This document shows positions 1 to 64,000 of a DNA stretch of 64,000 nt, piece by piece. Made by a program: the position numbers and the translations under genes. Below the pieces are notes generated by a model. It had not been told where the DNA came from. It saw only the letters and a list, made by a program, of their open reading frames with translations, and ran no database searches. Source of the DNA: Candidatus Poribacteria bacterium (GTDB lineage Bacteria > Poribacteria > WGA-4E > WGA-3G); contig OZ244048.1 of the NCBI GenBank assembly GCA_965215265.1, positions 4,769,178-4,833,177 on the forward strand, given 5' to 3'. The number at the start of each line of letters is the position of its first letter. The first letter of the stretch is position 1.

Positions 1-697
1 CGATGATTTGAAGACAACAATTTGGGACATGATTGACAGAAGTGTCGCCGACGCTATTACTGATAACTTCGCAGAGACCGGCGGAAAAACTATCGAGAAT
101 CCAGAGAGATTCACGCGATGGGTAACTTCTACCTTCCCTGTTAAACTGACTTGGACGAAGCCTTTAGAGCAAGCAACACCAGACGAAATTCACAATGAAG
201 TCATCAACGCACTGCAAAACGCTTACAAAGAACGGGAGACGGACATGGGTGAAGAAGCCATGCGGATACTTGAACGCTTGCTCCTCTTGGACAGAATTGA
301 TAGCCACTGGAAAGATCACCTCTACAATATTGATTACATTGAAGAGGGCATCCGGTTTGGGGCTGGATATGGCGGCAAAGACCCGATTGTTGTTTTCAAA
401 AATGAAGCACTCGGCGTGTTTGAGAGCATGTATCAACACATTGAAGAAGAAGTCAGCGAATTCATCTTCAAATCCCGGCTCAATACTGAGGCACCCCGCC
501 GCACGAACGCACGGCGAAGTCCCAACAGAACGCGCAGGAAGATGCCTAAGCGAGCCCGAAACATAGGCGAAAGTTCTACCCAAGATTCAGCTGAATTTGC
601 ATCTAAACAGGCAATGGGAACTATACCCAAGGTTGGAAGAAATGCACCCTGTCCTTGTGGTAGCGGAAAGAAATACAAAAGATGCCACGGGCAGTAA
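1..697 (+). CDS. secA: Preprotein translocase SecA, C-terminal part (gene starts before the window)
   Basis: [12 protein letters not shown]...[10 protein letters not shown] scaffold motifs and terminal SEC-C motif [21 protein letters not shown]. Confidence 0.95.
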
Positions 698-720
698 TTT
701 ACCTACAATCGCCAGAATTA

Positions 721-750
721 AGATGGGGACGAGGCAAACGCGGCCCATCT
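721..750. repeat. Short REP-like or terminator hairpin after secA
   Basis: AGATGGG(721-727)...CCCATCT(744-750); shares a GGACGAGG core with the hairpin at 19826. Confidence 0.4.
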
Positions 751-805
751 CACCGTAGACTTTTTGGCACAGCCTATTGCAATAAGAACAACAAGGAGGT
801 CGCTT

Positions 806-1003
806 TTGAATTCTAACAACTCATATACCGATACAACCCTATCGAAAACATTACTTGAACTCCTCGCCTGTCCTGCATGTAAAGGTGAGCTCGAATACCT
901 TGAGAGTGAGGAAAAATTGAGATGCCTGGGCGAATGTCAACGCCGATATCCAATTCGAGACGGTATTCCTGTTATGTTGATTGACGAAGCAGAACTACCG
1001 TAA
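806..1003 (+). CDS. Trm112-like (UPF0434/YcaR) small protein
   Basis: LLELLACPACKGELEY...C...RRYPIRDGIPVMLIDEA signature; AAGGAGGT RBS before TTG at 806. Confidence 0.9.
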   Translation: MNSNNSYTDTTLSKTLLELLACPACKGELEYLESEEKLRCLGECQRRYPIRDGIPVMLIDEAELP

Positions 1004-1125
1004 GGCAGTGCCTTGTACGGACAAGTCGGCATGTTCTTTAGCCTTCAGGGCAAAGGTTTTCCGGAACCTGACTTTAGCTTCGCACGAGACAGCTGGCGAG
1101 TTCGGAAAAGTTAGTGGCAATCTAC

Positions 1126-2373
1126 ATGAAAATCCTATTTTTAAGCCTGCGATGCCCGTATCCGCCACACCGAGGCGACCGGATTCGTTCATATCACTTT
1201 ATCAAACAACTTTCGCAACAGCACGAGATAACGCTTGTCTATTTTGCTGAATCAGAGGCGGATATTGAAGCAGCACAGCATCTTCAAGCATACTGTAAAC
1301 GTGTTGCCTGGGTGCCCTTCCGCCGGCACTATGCCCTGATAAATACAGCCGTTCGAAGCCTCTCACCGCACCCGCTTCAAGTGCATTATTGGTATGCGCC
1401 CCAAATGCAGCGTCGGATTAATGAACTCCTCGGACAAAACCAGTTTGATCTGATTCACGCGCAGCTTTTTCGGATGGGACAATACGTCACAAACGTCCAA
1501 GGCATAGCGAAAATGTTAGATTTGTGCGATTCCTTGGCACTCAATCTCAATCGACGCGCAAATTTAGATTGCACACCAAAACGTTTTTTGGTAAAATTAG
1601 AAGAAAAGCGTGTCCGCCGATATGAAATTGAAATTATGAAAGCGTTTGATTGTGGAACCGTGGTTGCTGATTTTGATAAAGATTACCTACTTCAGCAGGA
1701 CAGCAGTCTGAATTTATCCGTTGTCCCTATGGGCGTGGATCTGGCCTATTTTCAACCCGACCTGCCTTCAAGCTGTTGGAAAGAAGCAGCTGACACCTCG
1801 CCTAACAGCCGCACAGCCGAGGTGCCCGTTCTGTTGTTTACCGGGACAATGAGTTACTTTCCGAATTCAGATGCCGCAGTCTATTTCTGTGAGGAAATTT
1901 TTCCACAAATCCGGGAACAACATCCGGATGCAACCTTCTACATAGTTGGGAAAGATCCGCCACAACACGTGCAGCGGCTCTCTATGAAACCCGGGATCGT
2001 TATTACCGGTTATGTACCGGATGTCCGGCCCTATTTTAAAAAAGCATCGGTCTTTGTTGCACCGCTGCGCGCAGGCTCCGGCATACAAACCAAGAACCTG
2101 GAAGCGATGGCGATGGGCATTCCAGTCGTGACCAGCTCCGTCGGGGCGATTGGACTAGAGACGGACATACATAAGCAAGAACTTCTAGTAGCGGATACCC
2201 CGGAAACCTTCGCCAAATACGTTATTCAACTCATAAACAATAGGCATTTGCGAGAAACCTTCGCTATTGCTGGTAGAAAACGGGTTGAAGTTTCCTATAG
2301 CTGGTCTGCAATTGGCGAAAATTTAGAACAAGTCTACACCCAATGTCTAAAAAAGAGGAGGGAATATGGCTAA
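1126..2373 (+). CDS. GT4 family glycosyltransferase (polysaccharide-associated)
   Basis: MKILFLSLRCPYPPHRGDRIRSYH N-terminus; FTGTMSYFPN; GIQTKNLEAMAMGIPVV. Confidence 0.9.
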   Translation: MKILFLSLRCPYPPHRGDRIRSYHFIKQLSQQHEITLVYFAESEADIEAAQHLQAYCKRVAWVPFRRHYALINTAVRSLSPHPLQVHYWYAPQMQRRINELLGQNQFDLIHAQLFRMGQYVTNVQGIAKMLDLCDSLALNLNRRANLDCTPKRFLVKLEEKRVRRYEIEIMKAFDCGTVVADFDKDYLLQQDSSLNLSVVPMGVDLAYFQPDLPSSCWKEAADTSPNSRTAEVPVLLFTGTMSYFPNSDAAVYFCEEIFPQIREQHPDATFYIVGKDPPQHVQRLSMKPGIVITGYVPDVRPYFKKASVFVAPLRAGSGIQTKNLEAMAMGIPVVTSSVGAIGLETDIHKQELLVADTPETFAKYVIQLINNRHLRETFAIAGRKRVEVSYSWSAIGENLEQVYTQCLKKRREYG

Positions 2374-4453
2374 ACCCCAAGTAAAATGGCGTTCTTCAAT
2401 TGTTATTGATGTGATTCTTGTTAACACAGCATTTCTATTCGCCTATTATACCTGCAAGCAATTAGGCTTTGACTTAATTGAAAATCTGCTATTTGTAAAC
2501 GAGTTACAAAACGGAAAACTCGCTCCCGAAACGGCACAACTGGCTCCGCTTTTCCCATACGGTGCATCGCCTTACCATTACTATTTCACAATTGCCGCGA
2601 TTGTGACGTTAGTTCGCATTAGTTCCTTGCTCGGTTTTAATCTCTATAAACCAATATGGCAATATGCCGATGTTCAGGAGTTCCGCGCCTTAACCGGCGC
2701 AACCGCGTTGGCGACGTTAGTCCTTGTCGCGTTAGCATCATTTTTAAATCTTCCTTGGGTTCCTTTTTTAATTGATGGACTTTATAATTTTGTATTTTTC
2801 TTCTGGGGACGTTCTTGTCTGACAATGCAACGTCCGCCTTATTCGCCGATCTATTTCTTTAAAAAATTGCGTGAACAACAACGTTCCCGAAACAAAATGC
2901 AACTGCACCTCTCCTCCTGCAAAAAGGTACTAATTGTCGGTGCAGGGGAGACAGGCATCGGAGTGCTACGCGCGCTCAGAAACCATCCCGAAAAAGGATA
3001 CCTTCCGATCGGATTCATTGACGATGACCTCCGCAAGATTGGAAAAAGCATCTTAGGTTTGGAAGTACTTGGCACGACGCGCGACTTGACATACATCACC
3101 CGGAAACGCGAAATTAAAGAAGTTGTCATTGCCATCCCTTCAGCACCCAGCGGAAAAATTCGAGAAATTATTCGACGCTGTGAATATCGAGGTTGTCAAT
3201 TCAGGATTGTCCCCAATATTCACGCAATCCTTGAAGGACGCGCGAGCGTTAATCACATCCGGGAGGTCCGCTTTGAAGATCTTTTGAACCGCTCTACCTC
3301 GGAAATCGATATCGCAGAAGTTTCGAAATATCTCTCCGGGAAGCGTGTAGTGGTAACTGGAGCTGGCGGTTCAATTGGGTCAGAACTCTGTCGCCAAGTC
3401 GCAAAACTCAATCCAGAACTTTTGATTCTCTTCGGACGTGGGGAAAACAGTCTTTACCATACAGATATAGAACTTCGTGAATCTGAGCCGCATCTCAATC
3501 GTGCAGTCATCGTCGGAGATATTCGTGATAATTCCAAAGTCAACAAAATTATCCAGAAATACAAGCCGCACATTATCTTCCATGCCGCTGCCCATAAACA
3601 TGTCAAATTCATGGAAAATCACCCCGATGAAGCCGTTAAGAATAATATTCTCGGCACACAGAACCTCATAGAAGCCGCCATAGAACATCATGTAGAGGCG
3701 TTTATTCTCGTCTCCTCTGATAAAGCGGTGAATCCGACGAGTGTCTACGGTGCCTCTAAGCGCGTAACCGAAAAATTAATTCAGTGTAAAGCGCGACGGA
3801 ACGGGACACGTTTTATTGCAGTCAGATTCGGCAACGTTATTGGCAGCCGAGCCAGCGTGCTCCCCAATTTTAAACGACAAATTGCGAAAGGCGGGCCGGT
3901 CACCGTAACCCATCGCGAAGCAACACGCTATTTTATGACAATCCCTGAAGCCGTGCAGCTCCTCATCCAAGCAGGGGCAATGGGAAATGGCGGCGAAATT
4001 CTGATGTTAGACATGGGCGAACCCATTAAAATTCTAGATCTCGCACGAGCCCTGATCCGACTCTCAGGACTTGAAGTCGAGAAAGACATCAAAATTGCTT
4101 TCACCGGACTCGATCCTGGCGAAAAGTTATATGAAGAACTCCTAACGCCACAAGAAGGGGTCACCGCAACAAAGCACCAACGCATTTTCGTGGCTCAGCT
4201 CGAAAAAATAGAGGAACGTCAATTGCTATCCCAGATTGAGGAACTCGCACAACTCGCTGATGCACTTGATGCCGAAGGCATTGTCGCGAAATTCCAAGAA
4301 CTCGTTCCAACATACGAACCGAACCGGACGTTCCACACGGATAGTGATGAGGACATCACCAGCAGTACTGAAAAACCCGATATCGTCAGGTTCCCAAACG
4401 AAACGAAAACTGATGAAGATGACGTTTTGTTAACGAATCGAAAGGTCCACTGA
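2366..4453 (+). CDS. Membrane-bound nucleoside-diphosphate sugar epimerase/dehydratase (CapD/PglF family)
   Basis: N-terminal TM helices; VTGAGGSIGSELCRQ, FHAAAHKHV, SSDKAVNPTSVYGASKR, GEKLYEEL. Confidence 0.92.
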   Translation: MAKPQVKWRSSIVIDVILVNTAFLFAYYTCKQLGFDLIENLLFVNELQNGKLAPETAQLAPLFPYGASPYHYYFTIAAIVTLVRISSLLGFNLYKPIWQYADVQEFRALTGATALATLVLVALASFLNLPWVPFLIDGLYNFVFFFWGRSCLTMQRPPYSPIYFFKKLREQQRSRNKMQLHLSSCKKVLIVGAGETGIGVLRALRNHPEKGYLPIGFIDDDLRKIGKSILGLEVLGTTRDLTYITRKREIKEVVIAIPSAPSGKIREIIRRCEYRGCQFRIVPNIHAILEGRASVNHIREVRFEDLLNRSTSEIDIAEVSKYLSGKRVVVTGAGGSIGSELCRQVAKLNPELLILFGRGENSLYHTDIELRESEPHLNRAVIVGDIRDNSKVNKIIQKYKPHIIFHAAAHKHVKFMENHPDEAVKNNILGTQNLIEAAIEHHVEAFILVSSDKAVNPTSVYGASKRVTEKLIQCKARRNGTRFIAVRFGNVIGSRASVLPNFKRQIAKGGPVTVTHREATRYFMTIPEAVQLLIQAGAMGNGGEILMLDMGEPIKILDLARALIRLSGLEVEKDIKIAFTGLDPGEKLYEELLTPQEGVTATKHQRIFVAQLEKIEERQLLSQIEELAQLADALDAEGIVAKFQELVPTYEPNRTFHTDSDEDITSSTEKPDIVRFPNETKTDEDDVLLTNRKVH

Positions 4454-4547
4454 TTCGAAGGAAAATGCATCGGCACCAGAAAGTGCTACGGTTATAGAAA
4501 ACGTTGACGTATAGATAACCTTATCACTAATGTAGCCAAAAATTGCG

Positions 4548-5252
4548 ATGAAGAAATTCGGCACCAAATCGCAGGCGAGTCATGCCGTGCGTCTCACCGG
4601 GGGAACTTCTAAAAAACGCCACAACTACTTGAAACGGCTGTTCGATCTTCTCTTTGCAACAGTAGCCTTAGTCCTGCTTTCACCCCTTTTTTTGATTGGA
4701 AGCGTACTCGCTAAGTTGCAATCCACGGGGCCCGTGTTTTACAAAGGGAAACGGGTCGGCAAAAACGAGATTATTTTTGAGATGTACAAATTCAGGACGA
4801 TGGTTGTTAATGCTGACAAAATCGGGGGGGATTTGACAACCTATCAGGATTCACGTATTACAACCCTCGGCCAATTTTTGAGATGGACGAAGTTGGACGA
4901 GCTCCCGAATTTAATTAACGTGATGAAAGGTGAAATGAGTTTGATTGGACCCCGCCCTGAAGCGCCTGCATACGTTCGATATTATACTGAAATACAGAAA
5001 CAGGTACTACAAGTGAGACCGGGGATGACCGGCCCATCGCAGCTTGCAAATCGACATGAAGAACAGAAACTCAAAGCACAATGCAATCCTGAGCATTATT
5101 ACATAACAGAGTTAATGCCCAAGAAACTTGCCTTGGATCTTCACTATGTCGCAACACAAAGTTTTGCTACAGATCTCGGCTGGCTGTTTAAAACTGTCTG
5201 GGTAGTCATTTTTTATGCAAAAACACGAAACGGAGGCAGAGATGAAAAATAA
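4548..5252 (+). CDS. Bacterial sugar transferase (undecaprenyl-phosphate phosphoglycosyltransferase)
   Basis: KRLFDL, MYKFRTM, LDELPNLINVMKGEMSLIGPRP, RPGMTG. Confidence 0.93.
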   Translation: MKKFGTKSQASHAVRLTGGTSKKRHNYLKRLFDLLFATVALVLLSPLFLIGSVLAKLQSTGPVFYKGKRVGKNEIIFEMYKFRTMVVNADKIGGDLTTYQDSRITTLGQFLRWTKLDELPNLINVMKGEMSLIGPRPEAPAYVRYYTEIQKQVLQVRPGMTGPSQLANRHEEQKLKAQCNPEHYYITELMPKKLALDLHYVATQSFATDLGWLFKTVWVVIFYAKTRNGGRDEK

Positions 5253-6108
5253 ACGAGTACTCATTATTTTAGTTACTATAATCGGACTGTTTTTTTTTAC
5301 GGTAGTTCTACGTTTAATGCTCGGCAGTACTGCAATAGGGGAAAAGGTTGGAGTCATTGATATCATAGGTGTCATTTCACAAGCGGATCCGACTATTAAA
5401 CTGATACACGCTTATCGCGATGATCCGAGCGTGAAGGCAGTTGTTATCAGAATTGATACCCCCGGTGGCAGTGTTGCACCTGTACAAGAAATTTATAGTG
5501 AACTCAAAAAAATAGATAAGCCGCTTGTGGCTTCAATGGGGGGAACAGCAGCATCTGGCGGCTATTATCTCGCTTGTGCAGCCGATACAATTGTCGCAAA
5601 CCCCGGGACATTGACCGGGAGTATCGGCGTTATCATGCAGTTCACACGGATAGAAGACTTATACAACAAAGTCGGCTTAGAACAGCAGGTGATAAAAAGT
5701 GGGAAATTTAAGGATAAAGGTTCACCTTTTCGTGAAATGAATGAAGAAGAACGCATCATTCTTCAAGAAACCGTTGATGATGTTCACGCGCAATTTGTGG
5801 AAACAATCTTTCAAGCAAGGGAAGTACACTTAACGCGAGGCGAAGTAGAAGAACTGGCCGATGGGCGAATCTTTTCCGGTAAACAAGCATTAGATTTTAA
5901 GCTGCTTGACAAACTCGGAAATCTGCCTGAAGCGATTGAGGTTGCAGGACAACTCGCGAACATTCAGGGAACCCCCAAGGTTGTACGAAAAGAGAAAAAA
6001 GTGTCCTTACTTGAACAACTGTTAGGTATCAACGCAATCTCGAAACTGGATAATATATTCGGAGAAACCAGCCCCACTTTTCGATATCAACTCAATCTCC
6101 GACCTTAA
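5242..6108 (+). CDS. sppA: Signal peptide peptidase SppA, short form (S49)
   Basis: RIDTPGGSV, AASGGYYLA, TLTGSIGVI, KSGKFKD, ADGRIFSGKQA; GGAGG RBS before ATG 5242. Confidence 0.93.
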   Translation: MKNKRVLIILVTIIGLFFFTVVLRLMLGSTAIGEKVGVIDIIGVISQADPTIKLIHAYRDDPSVKAVVIRIDTPGGSVAPVQEIYSELKKIDKPLVASMGGTAASGGYYLACAADTIVANPGTLTGSIGVIMQFTRIEDLYNKVGLEQQVIKSGKFKDKGSPFREMNEEERIILQETVDDVHAQFVETIFQAREVHLTRGEVEELADGRIFSGKQALDFKLLDKLGNLPEAIEVAGQLANIQGTPKVVRKEKKVSLLEQLLGINAISKLDNIFGETSPTFRYQLNLRP

Positions 6109-6119
6109 AGGAATGCGCG

Positions 6120-7193
6120 ATGAATTTTCTTTATGAAGCGAACCAAGAATGGAGGCAGCTGGCGAGGCAGCTCGTCACACCGCAGCAGTTGGTACTCGTC
6201 ATCGGTGCTAGTGATGTCGGAAAATCAACGTTCTGTCGTTTCTTGGTGAAGTCTGCTGTGGAGAAAGGGTTGAAGGTCGCGTTTATAGATACCGATATCG
6301 GCCAATCCCAAATTGGGCCGCCTACGACAATTGGCATGAGGGTTTTTACGTCAAATCGGATAGATGGCGAAGCAGAAGACACACTCTATTTCGTCGGTGC
6401 TATATCGCCTCAGCGTAATCAACTTGAGATGATAACCGGGGCGCGGTTAATGGTAGAAAAGGCACATGAAACTGGGTGTGATTTCATCGTTATAGATACA
6501 ACAGGATATGTTCATGATACTGCCGCCGTGGTTCTCAAGCAGCACAAAATAGAACTGCTCCGCCCCTGCCACCTCATTTGCCTTGGTAGAGTCAGCGAAT
6601 TAGAACGAATCACTGCATCCTACAGCCAATTGGATTGGCTCAGCATCCATCATTTATTACCACATAAACAGATCCGTTATAAAAGCGTCGAAGCGCGCCG
6701 CCGCTATAGAAGTGCTCAATTTAGTGCCTATTTTGCAGGCAGTACCGTGCAGCAGATACCTTTTGAACAGATTCGCGGTGCACGCGCTCCGTTTTTTATA
6801 GGGCGCATCGCAAACGAGAAAGAGTTAGCGTTGCTAACCCGTTTCGCGGAAACCGGAGTCCATCATGCTGAATGGGGGCACCGCGCATTGTCTCTCGTTA
6901 CAGAGGAACCTCTGTCTCAATTTGCTCTAGAGCGCATCAAAAACTATTTGAGTTTGAAGCATGTTACCGCAGAAGTCCGCTCATACTTTGAAAAGCGCCT
7001 GGTCGGGTTAATCGGAACAACGGGGAATACACTTGCTATCGGAATTATTGAGACAATTGATTTTCAAAATCGGCAGCTCAGCATCCGATGCCAAGCAGAT
7101 GTCGCCAAGGACGCTTGCATACTCCAATTTGGTGATTACGAAGCATCCCGGAGAGAGTTGATTCGCCTTGAAGAATCTGAAGTGTCTAAGTAA
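6120..7193 (+). CDS. Clp1/Grc3-family polynucleotide 5'-hydroxyl kinase
   Basis: P-loop GASDVGKST, DTDIGQSQIGPPTTIG, IDTTGY, and clasp-like RRRYR...YF. Confidence 0.85.
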   Translation: MNFLYEANQEWRQLARQLVTPQQLVLVIGASDVGKSTFCRFLVKSAVEKGLKVAFIDTDIGQSQIGPPTTIGMRVFTSNRIDGEAEDTLYFVGAISPQRNQLEMITGARLMVEKAHETGCDFIVIDTTGYVHDTAAVVLKQHKIELLRPCHLICLGRVSELERITASYSQLDWLSIHHLLPHKQIRYKSVEARRRYRSAQFSAYFAGSTVQQIPFEQIRGARAPFFIGRIANEKELALLTRFAETGVHHAEWGHRALSLVTEEPLSQFALERIKNYLSLKHVTAEVRSYFEKRLVGLIGTTGNTLAIGIIETIDFQNRQLSIRCQADVAKDACILQFGDYEASRRELIRLEESEVSK

Positions 7194-7208
7194 GGCACAA
7201 TGTAGCAG

Positions 7209-9113
7209 ATGAACGCCACGGTCAATATGTTTGAAAACCAAAACCGAAGAACTTTTTGGCGGTTTGCGACGTATCACGCACCGTACACCGGCTCCATTCT
7301 CCTCGCTATGGCATCTGCTGTTGTCATTGCTATCTGTGACTTAGGCGCGATTCAAATTTTTGCCGATACTATTGATGCCTTTGAGCAAATTGGCGGAAGC
7401 TCTTTTGAGGAACCCGTCTCTATTAGATACCTTCAGACTGAGGATATAGTTCACTTTGAAGGGTTTGAGATTTTACTCACCGATGCCGGAGGCGCACTTC
7501 GCGTAATCTTTTGGTTACTCGGCGGTTTACTCAGCCTCGTTTTTATAAAAGGGATTTTTGTATACAGCAATGATTATCTGATGGCGCGTGTCGGACATAA
7601 AGTCGCCTTTCGCCTACGGAACGCACTCTACCAGCGAATTGTTGTCGCACCCTTAGCGGTTTTACGCAAAGAGCGCAGCGGTGACTTGATGGCACGCGTC
7701 ACCGATGATGTACGGATGTGGCAGAACGCCGTAGCCGCTATGGCAAATATCATCCGTGCCATCAGTCTCGTTACCGTCTTTATGTCTATGATGCTTATCA
7801 AGAGTGTCCAGATGACGTTATTTGCGCTACTTGTTCTTCCCTTTCTTGCATACCTCATCACGCGTATAGGGACAAGCATCCGTAAAACCAGCACAGAAAT
7901 TCAACTACGGAGTGCGGACATCTATGCTCAATTAAAAGAAACACTTTTCGGAATTAAGATTATCAAAAGTTTTACCTCCGAGGAAGCAGAACGCCAACGT
8001 TTCCGGAGCATCAACTGGTACCAGTATTGTGCAGCAATCCGACGGGCACGGCTCGCTGCATTCTTACCTCCCACCATTGAATTTTTGGGCGCGGCCGGCA
8101 TTGCAACTGTCTTCGGATTAGGATGCTGGCAAGTTATCAATGGGCAGCTCTCAACAGGATGGTTCATCGGTTATATCACAATGGTAGGTTTGATGTTGAA
8201 ACCCATTAAAACGATTGGAAGTGTTAATAACGTTTTGCAACAGAGTCTTGCCTCAGCTGAACGCATCCTTTATCTACTTGATTTTCAAGAAGAGGCATAT
8301 TGTAAGAAGACGGAAACAGGTTCGCAAGGCGGTGAAGTTTCAAAACGCATATCGCTATTTTCTACAGAAAAGGGCAGCCACACGCACGCAGCGGTGAAGT
8401 TTCAAAACGTTTCCTTTGCTTATCAGCAAGAACCTGTGATTAAAAATGTCTCTTTCACCGCGAAACCGGGGGAAGTCGTCGCGCTCGTCGGCCCAAGCGG
8501 AAGTGGAAAAACCACACTCCTCAATCTGTTGTTACGATTCTATGAGGTTGACTCTGGGGCAATTTGGATTGACAATCTCTGCATTTCCGAGGTGCCCTTG
8601 GGGACACTACGACAAAACATCGCGCTTGTGCCACAAGATACCTTTCTCTTTGACGGGACAATTCTGGAAAATATCGGATACGGATGCCCCAGTGCCTCGC
8701 GCGAATTGATTATTGCAGCGGCAAAAAAGGCAAATGCACATGAATTTATCACGAAAACGCCACGCAGCTACGATACTGCAATAGGCGAAGCAGGCATAAC
8801 ACTGTCCGGCGGAGAACAGCAACGTATCTCAATCGCACGGGCAATTCTAAAGGATGCCCCGATCCTTGTCTTGGACGAAGCAACGTCCGCATTGGATACG
8901 CACTCCGAAGCATTGATTCAAAACTCATTATCGAATTTGATGAAGGGTAGAACAAGCTTTATTATTGCCCACCGCCTCTCTACTGTTATCCGAGCTGACA
9001 AGATTCTGGTCGTCCAAGCAGGTGAGATTGTAGAAACAGGAACCCATGAAATACTATTAGCAAAGGAAGGGGTGTATCAGAAACTCTGCAAGATGCAGTT
9101 CGGCATCTCTTAA
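7209..9113 (+). CDS. ABC transporter, fused permease/ATPase (MsbA-like)
   Basis: TM domain plus GPSGSGKTT, LSGGEQQRISIARA, LDEATSALD, IAHRLST. Confidence 0.93.
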   Translation: MNATVNMFENQNRRTFWRFATYHAPYTGSILLAMASAVVIAICDLGAIQIFADTIDAFEQIGGSSFEEPVSIRYLQTEDIVHFEGFEILLTDAGGALRVIFWLLGGLLSLVFIKGIFVYSNDYLMARVGHKVAFRLRNALYQRIVVAPLAVLRKERSGDLMARVTDDVRMWQNAVAAMANIIRAISLVTVFMSMMLIKSVQMTLFALLVLPFLAYLITRIGTSIRKTSTEIQLRSADIYAQLKETLFGIKIIKSFTSEEAERQRFRSINWYQYCAAIRRARLAAFLPPTIEFLGAAGIATVFGLGCWQVINGQLSTGWFIGYITMVGLMLKPIKTIGSVNNVLQQSLASAERILYLLDFQEEAYCKKTETGSQGGEVSKRISLFSTEKGSHTHAAVKFQNVSFAYQQEPVIKNVSFTAKPGEVVALVGPSGSGKTTLLNLLLRFYEVDSGAIWIDNLCISEVPLGTLRQNIALVPQDTFLFDGTILENIGYGCPSASRELIIAAAKKANAHEFITKTPRSYDTAIGEAGITLSGGEQQRISIARAILKDAPILVLDEATSALDTHSEALIQNSLSNLMKGRTSFIIAHRLSTVIRADKILVVQAGEIVETGTHEILLAKEGVYQKLCKMQFGIS

Positions 9114-9198
9114 AATATACGGTTGCCCCGCACAGGATGCCTTCTAGAAAAAATGAAATTTAGGTAAACCTTTAGCCTCTCATTAACGTCACAGATAA

Positions 9199-9375
9199 AT
9201 GATTAGCAACGTAATTTCTGCCCGGGTTCTTAACAGCATTCATGACTGTCAAACGCAATTAGAGGCGCTTATGACGTTTACCGCAAATCTGATGCAAAAC
9301 AGAGAGGGGCTTGCCAATAAACTTGATATGAGCAACCAGCTCGACGTAGATGAACTATTCTCGATGCATCGGTAG
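9199..9375 (+). CDS. Possible 58-aa small protein (MISNVISARVLNSIHDCQTQLEALM...)
   Basis: Open frame filling the gap, amphipathic helical character; no clear RBS. Confidence 0.25.
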   Translation: MISNVISARVLNSIHDCQTQLEALMTFTANLMQNREGLANKLDMSNQLDVDELFSMHR

Positions 9376-9417
9376 GATGAGGCACAAGCCTACACCCTAC
9401 CGAATCGGTACGAGCAC

Positions 9418-9993
9418 TTAATTTCGCCCTCTTTTCGTGATAGCCCCTTCCAAGTCGGTATCGCGATAGACTGTTTCAGAAAGATCGACTTCATATAGAT
9501 AGGCACCTTTGAAATTAGCACCGAGTAAAACGATGCCTTTGAGTTTAATTTCACCGAAAATTGCTTCTTCAAGATTCGCGCCTTCGAAACTGGTTAAAGT
9601 TCCAAACGGCCCTGGAACCTTGCACTGCGGACAGCCAAGGGTGGCACGGTGCAAATTCGCTTGACGGAAGTTAGTACTACAAAGCAGACTCCCGCTGAGA
9701 AACGCACCGCTCAGATTCGCATTCTCAAAGTTTGCATCTGTTAAATTCGAACCGACAAGATAGGCACGGTGTAGAATCGCATCTGTTAAATTCGCACCGG
9801 TTAGATTGGCATCGTTTAAATTGGCATCTGTTAAATCGGTTTTGCTTAAATTAACGCCACTTAGATTAGCTGCAGACAAATCAATGCCCATGAGGACCTG
9901 GTTCGCCAAATCCAGGTCTGCTAAATTTTTACCTGAAAAGGATTCACCCGCAAGGCATCCTTGGACAATATCATTTTGCGTTAGTTGATGCAT
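9418..9993 (-). CDS. Pentapeptide repeat protein
   Basis: Many A(N/D)L(S/T)x repeats; GGAGG RBS. Confidence 0.9.
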   Translation of the reverse strand: MHQLTQNDIVQGCLAGESFSGKNLADLDLANQVLMGIDLSAANLSGVNLSKTDLTDANLNDANLTGANLTDAILHRAYLVGSNLTDANFENANLSGAFLSGSLLCSTNFRQANLHRATLGCPQCKVPGPFGTLTSFEGANLEEAIFGEIKLKGIVLLGANFKGAYLYEVDLSETVYRDTDLEGAITKRGRN

Positions 9994-10282
9994 AAACTGC
10001 CTCCAATTTTCGGATATTGGTTCTTAAAACGGCTGCACTGGCGTGAATGTTGAACACTGAAACTCGCCAGAGATGTTTTGGCCGAGAAGAATCTGGTACT
10101 GTAATTACGTGCTTTTGGGAAAACATAAAAACGATGTTGCATCCCCAATTTTTATATAGAATACCACATATACACAGAAAAGTTAAATCTTTTTATGGTG
10201 TGCTGCAACTAACTAACAGCAATCGACTATTTTTAGTTGAGGAGCGGTTTCACCCCAATTTTCTATTCCATGAGGTGATAAC

Positions 10283-11899
10283 ATGAAAAACTTTGAGCAA
10301 GGCTATTTTGTAGAAGAATTATTTGCCAACGAGGAGAAACAGGAAGAGCCCGTAGAGACACCCAGGGATGAAAATTTCGCGTACCTACAAAAAATCGCGA
10401 AGACCCCTTTACTTGAAACCCAACAAGAGAGACATCTTTTTAAAAAATACGAAGAAGGACTGCACACCTTCAACACCCTTTTAAATCAATTTCCTGCATG
10501 GATACTGACATCTCTTGAATTCTCGCAAAACCGCGCCGCTAGTGGGCAATACCGCTTTGAACCTGCTCAAGCGGAACATGGTACAATCATGAACCAGGTG
10601 CGTTCACATGTCCTTGTTATTCAGGATTTATTGGAAAAACTGCAAAAGAAGGCAGGGCAACTGTTGAAGATAGAAGAGACGATTTTTGCAGCCAATGTAC
10701 ACCTCATTGGAAAGTACCTCAACGAAGCATCGCCTGCAGAATTGAACCAAGCGGGAAGGTCTGGGCTCCTCAAAGCCATTGAGACGCGCGGAACGCGACG
10801 TGGCAAAGCATTCCGGGCACATGCACGCCTGTTAATTCGAAACAGCATCAGCACTGCTGCCAAACAAGCCGACACCTCCAACAAGATGGAGAATATAAGC
10901 TGCACAGCGAGTAAAGCAGCAGCCATAAGTAAGAAACCTGCATCAAATCTGCTTAGCCCGGCGGAAGAAGCAGGCGCATTTGAGAATTTCGATATCATCC
11001 ATTATGAAATCGTGCGCATGTTGGATAAACTGCCGAACGGAATTTTACCCGAAAAGTCTTCGCCTTGCAAACCGAGGACGCTCCCGATTGTCCTTGAATG
11101 CCTGCAAAACGAAGTCCAGCATCTTAACTGGTTATCAAACAAGCTGCAAGACGCAGATCAGGTGACACACACCACCAAATTAGAGATTGTAGAGGCAAAC
11201 CTCAGACTGGTTGCTAGCATCGCCAAGCAGCATCACTTTAACAAAACCTCTTTAACCTTTCTCGATTTGATGCAGGAAGGCAGCATCGGACTAATGAAGG
11301 CGGTTGATAAATTCGACTATACTCTCAGCTATCGATTCAGTACGTATGCCACCTGGTGGATTATGCAGTCGATTAAACGGGCACTTGACCAGCAAGGACA
11401 GATAATTCGTGTGCCCTGCTATATTGGAGAGGCACGCCGCGCTATTAAGCAGGCACAATCGACCCTCACCATGGAACTCAAACGCGAGCCAAATATCCAA
11501 GAGATCGCTAAGGAAGTCGAACTTCCGGAAAAAAAGGTCGTCGAAATTCTACAAGCCACGAAAGATCCGGCATCTCTGGACGCACCGATTAGTGACGATT
11601 CGCCCGAAGCGACTTTTTCTGAACTGATTCCTGATCAGTCTCAAATCACCCCGGAAAACTACTTGCTCGACTACTCCAAAATTGAAGCAATCGTGGAAGT
11701 ACTCAACAAAGCACTCAACCCACGCGAAGCACAAGTGATGGTCCTACGATACGGGCTCATCGATGGTACCGAATACACGTTGGCAGACATTGGCAACAAA
11801 CTTCGCATTAGTCGAGAACGGGTACGCCAGATCGAAGGGGAAGCCATTATTAAACTCCAAACGCATGATGCCAAAAAACTGCTACAGGAATTGCTCTAA
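10283..11899 (+). CDS. RpoD/SigA-family sigma-70 factor with duplicated N-terminal region 1.2-2
   Basis: [52 protein letters not shown]...SRERVRQIE. Confidence 0.9.
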
Positions 11900-12005
11900 A
11901 AAAACGACAAGGCGATTCGAATCAAAGGCGAATTCCTTATCGCAGCCCGCTGGCACGAACGTTTGCTTGTCTATCTCGCCTGCCAATCTTAGGAGGGAAA
12001 CAGGA

Positions 12006-13222
12006 TTGAAAATCGCGTATTTTGACTGCTTCTCAGGCATCAGCGGCGATATGATACTGGGGGCACTCGTTGATATAGGTGTCGCACCCGAAGTGCTCAT
12101 ATCCGAATTGGCAAAACTTAAATTGGATGCGGAATTTAGCTTGCACTTTGAAAAGGCAACGAAACACGGCATTTCCGGAACCCGGGCTGTTGTTAAAGTT
12201 CCGGACGCGCACACATCACACACCCCAGGGCACCACCACGGCCCCAGTCGTCACCTCGCGGACATTTTCAAACTGCTTGACCAGAGCGGGCTTAACGCAG
12301 ACATCCGCGATGGTGCAAAACGTGTTTTCGACCGGCTCGCGGAAGCAGAAGCGAAAGTACACAATACCACCAAAACTAACGTTCACCTCCACGAAGTGAG
12401 CGGCATCGATTCAATTGTTGACATCGTTGGAGCAGTCATCGGGTTATCACACCTTGACGTTGATACGCTCTATGCCTCGCCTCTCTCCCTTGGACGTGGC
12501 TTTGTCCAATGTGCACATGGACTCATGCCGGTCCCCGCCCCAGGAACTATGGAACTCTTGAAAGGTGTCCCTATTCACCAGACGGACATCCCTAAAGAAT
12601 TGGTGACACCGACAGGTGCCGCACTCATCACAACGTTCGCTAACGGATTTGGGACAATGCCACAGATGACGCTGACGCAGGTAGGCTACGGCGCAGGAAC
12701 GCGAGATTTAAAACAACGTCCTAACCTGCTGCGCATCTGCCTCGGAGAAAAAAAAAAGGATTAAATGAAGAGACTGACCAGGTCGACATCATTGAAACCA
12801 ATCTGGATGATATGTCGCCAGAAATCACCGGATATGTGATGCAGAAACTCTTTGAGAACGGTGCACTAGAGGTCTTCCTCACACCGATTTTCATGAAGAA
12901 GGGGAGACCTGCTACGAAGATAACCGTGCTCTGTCATGCCGACCGGCGCGAGATGCTGATTGAACTCCTTCTCACTGAGACAACAACCTTTGGGGTTCGC
13001 TGTACTTCCATGGCCCGCGTCAAATTGCACAGGCAGTTTACCCAACTTGAGACACCGTGGGGAAACATCCAAGCCAAGTGCGGGTATTTCAACGGCACAC
13101 TCATCAAAACAGTCCCGGAGTATGACGACTGTAAACGCGTCGCGGAAGAGAACAATATCCCGATTCGAGACGTTTATGCAGAGGCACTCCGCGCACTACA
13201 TAAATCGCATGTGCCACACTGA
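12006..13222 (+). CDS. larC: Nickel-pincer cofactor biosynthesis protein LarC, two frames joined by a -1 shift at A10G (12748-12758)
   Basis: YFDCFSGISGDMILGALVD, His-rich linker, HLHEV, ELVTPTGAA, GYGAG in frame 1; IETNLDDMSPE, MKKGRP, ETTTFGVR, PEYDDC in the -1 frame; TTG start at 12006. Confidence 0.88.
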
Positions 13223-15075
13223 TAATTTGGATGAACTTCTTCGCCAAAGTAGTCTCGGATCGTGCGTGTCCGGCAGGTTCCCTCCAAGGCATAGAAAACG
13301 ACTTTATCAATTTGACGGTATTTGCGGCGGACATAGTCTCCCACCTCGATTTGCTCGTCTGTCAGTGTACTGAAAAGCTCGCTGTCATGAATTAGTTCCA
13401 GGAGCATCAGGTCTTCCTGTCCCCAATACTGAATATAACCCTCGCTCTGTAATTCGGCAAGTTGCTCCATAACCTGCTTAGGATTCAACTCCGTTTTCTG
13501 ACACAATTCCAAAATAGTTCCTCGGTACGCATGCATGTTTGTGTTTAGCCCAAGGTGCTGCCCAAAATACGTTTGAAGACACTCTGCTACAAGTGTTTTC
13601 TCATCAGTCGTCCGTGCAAGCGCAGATTGTGAATGATGAACTAACCGGACTGAAAGTTGCGAAGGCACGTTGTACCACCTCTTCACAAATCCAAGTTTCT
13701 CAAGATAACTGAGGCAGACTTGAATTTTTGTGACTTTAAGTCCGCTCATCCACTCCAATTCATCATGAGCAATCGTCCGGTAGCGGCCATCACCTTTGAA
13801 ATTCTCAATCACCTTTAAAAGTTTGAGCAGAGATAGTTTATCCGGTGCACTCTCTTTGATAAACCACTCGTGCAATCCCCTGTCTTCCGGGCAATAGAGC
13901 AAAACACATTGTGAATCTTTTCCATCTCTCCCGGCTCTTCCAACTTCTTGGCAGTATTCTTCAAGGGTACCTGTCATGGTCCAATGTACAATATACCGGA
14001 TGTCAGGTTTGTCAATTCCCATTCCGAAAGCATTTGTGGCGACAAGGATGTCCAATCCACTTCCGCTATCATCAAAAAACGCTTCTTGGACGGGTGCGCG
14101 TTGATGCGGTTCAAGGCCCGCGTGATAATAGTCGGCACGGAACCCACGTCTTTTTAAATAAGCGGCAATCTCCTCGGTTTCTCGGCGGCGGCCCGCATAA
14201 ATAATCCCATTATGAGATTCTGAGCACTCAGGCTGTTCTCTGCAAAACACACCCATCGCAAGCAGAATCTCTTCGAGTCGTTGATACTTTTCGGCTTCAT
14301 CTCTGCTTTCTTGGACGCTCAACTTCAAATTCGGACGTTCAATTCCTTGTGTGAAAACCTTAGGGGACGGAATCTTTAGGAGATGTCGGATATCTTCGCG
14401 AATATCCGGCGGTGCGGTAGCAGTGAAGAGGGAAATCACACGCGGCTGGAGAACTTCAAGCGTGTCACAGAGCGACAGATAGGCAGGCCGAAAATCGCGG
14501 CCCCATTGTGAGATACAGTGTGCTTCATCTATAACAAACAGAGAGATGGAGGCTGCATTTAGGATGTCTAAAAATCGCCGACTTCGCAGACGTTCAGGTG
14601 AAATGTAGAGAAGCCGGATGTCGCCACGTCTCACTCTGCTCAATTCATGTTGATAGTCATCCCACGTCTGCGTACTATTTATGAACCCAACGCCGTCAAT
14701 GCCGAGTGCCTTCAAGCCATCAACCTGATCTTTCATCAACGCAATGAGGGGCGAGATGACCACCGTTATACCATCAAGCATTAGCGCCGGTAGTTGATAA
14801 CATAACGATTTGCCGTGCCCTGTTGGAAATACCGCGAACACATTTTGACCTGCTAAAATTGCTTCAATAATCTCGCGTTGTCCTTTGCGAAACGAGGTAT
14901 ACCCAAAATAACGCCGCAGGGCGCTAAGGAGCTCGTCGTCAAGGAGCTTCTCGTCAGGACGTTCTTCCGGATAACCGGCAGGCACGTTTGTTGCTACTGC
15001 TCGTGTTGATTCTGTCGAACCGGTTGACGTGAGAATCGCATCTACTTCTTGAAGCAAATCCTGCAACTTGACCAT
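13174..15075 (-). CDS. recQ: RecQ-family ATP-dependent DNA helicase
   Basis: PTGHGKSLCYQLPA, IDEAHCISQWG, ATNAFGMGIDK, QEVGRAGRDG, C-terminal Zn site CR...YFGE...CGTCDLC. Confidence 0.92.
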   Translation of the reverse strand: MVKLQDLLQEVDAILTSTGSTESTRAVATNVPAGYPEERPDEKLLDDELLSALRRYFGYTSFRKGQREIIEAILAGQNVFAVFPTGHGKSLCYQLPALMLDGITVVISPLIALMKDQVDGLKALGIDGVGFINSTQTWDDYQHELSRVRRGDIRLLYISPERLRSRRFLDILNAASISLFVIDEAHCISQWGRDFRPAYLSLCDTLEVLQPRVISLFTATAPPDIREDIRHLLKIPSPKVFTQGIERPNLKLSVQESRDEAEKYQRLEEILLAMGVFCREQPECSESHNGIIYAGRRRETEEIAAYLKRRGFRADYYHAGLEPHQRAPVQEAFFDDSGSGLDILVATNAFGMGIDKPDIRYIVHWTMTGTLEEYCQEVGRAGRDGKDSQCVLLYCPEDRGLHEWFIKESAPDKLSLLKLLKVIENFKGDGRYRTIAHDELEWMSGLKVTKIQVCLSYLEKLGFVKRWYNVPSQLSVRLVHHSQSALARTTDEKTLVAECLQTYFGQHLGLNTNMHAYRGTILELCQKTELNPKQVMEQLAELQSEGYIQYWGQEDLMLLELIHDSELFSTLTDEQIEVGDYVRRKYRQIDKVVFYALEGTCRTRTIRDYFGEEVHPNYQCGTCDLCSARSASA

Positions 15076-15185
15076 TACGTTTCCTCAATTCCTCAATAGA
15101 CGCTACATGCACAAGTCCAATCTCTATAAGCGAACGGTATGCCGTTCTGGGCGAAAATTAGAACAGATAAACCTTTAATAGAAAT

Positions 15186-15935
15186 TCATGCGAAAAATCG
15201 GAAGCGGAGGATGTGAAAAATAGCAGCGATACCATCCTTCCAATTAACAGTCTTGCCTTCTTGGTAATCCCTGCCGCGGTAAGTGATAGGAACATCAACA
15301 ATTGTACACTTCCGTTTGGCAAGTTTGGCAGTAATCTCCGGTTCGAAGCCAAACCTATCGGAACTAAGGGAAATCTCCTTCAAGATCGGCGTTTTAATCA
15401 CTTTATAGCATGTCTCCATGTCAGTGAGTTTTGTGCCGTTGACAAAATTGGAAAGAAATGTAAGGAATCGATTCGCGAGGTAGCTCCGCAAAAGCCCTTT
15501 CTGTCTGCCTTTCATAAATCGCGAACCGTACACGACATCTGCTTCCCCTGCCAAGATGGGTTGGAGCAATTTCGGGTAATCCTGCGGGTCATATTCTAGA
15601 TCCGCGTCCTGAATGAGCGTAACATCCCCGGTGATATGTTGGAATCCGGTGCGGAGTGTGGCCCCCTTGCCCTTGTTTACATCGTGATAAAAGATCTTCG
15701 TGGAAATCGGCTGCCTCTCTTTTTTAATTTCGGCTTCGTCACTTGTATTAGCATCTGGGAGTTGTTCGGCCTCGATGCGCCTTAGAATATCCCGCGTGCC
15801 ATCCGTTGAAAAATCATCAACAAGAATCAGTTCTTTGCCCATCCCGACATCAACTTTAACAATCTGCCGGAGAATCTCTTCAAGGCTACTAATCTCGTTG
15901 TAAATCGGAATCACAATGCTTAGCTTAGACTCCAT
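15186..15935 (-). CDS. GT2 glycosyltransferase (DPM1-like)
   Basis: SIVIPIYNE, VDDFSTDGT, QDADLEYDP, VYGSRF, TDMETCYK. Confidence 0.92.
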   Translation of the reverse strand: MESKLSIVIPIYNEISSLEEILRQIVKVDVGMGKELILVDDFSTDGTRDILRRIEAEQLPDANTSDEAEIKKERQPISTKIFYHDVNKGKGATLRTGFQHITGDVTLIQDADLEYDPQDYPKLLQPILAGEADVVYGSRFMKGRQKGLLRSYLANRFLTFLSNFVNGTKLTDMETCYKVIKTPILKEISLSSDRFGFEPEITAKLAKRKCTIVDVPITYRGRDYQEGKTVNWKDGIAAIFHILRFRFFA

Positions 15936-16054
15936 CTGGATGCCCCCAATATTTTTCTCGGCAGTAGCGATAAAACTCTCTTAGCGTGAAACTTCCTGAG
16001 TTAATACGGTATAATACCGAATCTCTCTTTTTTCTGCAAGTGTTTTGTATCGTC

Positions 16055-17350
16055 TCAAGGTGCTTCTGTTTTCGTATCTGTTCTCGTTAAGTGCACCTGC
16101 CACATCCCCCACAGCACTGCAGGAATCAAGGGCAGGCCCGTCATGCCCCATAACACGAGACGTACATCCGCGAAAACGTCCAACAGCGCGCCGACGACTG
16201 CAGTGCCAATCGCACCCATCAAGGTAAACAACGCGAATTCCGTACCAAAAATGCGCCCCCGAATCTCATTCGGTGCCTGTTGTAAGAGCAGCTGCGTTGA
16301 AAACACCCACACAATTCCACCACCGATACTCCGCACAAATCCACCGAGCAGTACACTCCACAGACTAAAAAGCGGTGCAGCAATTGTCAGACCGAGTGCA
16401 CCAATCAGGTAACCAAGAACGATGCTCCTACGTAGTGCCCGGCTCCGATCGCTTGTCCAATACCGGGCAAAAATCGGACCGAGGCCGCTCCCCACGCCGT
16501 TTATACCGTACATTAACCCCAAACTCAACGCACCGCCGACACCGATAACAAAGTAATCCTTCGCAATTGCAGCCTGGATAACCTGAAATCCAGACGACAT
16601 TAACAATGCAATAGCCGCTTTATGCATTGCAATAAAAAATATATCCGGGTGCTGCAATAGGTAACGCACCGCTGTCAGTTCAGAACGCCGAGAAACTTCC
16701 GCTCTACTCCGTCTACGGTGAGGCAGCTTAACACCAAGCAGAAACGCAGCGGATACGAGAAAGGTCAAACCGTCAATAATAAAAGCTGTATGCACCCCCA
16801 GAAACCCGGCAGTCAACCCCCCAACCATTGCGCCCAGCGCAAGCATCACTGACCAAGTTGTCGCGCCAAGCGCATTCGCTGTGCCCAACTCCCGCTGTGA
16901 CGTAATATCCGGTAAAATCGCACTCCGGGCTGGACTGAAGAAGCCGCTCACCGCAAAGAGTAACGTTGTGAGTGTATAAAGCAGCCAGATATCTTTTTCA
17001 TCTTGCACGAAAAGGAACAACAAAACAACTATCGCGCGTACAATATCAGTGACAATGAGTAGGTGTTTCCGGTTGTACCGGTCGGCACATATCCCTGCAA
17101 TAGGGGCTACCACAAACGGCGCAAGCATTTGCACCGTAAAGAGAATCCCAACCGCAAGACCGGATTCGGTTAACGTTGCAATTAGAGCCAGCGAGGCGAT
17201 AATGTTAAACCAATCTCCTAACAAGCTCACAACCTGCCCTGTCCAGAGCCAGCGAAAGTTAGGATTAGTGCGGATTAACTCAATATATCCGACCGGTTTT
17301 GCTATCGCCTTCACCCGGTTTATCTCTGAAGCACGTTCCTGTTTATCCAA
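16055..17350 (-). CDS. MFS transporter (DHA3/macrolide-efflux-like)
   Basis: ~12 TM segments, GQVVSLLGDWF, motif A GICADRYNRK; start codon uncertain. Confidence 0.88.
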   Translation of the reverse strand: MDKQERASEINRVKAIAKPVGYIELIRTNPNFRWLWTGQVVSLLGDWFNIIASLALIATLTESGLAVGILFTVQMLAPFVVAPIAGICADRYNRKHLLIVTDIVRAIVVLLFLFVQDEKDIWLLYTLTTLLFAVSGFFSPARSAILPDITSQRELGTANALGATTWSVMLALGAMVGGLTAGFLGVHTAFIIDGLTFLVSAAFLLGVKLPHRRRSRAEVSRRSELTAVRYLLQHPDIFFIAMHKAAIALLMSSGFQVIQAAIAKDYFVIGVGGALSLGLMYGINGVGSGLGPIFARYWTSDRSRALRRSIVLGYLIGALGLTIAAPLFSLWSVLLGGFVRSIGGGIVWVFSTQLLLQQAPNEIRGRIFGTEFALFTLMGAIGTAVVGALLDVFADVRLVLWGMTGLPLIPAVLWGMWQVHLTRTDTKTEAP

Positions 17351-18541
17351 TTAGAGAGCCCACCGTTCGTTGATGGATTTCTGGTAGACTTCAACCTTCC
17401 CTGCGACGACATCCTCGTAGTCCACGGCTTGTCCACACGCATTGGATTCGTAGATAGCCTCACAAATTGATTTTGCCCGCAGTCCTACAGTCGCATCAAG
17501 TTCGGGTGGGCGCTTGTTCTCAATGGCATCCACAAAATCATAGCACTCCAATTGCACGCCATCTGTAAAACCGTAAGGAAACAGCCGCTCTTTTTCATGC
17601 GTTGAGAGGTTCGCCATATAGTCAGTCATAAGGCTCTCCATAGAATAGCGGCTCCCATCTTTAAGAATGATTTCGGCACCGTCAAATGGACCGTGGAAGA
17701 TATCGCCATTATCCAGCAAGCAACCTTCACTGCCGTAATAGACGACATGGTTGAAAGAATGCCCAACGGCTGCCCAAGTGCAAGTCCAAAGCCCAATAAC
17801 GCCGCTTTTGAAGTTAATCGTTGCAACCCAGGTATCTTCTTGCTCATTCTTGACAAGCACGCCATCTTTTGTGACTTGCAGATTCTCAAATTGACAGACA
17901 CGTCCGTAAATCGTACTCGGGTCGCCGAACAGATACCGGAGGGTATCACAATAGTGTGCCCCGGAGTCCATCACCATCCCGCCACCGCCGAGGGCAAGGT
18001 CCAGTCGCCAATGCCATGCACTTTGGGGAGCCGGCGCGCGATAACTTGCATGTTGTGCACTGAACATTCGCATCTCACCGAGCATCTGTTTATCGTTCAT
18101 TAACCATTCGGCGGTCCGCCGGCTCGGCATCCGGCGGATATTCTCAGCCGTTGCAGCAATTCTGTTATTCGCCTTCGCCGCCGCAATAATTGCATGGCTC
18201 GCTTTGACGGTAACACCGACCGGTTTCTCTACCATCACGTTAACACCCGCATCGAGGCATTTTATCGCGTTGATATGGTGATGCGCGTGCGATGTACAGA
18301 TATCAGCACCGTCCAAATCCACTGTGGAAAGCATCTCATCCGTATCATCAAACACCGCTGGCTTTTTGCCCGTAACCTCTTGGACCCGCGTTGCAAATGC
18401 GTCCGCTCGTTCTTTAAATGCATCGCACATCGCAACGAGCGCCACCTTCCCAGGCACCCTTTCATGAATAGTAAGATACGCGTTGAGATGGCCGTTTGCC
18501 ATACCACCACAACCGATAATCGCAACCTGAATTGCCATCAA
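17351..18541 (-). CDS. Gfo/Idh/MocA family oxidoreductase
   Basis: IIGCGGMA, VEKP, GGGMVMDSGAHYCD. Confidence 0.9.
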   Translation of the reverse strand: MMAIQVAIIGCGGMANGHLNAYLTIHERVPGKVALVAMCDAFKERADAFATRVQEVTGKKPAVFDDTDEMLSTVDLDGADICTSHAHHHINAIKCLDAGVNVMVEKPVGVTVKASHAIIAAAKANNRIAATAENIRRMPSRRTAEWLMNDKQMLGEMRMFSAQHASYRAPAPQSAWHWRLDLALGGGGMVMDSGAHYCDTLRYLFGDPSTIYGRVCQFENLQVTKDGVLVKNEQEDTWVATINFKSGVIGLWTCTWAAVGHSFNHVVYYGSEGCLLDNGDIFHGPFDGAEIILKDGSRYSMESLMTDYMANLSTHEKERLFPYGFTDGVQLECYDFVDAIENKRPPELDATVGLRAKSICEAIYESNACGQAVDYEDVVAGKVEVYQKSINERWAL

Positions 18542-18669
18542 AATTCTCCTTTCCCTAAAGAGTTAGAATCTCTATGCGAATTGAAAACCCACGCTCCTTT
18601 TATAGGATAGCACAATTCCAGATTCTTGGCAAATTACAAGATACCGTCGCTGAACTCCTGTTAATCACG

Positions 18670-18699
18670 TTGACACCAAATCGAAATCAGTGCTATACT
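18670..18699 (+). promoter_or_regulatory. Sigma-70 promoter for the aldo/keto reductase gene
   Basis: TTGACA-18-TATACT with extended -10 TG. Confidence 0.6.
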
Positions 18700-18820
18700 G
18701 AAAAGAAAAGAGCCGAAAAGCACGGCACTCTGAAACGAACGGTGTAACATCTATCTCGTCAGAGCCACCGTGCCCATTTCCGCTGATAAATTCACCTTCA
18801 GGCTTGTAAGGAAACACATC

Positions 18821-19807
18821 ATGGACTATGTGAATTTTGGAAAAGCAGGACTCAAAGTGAGTCCGATTGCATTGGGATTAGGATTGAGAGGACAACGCGA
18901 CGAGAAAACTGCCCAACGCCTCATCGAACACGCCATCCATTCCGGTATCAACTTCATCGATTGTGCAAATATCTACGGACCGATGGATGATAGAGCTAAC
19001 ATCGGACGTTCCGAAGTTGTGCTCGGTAAAGCCATCCGTGGAAAACGGGACGATGTCGTTATTACCTCTAAGGTGTTCAGCCAAATTGGACCAGGCCCCA
19101 ACGACCAGGGCCTGTCACGCTATCATATCATGCGCGAGGTCGAACGTTCACTATCCCGCCTCAACACCGACCATATTGATGTCTATCTCATCCACGCCCC
19201 GGATGCCGATACGCCGCAAGAAGAAACAATTCGTGCGATGGACGACCTGGTTCATTCTGGTAAGGTGCGATATGTTGGATGCTGTAATCATCAGGCATGG
19301 CAGCTGTGTAAAGCACTCTGGATCGCGGATAGAATTAACGCAACACCGTATATGTGTGTGCAGAATATGTATAACCTGCTGAATCGAGACCTAGAGAGTG
19401 ATATGTTTGGTTTGGTACGCGAGGAAGGACTTGGGGTAATGTGTTATAGCCCATTAGCAGTAGGCTTGCTAAGCGGTGTCTATGCTCCGGATGAACCGCC
19501 GCCTGCAGGTACGTTATGGGCAACGCGCTATCGCGATGAATTTGAGCACAGAATGAGGGGTGCAGCTGGACAAGTCGTGGCAACGTTAAAACGGCTCGCA
19601 AGCGAATTAGGCAAAACGCCAGCCCAGCTTGCTGTGTCATGGGTGCTCTCGCATCCAGAAGTCACCGTAGCCATCAGCGGAAGCGATACCGTTGAACAAC
19701 TCGACGATACCCTGGGGGGCATCGGCTGGGAATTGGATGCCGAAATCCGTGAGGAATTGGATGCCGTGTCTACGTCCTTCGTCCGTCTAGTCCCACAACC
19801 TTTTTAA
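18821..19807 (+). CDS. Aldo/keto reductase
   Basis: FGKAGLKVSPIALG, IDCANIYG, SLSRLNTDHIDVYLIH, GKVRYVG, YSPLAVGLLSG. Confidence 0.92.
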   Translation: MDYVNFGKAGLKVSPIALGLGLRGQRDEKTAQRLIEHAIHSGINFIDCANIYGPMDDRANIGRSEVVLGKAIRGKRDDVVITSKVFSQIGPGPNDQGLSRYHIMREVERSLSRLNTDHIDVYLIHAPDADTPQEETIRAMDDLVHSGKVRYVGCCNHQAWQLCKALWIADRINATPYMCVQNMYNLLNRDLESDMFGLVREEGLGVMCYSPLAVGLLSGVYAPDEPPPAGTLWATRYRDEFEHRMRGAAGQVVATLKRLASELGKTPAQLAVSWVLSHPEVTVAISGSDTVEQLDDTLGGIGWELDAEIREELDAVSTSFVRLVPQPF

Positions 19808-19825
19808 TCGTCTTTAATCGTCGGA

Positions 19826-19861
19826 TATGGTAGGACGAGGGTTCCGCCGCATCCTACCATA
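19826..19861. repeat. GTAGG...CCTAC palindrome between convergent genes (REP-like or bidirectional terminator)
   Basis: TATGGTAGGA...TCCTACCATA 10-bp inverted repeat. Confidence 0.6.
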
Positions 19862-19879
19862 CCCAATTCCGTTGCAGGA

Positions 19880-21082
19880 TTACTCCACCGTTTGAAACTG
19901 CTCCCAGGTATCCCCAGCCGCCGCTGCATGACGTTCTAATTCAGTCTGCCATCCGACGACATGCCCGGCTTTAATCTGCTTGATATCATACCCGGCGTAG
20001 CGGTCTTCCAGTGTATCGCCCAGTTTCTGCGTTGCGGCCCAGCGGTCCCAAGCGACTTTCATCCAGTCGTAAGGCAGCGCTTCGCGCACCGCGAGGTCCA
20101 GTTGCCATGCGTGCCGTGCGTCTGCAACTGAAGGTGCCTCGGTAGGCGGCCCCGACCACTTTGACCAGCCGATGGACAGCGTGTTGCGTTCTCTCTCCGG
20201 CACGGTGTGGCCCGTGTGAATTGTCGCCCCATTGCGGATAAGCGCCTCTCCTGCCTTCAGCCGGATGGCTACCTGCCCTGGCAGCGAAGATTCGCCGTCC
20301 CAGCTCGGTGTATACGGTATACCCTGGTCTTTCATCGCCTTCGGCAGTAGCACATCATGCTCAAACGGTGTACGCCATCGACTATGGCTACCAGGGATAA
20401 GCTCATGACATTCGTCATCAGTAAGAGCTAGGAACATGCTCACGCCGTTACGCTCCGTGATAGACTTCTTGTTGCGTTCCTGTATCTCTTTCCAGCGAAT
20501 TCGTTCGATTTCTTCAGTATAAGCCTCGGGCCCGTCTCCGCGGATCTCCCGTTGTGCAAAGTAACCTTTTCCAGTACCCCACCATGTCACGTCCCTGTGC
20601 CAGCCGAGTTTATTCTCATTCTTACGCGGATTGCACCAGAGGAGCATCCCGCTCAACGTCAAGTCCTCAGGGCTGAGCCCATTACACCACGCATGAACGA
20701 AATTGAGGAACTCGTCCGAACCGTGGAATTCGGAGAAACAGGGTTCATTGAAAGCAGGATGAATCAGCCCGCGGATCGCCCACGGTTCATCAGCCCCTGC
20801 ACGATGCACGTAACCTTTTGAACAGTCGATTTTGCTATAGCCGTTCTCCGGTGCGCACGCCTGCGTAACCCGGCGGCCCGCCTCACGCAGAATCGGAATC
20901 CAAGGACTATTTACAAAGTCGTTGATAATCACGAAACCGTGCTCCTTCAAATGAGCAAGCCGCTCCGGCGTGCACCCAGGTGTCGAAATCTCAGCCTTGA
21001 AATCTGCAAACGCCTCAGCACGGTAACTCTGCCCGACCTGTTCTGATGCTGCTGCCGATGATTCATTCATGTTCATTGTCAA
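19880..21082 (-). CDS. Phytanoyl-CoA dioxygenase (PhyH)-like Fe(II)/2OG oxygenase
   Basis: EHGFVII, GWHRD, LIPGSH, LKAGEALI...IHTG (HxD...H triad). Confidence 0.8.
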   Translation of the reverse strand: MTMNMNESSAAASEQVGQSYRAEAFADFKAEISTPGCTPERLAHLKEHGFVIINDFVNSPWIPILREAGRRVTQACAPENGYSKIDCSKGYVHRAGADEPWAIRGLIHPAFNEPCFSEFHGSDEFLNFVHAWCNGLSPEDLTLSGMLLWCNPRKNENKLGWHRDVTWWGTGKGYFAQREIRGDGPEAYTEEIERIRWKEIQERNKKSITERNGVSMFLALTDDECHELIPGSHSRWRTPFEHDVLLPKAMKDQGIPYTPSWDGESSLPGQVAIRLKAGEALIRNGATIHTGHTVPERERNTLSIGWSKWSGPPTEAPSVADARHAWQLDLAVREALPYDWMKVAWDRWAATQKLGDTLEDRYAGYDIKQIKAGHVVGWQTELERHAAAAGDTWEQFQTVE

Positions 21083-21374
21083 TTCCTCTCAAAAATTCGG
21101 AGCCAAACAGACTCCCAGCTCTAGTATGAACCTTGATTAACCACTTTTTTTAGACATATTCGTAGATACTATGGCATAACATCGCAATTTTGTCAAAATT
21201 TTGTCAAAGGTTTCGTTATTCTAGCGTCATCTCATTTTCGACATTCGAGTGTTCTCGCATCTACGATAATTTCGCTGATCTTTATCTCCTTAATCCAACT
21301 GCCCAACCCTCGCAATAGAAATTGACATGAGAACGCGAATCGTAGAACGCTTTTAACTCTGAACACTTCCGATT

Positions 21375-22412
21375 CTAATGCATCTCAATTGAGAGAATAT
21401 AACTCAGAATTGTCACTAGAAGCCACGTCCCGACTAACACGAACCCAAATGGGCGTTTCAATTGCGTCCCGGAGACGAAGAGCCCGACCCGGAAAACAAT
21501 CAGGATAAACAGCATCGCCGGAAATAGGAATTGGAAAAACTGCCCATCTGCCTTTAAGCCTCCTTGCGTGGCAGCCGTTGAAACCCCTGCAACAAAGAGA
21601 ACGTTTAGAATATCTGCCCCGATAATGTTACCAACGGCTAATTCGCCATGCCCGCGCCGCACCGCCGTAATCGCCGTCACCAATTCCGGAAGGGACGTGC
21701 CGAACGCAACCAACGTAGCAGAGATGATGTGTTGTGGTACCCCTATTCTTTCCGCTAATAGGCTTACAGCCGGAATCAGAATTTGGGCCGAGATAACAAT
21801 AATTGCAATCGCAAGAATCAATTTAACGAGCGTAACAAACGCACTCGATGCCTCAGCATCTGTCTCTGCTTCACTCTCCGCATTTGCACCGATTGACCTT
21901 GCCCATCGGATCGACTGCCAGACATAAAGCCCCAACAAAACTACAAAAACGAACCCAATTAATTGCGGGAACGCCCCGCCTTCACTAAAAACCTTCGCCG
22001 GCGATGTCCAAGGGAAGCATCCAAGCACCAACAGAATTCCCGCCCCGACCTGCACGTTTGACAACTTTGAAGCTAACGCCCTATTGAACTGTAACGGGGC
22101 GATTAGCGATGCAAGACCGAGGATAAGCCCCGTGTCACAAATAATCGAACCGACCGCGTTCCCGAGCGCGAGCCCCGGACGGCCCTGAATCGCTGAAAGC
22201 ACGGAGACAGCCGCCTCCGGTGTCGTTGTACCGATGCTGACAATTGTCGCACCAATAACCGCTTTTCCTAAACCCCATCGGCTTGATAGGACAACCGCCT
22301 CATCAACAAGCCAATCCGCACCCTTTCCTAATGTATAAAGTGTTACCACAATCATAATTAACAGAAACGGACTGGCTAAACCCTCAATCAATTTTGTAAT
22401 CCATTCTTCCAT
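21375..22412 (-). CDS. Na+/Ca2+ antiporter (CaCA/YrbG family)
   Basis: Two alpha repeats: GTTTPE...GNAVGS and GTSLPE...GNIIGA. Confidence 0.92.
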   Translation of the reverse strand: MEEWITKLIEGLASPFLLIMIVVTLYTLGKGADWLVDEAVVLSSRWGLGKAVIGATIVSIGTTTPEAAVSVLSAIQGRPGLALGNAVGSIICDTGLILGLASLIAPLQFNRALASKLSNVQVGAGILLVLGCFPWTSPAKVFSEGGAFPQLIGFVFVVLLGLYVWQSIRWARSIGANAESEAETDAEASSAFVTLVKLILAIAIIVISAQILIPAVSLLAERIGVPQHIISATLVAFGTSLPELVTAITAVRRGHGELAVGNIIGADILNVLFVAGVSTAATQGGLKADGQFFQFLFPAMLFILIVFRVGLFVSGTQLKRPFGFVLVGTWLLVTILSYILSIEMH

Positions 22413-22727
22413 AAACTGTTCCTTTCAATTGCGCCATTTTAGATAAATAGATTACCATACATACCCAATAAAGTCAAACAGTTTTTAGTATATTTCAGCA
22501 CAGCAAAGACGGATTTGAGGATTCTGAGATTTAGATTCAATACATCGAATGGCTCTGGCGAGGGTTGTAAAGCACTAAACATTACAACTGCCTTTATTGG
22601 GCTAAAAGAGGCGAAAAAAGCGACGGATATCAAAAATAATTTGACATGCCGCGGCACGATGTGATATATTCTCAAACTCAGGTTACAATTCACAATTTAC
22701 AATAGATTTATTGAAAGACAATTAACT

Positions 22728-23702
22728 ATGGCCGTTAAAACACTATTTACAAAAGATGACTTTATAACGATCCTTTCAAAGTACCGCCTCGGAGATTTCA
22801 TCAGGTTTGAACCGCTTGTAGCTGGCACAGTGCAGACAAATTTCTTATTGCAGACGACACAGGGCACGTTTGTATTTCGCTACTACGAAAACCGCTCAAA
22901 AAAGTCAGTGCAGTTTGAAAGCAGTTTGATGAAGTATTTACATCAGAAGCGTTATCCATGTCCTGCTCAGTTTAAGAATAAGGATGGCGTATATGTCGGC
23001 GGATATAAAAGAAAGCCTTTCGTGATTTTTGAATTTGTGGCAGGAGAACATATACCAAATCCTAATCACGAACAGAAACAGCAGCTTATACAAAAAGTTG
23101 CCCAACTTCATCACCTTACTCAAGGGTTTCAACCCAGAAATATAGATAAGCGATTGAATTATACAGTTGAAAATTGCAGAAATCTCGCACATAAACAAGC
23201 AAAAAGTGTTGGAACGATAGATGCACAAGCGAAGTTGAAATGGTTCGAAAATGAATTAATCACGTTGTCTTTACCGGCAGCTTTACCCAGAGGGGTTTGT
23301 CACTGTGACTTTCATTCCTCCAATGTGCTTTTTAAAAACGGTGAATTCAAGGCACTTATAGATTTTGATGATGCTAACTATACATACCTGAGCTATGATT
23401 TGGCTGCATTACTGAATCCTTTTGTTCGTTCTTTTAAATGGGATACGTGGTTTAATTTTGGAAAAGATGAGGATATTTTTGACTTTGGAGAAGCGCAAGA
23501 AACAGTCGCGGAGTATATAAAGCATAGAGTACTCAGTAGCGTAGAGAAGGAACATCTGTTTGATGTATTTAAACTGAGCATTATGTTTGATTGCGTTTGG
23601 TACTACGACAGAGGGGATGCAGAAGACTTTTTTGAAAAGAGAAAAATCGATGCCTTGAACTCGCTTGGACGAAAACCGTTTTATAATTTGGTATTTTTCT
23701 GA
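22728..23702 (+). CDS. Homoserine kinase type II / APH-family phosphotransferase
   Basis: LPRGVCHCDFHSSNVLF, LIDFD. Confidence 0.8.
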   Translation: MAVKTLFTKDDFITILSKYRLGDFIRFEPLVAGTVQTNFLLQTTQGTFVFRYYENRSKKSVQFESSLMKYLHQKRYPCPAQFKNKDGVYVGGYKRKPFVIFEFVAGEHIPNPNHEQKQQLIQKVAQLHHLTQGFQPRNIDKRLNYTVENCRNLAHKQAKSVGTIDAQAKLKWFENELITLSLPAALPRGVCHCDFHSSNVLFKNGEFKALIDFDDANYTYLSYDLAALLNPFVRSFKWDTWFNFGKDEDIFDFGEAQETVAEYIKHRVLSSVEKEHLFDVFKLSIMFDCVWYYDRGDAEDFFEKRKIDALNSLGRKPFYNLVFF

Positions 23703-23868
23703 GGAATTCACTTTTTTGTCTATTTGAGTCCATCAACGTCTGATGTTTTGATAACCCTTGTACAAATCTCGCCAGAGCCTATCTCTGTTTTGCATTGTCT
23801 TATGCGCTGAAAGAGACCAAAAAACCGTCGGTGACGTGCTGAAAGAGACGAAAAATCTGAAAAAAGAC

Positions 23869-23897
23869 TTGACAAAAAACGTTGATTGTGTTATACT
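23869..23897 (+). promoter_or_regulatory. Strong sigma-70 promoter heading the accessory island; second candidate TTGACA-18-TAAACT at 23932-23961
   Basis: TTGACA-17-TATACT with extended -10 TG and A-tract UP-like sequence. Confidence 0.75.
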
Positions 23898-23998
23898 ATA
23901 AAATACGCTTTGAGTCAGGCAAAAAGAAAGTTTGACAAAAAGTGTTGGTTTCTAATAAACTGCATTCACTAGAATCAGAACAAGGGAAAATAGAACAG

Positions 23999-24139
23999 AT
24001 GAAACACCGAGAGTCCGTTTACCCCATAAGCAGAGTGCCTGGCCCCGTGTTGCGGGTTTGTAGTTTTGGCACGAACGCGTGCGTATGCCGTGCTGTCGTG
24101 TGTTTTAAGTCCCAGTTAAGACGATTGACCCCCCCCTAA
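23999..24139 (+). CDS. Putative 46-aa leader peptide ending in a C8 tract
   Basis: AAGGGA before ATG 23999; MKHRESVYP...RRLTPP*; lies between promoter and terminator. Confidence 0.35.
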   Translation: MKHRESVYPISRVPGPVLRVCSFGTNACVCRAVVCFKSQLRRLTPP

Positions 24140-24208
24140 CTTCAAGTACGTTAACCCTTTTATTAACTCAGGCAGCATCTACATCAACCTTCGTTGCTGC
24201 TTTCTCAC

Positions 24209-24258
24209 GCCTGCACGCCTCCCGTCTCGGACGGTGGAGGCCGTTGCAGGCTTTTTTT
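24209..24258 (+). terminator. Intrinsic terminator/attenuator hairpin in the leader of the lectin gene
   Basis: GCCTGCA..GCCTCC..CGTC/GACG..GGAGGC..TGCAGGC followed by T7. Confidence 0.7.
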
Positions 24259-24616
24259 CTGATGCATGCGGCGTTCAGTTGCAGGGCCCCCGGGCACCTG
24301 CGTGCGGACCCAGTTGGCTTATGCCAACGGTGCCGGTATGCCAGTCGCCTCAACTCCTTACCTGATAACACAAGTGCACTCACTCCTTCTTCTGTCTTTC
24401 GCGCGTTTATGAAAGACAGCCATAAGTGCACTTATGTTAACTTCTCCGTGTTTGGGCGGGGTTCCGGCTGCCTCTGTGCGCCGACCCGCCCGCCATCAAA
24501 CCGATAACTCTTTATGAACCTAACCGGTGCGATAACCGCATCGACAACGGACACATTGTCCGAAAGGATATTTTGAAATGAAAGATTGGAAGAACGCGAA
24601 AAAAGGCATCGTGGTA

Positions 24617-26058
24617 ATGAATAGAAAGTTTGTATCGATTTTGAGCGTGTTGTTTGCGGCGGTCCTCTGCGTTTCCATAGCGGGCTGTGAACGTATAAAT
24701 AAACCTGCGATGGATGTAGTAGTGCCACCGGCCGACGAAACCCCGGAGCCGGTTAATGGTTTACTTACCGAGCTATATATTCCCGGTGGCGTGCTTAAGA
24801 GGCTACCAGATTTCGACACGATAACGCCGGTTCGAACTTTGACCGCAGCGAATATAGATTTTCCTACGAGAGATTATACACAAGGCATTCCTGAACTGGG
24901 AATAGCTCTGCGTGAAGATTTCGCGATTCGGTTTCGCGGGCGGCTGATGGTTGAAACCGCCGGCAGCCACAACTTTAAAATTCGTTCCGATGATGGTGCT
25001 CAGTTATATATCAATGGAGGGCTTATCGTAGATAATGATGGGCTTCAAGGTTCGACAACTGCACAAGGGAGCGCGAGGCTCACGACAGGATTGCACGATG
25101 TCGAAATTCGGTATTTCCAAGGCCCCCTTTTCCAGCTAGGGCTGCAATGGTTTTGGGAGCCTCCCGGAGGGCCAGAACAGATTGTTCCACCAGAAGTGCT
25201 TTATGCGCCCGGTGATGACACAGTAGTGCCGCCCGTAGCGCCGCTGGTCGTAGACACTACGCCGCCGCCAGTCACCACCGCGCCGCCCGCAGGCATGGCA
25301 CTCATCCCCGCTGGCGACTTCCAGATGGGCAGTGAGGATGCTGATGCCCGGGATGACGAGCAGCCTGTGCATACAGTGCATGTGGACGCGTTCTATATGG
25401 ACACGCACGAAGTGACGAACGCCGAGTATAAAAGTTTTGTGCTGGCAAACCCCGAGTGGCAGAAGACGCGGATTCCGGATGCACTCCACAATGGTAATTA
25501 TCTAAACCATTGGGACGGTAATAACTATCCAGTGGGTAAGGGGGACCATCCTGTGATGAATGTGTCGTGGTATGGTGCGATGGCGTATGCTGCGTGGGCA
25601 GGGAAGCGTCTTCCAACGGAGGCGGAGTGGGAGAAAGCGGCACGCGGTGGGTTAGTAGGTAAGAGATACCCGTGGGGGGACACGATAACGCCGAACGATG
25701 CGAACTACGGTAATAATGTAGGCGGTACAACGGCTGTGGGGAGTTATGCTGCGAACGGATATGGGCTATATGACATGGCCGGCAACGTGTGGGAGTGGTG
25801 TCTTGATGAGTGGGATGCGAATTTCTATGCTAATTCTCCATCTCGGAATCCGTTGAGTGGGGTGAGTGGCGGAACGATAGCGAATGTGGATGAGATTGTA
25901 GATAACTACACAAATGTTACCTATTCTCGCGTGTTGCGCGGCGGTGGCTGGAACAATAATACACGCTACCTGCGCGCCGCTAATCGCTGCGGGAGTGCAC
26001 CAACGTTCACGACGACTTCCTCTACGGGTTCCGGTGTGCGAGGGCTGTTACTCCTTAA
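24617..26058 (+). CDS. Lipoprotein with PA14 domain and non-catalytic FGE-sulfatase (C-type lectin fold) domain; probable DGR target; frameshifted near 26010 (as sequenced reads to 26128)
   Basis: Lipobox IAGC; PA14 SDDGAQLYING; FGE motifs FQMGS, RLPTEAEWEKAARGG, NGYGLYDMAGNVWEWC, RVLRGG; canonical GFRCARAVTP* end lies in the -1 frame. Confidence 0.85.
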
Positions 26059-26079
26059 ATCTTTACCCCTTTACCCCTT

Positions 26080-26099
26080 CCGATCTGCGTGCAGATCGG
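26080..26099. other. Perfect GC-rich hairpin/cruciform downstream of the putative variable repeat
   Basis: CCGATCTGC-GT-GCAGATCGG, preceded by CTTTACCCCTTTACCCCTT; no U tail. Confidence 0.7.
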
Positions 26100-26263
26100 G
26101 TCGGCATAATTTATTAACTAATAGTTAAAAAAGCGTTATAAATAGGGTAAAATATTAACTATCTGTTAATTATCTGCTTATTTTTTGCTTGGTGCGTGCT
26201 GAACCCGGTTCGGTTTTGTGCTGGGCCAAACCGTATCTTGTCCGGCTCGTTTTATGCGCAGCG

Positions 26264-26414
26264 AAAGATAAAAGCAGAGGTGTGATGGTGAGTCGGCCGT
26301 GTGCCGAATGCTATCACACCTCTTTCTCTTTTTTCTCAGCCTGATTTATCTCTGCTTGAAAATGATTCCCTGATGTGTTATCATAAATAAAAAGTATAAG
26401 TTTTGAGAAAAAAG
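26264..26414 (+). repeat. Direct repeat copy 1 (hairpin plus promoter) upstream of rpn
   Basis: Near-identical to 27706-27873; AGAGGTGTGATGG...CTATCACACCTCT hairpin; TTGAAA-17-TATCAT. Confidence 0.9.
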
Positions 26415-26447
26415 CACTTGACAACTGATACGTTTTAGGAGTCTAAT

Positions 26448-27572
26448 ATGCAGAAGAAGGACATCCACGACTTTTTGTCCGAGATGTCTGTTTCGAACTT
26501 TTCGGATCGGAGCATACGCCGTTTATTAGAAAATACGGAAAACGTCCGGGGCTTGTTAGAAATCGTGTCGGCAGAACTCGCCGAACTGATTGACTTTGAG
26601 CATCTGGTTCTAATCAATAGGAGCCTGCTGCCCGCCACTCTCCGAGAACAAGAGGCAGACATTGTATATCGGGTGCCCTTCAAAAGTGATGGTGATGAGG
26701 GTGCGGCAGAGCTGCTCCTCTATCTGCTGATTGAACATCAATCGACGGTAGATGCGACGATGGGATTTCGTGTGCTTTTCTACATGATGCTAATTTGGGA
26801 CGCAGAGCGGCGGCGGTGGGCGGCAGAGAAGATGCCGAGAAGAGAGCGTGTATTGCCGCCGATTCTGCCCGTGGTGTTTTACACGGGGGAGCGGCGGTGG
26901 GAGAAGCCTCTGACACTTGAGGCGATGATGAATCTGCCTGCGGCGCTCTCTCGATTCGTTCCGAGATTTGACATCCTGTTTCTGAATCTGACAGGCACAG
27001 ACAAGGCGACGCTGACAGAGGCGGCGCATCCATTCGGGTGGCTGATGAGAGTGCTGCAACAAGGAGATGCGGACAAAGCGTCTATAAGCCGTGCCTTAGT
27101 GGAGACGTTGACGCAGTTGGCGGCGCTTGATGCGGCGGATTCGGGGCAGCGTAGGGAAGCGATAATGTATCTGGTATCGCTGATTGTGCATCGGCGTTCA
27201 AAGGAAGAGCAAGAAGAGTTGATAGAGCTGGTAGCCCGGCATACGAGTGACATGGAGGTAGCACCGATGGCAGAGACAATGGCCGAATTCCTCTTAGAAC
27301 GAGGCATAGCACAAGGCATAGAACGAGGCATAGAACAAGGGCGAGAAGAAGGGCGAGAAGAAGGGCGAGAAGAAGGGATTGAGCGAGGGGCGTGCCAGAA
27401 TGCTATCAAAAATATAACCGCCGTCCTCAATGCGCGATTCCCTCATTGTGACATACACACTGCCACGCAGAAACTCGAAACGCTTTCTGACCTCGAACAC
27501 CTCGAGCACCTGCTGCTGACAGCCGTCAAAGCCGATAGCTTTCAAGCATTCCTACAGGCTTTAGAACTATAG
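26448..27572 (+). CDS. Rpn/YhgA-like recombination-promoting nuclease (PD-(D/E)XK)
   Basis: ADIVYRV...LLIEHQS, PILPVVFYTGERRW, C-terminal (E/G/R/I) 4-aa repeats. Confidence 0.88.
   Translation: MQKKDIHDFLSEMSVSNFSDRSIRRLLENTENVRGLLEIVSAELAELIDFEHLVLINRSLLPATLREQEADIVYRVPFKSDGDEGAAELLLYLLIEHQSTVDATMGFRVLFYMMLIWDAERRRWAAEKMPRRERVLPPILPVVFYTGERRWEKPLTLEAMMNLPAALSRFVPRFDILFLNLTGTDKATLTEAAHPFGWLMRVLQQGDADKASISRALVETLTQLAALDAADSGQRREAIMYLVSLIVHRRSKEEQEELIELVARHTSDMEVAPMAETMAEFLLERGIAQGIERGIEQGREEGREEGREEGIERGACQNAIKNITAVLNARFPHCDIHTATQKLETLSDLEHLEHLLLTAVKADSFQAFLQALEL
27267..27572 (+). CDS. Putative in-frame internal small protein (RpnS-like antitoxin), 101 aa
   Basis: GGAGGT at 27254-27259 then ATG 27267 in frame (MAETMAEFLLERG). 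Confidence 0.6.
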   Translation: MAETMAEFLLERGIAQGIERGIEQGREEGREEGREEGIERGACQNAIKNITAVLNARFPHCDIHTATQKLETLSDLEHLEHLLLTAVKADSFQAFLQALEL

Positions 27573-27705
27573 AAACGCATGCACCGAACGCCATGGCCGG
27601 CACCGGGCTGCTCTTGTCGGGGTGTCAGGTAGGAACCCTACCGTTATTATGCCCTCTGACAAGCGGAGCATGGAAGGTTGCGTACTATACCGTGTGAGAT
27701 GAACT

Positions 27706-27873
27706 AAAGATAAAAGCAGAGGTGTGATGGTGAGTAGGCCGTGTGCCAAATGCCATCACACCTCTTTCTCTTTCAGGCGATACCGATTTCTCCGCCTGAT
27801 TTGTTTATCTTTGCTTGAAAATGATTCCTTGATGTGTTATTATAAATAAAAAGTAGGAGTTTTGAGAAAAAAG
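27706..27873 (+). repeat. Direct repeat copy 2 downstream of rpn
   Basis: Matches 26264-26414 with a few substitutions and small insertions; TTGAAA-17-TATTAT. Confidence 0.9.
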
Positions 27874-28131
27874 TGACGGCTAAAAGAGAATTGCATGTCC
27901 TGCTCGCTCCAGTCACGGTTCACACTGTCCAACTTCCTGGGAAGAATGGCAGGCACAATGGGAAGATAGCCTACACAAAGGTAGATTTATTTAAGGAATC
28001 GCGGGAGGCTGGACTTCTAGGCGAAATGTATGGAAATCGCGGGACGGATATAGTATACTAGGTCTTTATGCCCCGGCCGCCGGGCGTTTTACACAAAGTT
28101 GACCGAATCGCTTTAATCAACGAGAAATACA

Positions 28132-31100
28132 ATGCAACTGCCATTCTCTGAGCAACAGCGAAAAGATATTGAAACCCTTCTCCTTGACAACTCTGACAAG
28201 GAAGCCATCTATCGGCATTTACACCACCTTGCCGGAGACGATGTACACATCCAGAAACCGTTTGCTGATATTGTTGTTAGGTTGTTAACCGCAGCATTAA
28301 ACACCCCCAACCCAGAATCTGCGTTAAATCACTTTTTCCGTTTTGTCGAAGGCTCATTTAATCGGCGGTGGCTGTATCAGTTATTGCATGACGCACCTTT
28401 TCTCATTGATGGTGTGATGCTGAGTTTCGGGGCATCTTCCTATCTCTCGGATATCCTGATTCGTACGCCGTACTATTTTTATGATATTATTGATGCCCAT
28501 GTGATGACGGTTCCTAAGACATCTGTTCAGATGTATCAAGAGCTGGTGACATCACTGGCGCGATACGGCTCAGTAGAGCAGAAACTTCGCGTGCTCCGCC
28601 GTTATAAGCGGCGCGAAAGCCTTCGGATCGGATTACGTGACCTGTTTGAGGCGGCAGACCTGGAGACGACAACCTTAGAACTCAGCAATCTTGCTGAAGC
28701 CACGTTGCAGCACTGTTATGAAATTGGCAGTGAGGAGGTAATGATACCGAAAAGCGGTACACCGCTGGATGAGGCAGGCACAGGACCCTGCAAATTCGCA
28801 ATCATCGGAATGGGAAAGTTGGGGGGCTACGAGCTTAACTTCAGTTCCGACATTGATGTGATGTTTGTCTATTCAGATGAAGGGCAAACCGATAAGGGTG
28901 TCCCGAACCGAGAGTATTTCTCGCAGCTATGCGAGTTTCTTATTAAGGCGATGAGTGAGGTGACAGCAGATGGGTACGTCTTTCGCGTCGATATCCGTTT
29001 ACGGCCGGAGAGCAGTGCGGGTGTGATTATTCGCTCTATGGAAAGTTACGAAAGTTACTACGAAGGTTGGGGCGATTTGTGGGAACGGCAGGCGTTAATC
29101 AAAGCGCGGCCCGTTGCTGGAGATATGACGTTGGGTGACGCGTTCATCCGCATGATTCATCCGTTTGTGTATCAACGCTATTTAGATGGTGTCACACTGA
29201 GTGAGATTAAAGCGGATATCCGTAGTACAAAAGCACGCATAGAGGAACGACTCGTTCGCGAAAAAGCCGACTTGCAGAAGCACGTTAAGCTTGGACCAGG
29301 TGGTATTCGCGATATTGAGTTTACCGTTCAGTGCCTTCAGATGATTCATGGGGGGCAGAGAAAGTCACTCTGTTCACAAAATACATTGGAGACACTCGCT
29401 GCCCTCAAGGCAAACAAACTGATGAATTCAGAAGAGACTGATGTGCTCTCAACAGCGTATAGGTTCTTACGAACAGTGGAGCACCGCATCCAAATTGAGG
29501 CGGATCGGCAGCTCTATAGTATTCCAGATAAGGAGCACGAAGAGTTACAACTTGCACGGCGTAGCGGATATAGGGATACCGAAGAAATGAATGCCGTGGA
29601 TGCCTTTCGAAAGGACTACCGTGCACATACCCAGTGCGTGCGTCACATCTTTGAAAAAGTTACCGCAACCTCGCTTCAACCGGACAACGAACTTGACATC
29701 CCCTTGCTCCTATCAGAAACTGCAACTGCGTCTCCGAAGCAATCGGCAAGGGACGCTTCGTACCCAAGCAGCCTTATCGCTTCCATTGACGAAAGCTTAC
29801 AATCGTTCGGGTTCGAAAATGTGAGGGAAGCACAACGGTTACTGAAAAGATTGGCGAACGGTGGCGATGGGGTGCAATTCTCTCCGGGGGTGCGCCGGAC
29901 GTTTTTTAAACTCGCACCGACTCTCCTCAATATCTTACGCGACTCTCCCAATCCGGACATGGCACTGCGATACCTTTCGGCATTTATGGATAAGGTAGGC
30001 GCGCGTAGCAGCTACTATACGATGTTTACTGAAAAGCCGACGACGCTTGAAGCCCTGGTCAATGTTTGTGGTACCAGTTTATACCTCGCTGAATTGCTCA
30101 TCGCGAGTCCTGAGCTCTTCGATCTGTTGACTGTGCCGACTTTAATTGAACGTCCTAAGACGCTCCGCGAAAAACAAGTGGAAGCCCGCCAATCGATTGC
30201 AGACGCACCTTCCGGCAAAATCCTGACAACGCTCCGCCGATATAAGAACGATGAAATCTGGCGTATCGCTTTGCGAAACATACTTGGGAACGCTTCGCTA
30301 CCGATGACAACTGCTGAGCTCTCTGACTTAGCCGAGGCTGTGTTGCAAACCATCTATCCGCAGGTCGCCGTGCAGCTAAGCCACGAACACGGCACCCCTC
30401 TCAGTCCAGATGGAATGCCAGTGACCTTCACAATTATTGCGCTCGGTAAGTTTGGCGGTCGTGAACTCAACTTCAGCTCGGATCTGGACATCATGTATGT
30501 CTACTCAGAGGATGGCGAGACGACTGAAGGATTGTCAAATGCTGACTATTTCTCCCAACTCGGTTTGGAATTGGTGAAGCAACTTGCGGGTGCTCAGGAG
30601 ATGAGTCTTTATGAACTCGATCTGCGGCTCCGTCCACATGGCAAAGGGGGCGCGATTGCCCTGCCACTGGCTGGTTACCAGCACTATTATAATAACACAG
30701 CACAAATTTGGGAACGCCAAGCCCTCACACGTGCCAGACCGGTCGCTGGGGACACGGGAGGCCTGGGTGCACGGTTTTTGGAAGTGGCACACGCCTTCAC
30801 TTACGGAAAACCGTTAACTTCGAAAGCCATTGCTGAGATTATGCATACGCGTAAACGAAAAGAGGTACAAGCGACACGGAGACGGGCCTCGCGGCGCAGA
30901 CGGTACGTGCGGAATAGGACTCCTATCGCAAATGTTAAATCAGGGTACGGCGGGCTTGTGGATATTGAATTTGTAGTGCAAACACTGCAACTCGTCTATG
31001 GTGCTACAGTACCTTCAATTCGCGTCCAAAACACACTCATCGCTATTGAAAAATTGCACGCTATTGGTGTCCTGACAGAAACAGAACAAGACCAGTTGAC

Positions 31101-31347
31101 AGAGGCGTATCAGTTTCTCAGACGCGTTGAAAACGCATTACGGATTGTCCACGACCGGCCGCTGGATGCACTGCCGACGAATAGCACAGAGGTGGAACAG
31201 TTAGCACGAAGGCTTGGATATACATACACAAAGAACCAATCAACTGTGGAGGTATTTTTACAGAATTACGGGAAGTGGACAGAAACCACTCGCACCCTAT
31301 TTAATCACATCTTAAATGCGACTATAGAGAAATTGGAAACTAAGTAA
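28132..31347 (+). CDS. glnE: Bifunctional glutamine synthetase adenylyltransferase/adenylyl-removing enzyme
   Basis: Two NT domains: GMGKLGGYELNFSSDIDV and LGKFGGRELNFSSDLDI; D(I/L)RLRP, WERQAL, GGIRDIEF. Confidence 0.95.
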   Translation: MQLPFSEQQRKDIETLLLDNSDKEAIYRHLHHLAGDDVHIQKPFADIVVRLLTAALNTPNPESALNHFFRFVEGSFNRRWLYQLLHDAPFLIDGVMLSFGASSYLSDILIRTPYYFYDIIDAHVMTVPKTSVQMYQELVTSLARYGSVEQKLRVLRRYKRRESLRIGLRDLFEAADLETTTLELSNLAEATLQHCYEIGSEEVMIPKSGTPLDEAGTGPCKFAIIGMGKLGGYELNFSSDIDVMFVYSDEGQTDKGVPNREYFSQLCEFLIKAMSEVTADGYVFRVDIRLRPESSAGVIIRSMESYESYYEGWGDLWERQALIKARPVAGDMTLGDAFIRMIHPFVYQRYLDGVTLSEIKADIRSTKARIEERLVREKADLQKHVKLGPGGIRDIEFTVQCLQMIHGGQRKSLCSQNTLETLAALKANKLMNSEETDVLSTAYRFLRTVEHRIQIEADRQLYSIPDKEHEELQLARRSGYRDTEEMNAVDAFRKDYRAHTQCVRHIFEKVTATSLQPDNELDIPLLLSETATASPKQSARDASYPSSLIASIDESLQSFGFENVREAQRLLKRLANGGDGVQFSPGVRRTFFKLAPTLLNILRDSPNPDMALRYLSAFMDKVGARSSYYTMFTEKPTTLEALVNVCGTSLYLAELLIASPELFDLLTVPTLIERPKTLREKQVEARQSIADAPSGKILTTLRRYKNDEIWRIALRNILGNASLPMTTAELSDLAEAVLQTIYPQVAVQLSHEHGTPLSPDGMPVTFTIIALGKFGGRELNFSSDLDIMYVYSEDGETTEGLSNADYFSQLGLELVKQLAGAQEMSLYELDLRLRPHGKGGAIALPLAGYQHYYNNTAQIWERQALTRARPVAGDTGGLGARFLEVAHAFTYGKPLTSKAIAEIMHTRKRKEVQATRRRASRRRRYVRNRTPIANVKSGYGGLVDIEFVVQTLQLVYGATVPSIRVQNTLIAIEKLHAIGVLTETEQDQLTEAYQFLRRVENALRIVHDRPLDALPTNSTEVEQLARRLGYTYTKNQSTVEVFLQNYGKWTETTRTLFNHILNATIEKLETK

Positions 31348-31741
31348 CGTTAGGACAACTTTTATACGTTAAAGGGGAGTGGATTTTAGCTCACTGCCTT
31401 TTTTAGGGGTGCACTCGACCTATAGGCAATTCATTGCCTGTCTCTATCTTTTTATCTTGGTCTGTAATTCAACCCCAAAGTACTTCATTCAGCACACTTT
31501 CGTTCTGTAGAAGGGATCTCCTCATCGTGATACACCAGATCAGGACGGTATATGTATAGAATTTCAGTAAACAAATCCTTCTTGCTAAATTGTGGTGAAC
31601 CTGCTAAAATTACCACCAATTGGGTTGGCTTAGTTTTGACTAAGCAGTTCCATGTGAGCTGCTTACAATGTTGGCCCCGGTGTGAAGATCTGATTAAGGC
31701 AATTCAACTGGAACGAACCTAGGCGAAAAAGGAGAGAACTT

Positions 31742-32602
31742 ATGATTTTTGGACAAGGTACACATCAGTACACGGTGCAGGAAAATTGGTGGACACTCCC
31801 TGAGGGTTGGGAATTTGGATGGATTCCGGCTGTCGCCGTGGATTCACAAGATCGTGTCTACGTTTACAGCCGCAGCGAACGTCCAATGGTAGTCTTCGAC
31901 CGGGACGGCAATTTTTTGGCATCTTGGGGTGAAGACATTCTTAAGGATGCACACGGGATTTTTATCGATGCCCAAGATAACATCTACTGTGTAGAACGTG
32001 AGACTCACGTCATGCGAAAGTTCAACACTAATGGTGAATTGCTAATGACACTCGGCACACCGGATCAGCCAGGGGCAGCAGGTGAACCTTTCAATCTACC
32101 GACAGATCTGGCACTGGGTACGGATGGAGAGATGTTTATCAGCGATGGGTACGGCAATACCCGCATCCATAAGTACTCACCGGATGGAGAGTTGCTTAAA
32201 TCTTGGGGGCAACCCGGAACGGGTCCCGGTGAATTCAATCTGCCGCACTGTGTTAGAGTTGATCCGCGCAATCGGTTGATGGTGGCAGACCGGGAGAACA
32301 ATCGTATCCAATTTTTTAGCCTTGACGGCGAGTATATTGAGGAGTGGGGAGATCTGCTGCATCCAGACACCATCTACATTGACGAAGAAAACTTCGTTTA
32401 CATTGCCGAACTTGACCAGCGCGTCACGATAATGACACTAGATGGCGAAGTCGTTTCTCAATGGGGTAGCGAACGTGGGAGTACGGTTGCGGGTGAATTT
32501 TTCGCCTGTCCACACGGCATCTGGTTGGATTCGCACGGCGATATGTACGTTGGGGAAGTTCAGGCGGATGCACGCCTACAAAAATACATTCGGCAGCGCT
32601 GA
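31742..32602 (+). CDS. NHL-repeat beta-propeller (peptidyl-alpha-hydroxyglycine lyase-like)
   Basis: FNLPTDLA, SDGYGNTRI, GEFNLPH, ADRENNRIQ, CPHGI. Confidence 0.88.
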   Translation: MIFGQGTHQYTVQENWWTLPEGWEFGWIPAVAVDSQDRVYVYSRSERPMVVFDRDGNFLASWGEDILKDAHGIFIDAQDNIYCVERETHVMRKFNTNGELLMTLGTPDQPGAAGEPFNLPTDLALGTDGEMFISDGYGNTRIHKYSPDGELLKSWGQPGTGPGEFNLPHCVRVDPRNRLMVADRENNRIQFFSLDGEYIEEWGDLLHPDTIYIDEENFVYIAELDQRVTIMTLDGEVVSQWGSERGSTVAGEFFACPHGIWLDSHGDMYVGEVQADARLQKYIRQR

Positions 32603-32751
32603 CACGCCGGATAGGTTTCTATGAGTAAGGGGGTAATTGCCCGGGCAGGCGACACTGCCTTGATAGGTTTCTATGATTGACACATTTTCACATCAAGAGA
32701 GCGTTAAGGTTCTTTTTAGCGATGCCAAGTCCTATTTTGTAAAGGATATAG

Positions 32752-34179
32752 GTGAAAAGCGTGGGAGCCAAAATTCTTCCTTTTTTTCAAAAAGTCAACC
32801 AGAATTTTGATATGGCAGCACAGTGGACATCGTATCCGCGTGGGCTTCTAGAGCAAATTAAAATTTGTAATAGTTCTTGTCATATCACTTTTCCGATAAA
32901 ACGTGACGATGGCACGATTGAAACGCTTCACGGTTGGCGTGCAGAACATAGCCACCATAAATTGCCAACGAAGGGGGGCATCCGTTATAGTACTCTTGTT
33001 GACGAGGATGAGATAATGGCCCTTGCTGCGCTGATGACATACAAGTGTGCGATTGTGGATGTCCCATTCGGCGGTGCCAAGGGCGGTGTTATGCTAGATC
33101 GGTGCGAGTACTCTGAGGCGGAATTAGAGCGGGTTACGCGGCGGTATACTTACGAACTAATTCAGAAAAACTTCATTGGCCCGGGGGTAGACGTGCCGGC
33201 TCCAGATTTTGGTACCGGCGAAACGGAAATGGCATGGATTCTGGATACATACATGACGATGGCCTCTGATAAATTAGATGCCATCGCGTGTGTGACAGGC
33301 AAACCGATAGAACAAAATGGGATTCAAGGCAGAAAAGAGGCGACTGGGCACGGCGTCGCCTTCGGTTTAAGAGAGGCGTGTCTTCAGGCTGACGATATGA
33401 AACGGATTGGACTGTCGCCCGGTTTGCCCGGGAAAACTATCGTCATACAAGGGTTCGGAAATGTGGGTTACCATGCCGCGAAATTCTTGAGTGAAGCGGA
33501 AGCAGTTGTTGTGGGTATCATAGAAATAGATGGTGCGGTGTATAACCCAAACGGGCTTAATGTTGACGCTGTGAAAGCATGCCTTCAAGAAACGGGCTCT
33601 ATTCGTAACTACCTCGATGGCACTGTGATCGACAATCCGAACGACGCACTAGAGTTGGCATGCGATATCCTCATACCGGCCGCACTTGAGAACCAGATCA
33701 CCGGCGAGAATGCTCAACGAATCAAAGCGAAAATTATTGCAGAAGCAGCGAATGGTCCAACAACACATGAAGCCGATGCGTTACTCACAGAACGAGGCAT
33801 TTTGATCATTCCAGATACTTATCTAAACGCCGGGGGTGTTACTGTCTCCTATTTTGAGTGGTTACGAAATCTATCACATGTCCGGTTTGGCAGACTTGGT
33901 AGACGTTTTGACGAAACACAGCACAAACGGATGCTAAGTGCAGTTGAAAAGGCGACCGGGTATCAATTCTCAGATACGGAAATTGAATTGATCGGACACA
34001 GTGCAGATGAACCAGATTTGGTTAGTTCCGGACTTGAAGATACAATGATTAACGCTTATCAGGAAATTCGAGAAACACGACATCGGTATGGCCCCACCGT
34101 AGATTTGCGTACTGCCTCGTTTATCATTGCCATCCATAAAATTGCGAAAGACTATATGCAGTTGGGTATTTTTCCTTAA
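32752..34179 (+). CDS. Glutamate dehydrogenase (Glu/Leu/Phe/Val family)
   Basis: PTKGGIRY, VPFGGAKGG, DVPAPD, QGFGNVG, EAANGPTT, NAGGVTVSYFEW. Confidence 0.93.
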   Translation: MKSVGAKILPFFQKVNQNFDMAAQWTSYPRGLLEQIKICNSSCHITFPIKRDDGTIETLHGWRAEHSHHKLPTKGGIRYSTLVDEDEIMALAALMTYKCAIVDVPFGGAKGGVMLDRCEYSEAELERVTRRYTYELIQKNFIGPGVDVPAPDFGTGETEMAWILDTYMTMASDKLDAIACVTGKPIEQNGIQGRKEATGHGVAFGLREACLQADDMKRIGLSPGLPGKTIVIQGFGNVGYHAAKFLSEAEAVVVGIIEIDGAVYNPNGLNVDAVKACLQETGSIRNYLDGTVIDNPNDALELACDILIPAALENQITGENAQRIKAKIIAEAANGPTTHEADALLTERGILIIPDTYLNAGGVTVSYFEWLRNLSHVRFGRLGRRFDETQHKRMLSAVEKATGYQFSDTEIELIGHSADEPDLVSSGLEDTMINAYQEIRETRHRYGPTVDLRTASFIIAIHKIAKDYMQLGIFP

Positions 34180-34343
34180 AAAGACAAATAGTCAAACTTT
34201 GTCCATGATTAAATTACAAAGCGTACTGTAAAAAAGACATCGGCCAGAGTAAGTTAACGGCCAAACCTTCTTTAGCGAGGTGGTCACAGATTGCTTCATG
34301 TCGCTTTGGCCAGACCGATTTAAACAAGAAAAAAGAGAGAAAA

Positions 34344-35072
34344 ATGATAGCTTTAAGTGTAAATGTAAACAAAGTCGCTACGTTGAGGAATTCGCGCGGC
34401 GGCGATATCCCAAATCTCATCAAAGCTGTGGATACTTGTATCGCGGCCGGTGCGCAAGGCATCACCGTGCACCCGCGTGAAGATCAGCGCCATATTACAC
34501 CTACAGATGTCTACGATATTGCTGAACGGTTAGCACACTATAGCAAAATTGAATACAATATTGAGGGCGACCCGAGGCCTGAGCTGATTGATACCGTACT
34601 GGACGTACGGCCGGCACAGTGCACCCTTGTGCCTGTCGTCGCTGGCGAAGTGACCAGCCATACCGTCTGGGATATCCCAAAAGATGGCGACAGATTGAAA
34701 CCGATCATCGCCCGGTTGAAAGACGCGGGTATCCGTGTTAGTCTCTTTAGCGGGACAGATTGCGAGCAGATAACGATGACGAGCAATATTGGAGCAGATA
34801 GGATTGAACTCTACACAGCGCCTTATGCAATGGCACGAACCGAATCGGAAATTGAACGCGAATTCAGGCTGCTGTTGACAGCATCGGAGCACGCGACCTG
34901 TTTAGGAATGGGAGTCAATGCAGGACACGATCTGAATCTCGAGAATCTACCGAGGATGCATTCCTTATCAGGTCTACTTGAAGTTTCAATAGGACACCAT
35001 TTGATGGCAGACGCGCTGTATATCGGGATGGAAGCCGCGGTTCAGGCGTACCGTGCTGCGTTAGGGCAGTAG
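34344..35072 (+). CDS. pdxJ: Pyridoxine 5'-phosphate synthase
   Basis: LSVNVNKVATLRNSRG, GITVHPREDQRHI, NAGHDL, EVSIGH. Confidence 0.96.
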   Translation: MIALSVNVNKVATLRNSRGGDIPNLIKAVDTCIAAGAQGITVHPREDQRHITPTDVYDIAERLAHYSKIEYNIEGDPRPELIDTVLDVRPAQCTLVPVVAGEVTSHTVWDIPKDGDRLKPIIARLKDAGIRVSLFSGTDCEQITMTSNIGADRIELYTAPYAMARTESEIEREFRLLLTASEHATCLGMGVNAGHDLNLENLPRMHSLSGLLEVSIGHHLMADALYIGMEAAVQAYRAALGQ

Positions 35073-35163
35073 GTTAATTAACGTATCAGTAAAAAAGCCG
35101 GCGGCGAGTAACGCCGCGGCACATTTATCCGAAGCAAACCTAACCAAACCTGTAGACAAAAAT

Positions 35164-35817
35164 ATGACAAAAACATGTGCTATTTTCGACCTGGATGGGA
35201 CAATTATCCGGCTCTCCTCAGAACAGGTTTTTCTTACCTATCTATTGAACCACGGTGAAATTCCGATACCTAATCTGCTTGCATGGACATCTAATTTGCT
35301 GAAAGTAAAGTCACTCGCGCCTGCGAAAGCAAATAAAATGTATCTGTGCGGTCTGGAACACTCTCGACTCTGTCAGATTGCTCATACCTGCTTTGTAGAC
35401 TCCCTTCGGGCGAGTATTTCCGCACGTGTTGCTGAGGTGATGCAATTTCATCGTGAAGCAGGGAGAACGCTTGTTCTAATGTCCGGTTCGTTGTCCTTGC
35501 TGGTTCAACCGTTTCATGAGTATCTTCAGACTGACATAATGATAGCGCATGAACTTGAAGTAGTTGATGGCAAGGTAACAGGACAGCGAGTTGGGTTGCA
35601 TCCGTATGCACAAAACAAAGCAGAACTCGTCCGTCAGTTAGCGGACACTCACGGATTCGACTTAGGCAATTCTTACGCTTACGGCAATCATCATACAGAT
35701 GCCTATAAGTTGGAGTTGGTAGGGCAGCCTGTCGCTGTGAATCCGGATCGCAGGTTGAGACAGACAGCCGCCAAGCAAGGCTGGGAAGTCCAATTATTTC
35801 ATCCGGAAAACCGGTGA
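35164..35817 (+). CDS. HAD-IB family hydrolase (SerB-like)
   Basis: FDLDGT, MSGS, SYAYG..TD, VAVNPD. Confidence 0.85.
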   Translation: MTKTCAIFDLDGTIIRLSSEQVFLTYLLNHGEIPIPNLLAWTSNLLKVKSLAPAKANKMYLCGLEHSRLCQIAHTCFVDSLRASISARVAEVMQFHREAGRTLVLMSGSLSLLVQPFHEYLQTDIMIAHELEVVDGKVTGQRVGLHPYAQNKAELVRQLADTHGFDLGNSYAYGNHHTDAYKLELVGQPVAVNPDRRLRQTAAKQGWEVQLFHPENR

Positions 35818-35915
35818 AGGGCCGGCGTAATCATTTGTGCCATTCCGAACCTCTACATACGGATTTCCTAAAGCTGGCTTTTTTCGTGTCTTCGTAGGGC
35901 GAGAATTCCTTTGCC

Positions 35916-35982
35916 TCCCAATGGGTGGCAGGTAAAAGGTTATCTTGTCTCATGGACAGAGAAAGATACCTATCCTGCCACT
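35916..35982 (+). repeat. 67-bp structured dispersed repeat, copy 1
   Basis: 65/67 identical to 38088-38154; GTGGCAGG...CCTGCCAC stem. Confidence 0.9.
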
Positions 35983-36084
35983 AAATTTTCCGCACCTCTA
36001 TGTCTTGCTCGCAAGCGCGAAGGAGGCAGTTCCTGCATTGAGATAGCAGGGGCATAAATAGGAACGAGGGATAGAAACGGAATT

Positions 36085-36864
36085 GTGAGACTAGAGAAAT
36101 ATATTGCTACATCAGGCGTTGCTTCGCGGCGGGCAGTAAAGAGAGCGATTCTTGCTGGACGCGTCACTGTCAACGGTGCACGAGTATTGATTCCCGGGCA
36201 TCCGATTAACGTAGCGACGGATAGGGTTGAATTTGACAGTAAGAAGGTTGAACCGGTAAAACAGCGGTTCTATGTGATGCTGCATAAACCTGCTGGCTAT
36301 TTAACGACGCGGCGGGATGAGCGAAACCGCCCCACTGTCATGGAATTGGTTCGGGATATTTCTGAAAGCATTTATCCGGTCGGCCGTTTGGATTTGGAGA
36401 CGGAGGGGCTGCTGCTGTTGACAAACGACGGTACGTTTGCCTATAGGCTTACACATCCAAGCCACGAAATTCCAAAAACGTATCTTGCCTGGGTAGGTGG
36501 CATTCCAAATGATGCAGCAGTTGAGCGTTTGCGTAAAGGTGTCACGATTCCGAGTGGGAAAACCGCACCTGCGAAAATTAGACGTATCAGCGAAAAAGAT
36601 TTTGACGAGACGTGGAAAAAAACAGACATGCCAAACCGTGCTAACCGAATGAGTAGAAAAAGAAAATCTGCACTCCCTGTGACACGGTTTAAGGTGGTTA
36701 TTCACGAAGGGCAAAAACGGCAAGTACGTTTGATGTTTAAGACAGTGGGACACACTGTTATCCGCTTAAAGCGGATTCAAGTTGGTGAGGTGAGGTTAGG
36801 CAATCTGCCGCCGGGGCAATATAGATTTTTAACCCCGGCGGAAATTGCAAATTTGTACGCCTAA
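36085..36864 (+). CDS. rRNA pseudouridine synthase (RluB/RsuA family)
   Basis: S4 domain MRLEKYIA..GVASRR; YPVGRLDLETEGLLLLTNDG; EGQKRQVRLM. Confidence 0.92.
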   Translation: MRLEKYIATSGVASRRAVKRAILAGRVTVNGARVLIPGHPINVATDRVEFDSKKVEPVKQRFYVMLHKPAGYLTTRRDERNRPTVMELVRDISESIYPVGRLDLETEGLLLLTNDGTFAYRLTHPSHEIPKTYLAWVGGIPNDAAVERLRKGVTIPSGKTAPAKIRRISEKDFDETWKKTDMPNRANRMSRKRKSALPVTRFKVVIHEGQKRQVRLMFKTVGHTVIRLKRIQVGEVRLGNLPPGQYRFLTPAEIANLYA

Positions 36865-37766
36865 TCGGCGGATTTCGCTAAGTTTTTCACGTGTGCGAGG
36901 GTTGATTGAGCTTGTTGTTTTACAGCCTCATTTGTCGTGTGGTGCACTAACTTTTCAAGGACCTCGATCGCTTCCGTATATTGTCCTTTGATAGCGTACG
37001 TCGTACCGAGGTAATATTGGGCGTTCTCATAAACATCGCTTTCTGGGTAGGTGTCGATAACAGCCCGAAAGTGCTTGACAACCTTTTGAAAATTTTCCTC
37101 TACAACCTCTGCAGGTTTACCTTCCATCTGTGCACCGTAGTATAGTCCGGTTTCAGTGTGGAGTTGTGGCAGTAAGCCTGTGCGATTTTTCGCGTCAAGT
37201 TCAAACACTTTCTCGCTGATGGGGATAGCTTTTTCAGCCAGTTTCCGCTTGAAGTATGTGAGTGCAATCTCACCGTTCAGTTTCGCATCTTCCGGTGTCT
37301 TCTTTAGTTGCTCCTGTTTTTGTTTGAAGACCTTCTCTGTTTCGAGAGCCGCTTCCATCACCGGTATGAATTGCTCAGGGAGAGTGTATCCGACTTGGGA
37401 GACAACACCGCCCTCCGCGCTCAGGAATAGAATCGCGGGGATACTTGTAATCCGGTACCTTTGGGCAGCTTCCTGATTCTCCGGGTGTTCTTCGTCGTCT
37501 ATATCTACTTTAACAGGAACGAACTTTTCCGCGAAGGCAATGACTTTAGCATTAGCAAATGTCTCAGCATCCAGCTGAGAGCATGAGCTTCACCAGTCTG
37601 CGTAGAAGTCCATCATTACCAGTTTGCCGCTTTCCGCTGCGGTTTTCATACCTTTTTCAATTGACTTCTCCCACTGAATTGCCGCGCTCGCTCTGTGTAC
37701 GGGAATTGTGACTACCGTCAGTAAAAGCGCTGCAGCTGCCAGACTAGGAAAAACAGATTTAAACAT
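36861..37766 (-). CDS. Secreted thioredoxin-fold plus TPR selenoprotein (UxxC; in-frame TGA at 37590-37592), 301 aa
   Basis: Signal peptide; MDFYADW-TGA-SSC continues in frame through FVPVKVD...YRITSIPAILFL into the TPR ORF; SECIS-like hairpin. Confidence 0.85.
37554..37589 (-). promoter_or_regulatory. Bacterial SECIS-like hairpin immediately 3' of the UGA
   Basis: AGC-UC-AUG-C-UCUCAGC-[UGGAU]-GCUGAGA-CAU-UU-GCU; loop 16 nt from UGA with G at loop position 2. Confidence 0.7.
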
Positions 37767-37785
37767 TTTTTTCTCCTTGTTGAGA

Positions 37786-37971
37786 TTAATTTTCATTTGA
37801 TTGTTCCGCAACTGATGCGCTGGTTGTTTTACTTGACAGCGTTGTGCGGCACTGAAGGCAGGTAATAACCGTTCTAACTAAGGCTTTCTGTTTACCAAGA
37901 GGTGACTGCTTCTGTTCTGTTTCTACATAACGTTTACAGCGCATGCACCACTGTTGTCTTGTTACTAACAC
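37786..37971 (-). CDS. Small zinc-ribbon protein (61 aa)
   Basis: CMRC...CLQC; strong AAGGAGG RBS before GTG. Confidence 0.7.
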   Translation of the reverse strand: MLVTRQQWCMRCKRYVETEQKQSPLGKQKALVRTVITCLQCRTTLSSKTTSASVAEQSNEN

Positions 37972-38087
37972 GGTTTCCTCCTTTGCGTGCGAGTTTCCGG
38001 ATTCGTACTCAGAGCTGCTGACTTGACGTGAGAATCAGATATCCCTCTTCGTCAAGGAGTGTTTACCCAAGCAACCAGGCAAAAACG

Positions 38088-38154
38088 TCCCAGTGGGTGG
38101 CAGGTAAAAGATTATCTTGTCTCATGGACAGAGAAAGATACCTATCCTGCCACT
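38088..38154 (+). repeat. 67-bp structured dispersed repeat, copy 2
   Basis: Matches 35916-35982. Confidence 0.9.
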
Positions 38155-38308
38155 CTGGCGAAATAGGTATCCGAAATTTCATTCTCATAGAGCCTTATCG
38201 CTTGCATCAATGAAAAACCTCAGAAACCGCTATTTGTTAAACACACTATATGTGAATAAAAGTTGCAAAGGGCAACTTTCCCTATAAGTTTGTTCAGATG
38301 AATTCTGG

Positions 38309-39697
38309 TCATTTTCCGATACAGAATTGTGAGAAAATCCGGTCTAAGATATCCTCAGTTGTCGTTTTTCCGACGATGTCCCCGAGGGCATCAAGGCTAA
38401 TGTGCAAGTCGACAGCAACGAATTCAGGTGGCATCGCGTTTATTAAACTGTCTATTGCGTGGTTAAGTGCATCTTGGGCGCGCCGGAGTGCCTCTTGGTG
38501 TCGTGCATTCGTCACAATCAGCGATTCGTCGGCGATGTCAGTTTCTCCATCAAGCAGTTCCTCACGGATAGCCGCTTTCAGTTTGTCTACGCCTTTTCCA
38601 TCAGGAATCGCTGTTTGAACTACCCGTCGTTTGGGACAGTAAGCGTGCAAGGCCTCCGGAGTTGTGACGATAGGTAAATCTACTTTATTCAAAATCAAGA
38701 GAGTCGGCTGCGAATTACCTATTTGTAAAAGCTCTATATCTTCATCATTTAAGGGCTGCGATGCATCAAACATTAAAAGTAAGAATTCTGCTTTATTGAG
38801 TACCTCTCTACTTCGTTGAACGCCTTGCTGTTCAACAATATCTTCGGTTTTTCGGATACCGGCAGTGTCAATGAGGTTCATAGGTATGCCGCTCAGGTTA
38901 ATAGTTTCCTCAACGGTGTCGCGGGTGGTACCGGGGATGTCGGTAACAATCGCCCGTGATGTTTCAACGAGCGCGTTGAGAAGCGTTGATTTTCCGACAT
39001 TCGGTTTACCGAGTATGGCGACGGTGGTACCTTCGTTGATGAGCCTGCCTTCTGCTGCTGTCTCTAACAGTTGTGTTAAGTCTGTTCGAAGAATTTCGGC
39101 AGTTTGGAGCTGCGTCTCAACCCTCATGAAATCTAACTCCTCCTCCGGGAAGTCTATAGAGGCTTCAATTTCTGCGAGTAAGGCTGCTGTTTTATCGCTG
39201 AGACGATTGACAGTTTCCGAGAGTTTACCAGTAAGCGTATTGAGTGCAATTTTCAGGCTGCGTTCGGTTTTGGCTCCAATGAGTTCTGCAACGGCTTCAG
39301 CTTGTGCGAGGTCAAGGCGTCCGTTGAGAAAAGCGCGTTTAGTAAATTCGCCAGGTTCTGCCGGTCGCGCGCCTGCCTTAACCACCGCTTCCAGGACCGC
39401 TGTAAGTGGTACCGTTCCCCCGTGACAGTTAAATTCGACGATATCTTCGGCGGTGTATGTTTTCGGGGCCCGCATAATACCGAGTAGTACTTCATCAATG
39501 CGTTCGCCGGAGCCTGTATCTATGACATGCCCATAGGTGAGGGTATGTGTAGGGAGTCCAGATGGACAAACGCCGTGTGGTGCATGAAACAACTGAGATG
39601 CAATATGAATTGCTAGTGAACCGCTGACTCGAACTATGCCGATGCCGCCTTTCCCTTGTGGTGTTGCGATGGCAGCGATGGTATCCCGGAATTCCAT
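38309..39697 (-). CDS. mnmE: tRNA modification GTPase MnmE
   Basis: DTIAAIATP, GEFTKRAFLNGRLDL, GKPNVGKS, DTAGIR, IFSQFCIGK. Confidence 0.97.
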   Translation of the reverse strand: MEFRDTIAAIATPQGKGGIGIVRVSGSLAIHIASQLFHAPHGVCPSGLPTHTLTYGHVIDTGSGERIDEVLLGIMRAPKTYTAEDIVEFNCHGGTVPLTAVLEAVVKAGARPAEPGEFTKRAFLNGRLDLAQAEAVAELIGAKTERSLKIALNTLTGKLSETVNRLSDKTAALLAEIEASIDFPEEELDFMRVETQLQTAEILRTDLTQLLETAAEGRLINEGTTVAILGKPNVGKSTLLNALVETSRAIVTDIPGTTRDTVEETINLSGIPMNLIDTAGIRKTEDIVEQQGVQRSREVLNKAEFLLLMFDASQPLNDEDIELLQIGNSQPTLLILNKVDLPIVTTPEALHAYCPKRRVVQTAIPDGKGVDKLKAAIREELLDGETDIADESLIVTNARHQEALRRAQDALNHAIDSLINAMPPEFVAVDLHISLDALGDIVGKTTTEDILDRIFSQFCIGK

Positions 39698-39725
39698 AAC
39701 TTTGCCTCAGGCCTCAGGGTTAACA

Positions 39726-40382
39726 CTAAGGAGCTTCTGTTGTGATTACAACACGCCGCATTTCGCCTTCGCCCTGGCTATATGTGGAGACAACGTCATC
39801 CGCTTTTAAAGCGAGGTGAATAATGCGCCGGTCCCGGGGCGACATTGGGGCAAGGATAACTTCGCGATGTGTTTGTCTCACTCTCGCTGCTTCCCGATGT
39901 GCTAGCTCAAGAAGTGACTGTTCTCGTCTTTCTCGGTAGCCCTCGGTATCAATAAAAACGCGTCTTTTCACCAGCACAGATCTATTAATCATACAGTTGA
40001 GCAAACGTTCTATAGCATCAAGTGTCTGGCCATGTTTCCCGATAAGCAGCGCAGGCATGTCCGTAATCATATTGAGGTGCGTGCTGCCGTCAATCAAGTC
40101 CGATTGAACTTCAGCTTCAATCCCCATCCGGTTCAGGATTTCCTTTAAGATCGTATCCGGTGCATCTGCATTCGTGTCTATGGACTCTTCTTCTTGGCAT
40201 GTGACTCGAACTTTTGCGGGTTTTGCCCCGAATTTCAAAATTCCCTTTGTCGGTTCACTTAGGATAGTAATTGTAACCTCTTCACGTTCTAGCCCAAGTT
40301 CAGCGAGGGCACTTTCAATTGCTGCCTCCACCGTACTGCCTTCGGTTTCAATATAGTTTGGCACAGTGAGGTTCTCCTTCAT
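39726..40382 (-). CDS. jag: Jag/KhpB (EloR) RNA-binding protein
   Basis: Jag_N, KH (LLIGKHGQTL), R3H (RDRRIIH); position between yidC and mnmE. Confidence 0.93.
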   Translation of the reverse strand: MKENLTVPNYIETEGSTVEAAIESALAELGLEREEVTITILSEPTKGILKFGAKPAKVRVTCQEEESIDTNADAPDTILKEILNRMGIEAEVQSDLIDGSTHLNMITDMPALLIGKHGQTLDAIERLLNCMINRSVLVKRRVFIDTEGYRERREQSLLELAHREAARVRQTHREVILAPMSPRDRRIIHLALKADDVVSTYSQGEGEMRRVVITTEAP

Positions 40383-40395
40383 TGATGCGCTGTTG

Positions 40396-40431
40396 TGGTA
40401 GGAGCTGGAACAGGTCCTTTCTTACCTACCA
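40396..40431. repeat. GTAGG...CCTAC palindrome (REP-like)
   Basis: TGGTAGG...CCTACCA between yidC and jag. Confidence 0.45.
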
Positions 40432-40514
40432 TATCCCTACCTTCAGTTATTTGTCACAATTAGGATGCACTAGCAGTCTCTGACAAACCTTATCGCTTCA
40501 ATCCACAAAAAATG

Positions 40515-42341
40515 TTAGCTCCGTTTACGTTTTGAACTATTCGATTTCTTGTTAGTTGCGACTACCAATTCTTCATCATCGGTGTCGGAATACCGCGTTT
40601 GTAAGTATTGTTGCATCACCGTGAAAACATTGTTGCATAACCAGTATAACACAAATCCAGAAGCCCAGTTATAAAAAATGAAGACGAAGATCAGGGGCAT
40701 AAACTGCATCAATTTTGTCTGGATTCCTTCGGTTGTAGGAGTGGGTGTCATGCCACCGACAAATTTCTGTTGCAGCCACGTTGTGAGTCCATTTAGTAGA
40801 GGGAGGAACCGGATAGCATCGATCTGTGTAAATATGAGTGGGATTGTAAACGGGAGTTCTACCAAAGTATCTGGTGCAGATAGGTCGTCAATCCATAAGA
40901 AAAATGGTGTGCCGCGCAATTCGACTGCACTTCCCAGGAGCGCGAAGAGTGCCCAAAAAATTGGCAGTTGTGGCAGCCATGGAATGCAGCCGCCCAATGG
41001 ATTAACTCCGTTATCTTTATAGAGGCGCATCGTGGCCCGGTTCAATTTTTGCGGATCGTCCCGATATTTCTCCTTGAGTTCTGCAAGTGCGGGTTGAAGT
41101 TTCTGCATCTTCTTCATAGATGCATGTGCCTTGCGGGTGAATGGATAGGAAAGCACCTTCACCAGTGCGGTTAGGAGGATAATTGCGATGCCGTAATTCT
41201 GAAAAACAGCATGCAATCCTTTGAATATCCAGAGCATTCCCCAGGCGACCGGCCCGAAGAACCCGAAGTCAATAATTTTAGAAAGCCGGATCGGCTCTTC
41301 CGGTGCATTTGGGGCCTCTATCTGTTTGAGGAGCGTATTGTTCTTTGGTCCGACATAGAGGCGAAACTCGTGGGTCTGGCGTTGATTAGAGGCGAGCTGG
41401 AACCGCGGTATCACCAGTACTGCTGTCTCTGTTTGTGCGGCAGTTTCTATATTTTCGCGCTTGTCGTTTTTAGAGACATCTAACTGATAGATTGCTTCCA
41501 ATTCGGGGTCCGGAATCATGATTGCACTAAAGTACTGGCTATCAATCCCTGCCCAGAGGACTGTCTCTGACGCTTTTTCAACTTTCAGTTCACGCGTTGG
41601 CTTTCCTTCACCGAGGTAGGCTTTCGCGCCTTCGCTGCCGCGCCTGCCACGCTTTCCGCTCTTTTTCTCATGTGGAAGCAGATCAGCATTGATACCAGCG
41701 CCCCAGCGGAGTTGGTAGCCGTTTGCAGGTTCAGTTCCACCGATAAGGAGTGGTTCAGTGGAGACGTTTTGGAACGTTAACGCTAAGTCTACGTAATATT
41801 TATCCGCATAGAAGGTTATAGTTTTGGCAACATTTAGCTTTTCCGCGATTGTGGCTGTTAAGGTAAGCGTTTCGGATGCTGGCGTGTTTTCGATATTTAT
41901 TTCGGATTTATCGGCTTTCCATGTAGCGCGGAGTGCGTCGAGTTGAATTTGCGGGTTCTCAAAACGCAAGGCGAGGCAGTTAAGTGCGTTCTCCGGAATC
42001 AGATTTAATGGTGCAGCCGCTGTATCGGTGCGGTCAACGAAGTCTGTTAATTCCCAAGTTTTTGCGATTGCTAATTTTTCGTTAAAGATGATACGGTAAT
42101 TATCAGTCTGGATATGCACCTTTGCATCATCGGGGCTCTCCTGAACCGGCGTAAAAAGACCCGGAGTGAGCGGTGTCTCGGTGTTCTCACTCAGTGATGT
42201 TTCACTTGGTACAGGTGGCGGGGTTGTCTCGGAAGTTGCGGGTTCCTCTTGTTGTGGAACAAAACGATTGCCGTAAAACAGGCTCCAGGCAATCATAACG
42301 CCAACCATTAGAACCAGCGCAAGAATATAACGTGATCCCAT
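40515..42341 (-). CDS. yidC: Membrane protein insertase YidC
   Basis: YVGPK, NYGIAIILLT, GVNPLGGCIP, LWIDDLSAPD, LYWLCNN. Confidence 0.96.
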   Translation of the reverse strand: MGSRYILALVLMVGVMIAWSLFYGNRFVPQQEEPATSETTPPPVPSETSLSENTETPLTPGLFTPVQESPDDAKVHIQTDNYRIIFNEKLAIAKTWELTDFVDRTDTAAAPLNLIPENALNCLALRFENPQIQLDALRATWKADKSEINIENTPASETLTLTATIAEKLNVAKTITFYADKYYVDLALTFQNVSTEPLLIGGTEPANGYQLRWGAGINADLLPHEKKSGKRGRRGSEGAKAYLGEGKPTRELKVEKASETVLWAGIDSQYFSAIMIPDPELEAIYQLDVSKNDKRENIETAAQTETAVLVIPRFQLASNQRQTHEFRLYVGPKNNTLLKQIEAPNAPEEPIRLSKIIDFGFFGPVAWGMLWIFKGLHAVFQNYGIAIILLTALVKVLSYPFTRKAHASMKKMQKLQPALAELKEKYRDDPQKLNRATMRLYKDNGVNPLGGCIPWLPQLPIFWALFALLGSAVELRGTPFFLWIDDLSAPDTLVELPFTIPLIFTQIDAIRFLPLLNGLTTWLQQKFVGGMTPTPTTEGIQTKLMQFMPLIFVFIFYNWASGFVLYWLCNNVFTVMQQYLQTRYSDTDDEELVVATNKKSNSSKRKRS

Positions 42342-42361
42342 TGAAATTAGGTGCTCCTCTT

Positions 42362-42565
42362 CTATTTAAGCGGATCAAAACCACCCGGATGGTACGGGTG
42401 GCATTTCGAAAGTCTTTTAAGGGTGAGCCAACCGCCTTTACAAGTTCCGTAGCGTTCTAGTGCCTCCAAGGCGTACTGTGAACATGTAGGATAAAATCTG
42501 CACGATTGCGGCAGTAGTGGTGAAATCAAACGGCGATAAAAGCGAATGGCATATTGGAGAATCAT
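42362..42565 (-). CDS. yidD: Membrane protein insertion efficiency factor
   Basis: [19 protein letters not shown]...[11 protein letters not shown]. Confidence 0.96.
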
Positions 42566-42696
42566 AATTGCGGTTATATCTTCAAAACGCTAGAAAACTC
42601 TTACGAGCTCTTCATAGGGATGTCATTCAGTTAGTCGAATATCACAAAAGTGGCGAGATAGGTATTTTTTGTCTGTCCATGAGACAAGATTACTTT

Positions 42697-43080
42697 TTAC
42701 TCGCCACCCACTGGGTGTTGATTAAAAATGGTGGCTTTACAAAGGAGACTTTGCAATCTGCTTTGTGCCTGTTGACACGTGAGGTGGCGAGCGGCGGCTC
42801 TGCCTACAACCACAATATCAATTTCCGTTTGAATTTTGGGGCGTAAGGCACGAAACGCTTCCCGTATCAATCTTTTGAGGCGGTTCCTTTGGACACTGTT
42901 TCCGATTTTTTTGCTCACGGTGATCCCCACGCGTGCATTATGGTATGATTTGTCCGAATACGTCGCGAGCACGTATATAACAAAGTAGGAATTCCAATAC
43001 TTCCTGCCTTGTTGGTAGGCACGTTGAAATTCCCAGCGCTTTTTCAGGCTATCGGGATGGATTTTGTGCTGCATGCTCAT
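42697..43080 (-). CDS. rnpA: Ribonuclease P protein component
   Basis: RVGITVSKKIGNSVQRNRLKRLIREAFR. Confidence 0.95.
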   Translation of the reverse strand: MSMQHKIHPDSLKKRWEFQRAYQQGRKYWNSYFVIYVLATYSDKSYHNARVGITVSKKIGNSVQRNRLKRLIREAFRALRPKIQTEIDIVVVGRAAARHLTCQQAQSRLQSLLCKATIFNQHPVGGE

Positions 43081-43103
43081 AAGATGGACTACGAAGACAC
43101 CGT

Positions 43104-43649
43104 TTACGCCGAATAATCATGGTTAAGGTACAGATATTTGTGCCATGATGAATGGTAACCGCGGCAATTATAACCACTGCCCCGGTTGAGTTGCAAATAA
43201 GTCAAAATTGAAGGCGTTTTAGGAGGACGTGTTAATTGCATCCCAGCCTGATGTAGCATCTGATTCCCTTTTTTGTTATTACACTTTTTACATGCTGTCA
43301 CCACGTTTTCCCATGTTGTTGTCCCTCCCCGAGAGAGCGGTATAACATGATCCAAGGTTAGCAGGGCTGTCGGAGATTCTTGCTGACAATATTGGCAACG
43401 ATACCGGTCCCGGACAAGTACATTTTTGCGCGAAAATTTGACAACACTACGTGGAACATGAACGTAGTGTACCAACCGAATGACATGCGGTACGGGCATG
43501 GCGGTACTGGGTGAATGAATCTCGGCTGTGGATGCTTCTTCTGTCTGCGCAGTTCCTTTGAAAACCATCTTCAACGCACGTCTCAGATTACAAATGTTGA
43601 TGGCTTCATAGCTAGCGTTAAGGACCAAGACAGACGTTTCCATTGACAT
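43104..43649 (-). CDS. HNH endonuclease (McrA/HNH_5-like)
   Basis: VLVLNASYE, SRKNVLVRDRYRCQYC, TLDHVIPLSRGG, WENVVTACKKCNNKKG. Confidence 0.92.
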   Translation of the reverse strand: MSMETSVLVLNASYEAINICNLRRALKMVFKGTAQTEEASTAEIHSPSTAMPVPHVIRLVHYVHVPRSVVKFSRKNVLVRDRYRCQYCQQESPTALLTLDHVIPLSRGGTTTWENVVTACKKCNNKKGNQMLHQAGMQLTRPPKTPSILTYLQLNRGSGYNCRGYHSSWHKYLYLNHDYSA

Positions 43650-43852
43650 TTCTCCTTTACTTGAACGATGGCGATGAATCCGTACTGACTCTTATATATT
43701 CTAACACATTTTCAGCGAAATTGCAACTAAAATTTGTTTGTGCTTGGCATAACTAATTTTCATGATTAAATTTAAGTTCTCATTGTATCATGATAAAGTA
43801 CAATATGCACTTGGAAGCGACATGCATACAAAGAAAGGAGTAAGGATTACGG

Positions 43853-45481
43853 ATGCAGATTTCGATCTTGAACGGATTCCGGCAAGTTTTTACAATCATC
43901 GCAATTTTGAGTTTCGGGAGTGGTTTGCCGGGGCGCGCAGCGGATATCCAATTTGTGGATGTCACTGAAGAGTCTGGTATTCACTTTAAACATGCCGGGG
44001 GTATCTCGCTGCGTGTCGTTCCTGCCCTTGTAGGTTCTGGTGCAGCCTGGCGTGATTATGATAACGATGGTACGTTAGATTTGTACGTTGTCAATGCAAC
44101 TGCTGTACGTCAGGAACCCGGTGCGGTTCTCCCGAGCAACGTACTCTATCGAAATAATGGCGATGCAACCTTCACGGATGTCACAGAGCCTGCAGGTGTT
44201 CGGCATACTGGTTGGGGTATGGGATGTGCCTTTGCTGATTATGATAATGACGGGGATGCAGACCTCTACCTTACCAATTATCAAGCCAACGTATTTTATA
44301 AAAACAGTGGAGATGGGACCTTCAATCTATATACATCTGGTGCCGGTGGCATTGGGCATCCTGGATTTGGTTCCGGTATTGCCTGGGGTGATTACGACGC
44401 GGATGGATTCCTTGATTTGTATGTTGGCAACTATATTGAATACACCAAAGTTCCCCAAGGTGACGAAGTGTTTTTTCCATACGATTTTTTTGGGCAATCT
44501 AATATTCTCTATCTTAACAAAGGGGATGGTGCTTTCATAAATATCACGGATGCTGCAAAAGTTAACGGGGGTTTTCATCTCACGCTGGGCGTTGCCGCGG
44601 CAGACTACGATGCCGATGGGGCCCTGGATCTGTATCTTGCCAACGATACCGACCAGAACATTCTCTATCGCAATAATGGCGATGTAACGTTCACCAATAC
44701 GAATCGCCCAGAGGCGCGGAGCCGAACCGGAGACATCCGCAGTGGTATGGGTATTGCCTGGGGTGATTATGATAACGATGGCGATTTGGATCTCTTCGTT
44801 ACAAATTGGCTGGATGAAAATAACGTATTGTACCAAAATAACGGAGATGGGACCTTTACGGATGTCTCGGCACGGAGTAGAATTTTTGAATCCGGTCTCG
44901 GCAAGACATGTTGGGGAACTGCCCTCTTTGATGCAGATAATGATGGCGACTTGGACCTCTTTTTTGCGTGTGGGCACATCGATCCTGCTGAATCGGAGGA
45001 GCATGGGCAGGCAGATGTACTGCTCCGGAACAATGGTGATGGTACTTTTAGCGATATATCTGAGGCGATTAGGATTCGGCAATCGGCTTCCCCTGGTGTT
45101 GGGCGCGGTGTTGCTGTCGGAGACTACGATGCGGATGGCGATCTTGATCTGTTTATTGTGAACTGTGGCACCGAACCGATGCTGCTCAGGAACGACGGTG
45201 GGAATCAGCAGAATTGGCTGCATATTCGGACTATCGGTGTGGAAAGCAACCGTGATGGAGTTGGCGCACAAGTGAAGGTGTACGCGGGTGAGCTCGTGCA
45301 AGTTCAACAGGTTGCTGCTGGTGATAGCTATCTTTCACAAAGTAGTCCCGAAGTGGAGTTTGGATTGGGGGATAGGGAGAAGGTTGAGCGCGTCGTAATT
45401 CAGTGGCCAAGCGGGATTGTGCAAACGTTGAAAGATGTGCAGGTCAATCAGCGGCTCGTTGTAGTTGAAAAGGCGGATTGA
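43853..45481 (+). CDS. CRTAC1-family FG-GAP repeat / ASPIC-UnbV secreted protein
   Basis: Repeated DYDNDGxxDL and RNNGDGTF; C-terminal NRDGVGAQV...YLSQS...FGLG...WPSG. Confidence 0.9.
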   Translation: MQISILNGFRQVFTIIAILSFGSGLPGRAADIQFVDVTEESGIHFKHAGGISLRVVPALVGSGAAWRDYDNDGTLDLYVVNATAVRQEPGAVLPSNVLYRNNGDATFTDVTEPAGVRHTGWGMGCAFADYDNDGDADLYLTNYQANVFYKNSGDGTFNLYTSGAGGIGHPGFGSGIAWGDYDADGFLDLYVGNYIEYTKVPQGDEVFFPYDFFGQSNILYLNKGDGAFINITDAAKVNGGFHLTLGVAAADYDADGALDLYLANDTDQNILYRNNGDVTFTNTNRPEARSRTGDIRSGMGIAWGDYDNDGDLDLFVTNWLDENNVLYQNNGDGTFTDVSARSRIFESGLGKTCWGTALFDADNDGDLDLFFACGHIDPAESEEHGQADVLLRNNGDGTFSDISEAIRIRQSASPGVGRGVAVGDYDADGDLDLFIVNCGTEPMLLRNDGGNQQNWLHIRTIGVESNRDGVGAQVKVYAGELVQVQQVAAGDSYLSQSSPEVEFGLGDREKVERVVIQWPSGIVQTLKDVQVNQRLVVVEKAD

Positions 45482-45518
45482 TCGGGAAGGCCCTTCGTTT
45501 TCATTTATGGAAAAACAA

Positions 45519-45547
45519 TTGACATTACAGATGAAATGTGGTATTTT
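45519..45547 (+). promoter_or_regulatory. Sigma-70 promoter for the malectin-like pair
   Basis: TTGACA-17-TATTTT with TG extension; AAGGAGG RBS follows. Confidence 0.5.
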
Positions 45548-45586
45548 AATAGAGACTTGTGCTTTTACCAAAAAAGGAGGTAATAT

Positions 45587-46237
45587 ATGCAACAGGATTT
45601 AGTATCGATTATGTCGCTTGCAGTTTTTCTGGCAATGTTTCTTCTGCACGATGCTTTACCGGCTGAAGAGATTCGCGTCTGGGGCGGCAAGATTGAGGAT
45701 TTTAAAGATTCCGACGGTCGGACCTGGCACGGTGGACAGAATGAAAAAAAAGAATGGGGCGGCTGGATCGAGAAGCTACCACGCACGGCAGAGGTTCAGC
45801 AACTCACTAAAGATGCTGAGAAACTTGCTAAGCAGGAAGGGTACGATAAAGAACTCTTTTATGCAGTAAGTTGGGCCCAATTTCCGGATACCGTTAAAAT
45901 GGATTTGAATACCGGAAAAGGTACCTTTAACGTGACATATCTCGTCGGGGAGCACTGGTCTCCGAACAACCGTGGTTTTGATATTATTATAGAAGATGAG
46001 GTTGTCGAGGAAGAGTATGTGACCCCCGGCAACCACGAAATCGATATTAAGCGTTACGAAGGCATTGAAGTCAAAGACAAGGTGATGAGCCTTGAATTTG
46101 CTGGGAATCCAAAGACCGGCGCAGGCGACCTCAATGCTATGTTTAGTGGGATCGAGGTAATACCAGCATTAGCCGTGGACCCAAAACTGAAACTCACTAC
46201 GACGTGGGGCGCACTTAAAGCGAAACGGCAAAACTAA
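45587..46237 (+). CDS. Secreted malectin-like protein with C-terminal KLTTTWGxLK motif
   Basis: Signal peptide; GTFNVTYLVGEHW...RGFDIIIE; ends AVDPKLKLTTTWGALK. Confidence 0.65.
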   Translation: MQQDLVSIMSLAVFLAMFLLHDALPAEEIRVWGGKIEDFKDSDGRTWHGGQNEKKEWGGWIEKLPRTAEVQQLTKDAEKLAKQEGYDKELFYAVSWAQFPDTVKMDLNTGKGTFNVTYLVGEHWSPNNRGFDIIIEDEVVEEEYVTPGNHEIDIKRYEGIEVKDKVMSLEFAGNPKTGAGDLNAMFSGIEVIPALAVDPKLKLTTTWGALKAKRQN

Positions 46238-46253
46238 TATAACGGAGGGATAT

Positions 46254-46901
46254 ATGAAATCTCTTAGCATTTTAGCGTTAATAATCTTTCTTGCAATTCT
46301 CATCGGGCCGGTTTTATTCGCTGCGGAAGAATTCCGGGTTAAGGGCGGCACGGCTGATGATTTTACCGATTCGCAAGGACGCGTCTGGAACGGAGCGCAG
46401 CAGAGCGACCAGGCTTGGGGTGGATGGATAGAAAAAGAACCCCGTACCGCAGAAGTCACGACGTTGACAGCAGACGCACAAGCACAAGCTGAAGCAGCAG
46501 GATACGATGTTGAGCTCTTTTACGCAGTCAGTTGGGCACAGTTTCCAGACACAGTTAAGTATCAGTTTAAGACCGGTAATGGTGTTTTTGACGTAACCTA
46601 TCTCGTCGGCGAACACTGGTCTCCGAATAATCGCGGCTATGATATTATTATTGAAGATGAAAATGTTGAGCCGCTGTACGTAACCCCTGGCAAAGATGAA
46701 ATTGATATCAAAACCTACGAAACCATCGAGGTTACCGATGGGGCACTTGATTTTCATTTCGCAGGGAACGCCGAGACTGGCGCAGGCGACCTAAATGCAA
46801 TGTTCAGTGCGTTAGAAGTTGTTCCTGCAGTTAGTACTGCTGTAGATGCACAGGCGAAACTGACGACAACCTGGGGCACGCTGAAAGTCCAACGTCAATA
46901 A
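46254..46901 (+). CDS. Tandem paralog of the preceding malectin-like protein
   Basis: Shared ELFYAVSWAQFPDTVK, VTYLVGEHWSPNNRG, TGAGDLNAMFS; ends AVDAQAKLTTTWGTLK. Confidence 0.65.
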   Translation: MKSLSILALIIFLAILIGPVLFAAEEFRVKGGTADDFTDSQGRVWNGAQQSDQAWGGWIEKEPRTAEVTTLTADAQAQAEAAGYDVELFYAVSWAQFPDTVKYQFKTGNGVFDVTYLVGEHWSPNNRGYDIIIEDENVEPLYVTPGKDEIDIKTYETIEVTDGALDFHFAGNAETGAGDLNAMFSALEVVPAVSTAVDAQAKLTTTWGTLKVQRQ

Positions 46902-46919
46902 AACGAAAACCTAATGCGA

Positions 46920-46960
46920 AAAAGCCCACGGTAATTAAGTTACCATGGGCTTTTGTTTTT
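46920..46960 (+). terminator. Intrinsic, probably bidirectional terminator
   Basis: AAAAGCCCACGGTAA-ttaag-TTACCATGGGCTTTT followed by T tract. Confidence 0.8.
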
Positions 46961-47063
46961 GCTGCTTAGAATTGACAACCTAATTTAGCGGGTCTCTGCT
47001 TGTCTGCATTTCGTGGAACCCTTTTTTCGCTATTTTTGTGCCTTGCCTGCTCATCTGAACGGC

Positions 47064-47843
47064 TTACTCCGCTTTCGGTGTGGTTAAGTCTCCGCTCAAA
47101 ATTGTAGGGCACCAGAATTTCTCAATATATTCAATGATTAACCGCGTGCCTTCTTCATGGCTCACATAGGGCGGCTTAAACGGATTGTACATTGCGTCAG
47201 TGAGGTCGCGCGCCAGAAGGGCATTAAAGCCCCAACGGACCATCTGTTTTATCGCGAAGGAGCGCCCCAAGACGCACATGTTGGTATGAACCCCCATAAA
47301 AATAAGGTTCCGAATGCCCTTGTGGTGGAGTAAGTTGTAAACCTCTTGTCCATTATCGGTAACGGCATCTGTCAGATCAATTTCAATGGCTTCGTGTTGT
47401 CGATGCCAGGCTTTATAACTGTCGGTTTCGCCAGTGTCTGAGCCACCGTCGGAGGCATCAACAGGTAACGGTGGATCTGGCAGTTCACGTTCGTCTGGCG
47501 GCTCCGCATGAGGCAGTTCAAACACCCACTGTCGCGCTGCATGTGATTCGTAGAAATCCATCGTATCGGAGGGAGCATGAATAATCTGCACGCCGCGTTG
47601 TCTCGCCCGTTCAAGCACGATGTTCATCCGCGGAGCCATCACGTTCACTCGTTCGGTTGCGCCCCAAGACCAGTGTTCATTCCACATGTCAACAACAATT
47701 ATGGCAGTCTCGGATGCGTTCCAAGTCACTTCCTCTTCAATGATACACCAGCCATTTCGTCCAACAGTGCGCGCTTCTTGGCGGCGAATTGAGAGGGATA
47801 AATTCTCCCCGGTTGTAGAGTCAGGTAAATTGTCAAATTGCAT
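47064..47843 (-). CDS. Isochorismatase/nicotinamidase-like cysteine hydrolase
   Basis: TAIIVVDMW, IIHAPS, MGVHTNMCVLGR. Confidence 0.85.
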   Translation of the reverse strand: MQFDNLPDSTTGENLSLSIRRQEARTVGRNGWCIIEEEVTWNASETAIIVVDMWNEHWSWGATERVNVMAPRMNIVLERARQRGVQIIHAPSDTMDFYESHAARQWVFELPHAEPPDERELPDPPLPVDASDGGSDTGETDSYKAWHRQHEAIEIDLTDAVTDNGQEVYNLLHHKGIRNLIFMGVHTNMCVLGRSFAIKQMVRWGFNALLARDLTDAMYNPFKPPYVSHEEGTRLIIEYIEKFWCPTILSGDLTTPKAE

Positions 47844-47888
47844 CGGTATCTCCTTTAGGAATTTCAGTATAGGCTTGTAAGTGATGCC

Positions 47889-48374
47889 CTAATTCTCAAG
47901 GTGCGCTTGCAAACAACATGCTAAAATATACGCATCTTTACAATGTCCATAGTAATTCTTTCGGGTACCACGGATACGGAACTCGAACTGTCGGTAGAGG
48001 GCCTGGGCAGGTAAGTTGGTGACTGCGACTTCTAAGAAGACCTCTCTTGCACCGTGCGTTGCCATAAATTTTAGTGCAGAGGCAAGTAGGTGTTTTGCGA
48101 TGCCGCGCCTCTGATACCTAGCTGCGACTGCGATACTAAAAATGTGGCCTTCCGGAACGAGAAGCTGAAATACAATGTAACCAACGATTTCTGCGTGTTG
48201 TCGAGTGACATAAAAATGCTCGTTTGAACGTGGGCTGCGGAGTCCTAGTTCGAAGATATTTGCGCTCCATGGATTCGAAAATGCCTCATTTTCAATCGTC
48301 ATCACCTGCGGCAGGTCTGACAATTGCATTTTCTCAAAAGTAAGTTCTCCGAACGAGGTTGTGTTTTTTTTCAT
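47889..48374 (-). CDS. rimI: Ribosomal-protein-alanine N-acetyltransferase
   Basis: AFSNPWS, IAVAARYQRRGIA, FLEVAVTN..AQALY, RKNYY..DA. Confidence 0.85.
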   Translation of the reverse strand: MKKNTTSFGELTFEKMQLSDLPQVMTIENEAFSNPWSANIFELGLRSPRSNEHFYVTRQHAEIVGYIVFQLLVPEGHIFSIAVAARYQRRGIAKHLLASALKFMATHGAREVFLEVAVTNLPAQALYRQFEFRIRGTRKNYYGHCKDAYILACCLQAHLEN

Positions 48375-48519
48375 TTGCGAGACTCAGGCTGAATTTTGCG
48401 AGCGTATATTAAAAATTAGCATTGACAGTATTATCATGTCAAGTTTTGTTTTTTTTTTTTGATTTATGTTATAATATATGTTATAATAAATGTCAAAAGC
48501 ACTTTGTGCGGAGAAAATA

Positions 48520-49662
48520 ATGAAAGATTTCGCTTTTACAGGTGGTAGACCTGATCCCTACACGTTCCCAACGGATGGCCTCATTGCGGCCAGCGAGAAG
48601 GCAATCCGTAAACTCGGTGGGTGCCTTGTTAACTACCCAGGTGAATCGGGTTATAGGGGCTTACGAGAATTGGCCTCAATGCGGTTTGAGCGTCGAGAGG
48701 GTGTAGCGCTACCGATAGATAACATATCTATTACCTCAGGTTCTATGCAAGCATTAGAATTGGTGCTTGGGACATTTATTAATCCAGGTGATACTGTCCT
48801 GACAGAGGAATTTACCTACAGTGGTACCCTCGGGATTATGCGGCATTTCCAAGCGAATATCGTCGGCATCCCAATGGATTATATCAATGGCATGAATATG
48901 GACGCATTGGAGGCGGAGCTCAAGGGGCTCAAATCCAAAAATATCCGGCCATCGCTCATCTATACGACCTCTAATCATCAGAATCCGACCGGCGCGATAC
49001 TTTCGATTGAACGGCGGCAACGCATGTTGGCACTAGCGGAAGAGTACGATACGTTGATTGTTGAAGACGATTGCTACGGCGATATTGACTTTACGTCAAC
49101 GCCGACACCGGATGCACTCTTTAAACTAGACACCTCAAATCGGGTGATCTTCATCGCTACCTTCTCCAAGATTCTAGGAGCTGGCGTTCGGCAAGGCTAT
49201 TTTGTCGCGAGGGAACCCTATTATGGACAAATTCACCAGAATAGGTGGGATGGGGGTACAAGTGCACTTGCAAGTGCAATCGTCGCGGAATTTTTCATGG
49301 AGCACCTTGAGATGCATCTGGTGAAGACAAATGCTGCTGTCGGTGCTAAATGTCGGGCGGTGGTTGAAACCCTTGATAAACAGGTTAGCGGCCTCTGTAC
49401 TTGGACACGCCCGCGGGGGGGACTTTTCCTTTGGATAGATTTGCCGCAGGCCACGGATTTAGATATATTGCAGAAATTCGCATCTGCCAAAGGTGTCGGA
49501 TATAGCAACGGCAGCGCGTTCCATTACGCAGGCGAACCCGTTAAAGCCATTCGCCTTGCCTACGCTTATTGCCACGTTGACGATATTCCTGAAGGAATTA
49601 CTTATTTATGTGAAGCCATCCAGGGGGCACAAGTCGCAAACCTGGATAATGCTACAAGTTAG
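48520..49662 (+). CDS. PLP-dependent aminotransferase class I (MocR/2-aminoadipate type, no HTH)
   Basis: TSGSMQAL, HQNPTG, IVEDDCYG, TFSKILGAGVRQG, PRGGLFLW; start 48490 or 48520. Confidence 0.88.
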   Translation: MKDFAFTGGRPDPYTFPTDGLIAASEKAIRKLGGCLVNYPGESGYRGLRELASMRFERREGVALPIDNISITSGSMQALELVLGTFINPGDTVLTEEFTYSGTLGIMRHFQANIVGIPMDYINGMNMDALEAELKGLKSKNIRPSLIYTTSNHQNPTGAILSIERRQRMLALAEEYDTLIVEDDCYGDIDFTSTPTPDALFKLDTSNRVIFIATFSKILGAGVRQGYFVAREPYYGQIHQNRWDGGTSALASAIVAEFFMEHLEMHLVKTNAAVGAKCRAVVETLDKQVSGLCTWTRPRGGLFLWIDLPQATDLDILQKFASAKGVGYSNGSAFHYAGEPVKAIRLAYAYCHVDDIPEGITYLCEAIQGAQVANLDNATS

Positions 49663-49699
49663 AAAATATAATCATGCCTTAAGAAAAGGAGAGAAGGTT

Positions 49700-50650
49700 A
49701 TGAACAAGCAAACTTTTATCTGTTTTCTGATTTTGACAGTTTTTACGTTTTCCATTTCCATTTTTACACCGGCGACGGTTTTCGGACAGCAACGTTCTCT
49801 TGCACAACGTGTTTTTGACAAATACGAGCAAACGCTGCTGCGAGAAGATATTCGAGAGATACTCCCGGATGTTTTAGGGACGCTTAAGCAACCTAAGATC
49901 CAAGAACTCTTGACTCCGCTTACCATAAATCTGGTGGTTAACCAGCCAGAACTACTAAGGGAATTTGCTCCGGATATAGACATTAAGTTCATTAATTTAC
50001 TGAAAGAGGATAAGGCGGTTAAAACAGTTATCAGGGATTCATTGGTTCAAACGCTGATACAGCGACCCGCTGCGCTAACTGAACTTTCGCGGTTGATTGA
50101 GAATGCCGAAAAATCACCCGAGGAGCCTGAAACATCCGTAGAGCCTGAAACATCCGTAGAGCCTGAAACATCCGTAGAGCCTGAAACATCCGTAGAGCCT
50201 GAAACATCCGTAGAGCCTGAAACATCCGTAGAGCCTGAAATACCCGCAGAACCTGAAACATCTGCAGAACCTGAAATACCCGCAGAACCTGAAACATCTG
50301 CAGAGCCTGAAACATCCGTAGAGCCTGAAACATCCGTAGAGCCTGAAACATCCGTAGAGCCTGAAATACCCACAGAGCCTGAAATACCCGCAGAACCTGA
50401 AACATCTGCAGAACCTGAAATACCCGCAGAACCTGAAACATCTGCAGAGCCTGAAATACCCGCAGAGCCTGAAATACCCGCAGAGCCAATAGATCCAAAC
50501 GATGATGGAACGGTCAACATTTTAGATCTGGCATTCGTCGTTAAATATTTCGGGCAGTCTGTTACAAATGAGAATAGAGGTGCAGACGTAAATAAGGATG
50601 GTTCGATTAACATTCTGGATTTAAGGCTCGTCGCGCAGAATCTAGATTAA
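49700..50650 (+). CDS. Secreted protein with Pro/Glu stalk and C-terminal dockerin-like domain
   Basis: Signal peptide after AGGAG RBS; 20 EPE(T/I)xx repeats; DPNDDGTVNILDL...DVNKDGSINILDL. Confidence 0.8.
   Translation: MNKQTFICFLILTVFTFSISIFTPATVFGQQRSLAQRVFDKYEQTLLREDIREILPDVLGTLKQPKIQELLTPLTINLVVNQPELLREFAPDIDIKFINLLKEDKAVKTVIRDSLVQTLIQRPAALTELSRLIENAEKSPEEPETSVEPETSVEPETSVEPETSVEPETSVEPETSVEPEIPAEPETSAEPEIPAEPETSAEPETSVEPETSVEPETSVEPEIPTEPEIPAEPETSAEPEIPAEPETSAEPEIPAEPEIPAEPIDPNDDGTVNILDLAFVVKYFGQSVTNENRGADVNKDGSINILDLRLVAQNLD
50123..50482 (+). repeat. Coding minisatellite, 20 x 18 bp
   Basis: GAGCCTGAAACATCCGTA and variants in tandem, no spacers. Confidence 0.97.
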
Positions 50651-50733
50651 AGACACTGCTGATGAGAGTCCCGCCAAGTTGATAAGGTGGGGAGGCAAGT
50701 GCCTCGGTTTTGTTATTTTGGAGGATCGAATTT

Positions 50734-52110
50734 TTGCGCAATATCATCCTTATCTCCTTAGATACGCTACGTGCATCCAGCATGAGTTGTTACGGGCATA
50801 GTGACCTGACAACACCTCATCTGGATGCATTGGCAGCAAAATCAACGCTCTTTGAAAACTGTATCAGTCCGCATATTCCTACACATCCTGCGCATACAAC
50901 GATGTTCACTGGAAAAGATGTGTTGACGCATCAAATCATCACACAAGGCGGGCAGCTTGATTTGGCAACGACAGTGAAAACGGTGCCGGAATTGCTGAGC
51001 GAAGTAGGATATTTCACCGTGGCGGCGGATAATTTAGGGCGTTGGTTTCAGCGCGGTTTTTCAGAGGGACACTATCGCGGATATCAGTGGGAGAGTCGTT
51101 ACCGCAGCACACGTAAGGCGGAAGCGGTTAACGATACGGCGATTGAACTTTTAGAAATTGCGCAAGCCCAAGATAAACCGTGGTTCGCGTTCTTGCACTA
51201 TTGGGATGCGCATACGCCATATTTGCCGCCGCCGCCGTTTGAGAGAATGTTTTATAGCGGGGATGAGTGCGATGCGGACAATCGGAGTATGGATGCAGTG
51301 TACGCATGCGAACCGTTCACTGACTATTTCCGGCAGTGGATGTGCAAACCAGACCCGATTGATTCGGACAACCTCGCTAAAAAGAAACTGTGGACAGATA
51401 GACGGTACGTCAACGCACAGTACCATGCCTCCATTGCGTACATGGATGCATGTCTCGCGCAACTCTTTCAATACCTCCGCGATTGTGGGCAGCTGGAAGA
51501 GACGCTTCTCATCATTACTGCAGACCACGGTGAAGAATTGGATGAGCATGAACTCTGGTACGACCATCACGGACTCTACCAAACTAACTGCCACGTGCCC
51601 TTAATTGTTCATTGTCCAGCTTTGATTCCTGCAGGACAACGGCTAGACGGCTTGGTCAGCCTTAAGGATATTGCCCCCACGGTTTTGGATTATGCGAGCC
51701 ACGCTGCACTCACTGAACACGAGAATATAGAAGGCTCAAGTCTACGGACATTAATGGAGCACGGTAGCCACAATGGCACAACAGAAGCGATTTACCTCAC
51801 TGAATGCGGATGGATGAAAAAGCGAGGATGGCAGACGAAGCAGTGGAAGCTGATTGTTGAAACAGGCAGTACACCGGCTGTTTATAATACACCAGAGCTA
51901 GAACTCTACGATCTGGAAGATGATCCAGACGAAGTCTACAATCTGGCTGAAGAAGCAGACGATGTTGTGAAGCGGTTACGGGATGATATGGACGTTTTCC
52001 TGCAAAACCGGCTCGCTGAGACCGGGCTGCCCGATCCGATGGTAGAGCAGGACATTACCATGCGGCGAATCGGCGATAAAACAAAAGCCGTTCCTCTTAA
52101 GGAGAATTAG
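50734..52110 (+). CDS. Sulfatase / alkaline phosphatase superfamily hydrolase
   Basis: NIILISLDTLRA, TPHLDALA, PTHPAHTTMFTG, HYWDAHTPY, TADHGE, ELYDLEDDPDE. Confidence 0.88.
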   Translation: MRNIILISLDTLRASSMSCYGHSDLTTPHLDALAAKSTLFENCISPHIPTHPAHTTMFTGKDVLTHQIITQGGQLDLATTVKTVPELLSEVGYFTVAADNLGRWFQRGFSEGHYRGYQWESRYRSTRKAEAVNDTAIELLEIAQAQDKPWFAFLHYWDAHTPYLPPPPFERMFYSGDECDADNRSMDAVYACEPFTDYFRQWMCKPDPIDSDNLAKKKLWTDRRYVNAQYHASIAYMDACLAQLFQYLRDCGQLEETLLIITADHGEELDEHELWYDHHGLYQTNCHVPLIVHCPALIPAGQRLDGLVSLKDIAPTVLDYASHAALTEHENIEGSSLRTLMEHGSHNGTTEAIYLTECGWMKKRGWQTKQWKLIVETGSTPAVYNTPELELYDLEDDPDEVYNLAEEADDVVKRLRDDMDVFLQNRLAETGLPDPMVEQDITMRRIGDKTKAVPLKEN

Positions 52111-52111
52111 A

Positions 52112-53152
52112 ATGATAGGCAACACTGGTGTATTAGCGATTTTCCGAACGCAGTTCATAATTCTTAACCTCTTTCTCGTAAACTCGCTGCTTTTTAGTGG
52201 TTGTAGCACACTCCAAGAAGCACAGCAGCGGAGAGAAGCACGTCTCTTTGAAGAGAGAAACACAAAAATGCTGATGCTGGTCCCTACGGATGCAAATATT
52301 CAGATCGAACCAGATGCTCTATTTGGGGCAAGCGACCACTATACCGTCACATTTGCCGAAGATTTGCAGATGCACAAGGATTTTGACGAAGTAACGGAGC
52401 GACGCGAATTCGCACAGAGCGCGCTCGGCTATATGGAGAGCCTCTACGCTGCAATGAATGAGTACTTCGGATTTCAACCGCAGCATCAAATTCACGTAAC
52501 GTTTCACGATGTTTATCGAGGAACAAGACATGCAGCAACTACAGGAACGAGTTATGATCGACGGTACCAAGGTGGCAGATATCTGAAAGTGGTGACAGGC
52601 ATCAAAATGGATTATCCAATTGCTATGTATGAACAACACCATGTGAGAGCACACGAACTCACACACGCTTTTACCAATATCTATTTCTTACCCGTTTGGT
52701 TTTCAGAGGGGCTTGCTAGTCTCATTCAGGTGGAGTATGCCAAAGGCGGCTCGCATCAGAAACTCGATCTTCAGCACAATTTAAAATTGAATCTTAACGG
52801 TGTCAATGCACTTGAGGATTGGCAGGGGCACACTGGAGATAGTCCTTTGACAGGCGGTCCGATGACGCGTTGGCGATATAACTATTCTTACTCTATCGTT
52901 TCAAAACTTCGTGAAGACTATGGTGACGATTTTTATATCAAAGTCTTTCAATTCATGGAAGCGGATGGACTTCACCAAAAACTGCCGGGCAATATGAATA
53001 CCAGTTTTCTTGTTTACTACTTAAGCAAAGCCGCCGGGGTTGACCTGGTGCCATTCTTTAAAGAATGGCAGTTTCAAGTGCGAAAATTGGAAAAAGCGGA
53101 TATTCTTAAAGCCATTGAGGCCTGGAATCATCCACGTCATGGAGGAAACTGA
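52112..53152 (+). CDS. Lipoprotein with gluzincin metallopeptidase motif
   Basis: Lipobox FSGC; AHELTH...PVWFSEGLA. Confidence 0.7.
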   Translation: MIGNTGVLAIFRTQFIILNLFLVNSLLFSGCSTLQEAQQRREARLFEERNTKMLMLVPTDANIQIEPDALFGASDHYTVTFAEDLQMHKDFDEVTERREFAQSALGYMESLYAAMNEYFGFQPQHQIHVTFHDVYRGTRHAATTGTSYDRRYQGGRYLKVVTGIKMDYPIAMYEQHHVRAHELTHAFTNIYFLPVWFSEGLASLIQVEYAKGGSHQKLDLQHNLKLNLNGVNALEDWQGHTGDSPLTGGPMTRWRYNYSYSIVSKLREDYGDDFYIKVFQFMEADGLHQKLPGNMNTSFLVYYLSKAAGVDLVPFFKEWQFQVRKLEKADILKAIEAWNHPRHGGN

Positions 53153-53841
53153 TGGAACAATCACAGTACATTGTGTCTCTGCATGATAAGGTATCTGCAA
53201 GCTGCAGGTTGCAGTGCGTTAAATTGCCGAAAGTCATCCGTTGGGAGTTTCTGATGGCGAAAATCCAACTCTTAGTGCTAATCAGCCTGCCTCTGTTCCA
53301 CAGTTGTATAGCGGGACAACAGTGGAGCGAAAACTACGCACGTCTCCCCGGTGCCAAAGCAAACGACCCTGCTATTATTGATGGCAAACTTGAAACCATC
53401 GGACAATCTCAACGGAAAAAAGGGTCCGGTAGTGTAGTGACGGATCTCGACATTCCATCAGAGGCGATTATCTTCTTACCAGAGAAAAAGGCAATTTATA
53501 GAATTGTGATTCATTCTCCTAACTTAGAGGAATTCGCCCTGATGGCATTAGACTCACAAGGAGAATGGGATAAATTCTACGATCAACGCAGCAACAAAAA
53601 GCATGTCCTTGACATCTCGCTCAAACGGATTATCCGTACAACCGGTATTAAACTTGTGGTTCGGCGCACGACGGAAGATGCCGCCAAAAAGCGGGAGAAT
53701 GTTCAACTCAGACGCGAAAACGTTCAAACCGCAGATGGAAAAACGCGACGCGGACGTTACTTATACCATATCACTGGACCAACAACCGCCCTTGCGAAAA
53801 TTGCTGAGATTGAGTTGTACGGTTACGCCTCTAACAGGTAA
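53152..53841 (+). CDS. Hypothetical lipoprotein (beta-sandwich/discoidin-like)
   Basis: FHSC lipobox after internal Met; IDGKLET and IAEIELYG termini; start uncertain. Confidence 0.5.
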   Translation: MEQSQYIVSLHDKVSASCRLQCVKLPKVIRWEFLMAKIQLLVLISLPLFHSCIAGQQWSENYARLPGAKANDPAIIDGKLETIGQSQRKKGSGSVVTDLDIPSEAIIFLPEKKAIYRIVIHSPNLEEFALMALDSQGEWDKFYDQRSNKKHVLDISLKRIIRTTGIKLVVRRTTEDAAKKRENVQLRRENVQTADGKTRRGRYLYHITGPTTALAKIAEIELYGYASNR

Positions 53842-53970
53842 GTCCGAGGTAGGTTCGTGCCCGTGCAATGAATTGTCCATTGGTTCTTTTCTATTTTTCG
53901 CTGAATATGGCGTGAGCGTTCTTGTAGGCATCTCGACAAAACTTTTTGGTCATTTCTCCGGAGTAGCTCC

Positions 53971-55137
53971 ATGCAATCCAATCGCCTCCAGAAGTACTTA
54001 GACCGTTACCTCGGCATTCCCCTGAACCTTTTGCTAGGTGGTTTCCAGCCTCGTGCACCGATACCTGCAGTTCAACGGGAACTTAATAAGATTCTGTTCA
54101 TCCAAATTTCTGCTTTGGGTGACACAATTCTTGCCGTGCCAACACTCCGTGCAGTACGAAACGGCTACCCTAATGCAGAGATAACAGTGTTAGGCTCACC
54201 GACAAACCTTACCTATTTAGCGCACTGCCCTTATGTTGATAAACGGATCGTCTTTCGTGGCATCACACGTCTAGAGGGAGCGCGGTTGATTTCTGTGCTC
54301 CGCCGTGAGCGGTTTGATTTGGCAATTGACCTAGAGCATTGGCCACGACTGAGCGCCCTGCTCGCCTATGCCAGTGGTGCATCGACACGCATCGGCTTCA
54401 GTGCTGATGCCCAGCACCGACACTTCCTCTTTACGGAGGTAGTACCGCACATTCCGGGACGACACGAAGTACTTAACTTTTTAGACATTGCACATCGGCT
54501 TGAGTGTCCAACGCACGAAACACATCTAGAAGTCTGGGTAAATGAAACAGAGCAAGCATGGGTGCAGGATACCTTGGTTCAAGAAGTTGGCGCGCTCTGC
54601 TCAAAGTATCCAATCGTCGTGCTTCATCCGGAAGCAGGGAGACGAGGTGAACCGCGCAGACGTTGGCCCCACAAATTCTATATTGAAGTGGCAGAGACAC
54701 TCGTTGCACGTTATAATGCCCAAATTATTTTAACAGGCACGCCTGATGAAGTGGATGTCTCCCAACAGATAGCGACTGGCACAAAACATCGAACCGTTGT
54801 CCTCACCGGTAAGACTAGCGTCAACCAACTGGCGGCCCTTTTCGCACGTGCGGATTTGGTCTTGAGTGGCAATTGCGGTCCGATGCATTTAGCTGCAGCG
54901 ACTGGAACGCCTATTATTGCATTACATGGTCCTACCAATTCAGCACAGTGGGGTCCATGGGCATCCAGAATCACGAATCTTCATCCACGGGGGTTTTCGT
55001 GTAGTCCTTGTCTTAATTTAGGGTTTGAATATGCTTGCGAGGCGTTGCCGGATGGCACGTCCCCATGTATGCATACCATTAAGGTCCGGGCAGTGTTGCA
55101 AGCATGTGAGCTGTATTTGGGAAGAGTGCGACATTAG
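53971..55137 (+). CDS. GT9 glycosyltransferase (LPS heptosyltransferase-like)
   Basis: SALGDTILAVP, RRRWP, GPMHLAAATGTPIIALHGPT. Confidence 0.92.
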   Translation: MQSNRLQKYLDRYLGIPLNLLLGGFQPRAPIPAVQRELNKILFIQISALGDTILAVPTLRAVRNGYPNAEITVLGSPTNLTYLAHCPYVDKRIVFRGITRLEGARLISVLRRERFDLAIDLEHWPRLSALLAYASGASTRIGFSADAQHRHFLFTEVVPHIPGRHEVLNFLDIAHRLECPTHETHLEVWVNETEQAWVQDTLVQEVGALCSKYPIVVLHPEAGRRGEPRRRWPHKFYIEVAETLVARYNAQIILTGTPDEVDVSQQIATGTKHRTVVLTGKTSVNQLAALFARADLVLSGNCGPMHLAAATGTPIIALHGPTNSAQWGPWASRITNLHPRGFSCSPCLNLGFEYACEALPDGTSPCMHTIKVRAVLQACELYLGRVRH

Positions 55138-55338
55138 GTAGTTTTAACTTCACAGTTGCAAGTGGTTTTGAATGGCACGCAAACCAGCATTTGGCCCCTG
55201 TCATATCTGTGTAACGCATCCGAAGTTCACAGACGGAAACCCAAAATAGAAAACTAAATAGCCTTGGTGATACGTTTTAGGAGCATTGGCAGACGCATGG
55301 AGTTCTCCTGTCAATTTTCAGCGTCTTCTGACATACGG

Positions 55339-56598
55339 TTATGTATCAGTTCGGAGTGCATTTATAGGGGAAAGCCGGGCTGCCCGCATCGCAGGATAGA
55401 CGCCAAACCCAATTCCCATGAAGATTGAGAATATTACTGAAATCAGTATCCACCGTACGGATACTATCACCGGCCACACCGGCACAACGCGTGCAATGTG
55501 CACCGCAAGCTGCGCCATTCCGTGTGCAGCTATCCATCCAAGTCCGAGGCCCGGGATTGTTCCACAGAGACAGAGACAGATGGATTCGGTTAAGAATTGG
55601 AAGAAAATATCCATTCGTTTTGCGCCGACAGATTTTCGCAATCCTATCTCGCGCGTTTTTTCGCCGACTGAGACAAGACTGATGTTCATGATACCGATTC
55701 CGCTCACAAAAAGTGAAAAGCCTGCGATGCCCCCTAGTGTGATTTTTATGACTTTTTCAATGTGGTTGAGCCGCTTGAGCGTCCATCTCACTGTCCAAGC
55801 GTCAACAAATTCATCGGTATTTCGGTGTCGTTTGCGAATGACAGCACGTGCGGACGCGATGACTGTATCTATATCCGCGTCTTCTTTGATGAAAACGGTA
55901 AGTCGTTCGACGTAGTTACGCCCTGAAATTCGTTGACGGTAGGTGGAGATAGGGATACAGACAATATCATCAAGTGACCAGGCGGTGCGGATGTTCCGGC
56001 CGCGCTGTGCCATTACACCAACGACGCGGCACCTCACGGAGTGCTGCCAATAATAGCGTATCTTTATCTCTTGTCCTATTGGTGATTCTTCGCCAAACAG
56101 TTCGGTGGCGACTTCGGCGCCGAGCACACAGACCTGCATTGCTGTATCAATATCTCCTTCAGACAGAAATCTACCTTCTTTAATGTTCCAGCGCATTCCT
56201 TGTGCGTAGTCTTCTGTTACGCCTTCTAGAGTTGCACGTGCTTGGGCACCGCTTGGACTGAGGAAGAGAACATGCCCTCTCTCATTTTTCGGGAGTACGA
56301 AGCGCACGTTTAAACATTCTGCTTCAATGGCACGTGCGTCTGCAATGTTAAACCGCTCCTTTGTTTTGACGCGCCGCCCATTTCGGTAAATTACGGTGCG
56401 TGTGGCGAATTGAAATTGATTTTTCCCGCCTAATTTGTCAATGTCATCTGTGATGATCTGTTTTGCACCATCACTGATAGCTAGCATGCAGAATACGCTG
56501 GCAATGCCGATGAGAATACCGAGGATGGACAATCCGGTCCGGAGTCTATTTTGGGAGAGGGGCGCGATACCCTCTATTATAGCATCATGGCATTTCAT
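55339..56598 (-). CDS. MacB/FtsX-family ABC transporter permease
   Basis: NRLRTGLSILGILIGIASV, GRFL, GIGIMNI..SVGEKTREIGLRKSVGA, GVYPAMRAARLSPINALR. Confidence 0.92.
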   Translation of the reverse strand: MKCHDAIIEGIAPLSQNRLRTGLSILGILIGIASVFCMLAISDGAKQIITDDIDKLGGKNQFQFATRTVIYRNGRRVKTKERFNIADARAIEAECLNVRFVLPKNERGHVLFLSPSGAQARATLEGVTEDYAQGMRWNIKEGRFLSEGDIDTAMQVCVLGAEVATELFGEESPIGQEIKIRYYWQHSVRCRVVGVMAQRGRNIRTAWSLDDIVCIPISTYRQRISGRNYVERLTVFIKEDADIDTVIASARAVIRKRHRNTDEFVDAWTVRWTLKRLNHIEKVIKITLGGIAGFSLFVSGIGIMNISLVSVGEKTREIGLRKSVGAKRMDIFFQFLTESICLCLCGTIPGLGLGWIAAHGMAQLAVHIARVVPVWPVIVSVRWILISVIFSIFMGIGFGVYPAMRAARLSPINALRTDT

Positions 56599-57033
56599 CA
56601 GGTAATTCCTTGGAAGAAGACTGTTGCAAACAAGTGTTCGCTTCTTCTATAGGAACCGAATAGATGGTGCGTTTGTCGGTTTGGCTCGTCAATAGAACAG
56701 GTAGGGGGTATTCGCGGAACGATACGAGGTAGGGACTCCCCCCGGCTTTACGCACATGTGCTGCTTTTTCTTTCCACACATTGGGACTGTGAAAAGGATG
56801 GGCTGTCTTTGAGATAAGGAACATAAGTCGCAAATGATCATCGGTATTTCGGTGCTCTGTTGAATCTATTTCCACCATCAATAGAACCGAGAGATCGGTG
56901 TCCCAAATGACAGAGTTTCAGTATCCCGGAGGACAGAATTACGACAAAAAGCAGCACATGACAGCACACCGGAGCAAGTGTGAGGTCTGTCTTCATGTCT
57001 CGCCAGCCCACTGAGATGTGGGGAATAAACTTG

Positions 57034-59082
57034 TTAGCCATTCTTCAAGTAAGGTGTTATATTCCACAAATAAATCACCCCGTCAAACCCGCCGCTCGCT
57101 AGCAGCTGATTATCGGGCGAAAAGGCGACAGATTCCACATCGCTTTTGTGCCCCGAAAATTCAGTGATACGTCGTGCTGTCTCCACATTCCAGATTTGGA
57201 TGCACTGCTCCGGCCAGGTTCCGCCGATGGCGAGGTACGCTCCATCGTGCGAAAATGAGAAGGATTCAACCCTGACGGTATCAAGTGTGGCGAGTGTTTG
57301 CCATGTCTTTGTGCACCATAATATGACAGTTTTGTCGGTGCTTGTGGCGACGGTTTTTCCATCGGGCGAAAATGTAACCACGCGGACCTGCTGAGGGTGT
57401 TTGAGGGTAGCGATGTTTTGGCCTGTAGCAACTTCCCAGACGTTAGCAGTTGTATCAACAGGGCTATCTCCGGAGAGAAAAAAGTGAACAATGCCGTCAT
57501 CACCCTCTTTTATTTCCCAATTGTCACCCCCTCCACTCACCAGAAAAGTTCCATCAGGTGAGAATGCGAGAGAATTAATTTGCCCAATATGTCCAGATAG
57601 CGTTTGACAGCATTCCTGCGTTTCTACACACCAAAGTTTAACCGTTCCCTCTCTGCCTCCGGCCGCCACAAGACTGCTATCAGCTGAGACTGTGGCGGAC
57701 ATAACTTCCTCTTCGGGGATGAAGAGAATCGTTTGGAAGCCATCCCACAACTTGAGAGTATCTTCTACTTTGCTTATCCCAACGCAGCGTCCTTCGGATG
57801 AAAAAACTAGCTCCATCTTGTAGCCGGTAACATTTTTGAGCGTTTTGTGAGTGCCCCCAGTGTGAACATCCCACAACGCGATTGTGCCGTGCTGGTTCAT
57901 GCCGGCTAGGAGCTGGCCATCAGGTGAAAAACTGACATGATGCCAACCCCAATCATCCTGTGAATGCGGTAAGATGCCAAGTAGTTGTTTGTCAACAGAC
58001 CAGATTTCAACAGCAGAATCGGTACCTACAAGGAGAGTCCTGTTAGACAAGTACTGCAGGGCGTTCACACGACCAAGTCCCGTTAAGGAGGTGACATTTT
58101 CCGCACTTTTAACCTGCCACACATTGACAATTCCATCGGCACTGCCTGTTGCAAAAAGCGAACTATCCTCCGAAAACGCAATCGCTTCAACCGATTTGTC
58201 ATGAGTCACAGTTAATCCGGGTTTCCCGGTTGCAATCTCCCACAAGTGCACTTGCCCATCCCGTGCCCCGGTCGCAATATACTCGCCAGTCGGTGAAAAT
58301 ACCAAGGTTTCGACCGATGCTTCATGGGTAATTGTCCAAAGCTGCTTTCCGGTTCCAACCTCCCAGAGTCGTGTACTTTTGTCCATAAGTCTACCGCTCG
58401 TTGCAAAATGGAGTCCATCCGGGGAAAAGGCGATGTACTGGATTCCGCCGTCATTGAAATTCGCAACATTTCCTGAGGAAAAGGTCACGGATTCTTCCTG
58501 ACTCGGATGGGAAAAGGTTTCCAGATGTTTTCCGGTCGCTATATCCCACAAGGTAGCCGTCCCATCCCAACTTCCTGTAGCCACCTGCCGGCCATCTGAA
58601 GAGAAAAGCACGTTTGTGACACTATCTTCATGGTTGATTGTAAAGAGTGCTTCCTCAGTAGCAACATCCCACAGTGTAGCACTCCGGTCGCGGCTCCCCG
58701 TAGCCAAATATTTGCCATCGTTAGAAAACGCGATTGAAATAACATAATCCTTGTGAGCGAATGTAGCCAGTTCTGCTCCGGTATCAATGTCCCACAACTT
58801 CGTGAGACCGTCCCAATCTCCTGTTACGATTTGAGAACTGTCAGGCGAAAAGGCAATTTTTGAAAGGATGCCTGTCCCTTCAACAGCAATCAAAGACAAA
58901 AAGTCGTATGTATGCGAATTGTAGAGCCATACCCCGATACGTGATGCGACAGCGATCAAGGTTCTGTCTGGCGATAGCTTAGGGGCAGTGACACGACTTT
59001 TTCCAAATCGAGCCAAGGCGTTAGGTGGGAAATAAAGGGAGTTGTCTTGTGGATAATCGCTCGAAAAAAAATCCTTGGACAT
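57034..59082 (-). CDS. WD40 repeat protein
   Basis: More than 12 repeats of the FSPDG..LA(T/S)G..DG...LW(D/N/E) type. Confidence 0.93.
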   Translation of the reverse strand: MSKDFFSSDYPQDNSLYFPPNALARFGKSRVTAPKLSPDRTLIAVASRIGVWLYNSHTYDFLSLIAVEGTGILSKIAFSPDSSQIVTGDWDGLTKLWDIDTGAELATFAHKDYVISIAFSNDGKYLATGSRDRSATLWDVATEEALFTINHEDSVTNVLFSSDGRQVATGSWDGTATLWDIATGKHLETFSHPSQEESVTFSSGNVANFNDGGIQYIAFSPDGLHFATSGRLMDKSTRLWEVGTGKQLWTITHEASVETLVFSPTGEYIATGARDGQVHLWEIATGKPGLTVTHDKSVEAIAFSEDSSLFATGSADGIVNVWQVKSAENVTSLTGLGRVNALQYLSNRTLLVGTDSAVEIWSVDKQLLGILPHSQDDWGWHHVSFSPDGQLLAGMNQHGTIALWDVHTGGTHKTLKNVTGYKMELVFSSEGRCVGISKVEDTLKLWDGFQTILFIPEEEVMSATVSADSSLVAAGGREGTVKLWCVETQECCQTLSGHIGQINSLAFSPDGTFLVSGGGDNWEIKEGDDGIVHFFLSGDSPVDTTANVWEVATGQNIATLKHPQQVRVVTFSPDGKTVATSTDKTVILWCTKTWQTLATLDTVRVESFSFSHDGAYLAIGGTWPEQCIQIWNVETARRITEFSGHKSDVESVAFSPDNQLLASGGFDGVIYLWNITPYLKNG

Positions 59083-59404
59083 ATCATGAACTCACATCGT
59101 AGTATTCGTTGTTTGAAATGTTCCAGACTCATTCTTGTACAACACATGCCGGACTTACACACCTCTACAGACTTTGCAAAAGGTTATTTTAATGATACCA
59201 TCTGAAAAAGGGGTTGTCAAGTTAAAATGAAAAAAGTCACTTACCCCCATTTTGGGGGGGGAGTAGTCTATGTCTGATATTGTTAGGTTTGTCTGTGAGA
59301 AAAGCAGTGCTCTTGTATCACCTCAGAATGGATCTTCTCTGTGGTGGCTCTGGGTGAAAAACAAGATAAGGAAGGGTTGATTCCATAAATCCGTGAGAAA
59401 GGGC

Positions 59405-59433
59405 TTGACAATTCGGCAAAAATTTTCTATACT
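59405..59433 (+). promoter_or_regulatory. Consensus sigma-70 promoter positioned to give a leaderless transcript
   Basis: TTGACA-17-TATACT; ATG at 59440 begins 6 nt after the -10 box, with no RBS. Confidence 0.7.
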
Positions 59434-59439
59434 TGAGAT

Positions 59440-59640
59440 ATGCAAATTCGCCTCAGGCACATACTCGTCTATACTACGCCAAGCGGACGTAGTCCTTATC
59501 GGCAAGGGTACACGCGGATTAAAGATGAAAAGGTGAAGATAAATATCTCTCATAGAATTGGACGTTTACGAGCAGGTAACTTTGGCGATTTCAAGCAACT
59601 GAGCACGGATTTATATGAATTGAGAATCTACTACGGTTTT
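59440..59640 (+). pseudogene. Truncated RelE/HigB-like (addiction module killer) toxin
   Basis: YTTPSGRSPY...RIGRLRAGNFGDFK...YELRIYYG; the expected PGYRVY continuation is missing; no antitoxin gene follows. Confidence 0.7.
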
Positions 59641-59773
59641 CGTGTCAACCATCCATTGCAATTGGATAAAAGGTTAGATATTCTCTCAGGGTTAAAGGAG
59701 TGCCTGCACATAAATCCGCCTGAGGAAACACCTTCTATGGCACATGAAAAATCTGAACATTCGGAGGAACACG

Positions 59774-61583
59774 ATGAAAATCACGCCGGTTAAAGGGAGA
59801 GCGATGCTGCACTGGGTGGGCAAACGCCCCCTCGAGACGGTAAGCAATTATCCCGCCCAATTGGTGGAAACTTGTAACGTTGAAAACGCAGAGAAAGAGC
59901 CGCTATATGATAGATTTTTGGAGGGGCCGAACCTCCTTTTTCACGGGGATAACAAGGAAATTCTCTCCACCTTACTTGTCAACGGTTTCCGGAGTAAGAT
60001 AGACCTCATCTACATTGACCCGCCCTTTGCCAGTGGTGCAGATTACGTCCGAAAGGTGAAACTCCGCGGCATTAGAGGGACTACTCTGAATGAAGGTGCT
60101 GGGAACCCGCGTGGGAGTAGGGGGGGGTAAAACCGATTCTTTAACAGGCGGAGGTCACTCCATTATTGAACAGACACAATATACTGACATCTGGGCGAAT
60201 GATAACTATCTCCAGTTCATGTTTGAGCGGCTTATCTTGATGCGGGAACTGCTGTCGGATGCTGGTTCTATTTACCTGCACTGTGACCCCACGATGAGTC
60301 ATTATCTGAAGTTACTCATGGATGAAATTTTTGGCACAAATCAATTTCGCAACGAAATTGTCTGGCTTTATCGAAAATGGACAAATGCGGTTGGATATTT
60401 TCAGCGAAATCATGATGTGATTCTCTTTTATAGTAAGAGTGACAGTTATCTCTTTAATAAATTGTTTAACCCTCATGCCCCACAAGCAACTAAGTATAAA
60501 CGAGGCTGGGATACAAACCGTGTTGCCGGTGTAAAGCAGCTAATTGTCTATAACAAAGAAAAGGCAAAAAACGAAATGTCGTCCGAAAAGTATGATAGAA
60601 TTGTTTATAGGTTAAATCCAGAGGGTACCGCTTTTGCAGATTGGTGGGAGTTAAACTATCTTTCATCAAGTTCAAGCGAACGTGTAGATTATCCGACACA
60701 AAAACCTGAAGCTCTAATAGAACGTATCATCAAAGCGTCAAGCAAGGAAGACTCCATCGTGCTGGATTGCTTCGTGGGCAGTGGCACCACCGCAGTCGTC
60801 GCTGAAAAACTCGGCAGACGCTGGATTGCCGCAGATCTGAACAGAGGGGCCATACAGACGACAATGAAACGCATCCAGACAACTATTGCCGAACACCGCG
60901 GCATCGCTCACTATCGCATCAATAACTATCACTTTGGCAAAGAACAGGAACTCCGCAGGCTCCTCATCGAAAAGTATGGCATAGAAACCGACAAGAAAGA
61001 CCGCTTCTTTGACGGCACCGTAGAGGGGACGCTTGTCAAAATCGTTGAGTTGACGAAACCGCTCACCCGATTAGATATTCAACTTATCAAAGACGAACTT
61101 CAGCACCGCCCTGATGAGACGCGCGCGGTGACGGTGCTATGCAACGGCAGCGAGTTGGGAATACAAGCCGAACTTGACGCAGAAAACAAGCGGCACCCGA
61201 TTAATCAACTCATCGTGCGGGACATCCAACGCGACGGTGTCACCACCTTCGCCCCTGCTGAAGCAGAAGTTGCCTTCAAAAGAGACGGGCAACACGTTAC
61301 CATCACCCTCGTAGATTATATCAGTCCGAGCCTCTTAGGGCGTTTGGAGATAGCCCGCACCCTCTTTGACGAACAAGTTGATGATTTCCGTGCGCAGATT
61401 GATTGCGTGCTGATAGATACGGACTACAACGGCACGCATTTCAGAATCGTTGAGAGTGATGTGCCGGAGAAGCAGAGCGATTTTATCAGGGGCCAATACA
61501 CGATAGTGCTGCCGCACCCTGATGCCCGCGTTGCCGTCAAGATTATTGATATGCTGGGTGAGGAAACCGTGGTAACCGAATAA
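59774..61583 (+). CDS. mod: Type III-like (beta-class) DNA methyltransferase Mod, frameshifted at G8 tract 60120-60127
   Basis: IDLIYIDPPF in frame 1; GSIYLHCD, FRNEIVW, YPTQKPEALIERII, DCFVGSGTT in frame 2; G7 restores one frame. Confidence 0.85.
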
Positions 61584-61965
61584 ACAGTTCGTATCTCTCC
61601 GTACCGTCAACGCTTATGTCGTGAGTCCTCGTGTGTAAATCTCGTCGGAGGTTTTCTCTGTTTAGATTCATATCATCAGACCCTCAGGCGAGATTTGTGC
61701 TTAGGTTTTCAAAACATATATTTGTGAAGTTCGTTGACGAACCTTTTGCAGCCGGAGGTATTTTATCATAAACCCACTGCTTTTGTCACACGTTTCTAAA
61801 CAAAAACCTTTCACGACAAAACTAAAAAAAATGAAGGTAAGTGAGAAAATGAAAAAAGTAGTGAGAATTGCATGGGTGGTTTCCGGTCCTTCATATTTTT
61901 CCGGTTGCATGATTTTTATCGTAGGTTTCGGATGATATACAGTCTATTGATGTTCGTGCTTAAAT

Positions 61966-62006
61966 AAGAGTGGGCGGATATTTAAAACATCCGCCCTGAT
62001 ACTCTT
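61966..62006 (-). terminator. Terminator hairpin downstream of groEL
   Basis: AAGAGT-GGGCGGAT...ATCCGCCC..ACTCTT inverted repeat. Confidence 0.65.
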
Positions 62007-62049
62007 TTTAGTGTCCGTTGAGTACAAAAACCTGTCCGAAGAATAGGTT

Positions 62050-63982
<1,933 letters not shown>

Positions 63983-64000
63983 CTTTTTAAATCCTCCTTA

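Follow-up and report, generated by a model that had tools for sequence, protein, structure and literature searches.

The stretch at 24578-26099 of the window (the whole 64,000-nt piece of a Candidatus Poribacteria genome analyzed here) is very probably a remote target of the single DGR of this genome. An earlier note on the window had proposed a lectin lipoprotein diversified in trans. This was substantiated by a pair of template (TR) and variable repeat (VR) with adenine-only differences, by a distant RT/Avd/TR cassette and by a second allele of the gene. The sequence searched was the whole 4,833,177-bp single-contig genome (here named C1).

The target gene encodes a putative PA14 + FGE/C-type-lectin-fold lipoprotein (24578..26058, + strand) as derived from the ORF list, the translation and Pfam. 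The ORF started with the ATG at 24578. An alternative ATG at 24617 gave a cleaner signal peptide, as judged from the ORF list and the translation. Reading the translation by eye we located a putative lipoprotein signal peptide at 24617..24688 (+) with the lipobox IAG/C and Cys37 of P0001 behind the slash. The pattern fitted by eye was MNRKFVSILSVLFAAVLCVSIAG/C (...LCVSIAG/C) with the Cys codon at 24686-24688. The PA14 domain (24914..25189, +; Pfam PF07691, aa 113-204, 54.8 bits, 1.2e-14) matched the PA14 structures 6qdi and 6qe7 of the PDB in a sequence search. A proline-rich linker separates it from the FGE-sulfatase domain of C-type lectin fold (25289..26017, +; Pfam PF03781, aa 238-480, 206.7 bits, 6.4e-61), the C-terminal part of which is the VR. 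The domain composition is hence as the earlier note had read it, PA14 and FGE-sulfatase by Pfam and the lipobox by eye.

The 5' leader and signal-peptide module of the window gene was common to several other target genes. Their middle domains varied and included dockerin, cohesin, caspase-type and PEGA domains according to precomputed Pfam assignments. In 30 related genomes, the search for an ortholog of the PA14 part gave only a 71% match, in genome G016, and an exact 41-nt pattern from the unique part of the gene had 0 matches in a metagenome contig collection. Distant homologs of the target protein carry the Poribacteria name.

When compared by sequence to the PDB, the target protein matched solved FGEs (4e-38) and TvpA of Treponema denticola (2y3c, 6e-12). 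For the fold we used an AlphaFold model of P0004, an intact allele of the gene described below. Its FGE domain (residues ~231-492) was modelled with pLDDT >90, and Foldseek aligned the model with FGE 2q17 (E 2e-24, TMt 0.73) and TvpA 2y3c (E 3.2e-14, TMt 0.66). The PA14 part of the model is unreliable (pLDDT <50 over 36-118 and 152-230) because two-domain homologs were misaligned in the input alignment. The structural comparison therefore refers to the FGE domain only.

The earlier note had also stated that the catalytic cysteines of FGE are missing, and the alignment to 2q17 agrees with this, being locally weak at this point. Here, the S. coelicolor enzyme 2q17 (...RGGsylCHDSYCNRYRVAAR...) was aligned to the family scaffold RGG-SWNNNTRNLRAANR. 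The stretch of the cysteine sites reached an i-Evalue of 4.5 and was anchored by RVLRGG and GFRCA. At the places of the catalytic cysteines the TR encodes Ser and Thr, with the Ser codon AGC being one of the variable ones, and the window gene Gly and Thr. The numbering of the active-site cysteines as C336/C341 of the human enzyme was taken from PDB titles naming the C336S and C341S mutants. Since both cysteines are not encoded, the target protein would be a binding scaffold rather than an enzyme.

The 3' end of the gene carries the VR of 117 nt (25925..26041, +), which is homologous to the 115-nt TR at C1:1421032-1421146. When the region 25880-26110 was compared with the whole genome, 43 matches (42 blastn HSPs) were obtained. 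The non-coding copy that the earlier note had named as confirmation exists: rich in adenine and directly 3' of Avd and RT, it differed from the VR by substitutions at template adenines only (15/15). Conversely, the window VR was the best match to the TR in the genome (85.5%). In total, 15 of the 35 adenine positions were changed but none of the 80 others (p=1.4e-9). The alternation of fixed and variable codons pointed out earlier for the gene end thus corresponds, over the last ~117 nt, to non-adenine and adenine positions of the TR. The segment 25925-26041 is a DGR variable repeat. Furthermore, the 115 nt immediately upstream of it shared just 70-81% identity with other TR-matched targets, so the perfect match at non-adenine positions is not the result of simple paralogy.

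The cassette is located at C1:1.418-1.421 Mb in the order target, Avd, RT and TR. As supposed previously, RT and template lie elsewhere and none is found in the window: the sole RVT_1 match of the genome was at C1:1420096-1420737 (85 bits, profile search). The RT is an intact ORF of 354 aa with YVDD and IGNLTSQ and ends 91 nt before the TR. IGNLTSQ fits the pattern [LIV]GxxxSQ, which we take to be the mark of DGR RTs. The best NCBIfam match of the RT was a group II RT model, below its cut-off. The Avd gene (118 aa) just upstream of the RT matched NF033474 DivGenRetAVD with 120.2 bits (cut-off 80). The TR is non-coding, comprises 35 adenines and would read SRVLRGGSWNNNTRNLRAANRNRNTPTNTNNNNGFRCA in frame. 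The cognate FGE-type target upstream of Avd ends with GFRCARAVTP*. Window VR and TR are 3.37 Mb apart; on a circular contig the distance would be 1.46 Mb.

A YhgA-like gene (Transposase_31) was considered as a DGR partner and rejected. In this genome 8 of its 24 copies were located directly after VR ends or the TR, but in the related genome G004 none of eight was near the TR or the VRs. It therefore represents a local mobile-element association rather than a conserved component.

The genome contained 28 full-length VR-like copies, eight of them TR-matched (at most two non-A mismatches) and 20 drifted. Counted over positions 3-115, four copies had no non-A mismatch, two had one, two had two and the remaining 20 at least four. 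The four copies without mismatch were the VRs of the cognate target, C1:1795831, C1:4150258 and the window. The 20 copies with at least four non-A mismatches are here named class II. Fifteen of them could be aligned without gaps and were compared to their own consensus, from which 264 of 525 cells differed at TR-adenine columns and 68 of 1170 elsewhere. Six non-A differences from the TR were fixed in the class II copies examined, and three of the six letters were also found in the TR of G004. Based on this variation at TR-adenine columns and on the shared fixed differences, the class II VRs look like copies that an earlier form of the template wrote and that have not been renewed since. A second TR as their source was not found: no other adenine-rich copy was present among 36 TR matches, and the genome has only one RT.

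Within the 30 relatives a close RT homolog was present solely in G004 (83%), a member of another genus of the same family. G004 showed the same order of the cassette. Mismatches to the TR numbered 15 A and no non-A in its adjacent VR, and 15 A and one non-A in another VR at a distance of 186 kb. The same-genus genome G001 had no RT and only two FGE-type DNA matches.

Other alleles of the window gene were found in two sources. A protein search retrieved P0004 (492 aa), which is encoded on a contig of 60,242 bp in another assembly and is 96% identical over 95% of the query; the 90% protein cluster consisted of P0004 and the window protein with no other members. Before the VR only one of 449 residues differed between the two (E293Q). 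Compared to the translated TR, the VR of P0004 differed in 14 of 38 residues, of which 13 are reachable through adenine changes alone. The exception is a change of Ala to Val at a GCC codon, which is beyond adenine mutagenesis of the present TR and counts against the reading as a remote target. P0004 is in frame and ends with GFRCARAVTP. When short C-terminal fragments were used to search for further alleles, the protein search yielded none, its best match having 73% identity.

The second source were assembled contigs (Logan) of four public runs from one study (X3, X4, X5 and X6). The unique 5' part of the gene was identical in all four, with 716 nt covered in X3, X5 and X6, whereas X4 had it in pieces (186 and 499 nt). 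Over the window VR, the runs yielded a contig of the TR and one of the paralog C1:1795831. In X3 and X4 there was additionally one near-identical contig of 174 nt, spanning 25879-26051, which differed from the window in five letters, at TR adenines or otherwise, and in one G inserted behind 26010. X5 and X6 had no contig of the VR of this gene at >=85% likeness, and such contigs show presence, not absence. Since P0004 and the X3/X4 contig both differ from the window VR, at least three VR alleles of the gene exist: those of the window, of P0004 and of the X3/X4 contig.

In the assembled window copy the reading frame is shifted within the VR. The site (26010..26016, +) lies in a tract templated by (AAC)4, where the alignment to the TR shows two additional nucleotides. 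The tract is 12 nt long in the TR, 14 nt in the window and 12 or 15 nt in the sister VRs. With 14 instead of 12 nt, the ORF continues to 26128 (table 11), and the out-of-frame reading after ~26010 results in a nonsense tail of 29 residues. The protein end typical of the family is GFRCARAVTP* with the TAA at 26056-58. The earlier note had taken this TAA for the canonical stop of the gene. In the assembled copy, however, it is out of frame, and the list of codons given in the note slips the frame unmarked between TTC ACG and GAC TTC. That the assembled copy is out of frame and would make a nonsense C-terminus counts against the remote-target reading. A second TR-matched VR (C1:4150258-4150367) had no non-A mismatches and was likewise out of frame, lacking five nucleotides at four places.

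The assembled frameshift most likely reflects heterogeneity of the VR, either as a consensus error at variable columns or as one out-of-frame allele among in-frame ones. Alternatively, the frameshifts could be true DGR products, with the RT skipping or slipping at template adenines and in (AAC)n, by which targets would be switched off and on in a kind of phase variation. We consider this possible but unlikely. It is in line with the three tract lengths found for one gene, namely 12 nt or four codons in P0004, 14 nt in the window and 15 nt, in frame, in the X3/X4 contig. In addition, all five bases deleted in the VR at C1:4150258 were TR adenines in 32 of 32 co-optimal alignments. Seven sister VRs, the cognate one included, carried three extra nucleotides, mostly in the (AAC)n tract as seen in the alignments of cognate and window. 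DGR slippage in AAC repeats is mentioned in PMC12875486, but the passage speaks of multiples of three only. A consensus of heterogeneous long reads would also confine deletions to variable columns, and for the deletions such a consensus of a heterogeneous population is the more likely origin when compared to an RT that skips adenines. Moreover, the 14-nt form of the window was in none of the contigs over 26010-26013 in the four runs: every contig carried an indel relative to the window, with the reservation that contigs show presence, not absence.

Heterogeneity of the VR is also preferred over a dead target, that is, a VR once written by the DGR in a copy which is now a frameshifted pseudogene and no longer expressed or diversified. 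This would explain the loss of frame after ~26010 with the nonsense tail to 26128 and the second out-of-frame VR at C1:4150258-4150367, and two other paralogs of the PA14 target gene in fact lack the entire FGE domain. However, the window VR had none of 80 possible non-A substitutions, whereas 20 of the 28 VRs have at least four, and its hairpin (see below) is perfect. In-frame alleles of the same gene are known from P0004 and the X3/X4 contig, and the 14-nt form was in no contig of the four runs, keeping in mind what contigs can show. A dead target is thus quite improbable. Ordinary paralogy or gene conversion among FGE-domain genes without any retroelement could draw on ~30 FGE-domain copies in the genome with 80-91% DNA identity, but it does not limit differences to one base of one partner (15/15 at adenines), that partner being non-coding, rich in adenine (35/115) and placed directly after Avd and RT, and it is extremely improbable.

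Returning to the window as a remote target, the region downstream of the VR is shared with its sister targets. The homology of TR and VR ends at ...GGGTTCCGGTGTGCGA (26041), 17 nt before the stop at 26056-58, and past ...GTGTGCGA the TR is wholly divergent from the VR side in the alignment. The VR side continues with a 3' segment at 26042..26079 (+) which is absent from the TR. It consists of GGGCTGTTACTCC, TTAA with the stop at 26056-58 and two CTTTACCCC units at 26061-26079, where the sequence reads CTTTACCCCTTTACCCCTT. An 18-mer at the end of the homology had 36 genomic occurrences with at most three mismatches. At 25 of these 36 sites, the terminal VR ends, it was followed by CCTTAAA and mostly also by the tract and the inverted repeat. 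The segment 26042-26079 itself had ~25 genomic copies and is, as far as sequence can tell, a candidate IMH or target-recognition sequence. The earlier note had described an IMH-like tract after the stop. The tract is VR-specific and conserved, but a classical IMH would begin within the coding sequence and not after the stop, because the TR/VR homology ends at 26041.

A perfect 9-bp inverted repeat, CCGATCTGC-GT-GCAGATCGG, follows at 26080..26099, 38 nt past the end of TR homology, and is a candidate hairpin or cruciform. This matches the perfect hairpin without U tail seen earlier, as no T run was present. A role as a terminator was rejected on this ground and because the repeat was not among the calls of a terminator scan. 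Its fold, of -7.7 kcal/mol, has a stem of 8 bp and the loop CGTG, and is unexceptional by itself (z = -1.66, with 10 of 200 shuffles as stable). Twenty-four terminal copies carried the left arm. In these, 9/9 positions were paired in 11 copies, 8/9 in five and at most 7/9 in eight. Stem position 5 was G:C in ten, T:A in six and unpaired in eight copies (Fisher p=0.089, the copies being related). The z of -1.66 for the fold, the covariation, which at p of 0.089 is not significant, and the CGTG loop, which departs from the GRNA consensus of phage DGRs (PMC3240598), count against the remote-target reading. The perfect T:A hairpin was present in all four VRs with zero non-A mismatches, and a perfect hairpin in four of 13 terminal copies with at least four. 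Taken over the paralogs, most terminal VRs have the 3' tract and the hairpin behind them, and the TR has neither.

Further downstream, a shared flank (26100..26253, +) had ~7 copies by blastn, including C1:1419180-1419388 at 87%. It also occurs in the spacer that separates the cognate target from avd, and at a few other targets. Two palindromes were found in it, TTAACTAATAGTTAA (26114-26128) and TTAAC-N5-GTTAA (26155-26169).

By analogy with DGRs studied so far, an Avd-RT complex would most likely copy the TR RNA and misincorporate bases at random where the template has adenines. The resulting cDNA would then take the place of the 117-nt VR, its homolog in the 3' end of the PA14 + C-type-lectin-fold lipoprotein gene. 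In this way, ~15-20 codons would be rewritten, on what is presumed to be the face with which a surface lectin binds its ligand. Direction and site are probably set by the VR-only sequence after GGGTTCCGGTGTGCGA together with the hairpin 38 nt on, because both are kept at sister targets and are absent from the TR. The retrohoming mechanism, the role of the 3' tract and the hairpin, the surface exposure and the binding of a ligand are what we infer for the window gene.

Remote DGR targets as such are already known. The closest known system is the DGR of T. denticola, in which one RT/TR serves seven targets of the FGE fold; many are lipoproteins, and most lie at remote sites (PMC4891356, PMC5758913). 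The system found here resembles it in having one RT and TR for several FGE-subclass C-type-lectin-fold proteins with C-terminal VRs. The window protein resembles TvpA by sequence (6e-12), and the P0004 model does so by its predicted fold (E 3.2e-14, TMt 0.66). In contrast, the accessory gene is Avd and not the helicase/RNaseD-like HRDC gene given for T. denticola in these sources, the window target has an N-terminal PA14 domain which distinguishes it from the TvpA system, 28 full-length VR-like copies (eight TR-matched) are present instead of the seven targets described there, and the host is not a spirochete.

In BPP-1, efficient homing needs a GC-rich hairpin of 8 bp, with a loop of the form GRNA, at 4-34 bp after the VR (PMC3240598). 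As in that description, the window has a G+C-rich stretch at the end of the TR/VR homology, then VR-only sequence and then a GC-rich inverted repeat (8-9 bp) that the TR lacks. Its loop, CGTG or else a 2-nt GT, is not the 4-nt GRNA reported there, and the distance is 38 nt rather than 4-34 bp (PMC3240598). While the BPP-1 target, as described, is a phage tail-fibre gene in cis, the present one is on the chromosome, with its RT more than 1 Mb away.

For Thiohalocapsa sp. PB-PSB1 nine DGR loci with 15 targets, tied to NACHT/STAND conflict systems, are described in PMC10907252. Both genomes have CLec VR domains duplicated genome-wide, some targets in trans and mobile elements beside the loci (PMC10907252). 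Compared to the loci described for that strain, however, a single RT/TR is present here and the targets are of the lipoprotein type with PA14, dockerin, cohesin and caspase-type modules. With FGE/SUMF1 the target shares the Pfam family and, judged from the modelled domain, the same fold (Foldseek E 2e-24, TMt 0.73), but the two catalytic cysteines seem not to be encoded: the TR has codons for Ser and Thr instead, and the Ser codon is diversified.

A survey of 2017 (PMC5758913) lists ten DGRs with 29 targets more than 100 kb away, and gives maxima of seven for non-adjacent and eight for tandem targets. The number of targets found here is at or above these maxima as stated there. Our literature search for DGRs with Poribacteria or sponge symbionts found no such system described, though survey supplements may list one. 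What stands out in the present system is the PA14 fusion, the size of the VR family, its two-generation structure, the indels at adenine sites and the host lineage. Remote targets of such kind are invisible to contig-based surveys, according to PMC8144416. Codon periodicity read from the sequence alone can reveal a DGR target that is served in trans by a retroelement at a distance of more than 1 Mb.

As a wider proposal, which we hold to be rather unlikely in its full extent, one Avd-RT-TR cassette would serve modular lipoprotein lectins throughout the genome, with eight TR-matched VRs and 20 stale ones from an earlier TR. Its out-of-frame VRs would be genuine products of retrohoming by adenine skipping or by (AAC)n slippage in steps other than three, so that the DGR would both vary binding sites and phase-switch its targets.

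One TR set against four perfect, four near-matched and 20 drifted VRs, with hairpins intact or decayed, is an unusually large natural series. It is well suited to asking which 3' features keep a VR a target. In a sponge symbiont, surface lectins of such variability would matter for host or phage recognition.

Besides the VR in the window, a second VR that matched the template repeat (TR) of the diversity-generating retroelement (DGR) at all non-adenine positions was out of frame; it was located at C1:4150258-4150367 on the minus strand of the source Candidatus Poribacteria genome. Five nucleotides, spread over four places, were missing from this copy, and the deleted bases were all TR adenines in each of the 32 co-optimal alignments. 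Variation at TR-adenine columns was also present in the class II VRs, i.e. the 20 VR-like copies with at least four non-adenine mismatches to the TR (e.g. C1:999077, 1003474, 1564898 and 4441399). These copies additionally shared six fixed differences from the current TR, all at non-adenine positions. A search of the source genome for a second TR or RT found none; three of the six fixed differences were also present in the TR of G004, a sister genome from another genus of the same family.

G004 carried an orthologous DGR (C1:2796704-2802047 and remote sites) with an RT of 83% identity and the same cassette order of target, Avd, RT and TR. Its TR encoded SRVLRGGSWNNSAQNVRVANRNRNTPTNTNNNIGFRCA. 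In total, 12 VR-like matches were found in this genome, two of which had at most one non-adenine mismatch.

Two 'orphan' VR tails were present on the minus strand of the source genome at C1:2998873 and C1:4393901. Both comprised the final ~30 nt of a VR followed by the 3' tract and hairpin, and nothing more of the VR. Located upstream of each was a paralog of the PA14 lipoprotein gene of the window (85-92% DNA identity) from which the entire FGE domain was missing, and a YhgA-like gene lay 3' of each tail.

A YhgA-like gene was likewise found downstream of the target gene in the window (26448-27572, plus strand; Pfam Transposase_31, 98.6 bits). The source genome contained 24 YhgA-like copies, eight of them with a VR end or the TR directly upstream, including the copy at C1:1421523 immediately 3' of the TR. 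In G004 none of the eight YhgA-like copies was near the TR or VRs. A repeat element of ~200 nt (window 26245-26456) with an internal hairpin (GAGGTGTGATGGTGAG...CATCACACCTC) occurred in about 18-23 copies in the source genome. It is located upstream of the YhgA-like genes, and was furthermore found 3' of the TR and of several VRs without a YhgA gene.

At the other end of the target gene, the region covering the upstream leader and the lipoprotein signal peptide (MKDWKNAKKGIVVMNRKFVSIL..., window ~24467-24667) represents a module common to several VR-bearing genes. Other target genes carried it at their 5' ends (blastn matches of 80-95%), and it formed a depth peak when contigs were aligned to the window. 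The flank common to the window locus and the spacer between cognate target and avd contained two AT-rich palindromes, TTAACTAATAGTTAA (26114-26128) and TTAAC-N5-GTTAA (26155-26169), which may represent an operator or a promoter remnant.

Follow-up and report, generated by a model that had tools for sequence, protein, structure and literature searches.

The window, a 64,000-nucleotide stretch of DNA from a member of the Poribacteria, almost certainly holds an intact selenoprotein gene that is conserved across the Poribacteria genomes fetched, as judged from sequence comparison. The account that best explains the observations as a whole, namely, that the gene encodes a recoded, exported and catalytic selenoprotein with a client-binding TPR domain, is in our view highly probable. 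Poribacteria are marine bacteria that dwell largely in sponges. The features of the gene and its surroundings are collected in Table 1.

Table 1. Coordinates of the selenoprotein gene, its parts and its upstream neighbors in the window
Feature	Position	Strand	Basis or remark
Whole Sec gene	36861..37766	-	301 aa with TGA read as Sec: signal peptide, thioredoxin UxxC, TPR helices
In-frame TGA (U59), first position of UxxC	37590..37592	-	TGA in the best 80 of 105 loci; Cys in distant kin
Bacterial SECIS hairpin, +1 to +36 after UGA	37554..37589	-	Folding, covariation
SECIS core CRGC-UGGAY-GCYG, +13 to +25; position of loop	37573-37569	-	81-sequence alignment
Predicted Sec-pathway (SPase I) signal peptide, residues 1-28	37683..37766	-	Sequence features, family counts
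Thioredoxin-fold domain, about residues 29-142	37341..37682	-	Pfam Thioredoxin_7, Thioredoxin_2; DsbH/DsbD-gamma-like
C-terminal TPR helical domain, about residues 158-301	36864..37295	-	Last hairpins resemble YbgF/CpoB-type TPR
Spacer of 19 nt with Shine-Dalgarno AAGGAG ahead of ATG	37767..37785	-	Upstream regions compared
Small upstream gene, 61 aa, two CxxC (zinc-ribbon-like), no signal peptide	37786..37971	-	Conserved
Housekeeping cluster rnpA-yidD-yidC-jag-mnmE, upstream	38309..43080	-	Pfam

A single reading frame with a conserved TGA codon

The minus strand from position 37766 to position 36861 comprises 302 codons, including the final TAG, with a single internal stop, and the plus strand across the same interval is riddled with stops. 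The ORF caller returned two pieces (37590-37811 and 36861-37361). An earlier note on this DNA had joined them into one frame interrupted by a lone TGA where the thioredoxin CxxC motif has its first Cys, and translation of the minus strand agrees with it, codon 59 being a TGA placed in DFYADW*SSC. The coordinates given in that note were right, and the strand, which it had left unsaid, is the minus strand. The 76 codons that extend from the TGA to the GTG of the second ORF contain FVPVKVD and YRITSIPAILFL, as had been claimed. The final TAG of the gene overlaps the stop of a convergent pseudouridine synthase gene. Almost every one of the 16 family upstream regions compared shows the same AAGGAG Shine-Dalgarno motif. 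A promoter and terminator scan of 36000-38400 did not rise above chance (1 and 2 found, respectively, versus 2.6 and 2.6 expected).

A genome scan yielded 105 confirmed stretches, the best 80 of which were analyzed (77 titled Poribacteria and 3 titled "uncultured bacterium"); together with the window, these 80 loci form the 81-sequence set referred to below. At the aligned codon, all of the best 80 loci, which are 37 to 69% identical to the query, carry TGA with xxC after it, and TAA, TAG, TGC, or TGT occurs there in none of them. The frame upstream of the TGA is open over at least 62 codons in each of these 80 loci, and the downstream frame is open over 232 to 279 codons in 80 of the 81 rows, the exception being a contig end. 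The 69% identity is to locus L001, and together with the shared gene order it makes an origin of the window in the Poribacteria very probable. Cys forms may exist among the remaining 25 of the 105 confirmed stretches. For the window taken alone, in which Sec genes were not seen, the TGA could have been read as a nonsense mutation, a sequencing error or the mark of a pseudogene. That reading is already refuted by conservation in the sequences compared, since TGA and no other codon is present in 80 of 80 independent genomes (the best 80 of 105), both flanking frames are intact, and the SECIS hairpin shows covariation; the probability that we leave to it is negligible.

Of the 27 matches that a protein search returned, 25 are close family members; the remaining ones are P0022, a triple-Trx protein, and P0028, a distantly related protein from Ignavibacteria that reads WCVWC. 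No full-length record with C or U exists among the 25 close members, 21 of which begin after the TGA. Thus, the statement that annotation misses the gene is true for the protein collection searched. Four of the 25 close records, which stem from contigs of 1.1 to 1.6 kb, read W-W-x-x-C; the TGA was probably translated as Trp in these records, because we infer that the genetic code is easily mis-chosen on contigs of this size.

A genome-wide reassignment of UGA to Trp or Gly (tables 4 and 25) would produce a WWxxC protein such as these four database matches depict. Their origin from short contigs speaks against it, as does the use of TGA at the end of other genes. In the window, TGA is the stop of 8 of the 39 picked Pfam-supported genes, mnmE included, and in the fetched loci it is the stop of 131 of the 505 long ORFs. 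Stops of neighbor orthologs alternate between TAA, TAG, and TGA (37, 3, and 32, respectively, for mnmE), and at loci L044 and L078 the Sec gene itself ends in TGA where its relatives use TAA. UGA is therefore still an ordinary stop, which rules out tables 4 and 25 and makes a reassignment scarcely conceivable.

None of selA, selB, selC, and selD was seen among the 48 window ORFs scanned, ARAGORN detected no tRNA, either in the window or in the best 80 of the 105 loci, and Rfam gave 0 matches in the window at gathering scores. According to Table S1 of PMC5029168, which has six Poribacteria rows, WGA-3G and WGA-4E are SelD+ SelA+ SelB+, WGA-A3 has SelA only, and the three other rows are without any of these genes; Table S2 of the same paper counts 15 known selenoproteins in WGA-3G and 5 in WGA-4E. 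WGA-3G corresponds to our locus L016, where the TGA is present, and the gene may be counted among the 15 known selenoproteins of that genome. The three Poribacteria genomes without Sel genes are presumably partial single-cell genomes. Another Poribacteria MAG is recorded with SelA, SelB, SelD, and two tRNA-Sec in the supplement of PMC13582414.

Decoding of the UGA as Cys instead of Sec, in a SECIS-dependent manner, by a tRNA of the tRNA-ReC (SelC*) type would be compatible with the same data, as this type of tRNA has been described as reading UGA as Cys ahead of a SECIS and the sequence signals would look identical (PMC13582414). Arguments against it are that the recorded Poribacteria genomes WGA-3G and WGA-4E carry SelA and SelD (PMC5029168, Table S1), that the sole Poribacteria row in the table of PMC13582414 shows two tRNA-Sec and no ReC, and that tRNA-ReC is reported there from other phyla. 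We consider this mode of decoding very unlikely. Together, the conserved TGA, the covarying SECIS core, the Cys homologs, and the published Sec machinery in a carrier genome support the Sec recoding that had been proposed for this gene, and insertion of Sec at codon 59 appears, from the sequences, to be close to certain.

The SECIS hairpin and its conservation

The hairpin that follows the UGA in the window has a 7-bp stem and a UGGAU loop that begins 16 nt past the UGA, and it is extendable by AUG/CAU and AGC/GCU. It is thus present in the window as the earlier note had described it, but only part of its stem is conserved in the family. Folding of the 40 nt after the UGA gave -17.0 kcal/mol (z, -3.64; 0/200 shuffles). 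Folding of longer windows was not significant, with z values of -1.90, -0.58, -0.37, and -1.53 for 53, 73, 100, and 141 nt, respectively. The bSECIS model, as laid out in the available portion of PMC13188914, specifies a loop of 3 to 9 nt, a stem of 4 to 16 bp, a G in the first two loop positions, a spacing of 16 to 37 nt, and an MFE of ≤-7.5. The window hairpin lies within four of these constraints (5-nt loop, 7 bp, 16 nt, and -17.0). Its loop departs from the consensus of the same paper, in which N1 and N2 are "mostly" paired.

In the 81-sequence set, the four base pairs of the core, CRGC/GCYG, are kept in 78, 81, 81, and 81 sequences, and the lower SECIS pairs +7/+30 and +8/+29 are kept in 75/81 and 81/81, respectively. 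The three extra stem pairs of the window are unconserved (1/81, 7/81, and 34/81), indicating that the longer stem is private to the window, and the AGC/GCU extension is mostly unconserved, with pairs in 11/81, 78/81, and 17/81. Pair +14/+24 is G-C in 69 sequences and A-U in 12, with zero mismatches. On the 5' side, this switch replaces Arg (CGG) by Gln (CAG), and on the 3' side it is silent (Ala, GCC/GCT). Four changes of the pair were counted on a FastTree tree, each of them concordant, and +14/+24 is the sole fully Watson-Crick pair among the 17,027 variable column pairs within 40 nt of each other in the gene. The two most codon-constrained of the 61 degenerate columns are Leu65, encoded by CTG in 81/81, and Arg64, encoded by CGG in 69/69. 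RNAalifold, run on 46 of the 81 sequences, returned three core pairs, and 97.4% of the cells of the named six-pair structure are paired versus 12.6 to 64.4% in slid controls. In the individual sequences, the core hairpin is inside the minimum-energy fold in only 42/81, and 76/81 reach -7.5 kcal/mol. The SECIS core is, on the evidence of this alignment, under selection. Its covariation is unusually clear, an amino acid change being paid for by a silent change, and it therefore offers a compact Poribacteria SECIS model for finding the rest of the selenoproteome.

The UGA-SECIS motif did not turn up in any further gene when the window and 1.54 Mb of loci were searched for it. The one other candidate from a generic read-through scan of the window (51470, minus strand) is antisense to a sulfatase gene and was rejected.

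Predicted export, domain structure and predicted activity

The N-terminus of the protein contains a hydrophobic stretch at residues 12 to 21 (mean hydropathy, 2.65) and A-S-A before the mature start, without a lipobox; cleavage would occur after A-S-A. These features reproduce the Sec-type signal peptide that had been read from the window, and a heuristic on sequence features detected a matching hydrophobic stretch in 76 of the 79 family N-termini. Export by the Tat or lipoprotein routes was rejected, a twin-arginine-like motif being present in 3/79 and a lipobox in 0/79 of the same N-termini. The protein is thus very probably exported to the periplasm, as far as its sequence features indicate. 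A heptosyltransferase gene is present in the window, and it would fit with a two-membrane envelope.

Pfam matches above cut-off cover approximately residues 26 to 157 (Thioredoxin_7, Thioredoxin_2, Thioredoxin, and Thioredox_DsbH) and, for TPR, residues near 224 to 282. PF13098 scored 55.1 bits versus a gathering score of 27, with PF13899 equal at 55.0. Thirteen NCBIfam families were matched, all below cut-off for the window protein, and the best E-values over 46 members were similar. The thioredoxin domain holds Asp53, Sec59, Cys62, and cis-Pro110, and the mature part has no further Cys in 80/81 sequences. Asp53, located six residues before Sec, is invariant in the window and the best 80 loci (81/81) and aligns with the Asp that is buried in thioredoxins and DsbD-gamma. 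The residue before the cis-Pro is Tyr, Phe, or Ile in 80/81, Val in 1/81, and never Thr; the cis-Pro loop reads G/A-Y/F-P in 74/81 and S-I-P in the window. The SS dipeptide of the window UxxC motif is unique among the 81 sequences, the majority of which have GF or GW, and its redox tuning may therefore differ from that of the majority.

AlphaFold2 modeling of the mature chain with 46 sequences (pLDDT, 96.1; pTM, 0.89) produced a thioredoxin fold that a long linker helix connects to six TPR-like helices. The best structural matches of the thioredoxin domain were chlamydial DsbH (2ju5, NF043050; Z, 17.2; rmsd, 1.7; 113 aligned) and DsbD-gamma (Z, 16.1), and the model also matched a Bacteroides exported cytochrome c biogenesis-related domain (Z, 16.9). 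The tail matched TPR domains such as that of YbgF (2xev; Z, 12.6; rmsd, 1.7; 121 residues). Among solved proteins, a putative disulfide isomerase from Bacteroides and DsbD-gamma are the closest in sequence. DsbH is periplasmic and has been suggested, in the available portion of PMC5193440, to keep the periplasm reducing. The gene differs from both families by its additional TPR and Sec and by its scores, 40 versus a cut-off of 190 for DsbH (NF043050) and 65 versus 330 for DsbD (NF001419).

The DsbH/DsbD-gamma fold, Asp53, the cis-Pro loop, and the signal-like N-termini therefore point to a periplasmic Sec-dependent disulfide reductase or isomerase, with the TPR domain selecting clients, as the most likely function, and it is sound to infer, more broadly, that this is a redox protein destined for export. 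A reducing or isomerizing direction is, with moderate confidence, favored over that of a DsbA-type oxidase. The periplasm is an oxidizing compartment, and 61 of the 81 sequences have an aromatic residue at X2 of UxxC, as might be expected if the Sec were real and the enzyme were a DsbA-like oxidase or a peroxide scavenger. However, the model is without the DsbA helical insertion, the closest folds are those of DsbH and DsbD-gamma, and the buried Asp is invariant. The position before the cis-Pro, for which Val or Thr is typical of DsbA (PMC5193440, available portion), likewise argues against an oxidase or scavenger, which we regard as distinctly unlikely.

In the mechanism that we propose for a reductase or isomerase, SelB with Sec-tRNA would bind the hairpin 16 nt past the UGA and insert Sec at codon 59, and a failure of recoding would leave a 58-aa stub. 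The finished selenoprotein would be routed by its predicted cleavable signal peptide via SecYEG to the periplasm, where the Sec59 selenolate, to judge from the fold and from established thioredoxin chemistry, would attack a client disulfide or an oxidized cysteine. Cys62 would resolve the mixed bond, generating a selenenylsulfide that a putative membrane carrier of the DsbD/CcdA/ScsB type would re-reduce, and the TPR helices may select or hold the client proteins. If this function is true, it would point to selenium-dependent disulfide repair outside the cytoplasm.

CnoX (YbbN) resembles the gene product in having a thioredoxin domain followed by a TPR domain and a similar length (PMC8129009, available portion), YbbN is among the top Foldseek matches, and the gene follows the yidC cluster in 77/80 (best 80 of 105 loci). 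These observations would suit a protein that, the Sec being real, is mainly a periplasmic chaperedoxin of the CnoX type, with holdase activity and cysteine protection, for proteins emerging from YidC/SecYEG. However, CnoX is cytoplasmic and passes its clients to GroEL/DnaK (PMC8129009), whereas the gene has a signal-peptide-like start (76/79 in the family), a DsbH-type thioredoxin domain, and Sec. In addition, the model and YbbN superpose poorly over the whole chain (TM, 0.30; rmsd, 21.6; by VIA, Z of 12.7 and rmsd of 14.4 over 190 residues), their domains matching separately, and the cluster is a housekeeping one in which two genes stand between yidC and the small ORF. Identity with CnoX was accordingly rejected on the N-terminus, the domain arrangement appearing different as well (rmsd, 14 to 22 Å), and a mainly chaperedoxin role is unlikely. 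Some chaperone activity, suggested by analogy to CnoX, could accompany the preferred reductase or isomerase function, but we consider it rather unlikely. The gene product would work like DsbH, is built like CnoX, and belongs to neither according to the membership tests.

Homologs, published families and gene neighborhood

A profile search of 1.84 billion representatives, with the best 150 listed, provided 148 new proteins, 58 of which are at most 340 aa long with both domains covered. All 58 of these same-architecture representatives among the best 150 carry CxxC, 57 by pattern and one (P0133) by reading. P0118, which consists of a signal peptide, Trx_7, and TPR and contains CxxC, is 27% identical over 267 residues. 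Atlas look-alikes of the homolog P0028 come from Bacteroidota, Acidobacteriota, Planctomycetota, and others. Uncharacterized proteins with a signal peptide, Trx_7, and TPR are widespread and are like the gene in architecture and length, but they carry Cys where the Poribacteria branch carries Sec. The homolog alignment for Cys/TGA alternation that the earlier note had recommended therefore gave TGA in the best 80 of the 105 loci and Cys in the 58 distant proteins.

A quick IQ-TREE tree was built on 60 rows (20 of the 81 Sec sequences, 30 of the 58 Cys forms, 7 truncated records, and 3 others), with a midpoint root and with SH-aLRT, and no bootstrap, as support. The Sec rows, the 7 truncated records, and 2 paralogs form one branch among the Cys forms (SH-aLRT, 95), which would fit one Cys-to-Sec change near the base of the Poribacteria. 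The two paralogs, P0032 (Cys, WCDTC) and P0034 (Ser, WSRWC), are protein records that nest inside the Sec branch. Sec-to-Cys changes are reported as few in the available portion of PMC1794560. In a wider and unlikely scenario, the gene would differ enough from the short, signal-less "thiol:disulfide interchange" selenoproteins to represent a family of its own, as the phylum-wide and apparently fixed Sec form of an uncharacterized Trx-TPR folding factor of the periplasm. It would then be a chaperedoxin dependent on selenium that is co-expressed with the yidC cluster and repairs or holds newly exported proteins, and the duplicated paralogs P0032 and P0034 would be rare losses of Sec by reversion to Cys and Ser, respectively.

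The known selenoprotein family of "thiol:disulfide interchange proteins" has the same Pfam domain, PF13098, and Sec at the first CxxC position, and the gene shows two marks of this family, PF13098 above the gathering score and UxxC with one Sec. Three members were counted in the 2006 survey, in its available portion. WP_011366075.1, the family representative in deep-Sep Table S1, is by eye like the gene in its W..LDF..UxxC opening and C-terminal helical segment; it differs in starting at the thioredoxin domain without a signal peptide, in being shorter, and in lacking the middle TPR helices. A member from candidate division LCP-89 in deep-Sep Data S1 (PMC12013277) opens, again by eye, in the manner of a signal peptide, carries USSC, and ends in a long helical tail. 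Exported Trx-UxxC proteins with helical repeats are therefore already filed under a known family, and the homology searches of published surveys would probably catch the Poribacteria gene. No Poribacteria member of the PF13098 Sec family is named in the texts and supplements searched. TPR, tetratricopeptide, and Poribacteria are not mentioned in the main text of PMC13188914, nor are Poribacteria or TPR in the available parts of the deep-Sep supplements (PMC12013277); the Secmarker supplements (PMC5330540) and the main text of BSepDB (PMC13326102) also contain no mention, the negative being weak for the BSepDB supplement, which is covered into Table S1 only. The gene may be listed on the BSepDB website or in NCBI records. 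The selenoproteins TsoB (NF045694) and Trx7/PDZ (NF041199) share the DsbD-like/Trx_7 domain with the gene, but they are other fusions with UxxxxU and CxxU as Sec motifs, and the gene scores 82 versus 805 and 21 versus 300, respectively.

The gene reveals no new kind of recoding and no new fold. It adds a large clean clade to an already catalogued selenoprotein family and, for a whole phylum of symbionts of sponges, corrects a gene that is split in database protein records.

In 77/80 (best 80 of 105 loci), the gene lies behind mnmE and shares its strand, at a distance of 296 to 2039 nt, and so closes the series rnpA-yidD-yidC-jag-mnmE; the three loci without mnmE upstream hold <520 nt of upstream DNA. 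Downstream, the fetched loci usually have the pseudouridine synthase gene in convergent orientation. Among the neighbors common to the window and the loci, no redox or selenium gene was recognized; the neighborhood is a housekeeping one that provides no functional clue. Between mnmE and the Sec gene, 70 of the best 80 of the 105 loci contain the 61-aa gene. Its product has 37 homologs, the named ones being Poribacteria hypotheticals with one exception, and matches no Pfam family above cut-off. None of the 71 printed forms of this ORF has a TGA read-through, and its profile found just a weak remnant, at L011, in the 10 loci without it. The 61-aa gene is probably co-transcribed with the Sec gene, and a functional link between the two would be hypothetical. 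This small upstream gene, with its two CxxC motifs, was absent from the earlier note.

Variation within the selenoprotein family

Two proteins, P0032 and P0034, are longer paralogs of the selenoprotein and were nested in the Sec branch of the tree. The Sec position is occupied by Cys in P0032 (WCDTC) and by Ser in P0034 (WSRWC), a pattern possibly resulting from loss of Sec following duplication. The residue preceding Sec, usually Trp, is replaced by Thr or Ser in 10 of the 81 sequences (the relatives' loci L004, L005, L006, L007, L009, L014, L015, L025, L031, and L038), and this substitution may alter client preference. Extra TPR repeats were found in L062, L072, L076, L078, and L079, in which 274 to 279 codons follow the TGA versus 232 to 245 in the remaining loci. 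The branch formed by these loci is devoid of the small two-CxxC gene, which is conserved and present in 70 of the 80 loci.

Genes flanking the selenoprotein gene

Comparison of the two-CxxC protein with Pfam revealed no family above the cut-off, and the protein is annotated as hypothetical in Poribacteria. At its other end, the selenoprotein gene has a stop codon that overlaps that of the convergent pseudouridine synthase gene (window positions 36861 to 36864). The position directly upstream of rnpA is usually occupied by rpmH; the HNH-domain gene found there in the window is retained in 72 of the 81 loci.

Positions of the additional genes in the window
Gene	Position	Strand	Features
LarC-type nickel insertion (PF01969)	11763-13222	plus	split over two frames
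61-aa gene	37971-37786	minus	two CxxC motifs; upstream of the selenoprotein gene, with a 19-nt spacer between the two genes
HNH-domain gene	43104-43649	minus	directly upstream of rnpA
Two tandem related genes	45587-46901	plus	~215 aa each; signal-like starts

Other genes in the window

The stop codon ending the first part of the larC-type gene is immediately preceded by a run of 10 A (about 12748 to 12757), and the second part continues in a different frame. Programmed frameshifting is known for larC; alternatively, the two-frame organization may reflect an error in the homopolymer. The tandem genes had no match in the Pfam comparison. The first of them ends with a short tail of a kind typical of proteins exported by Poribacteria.
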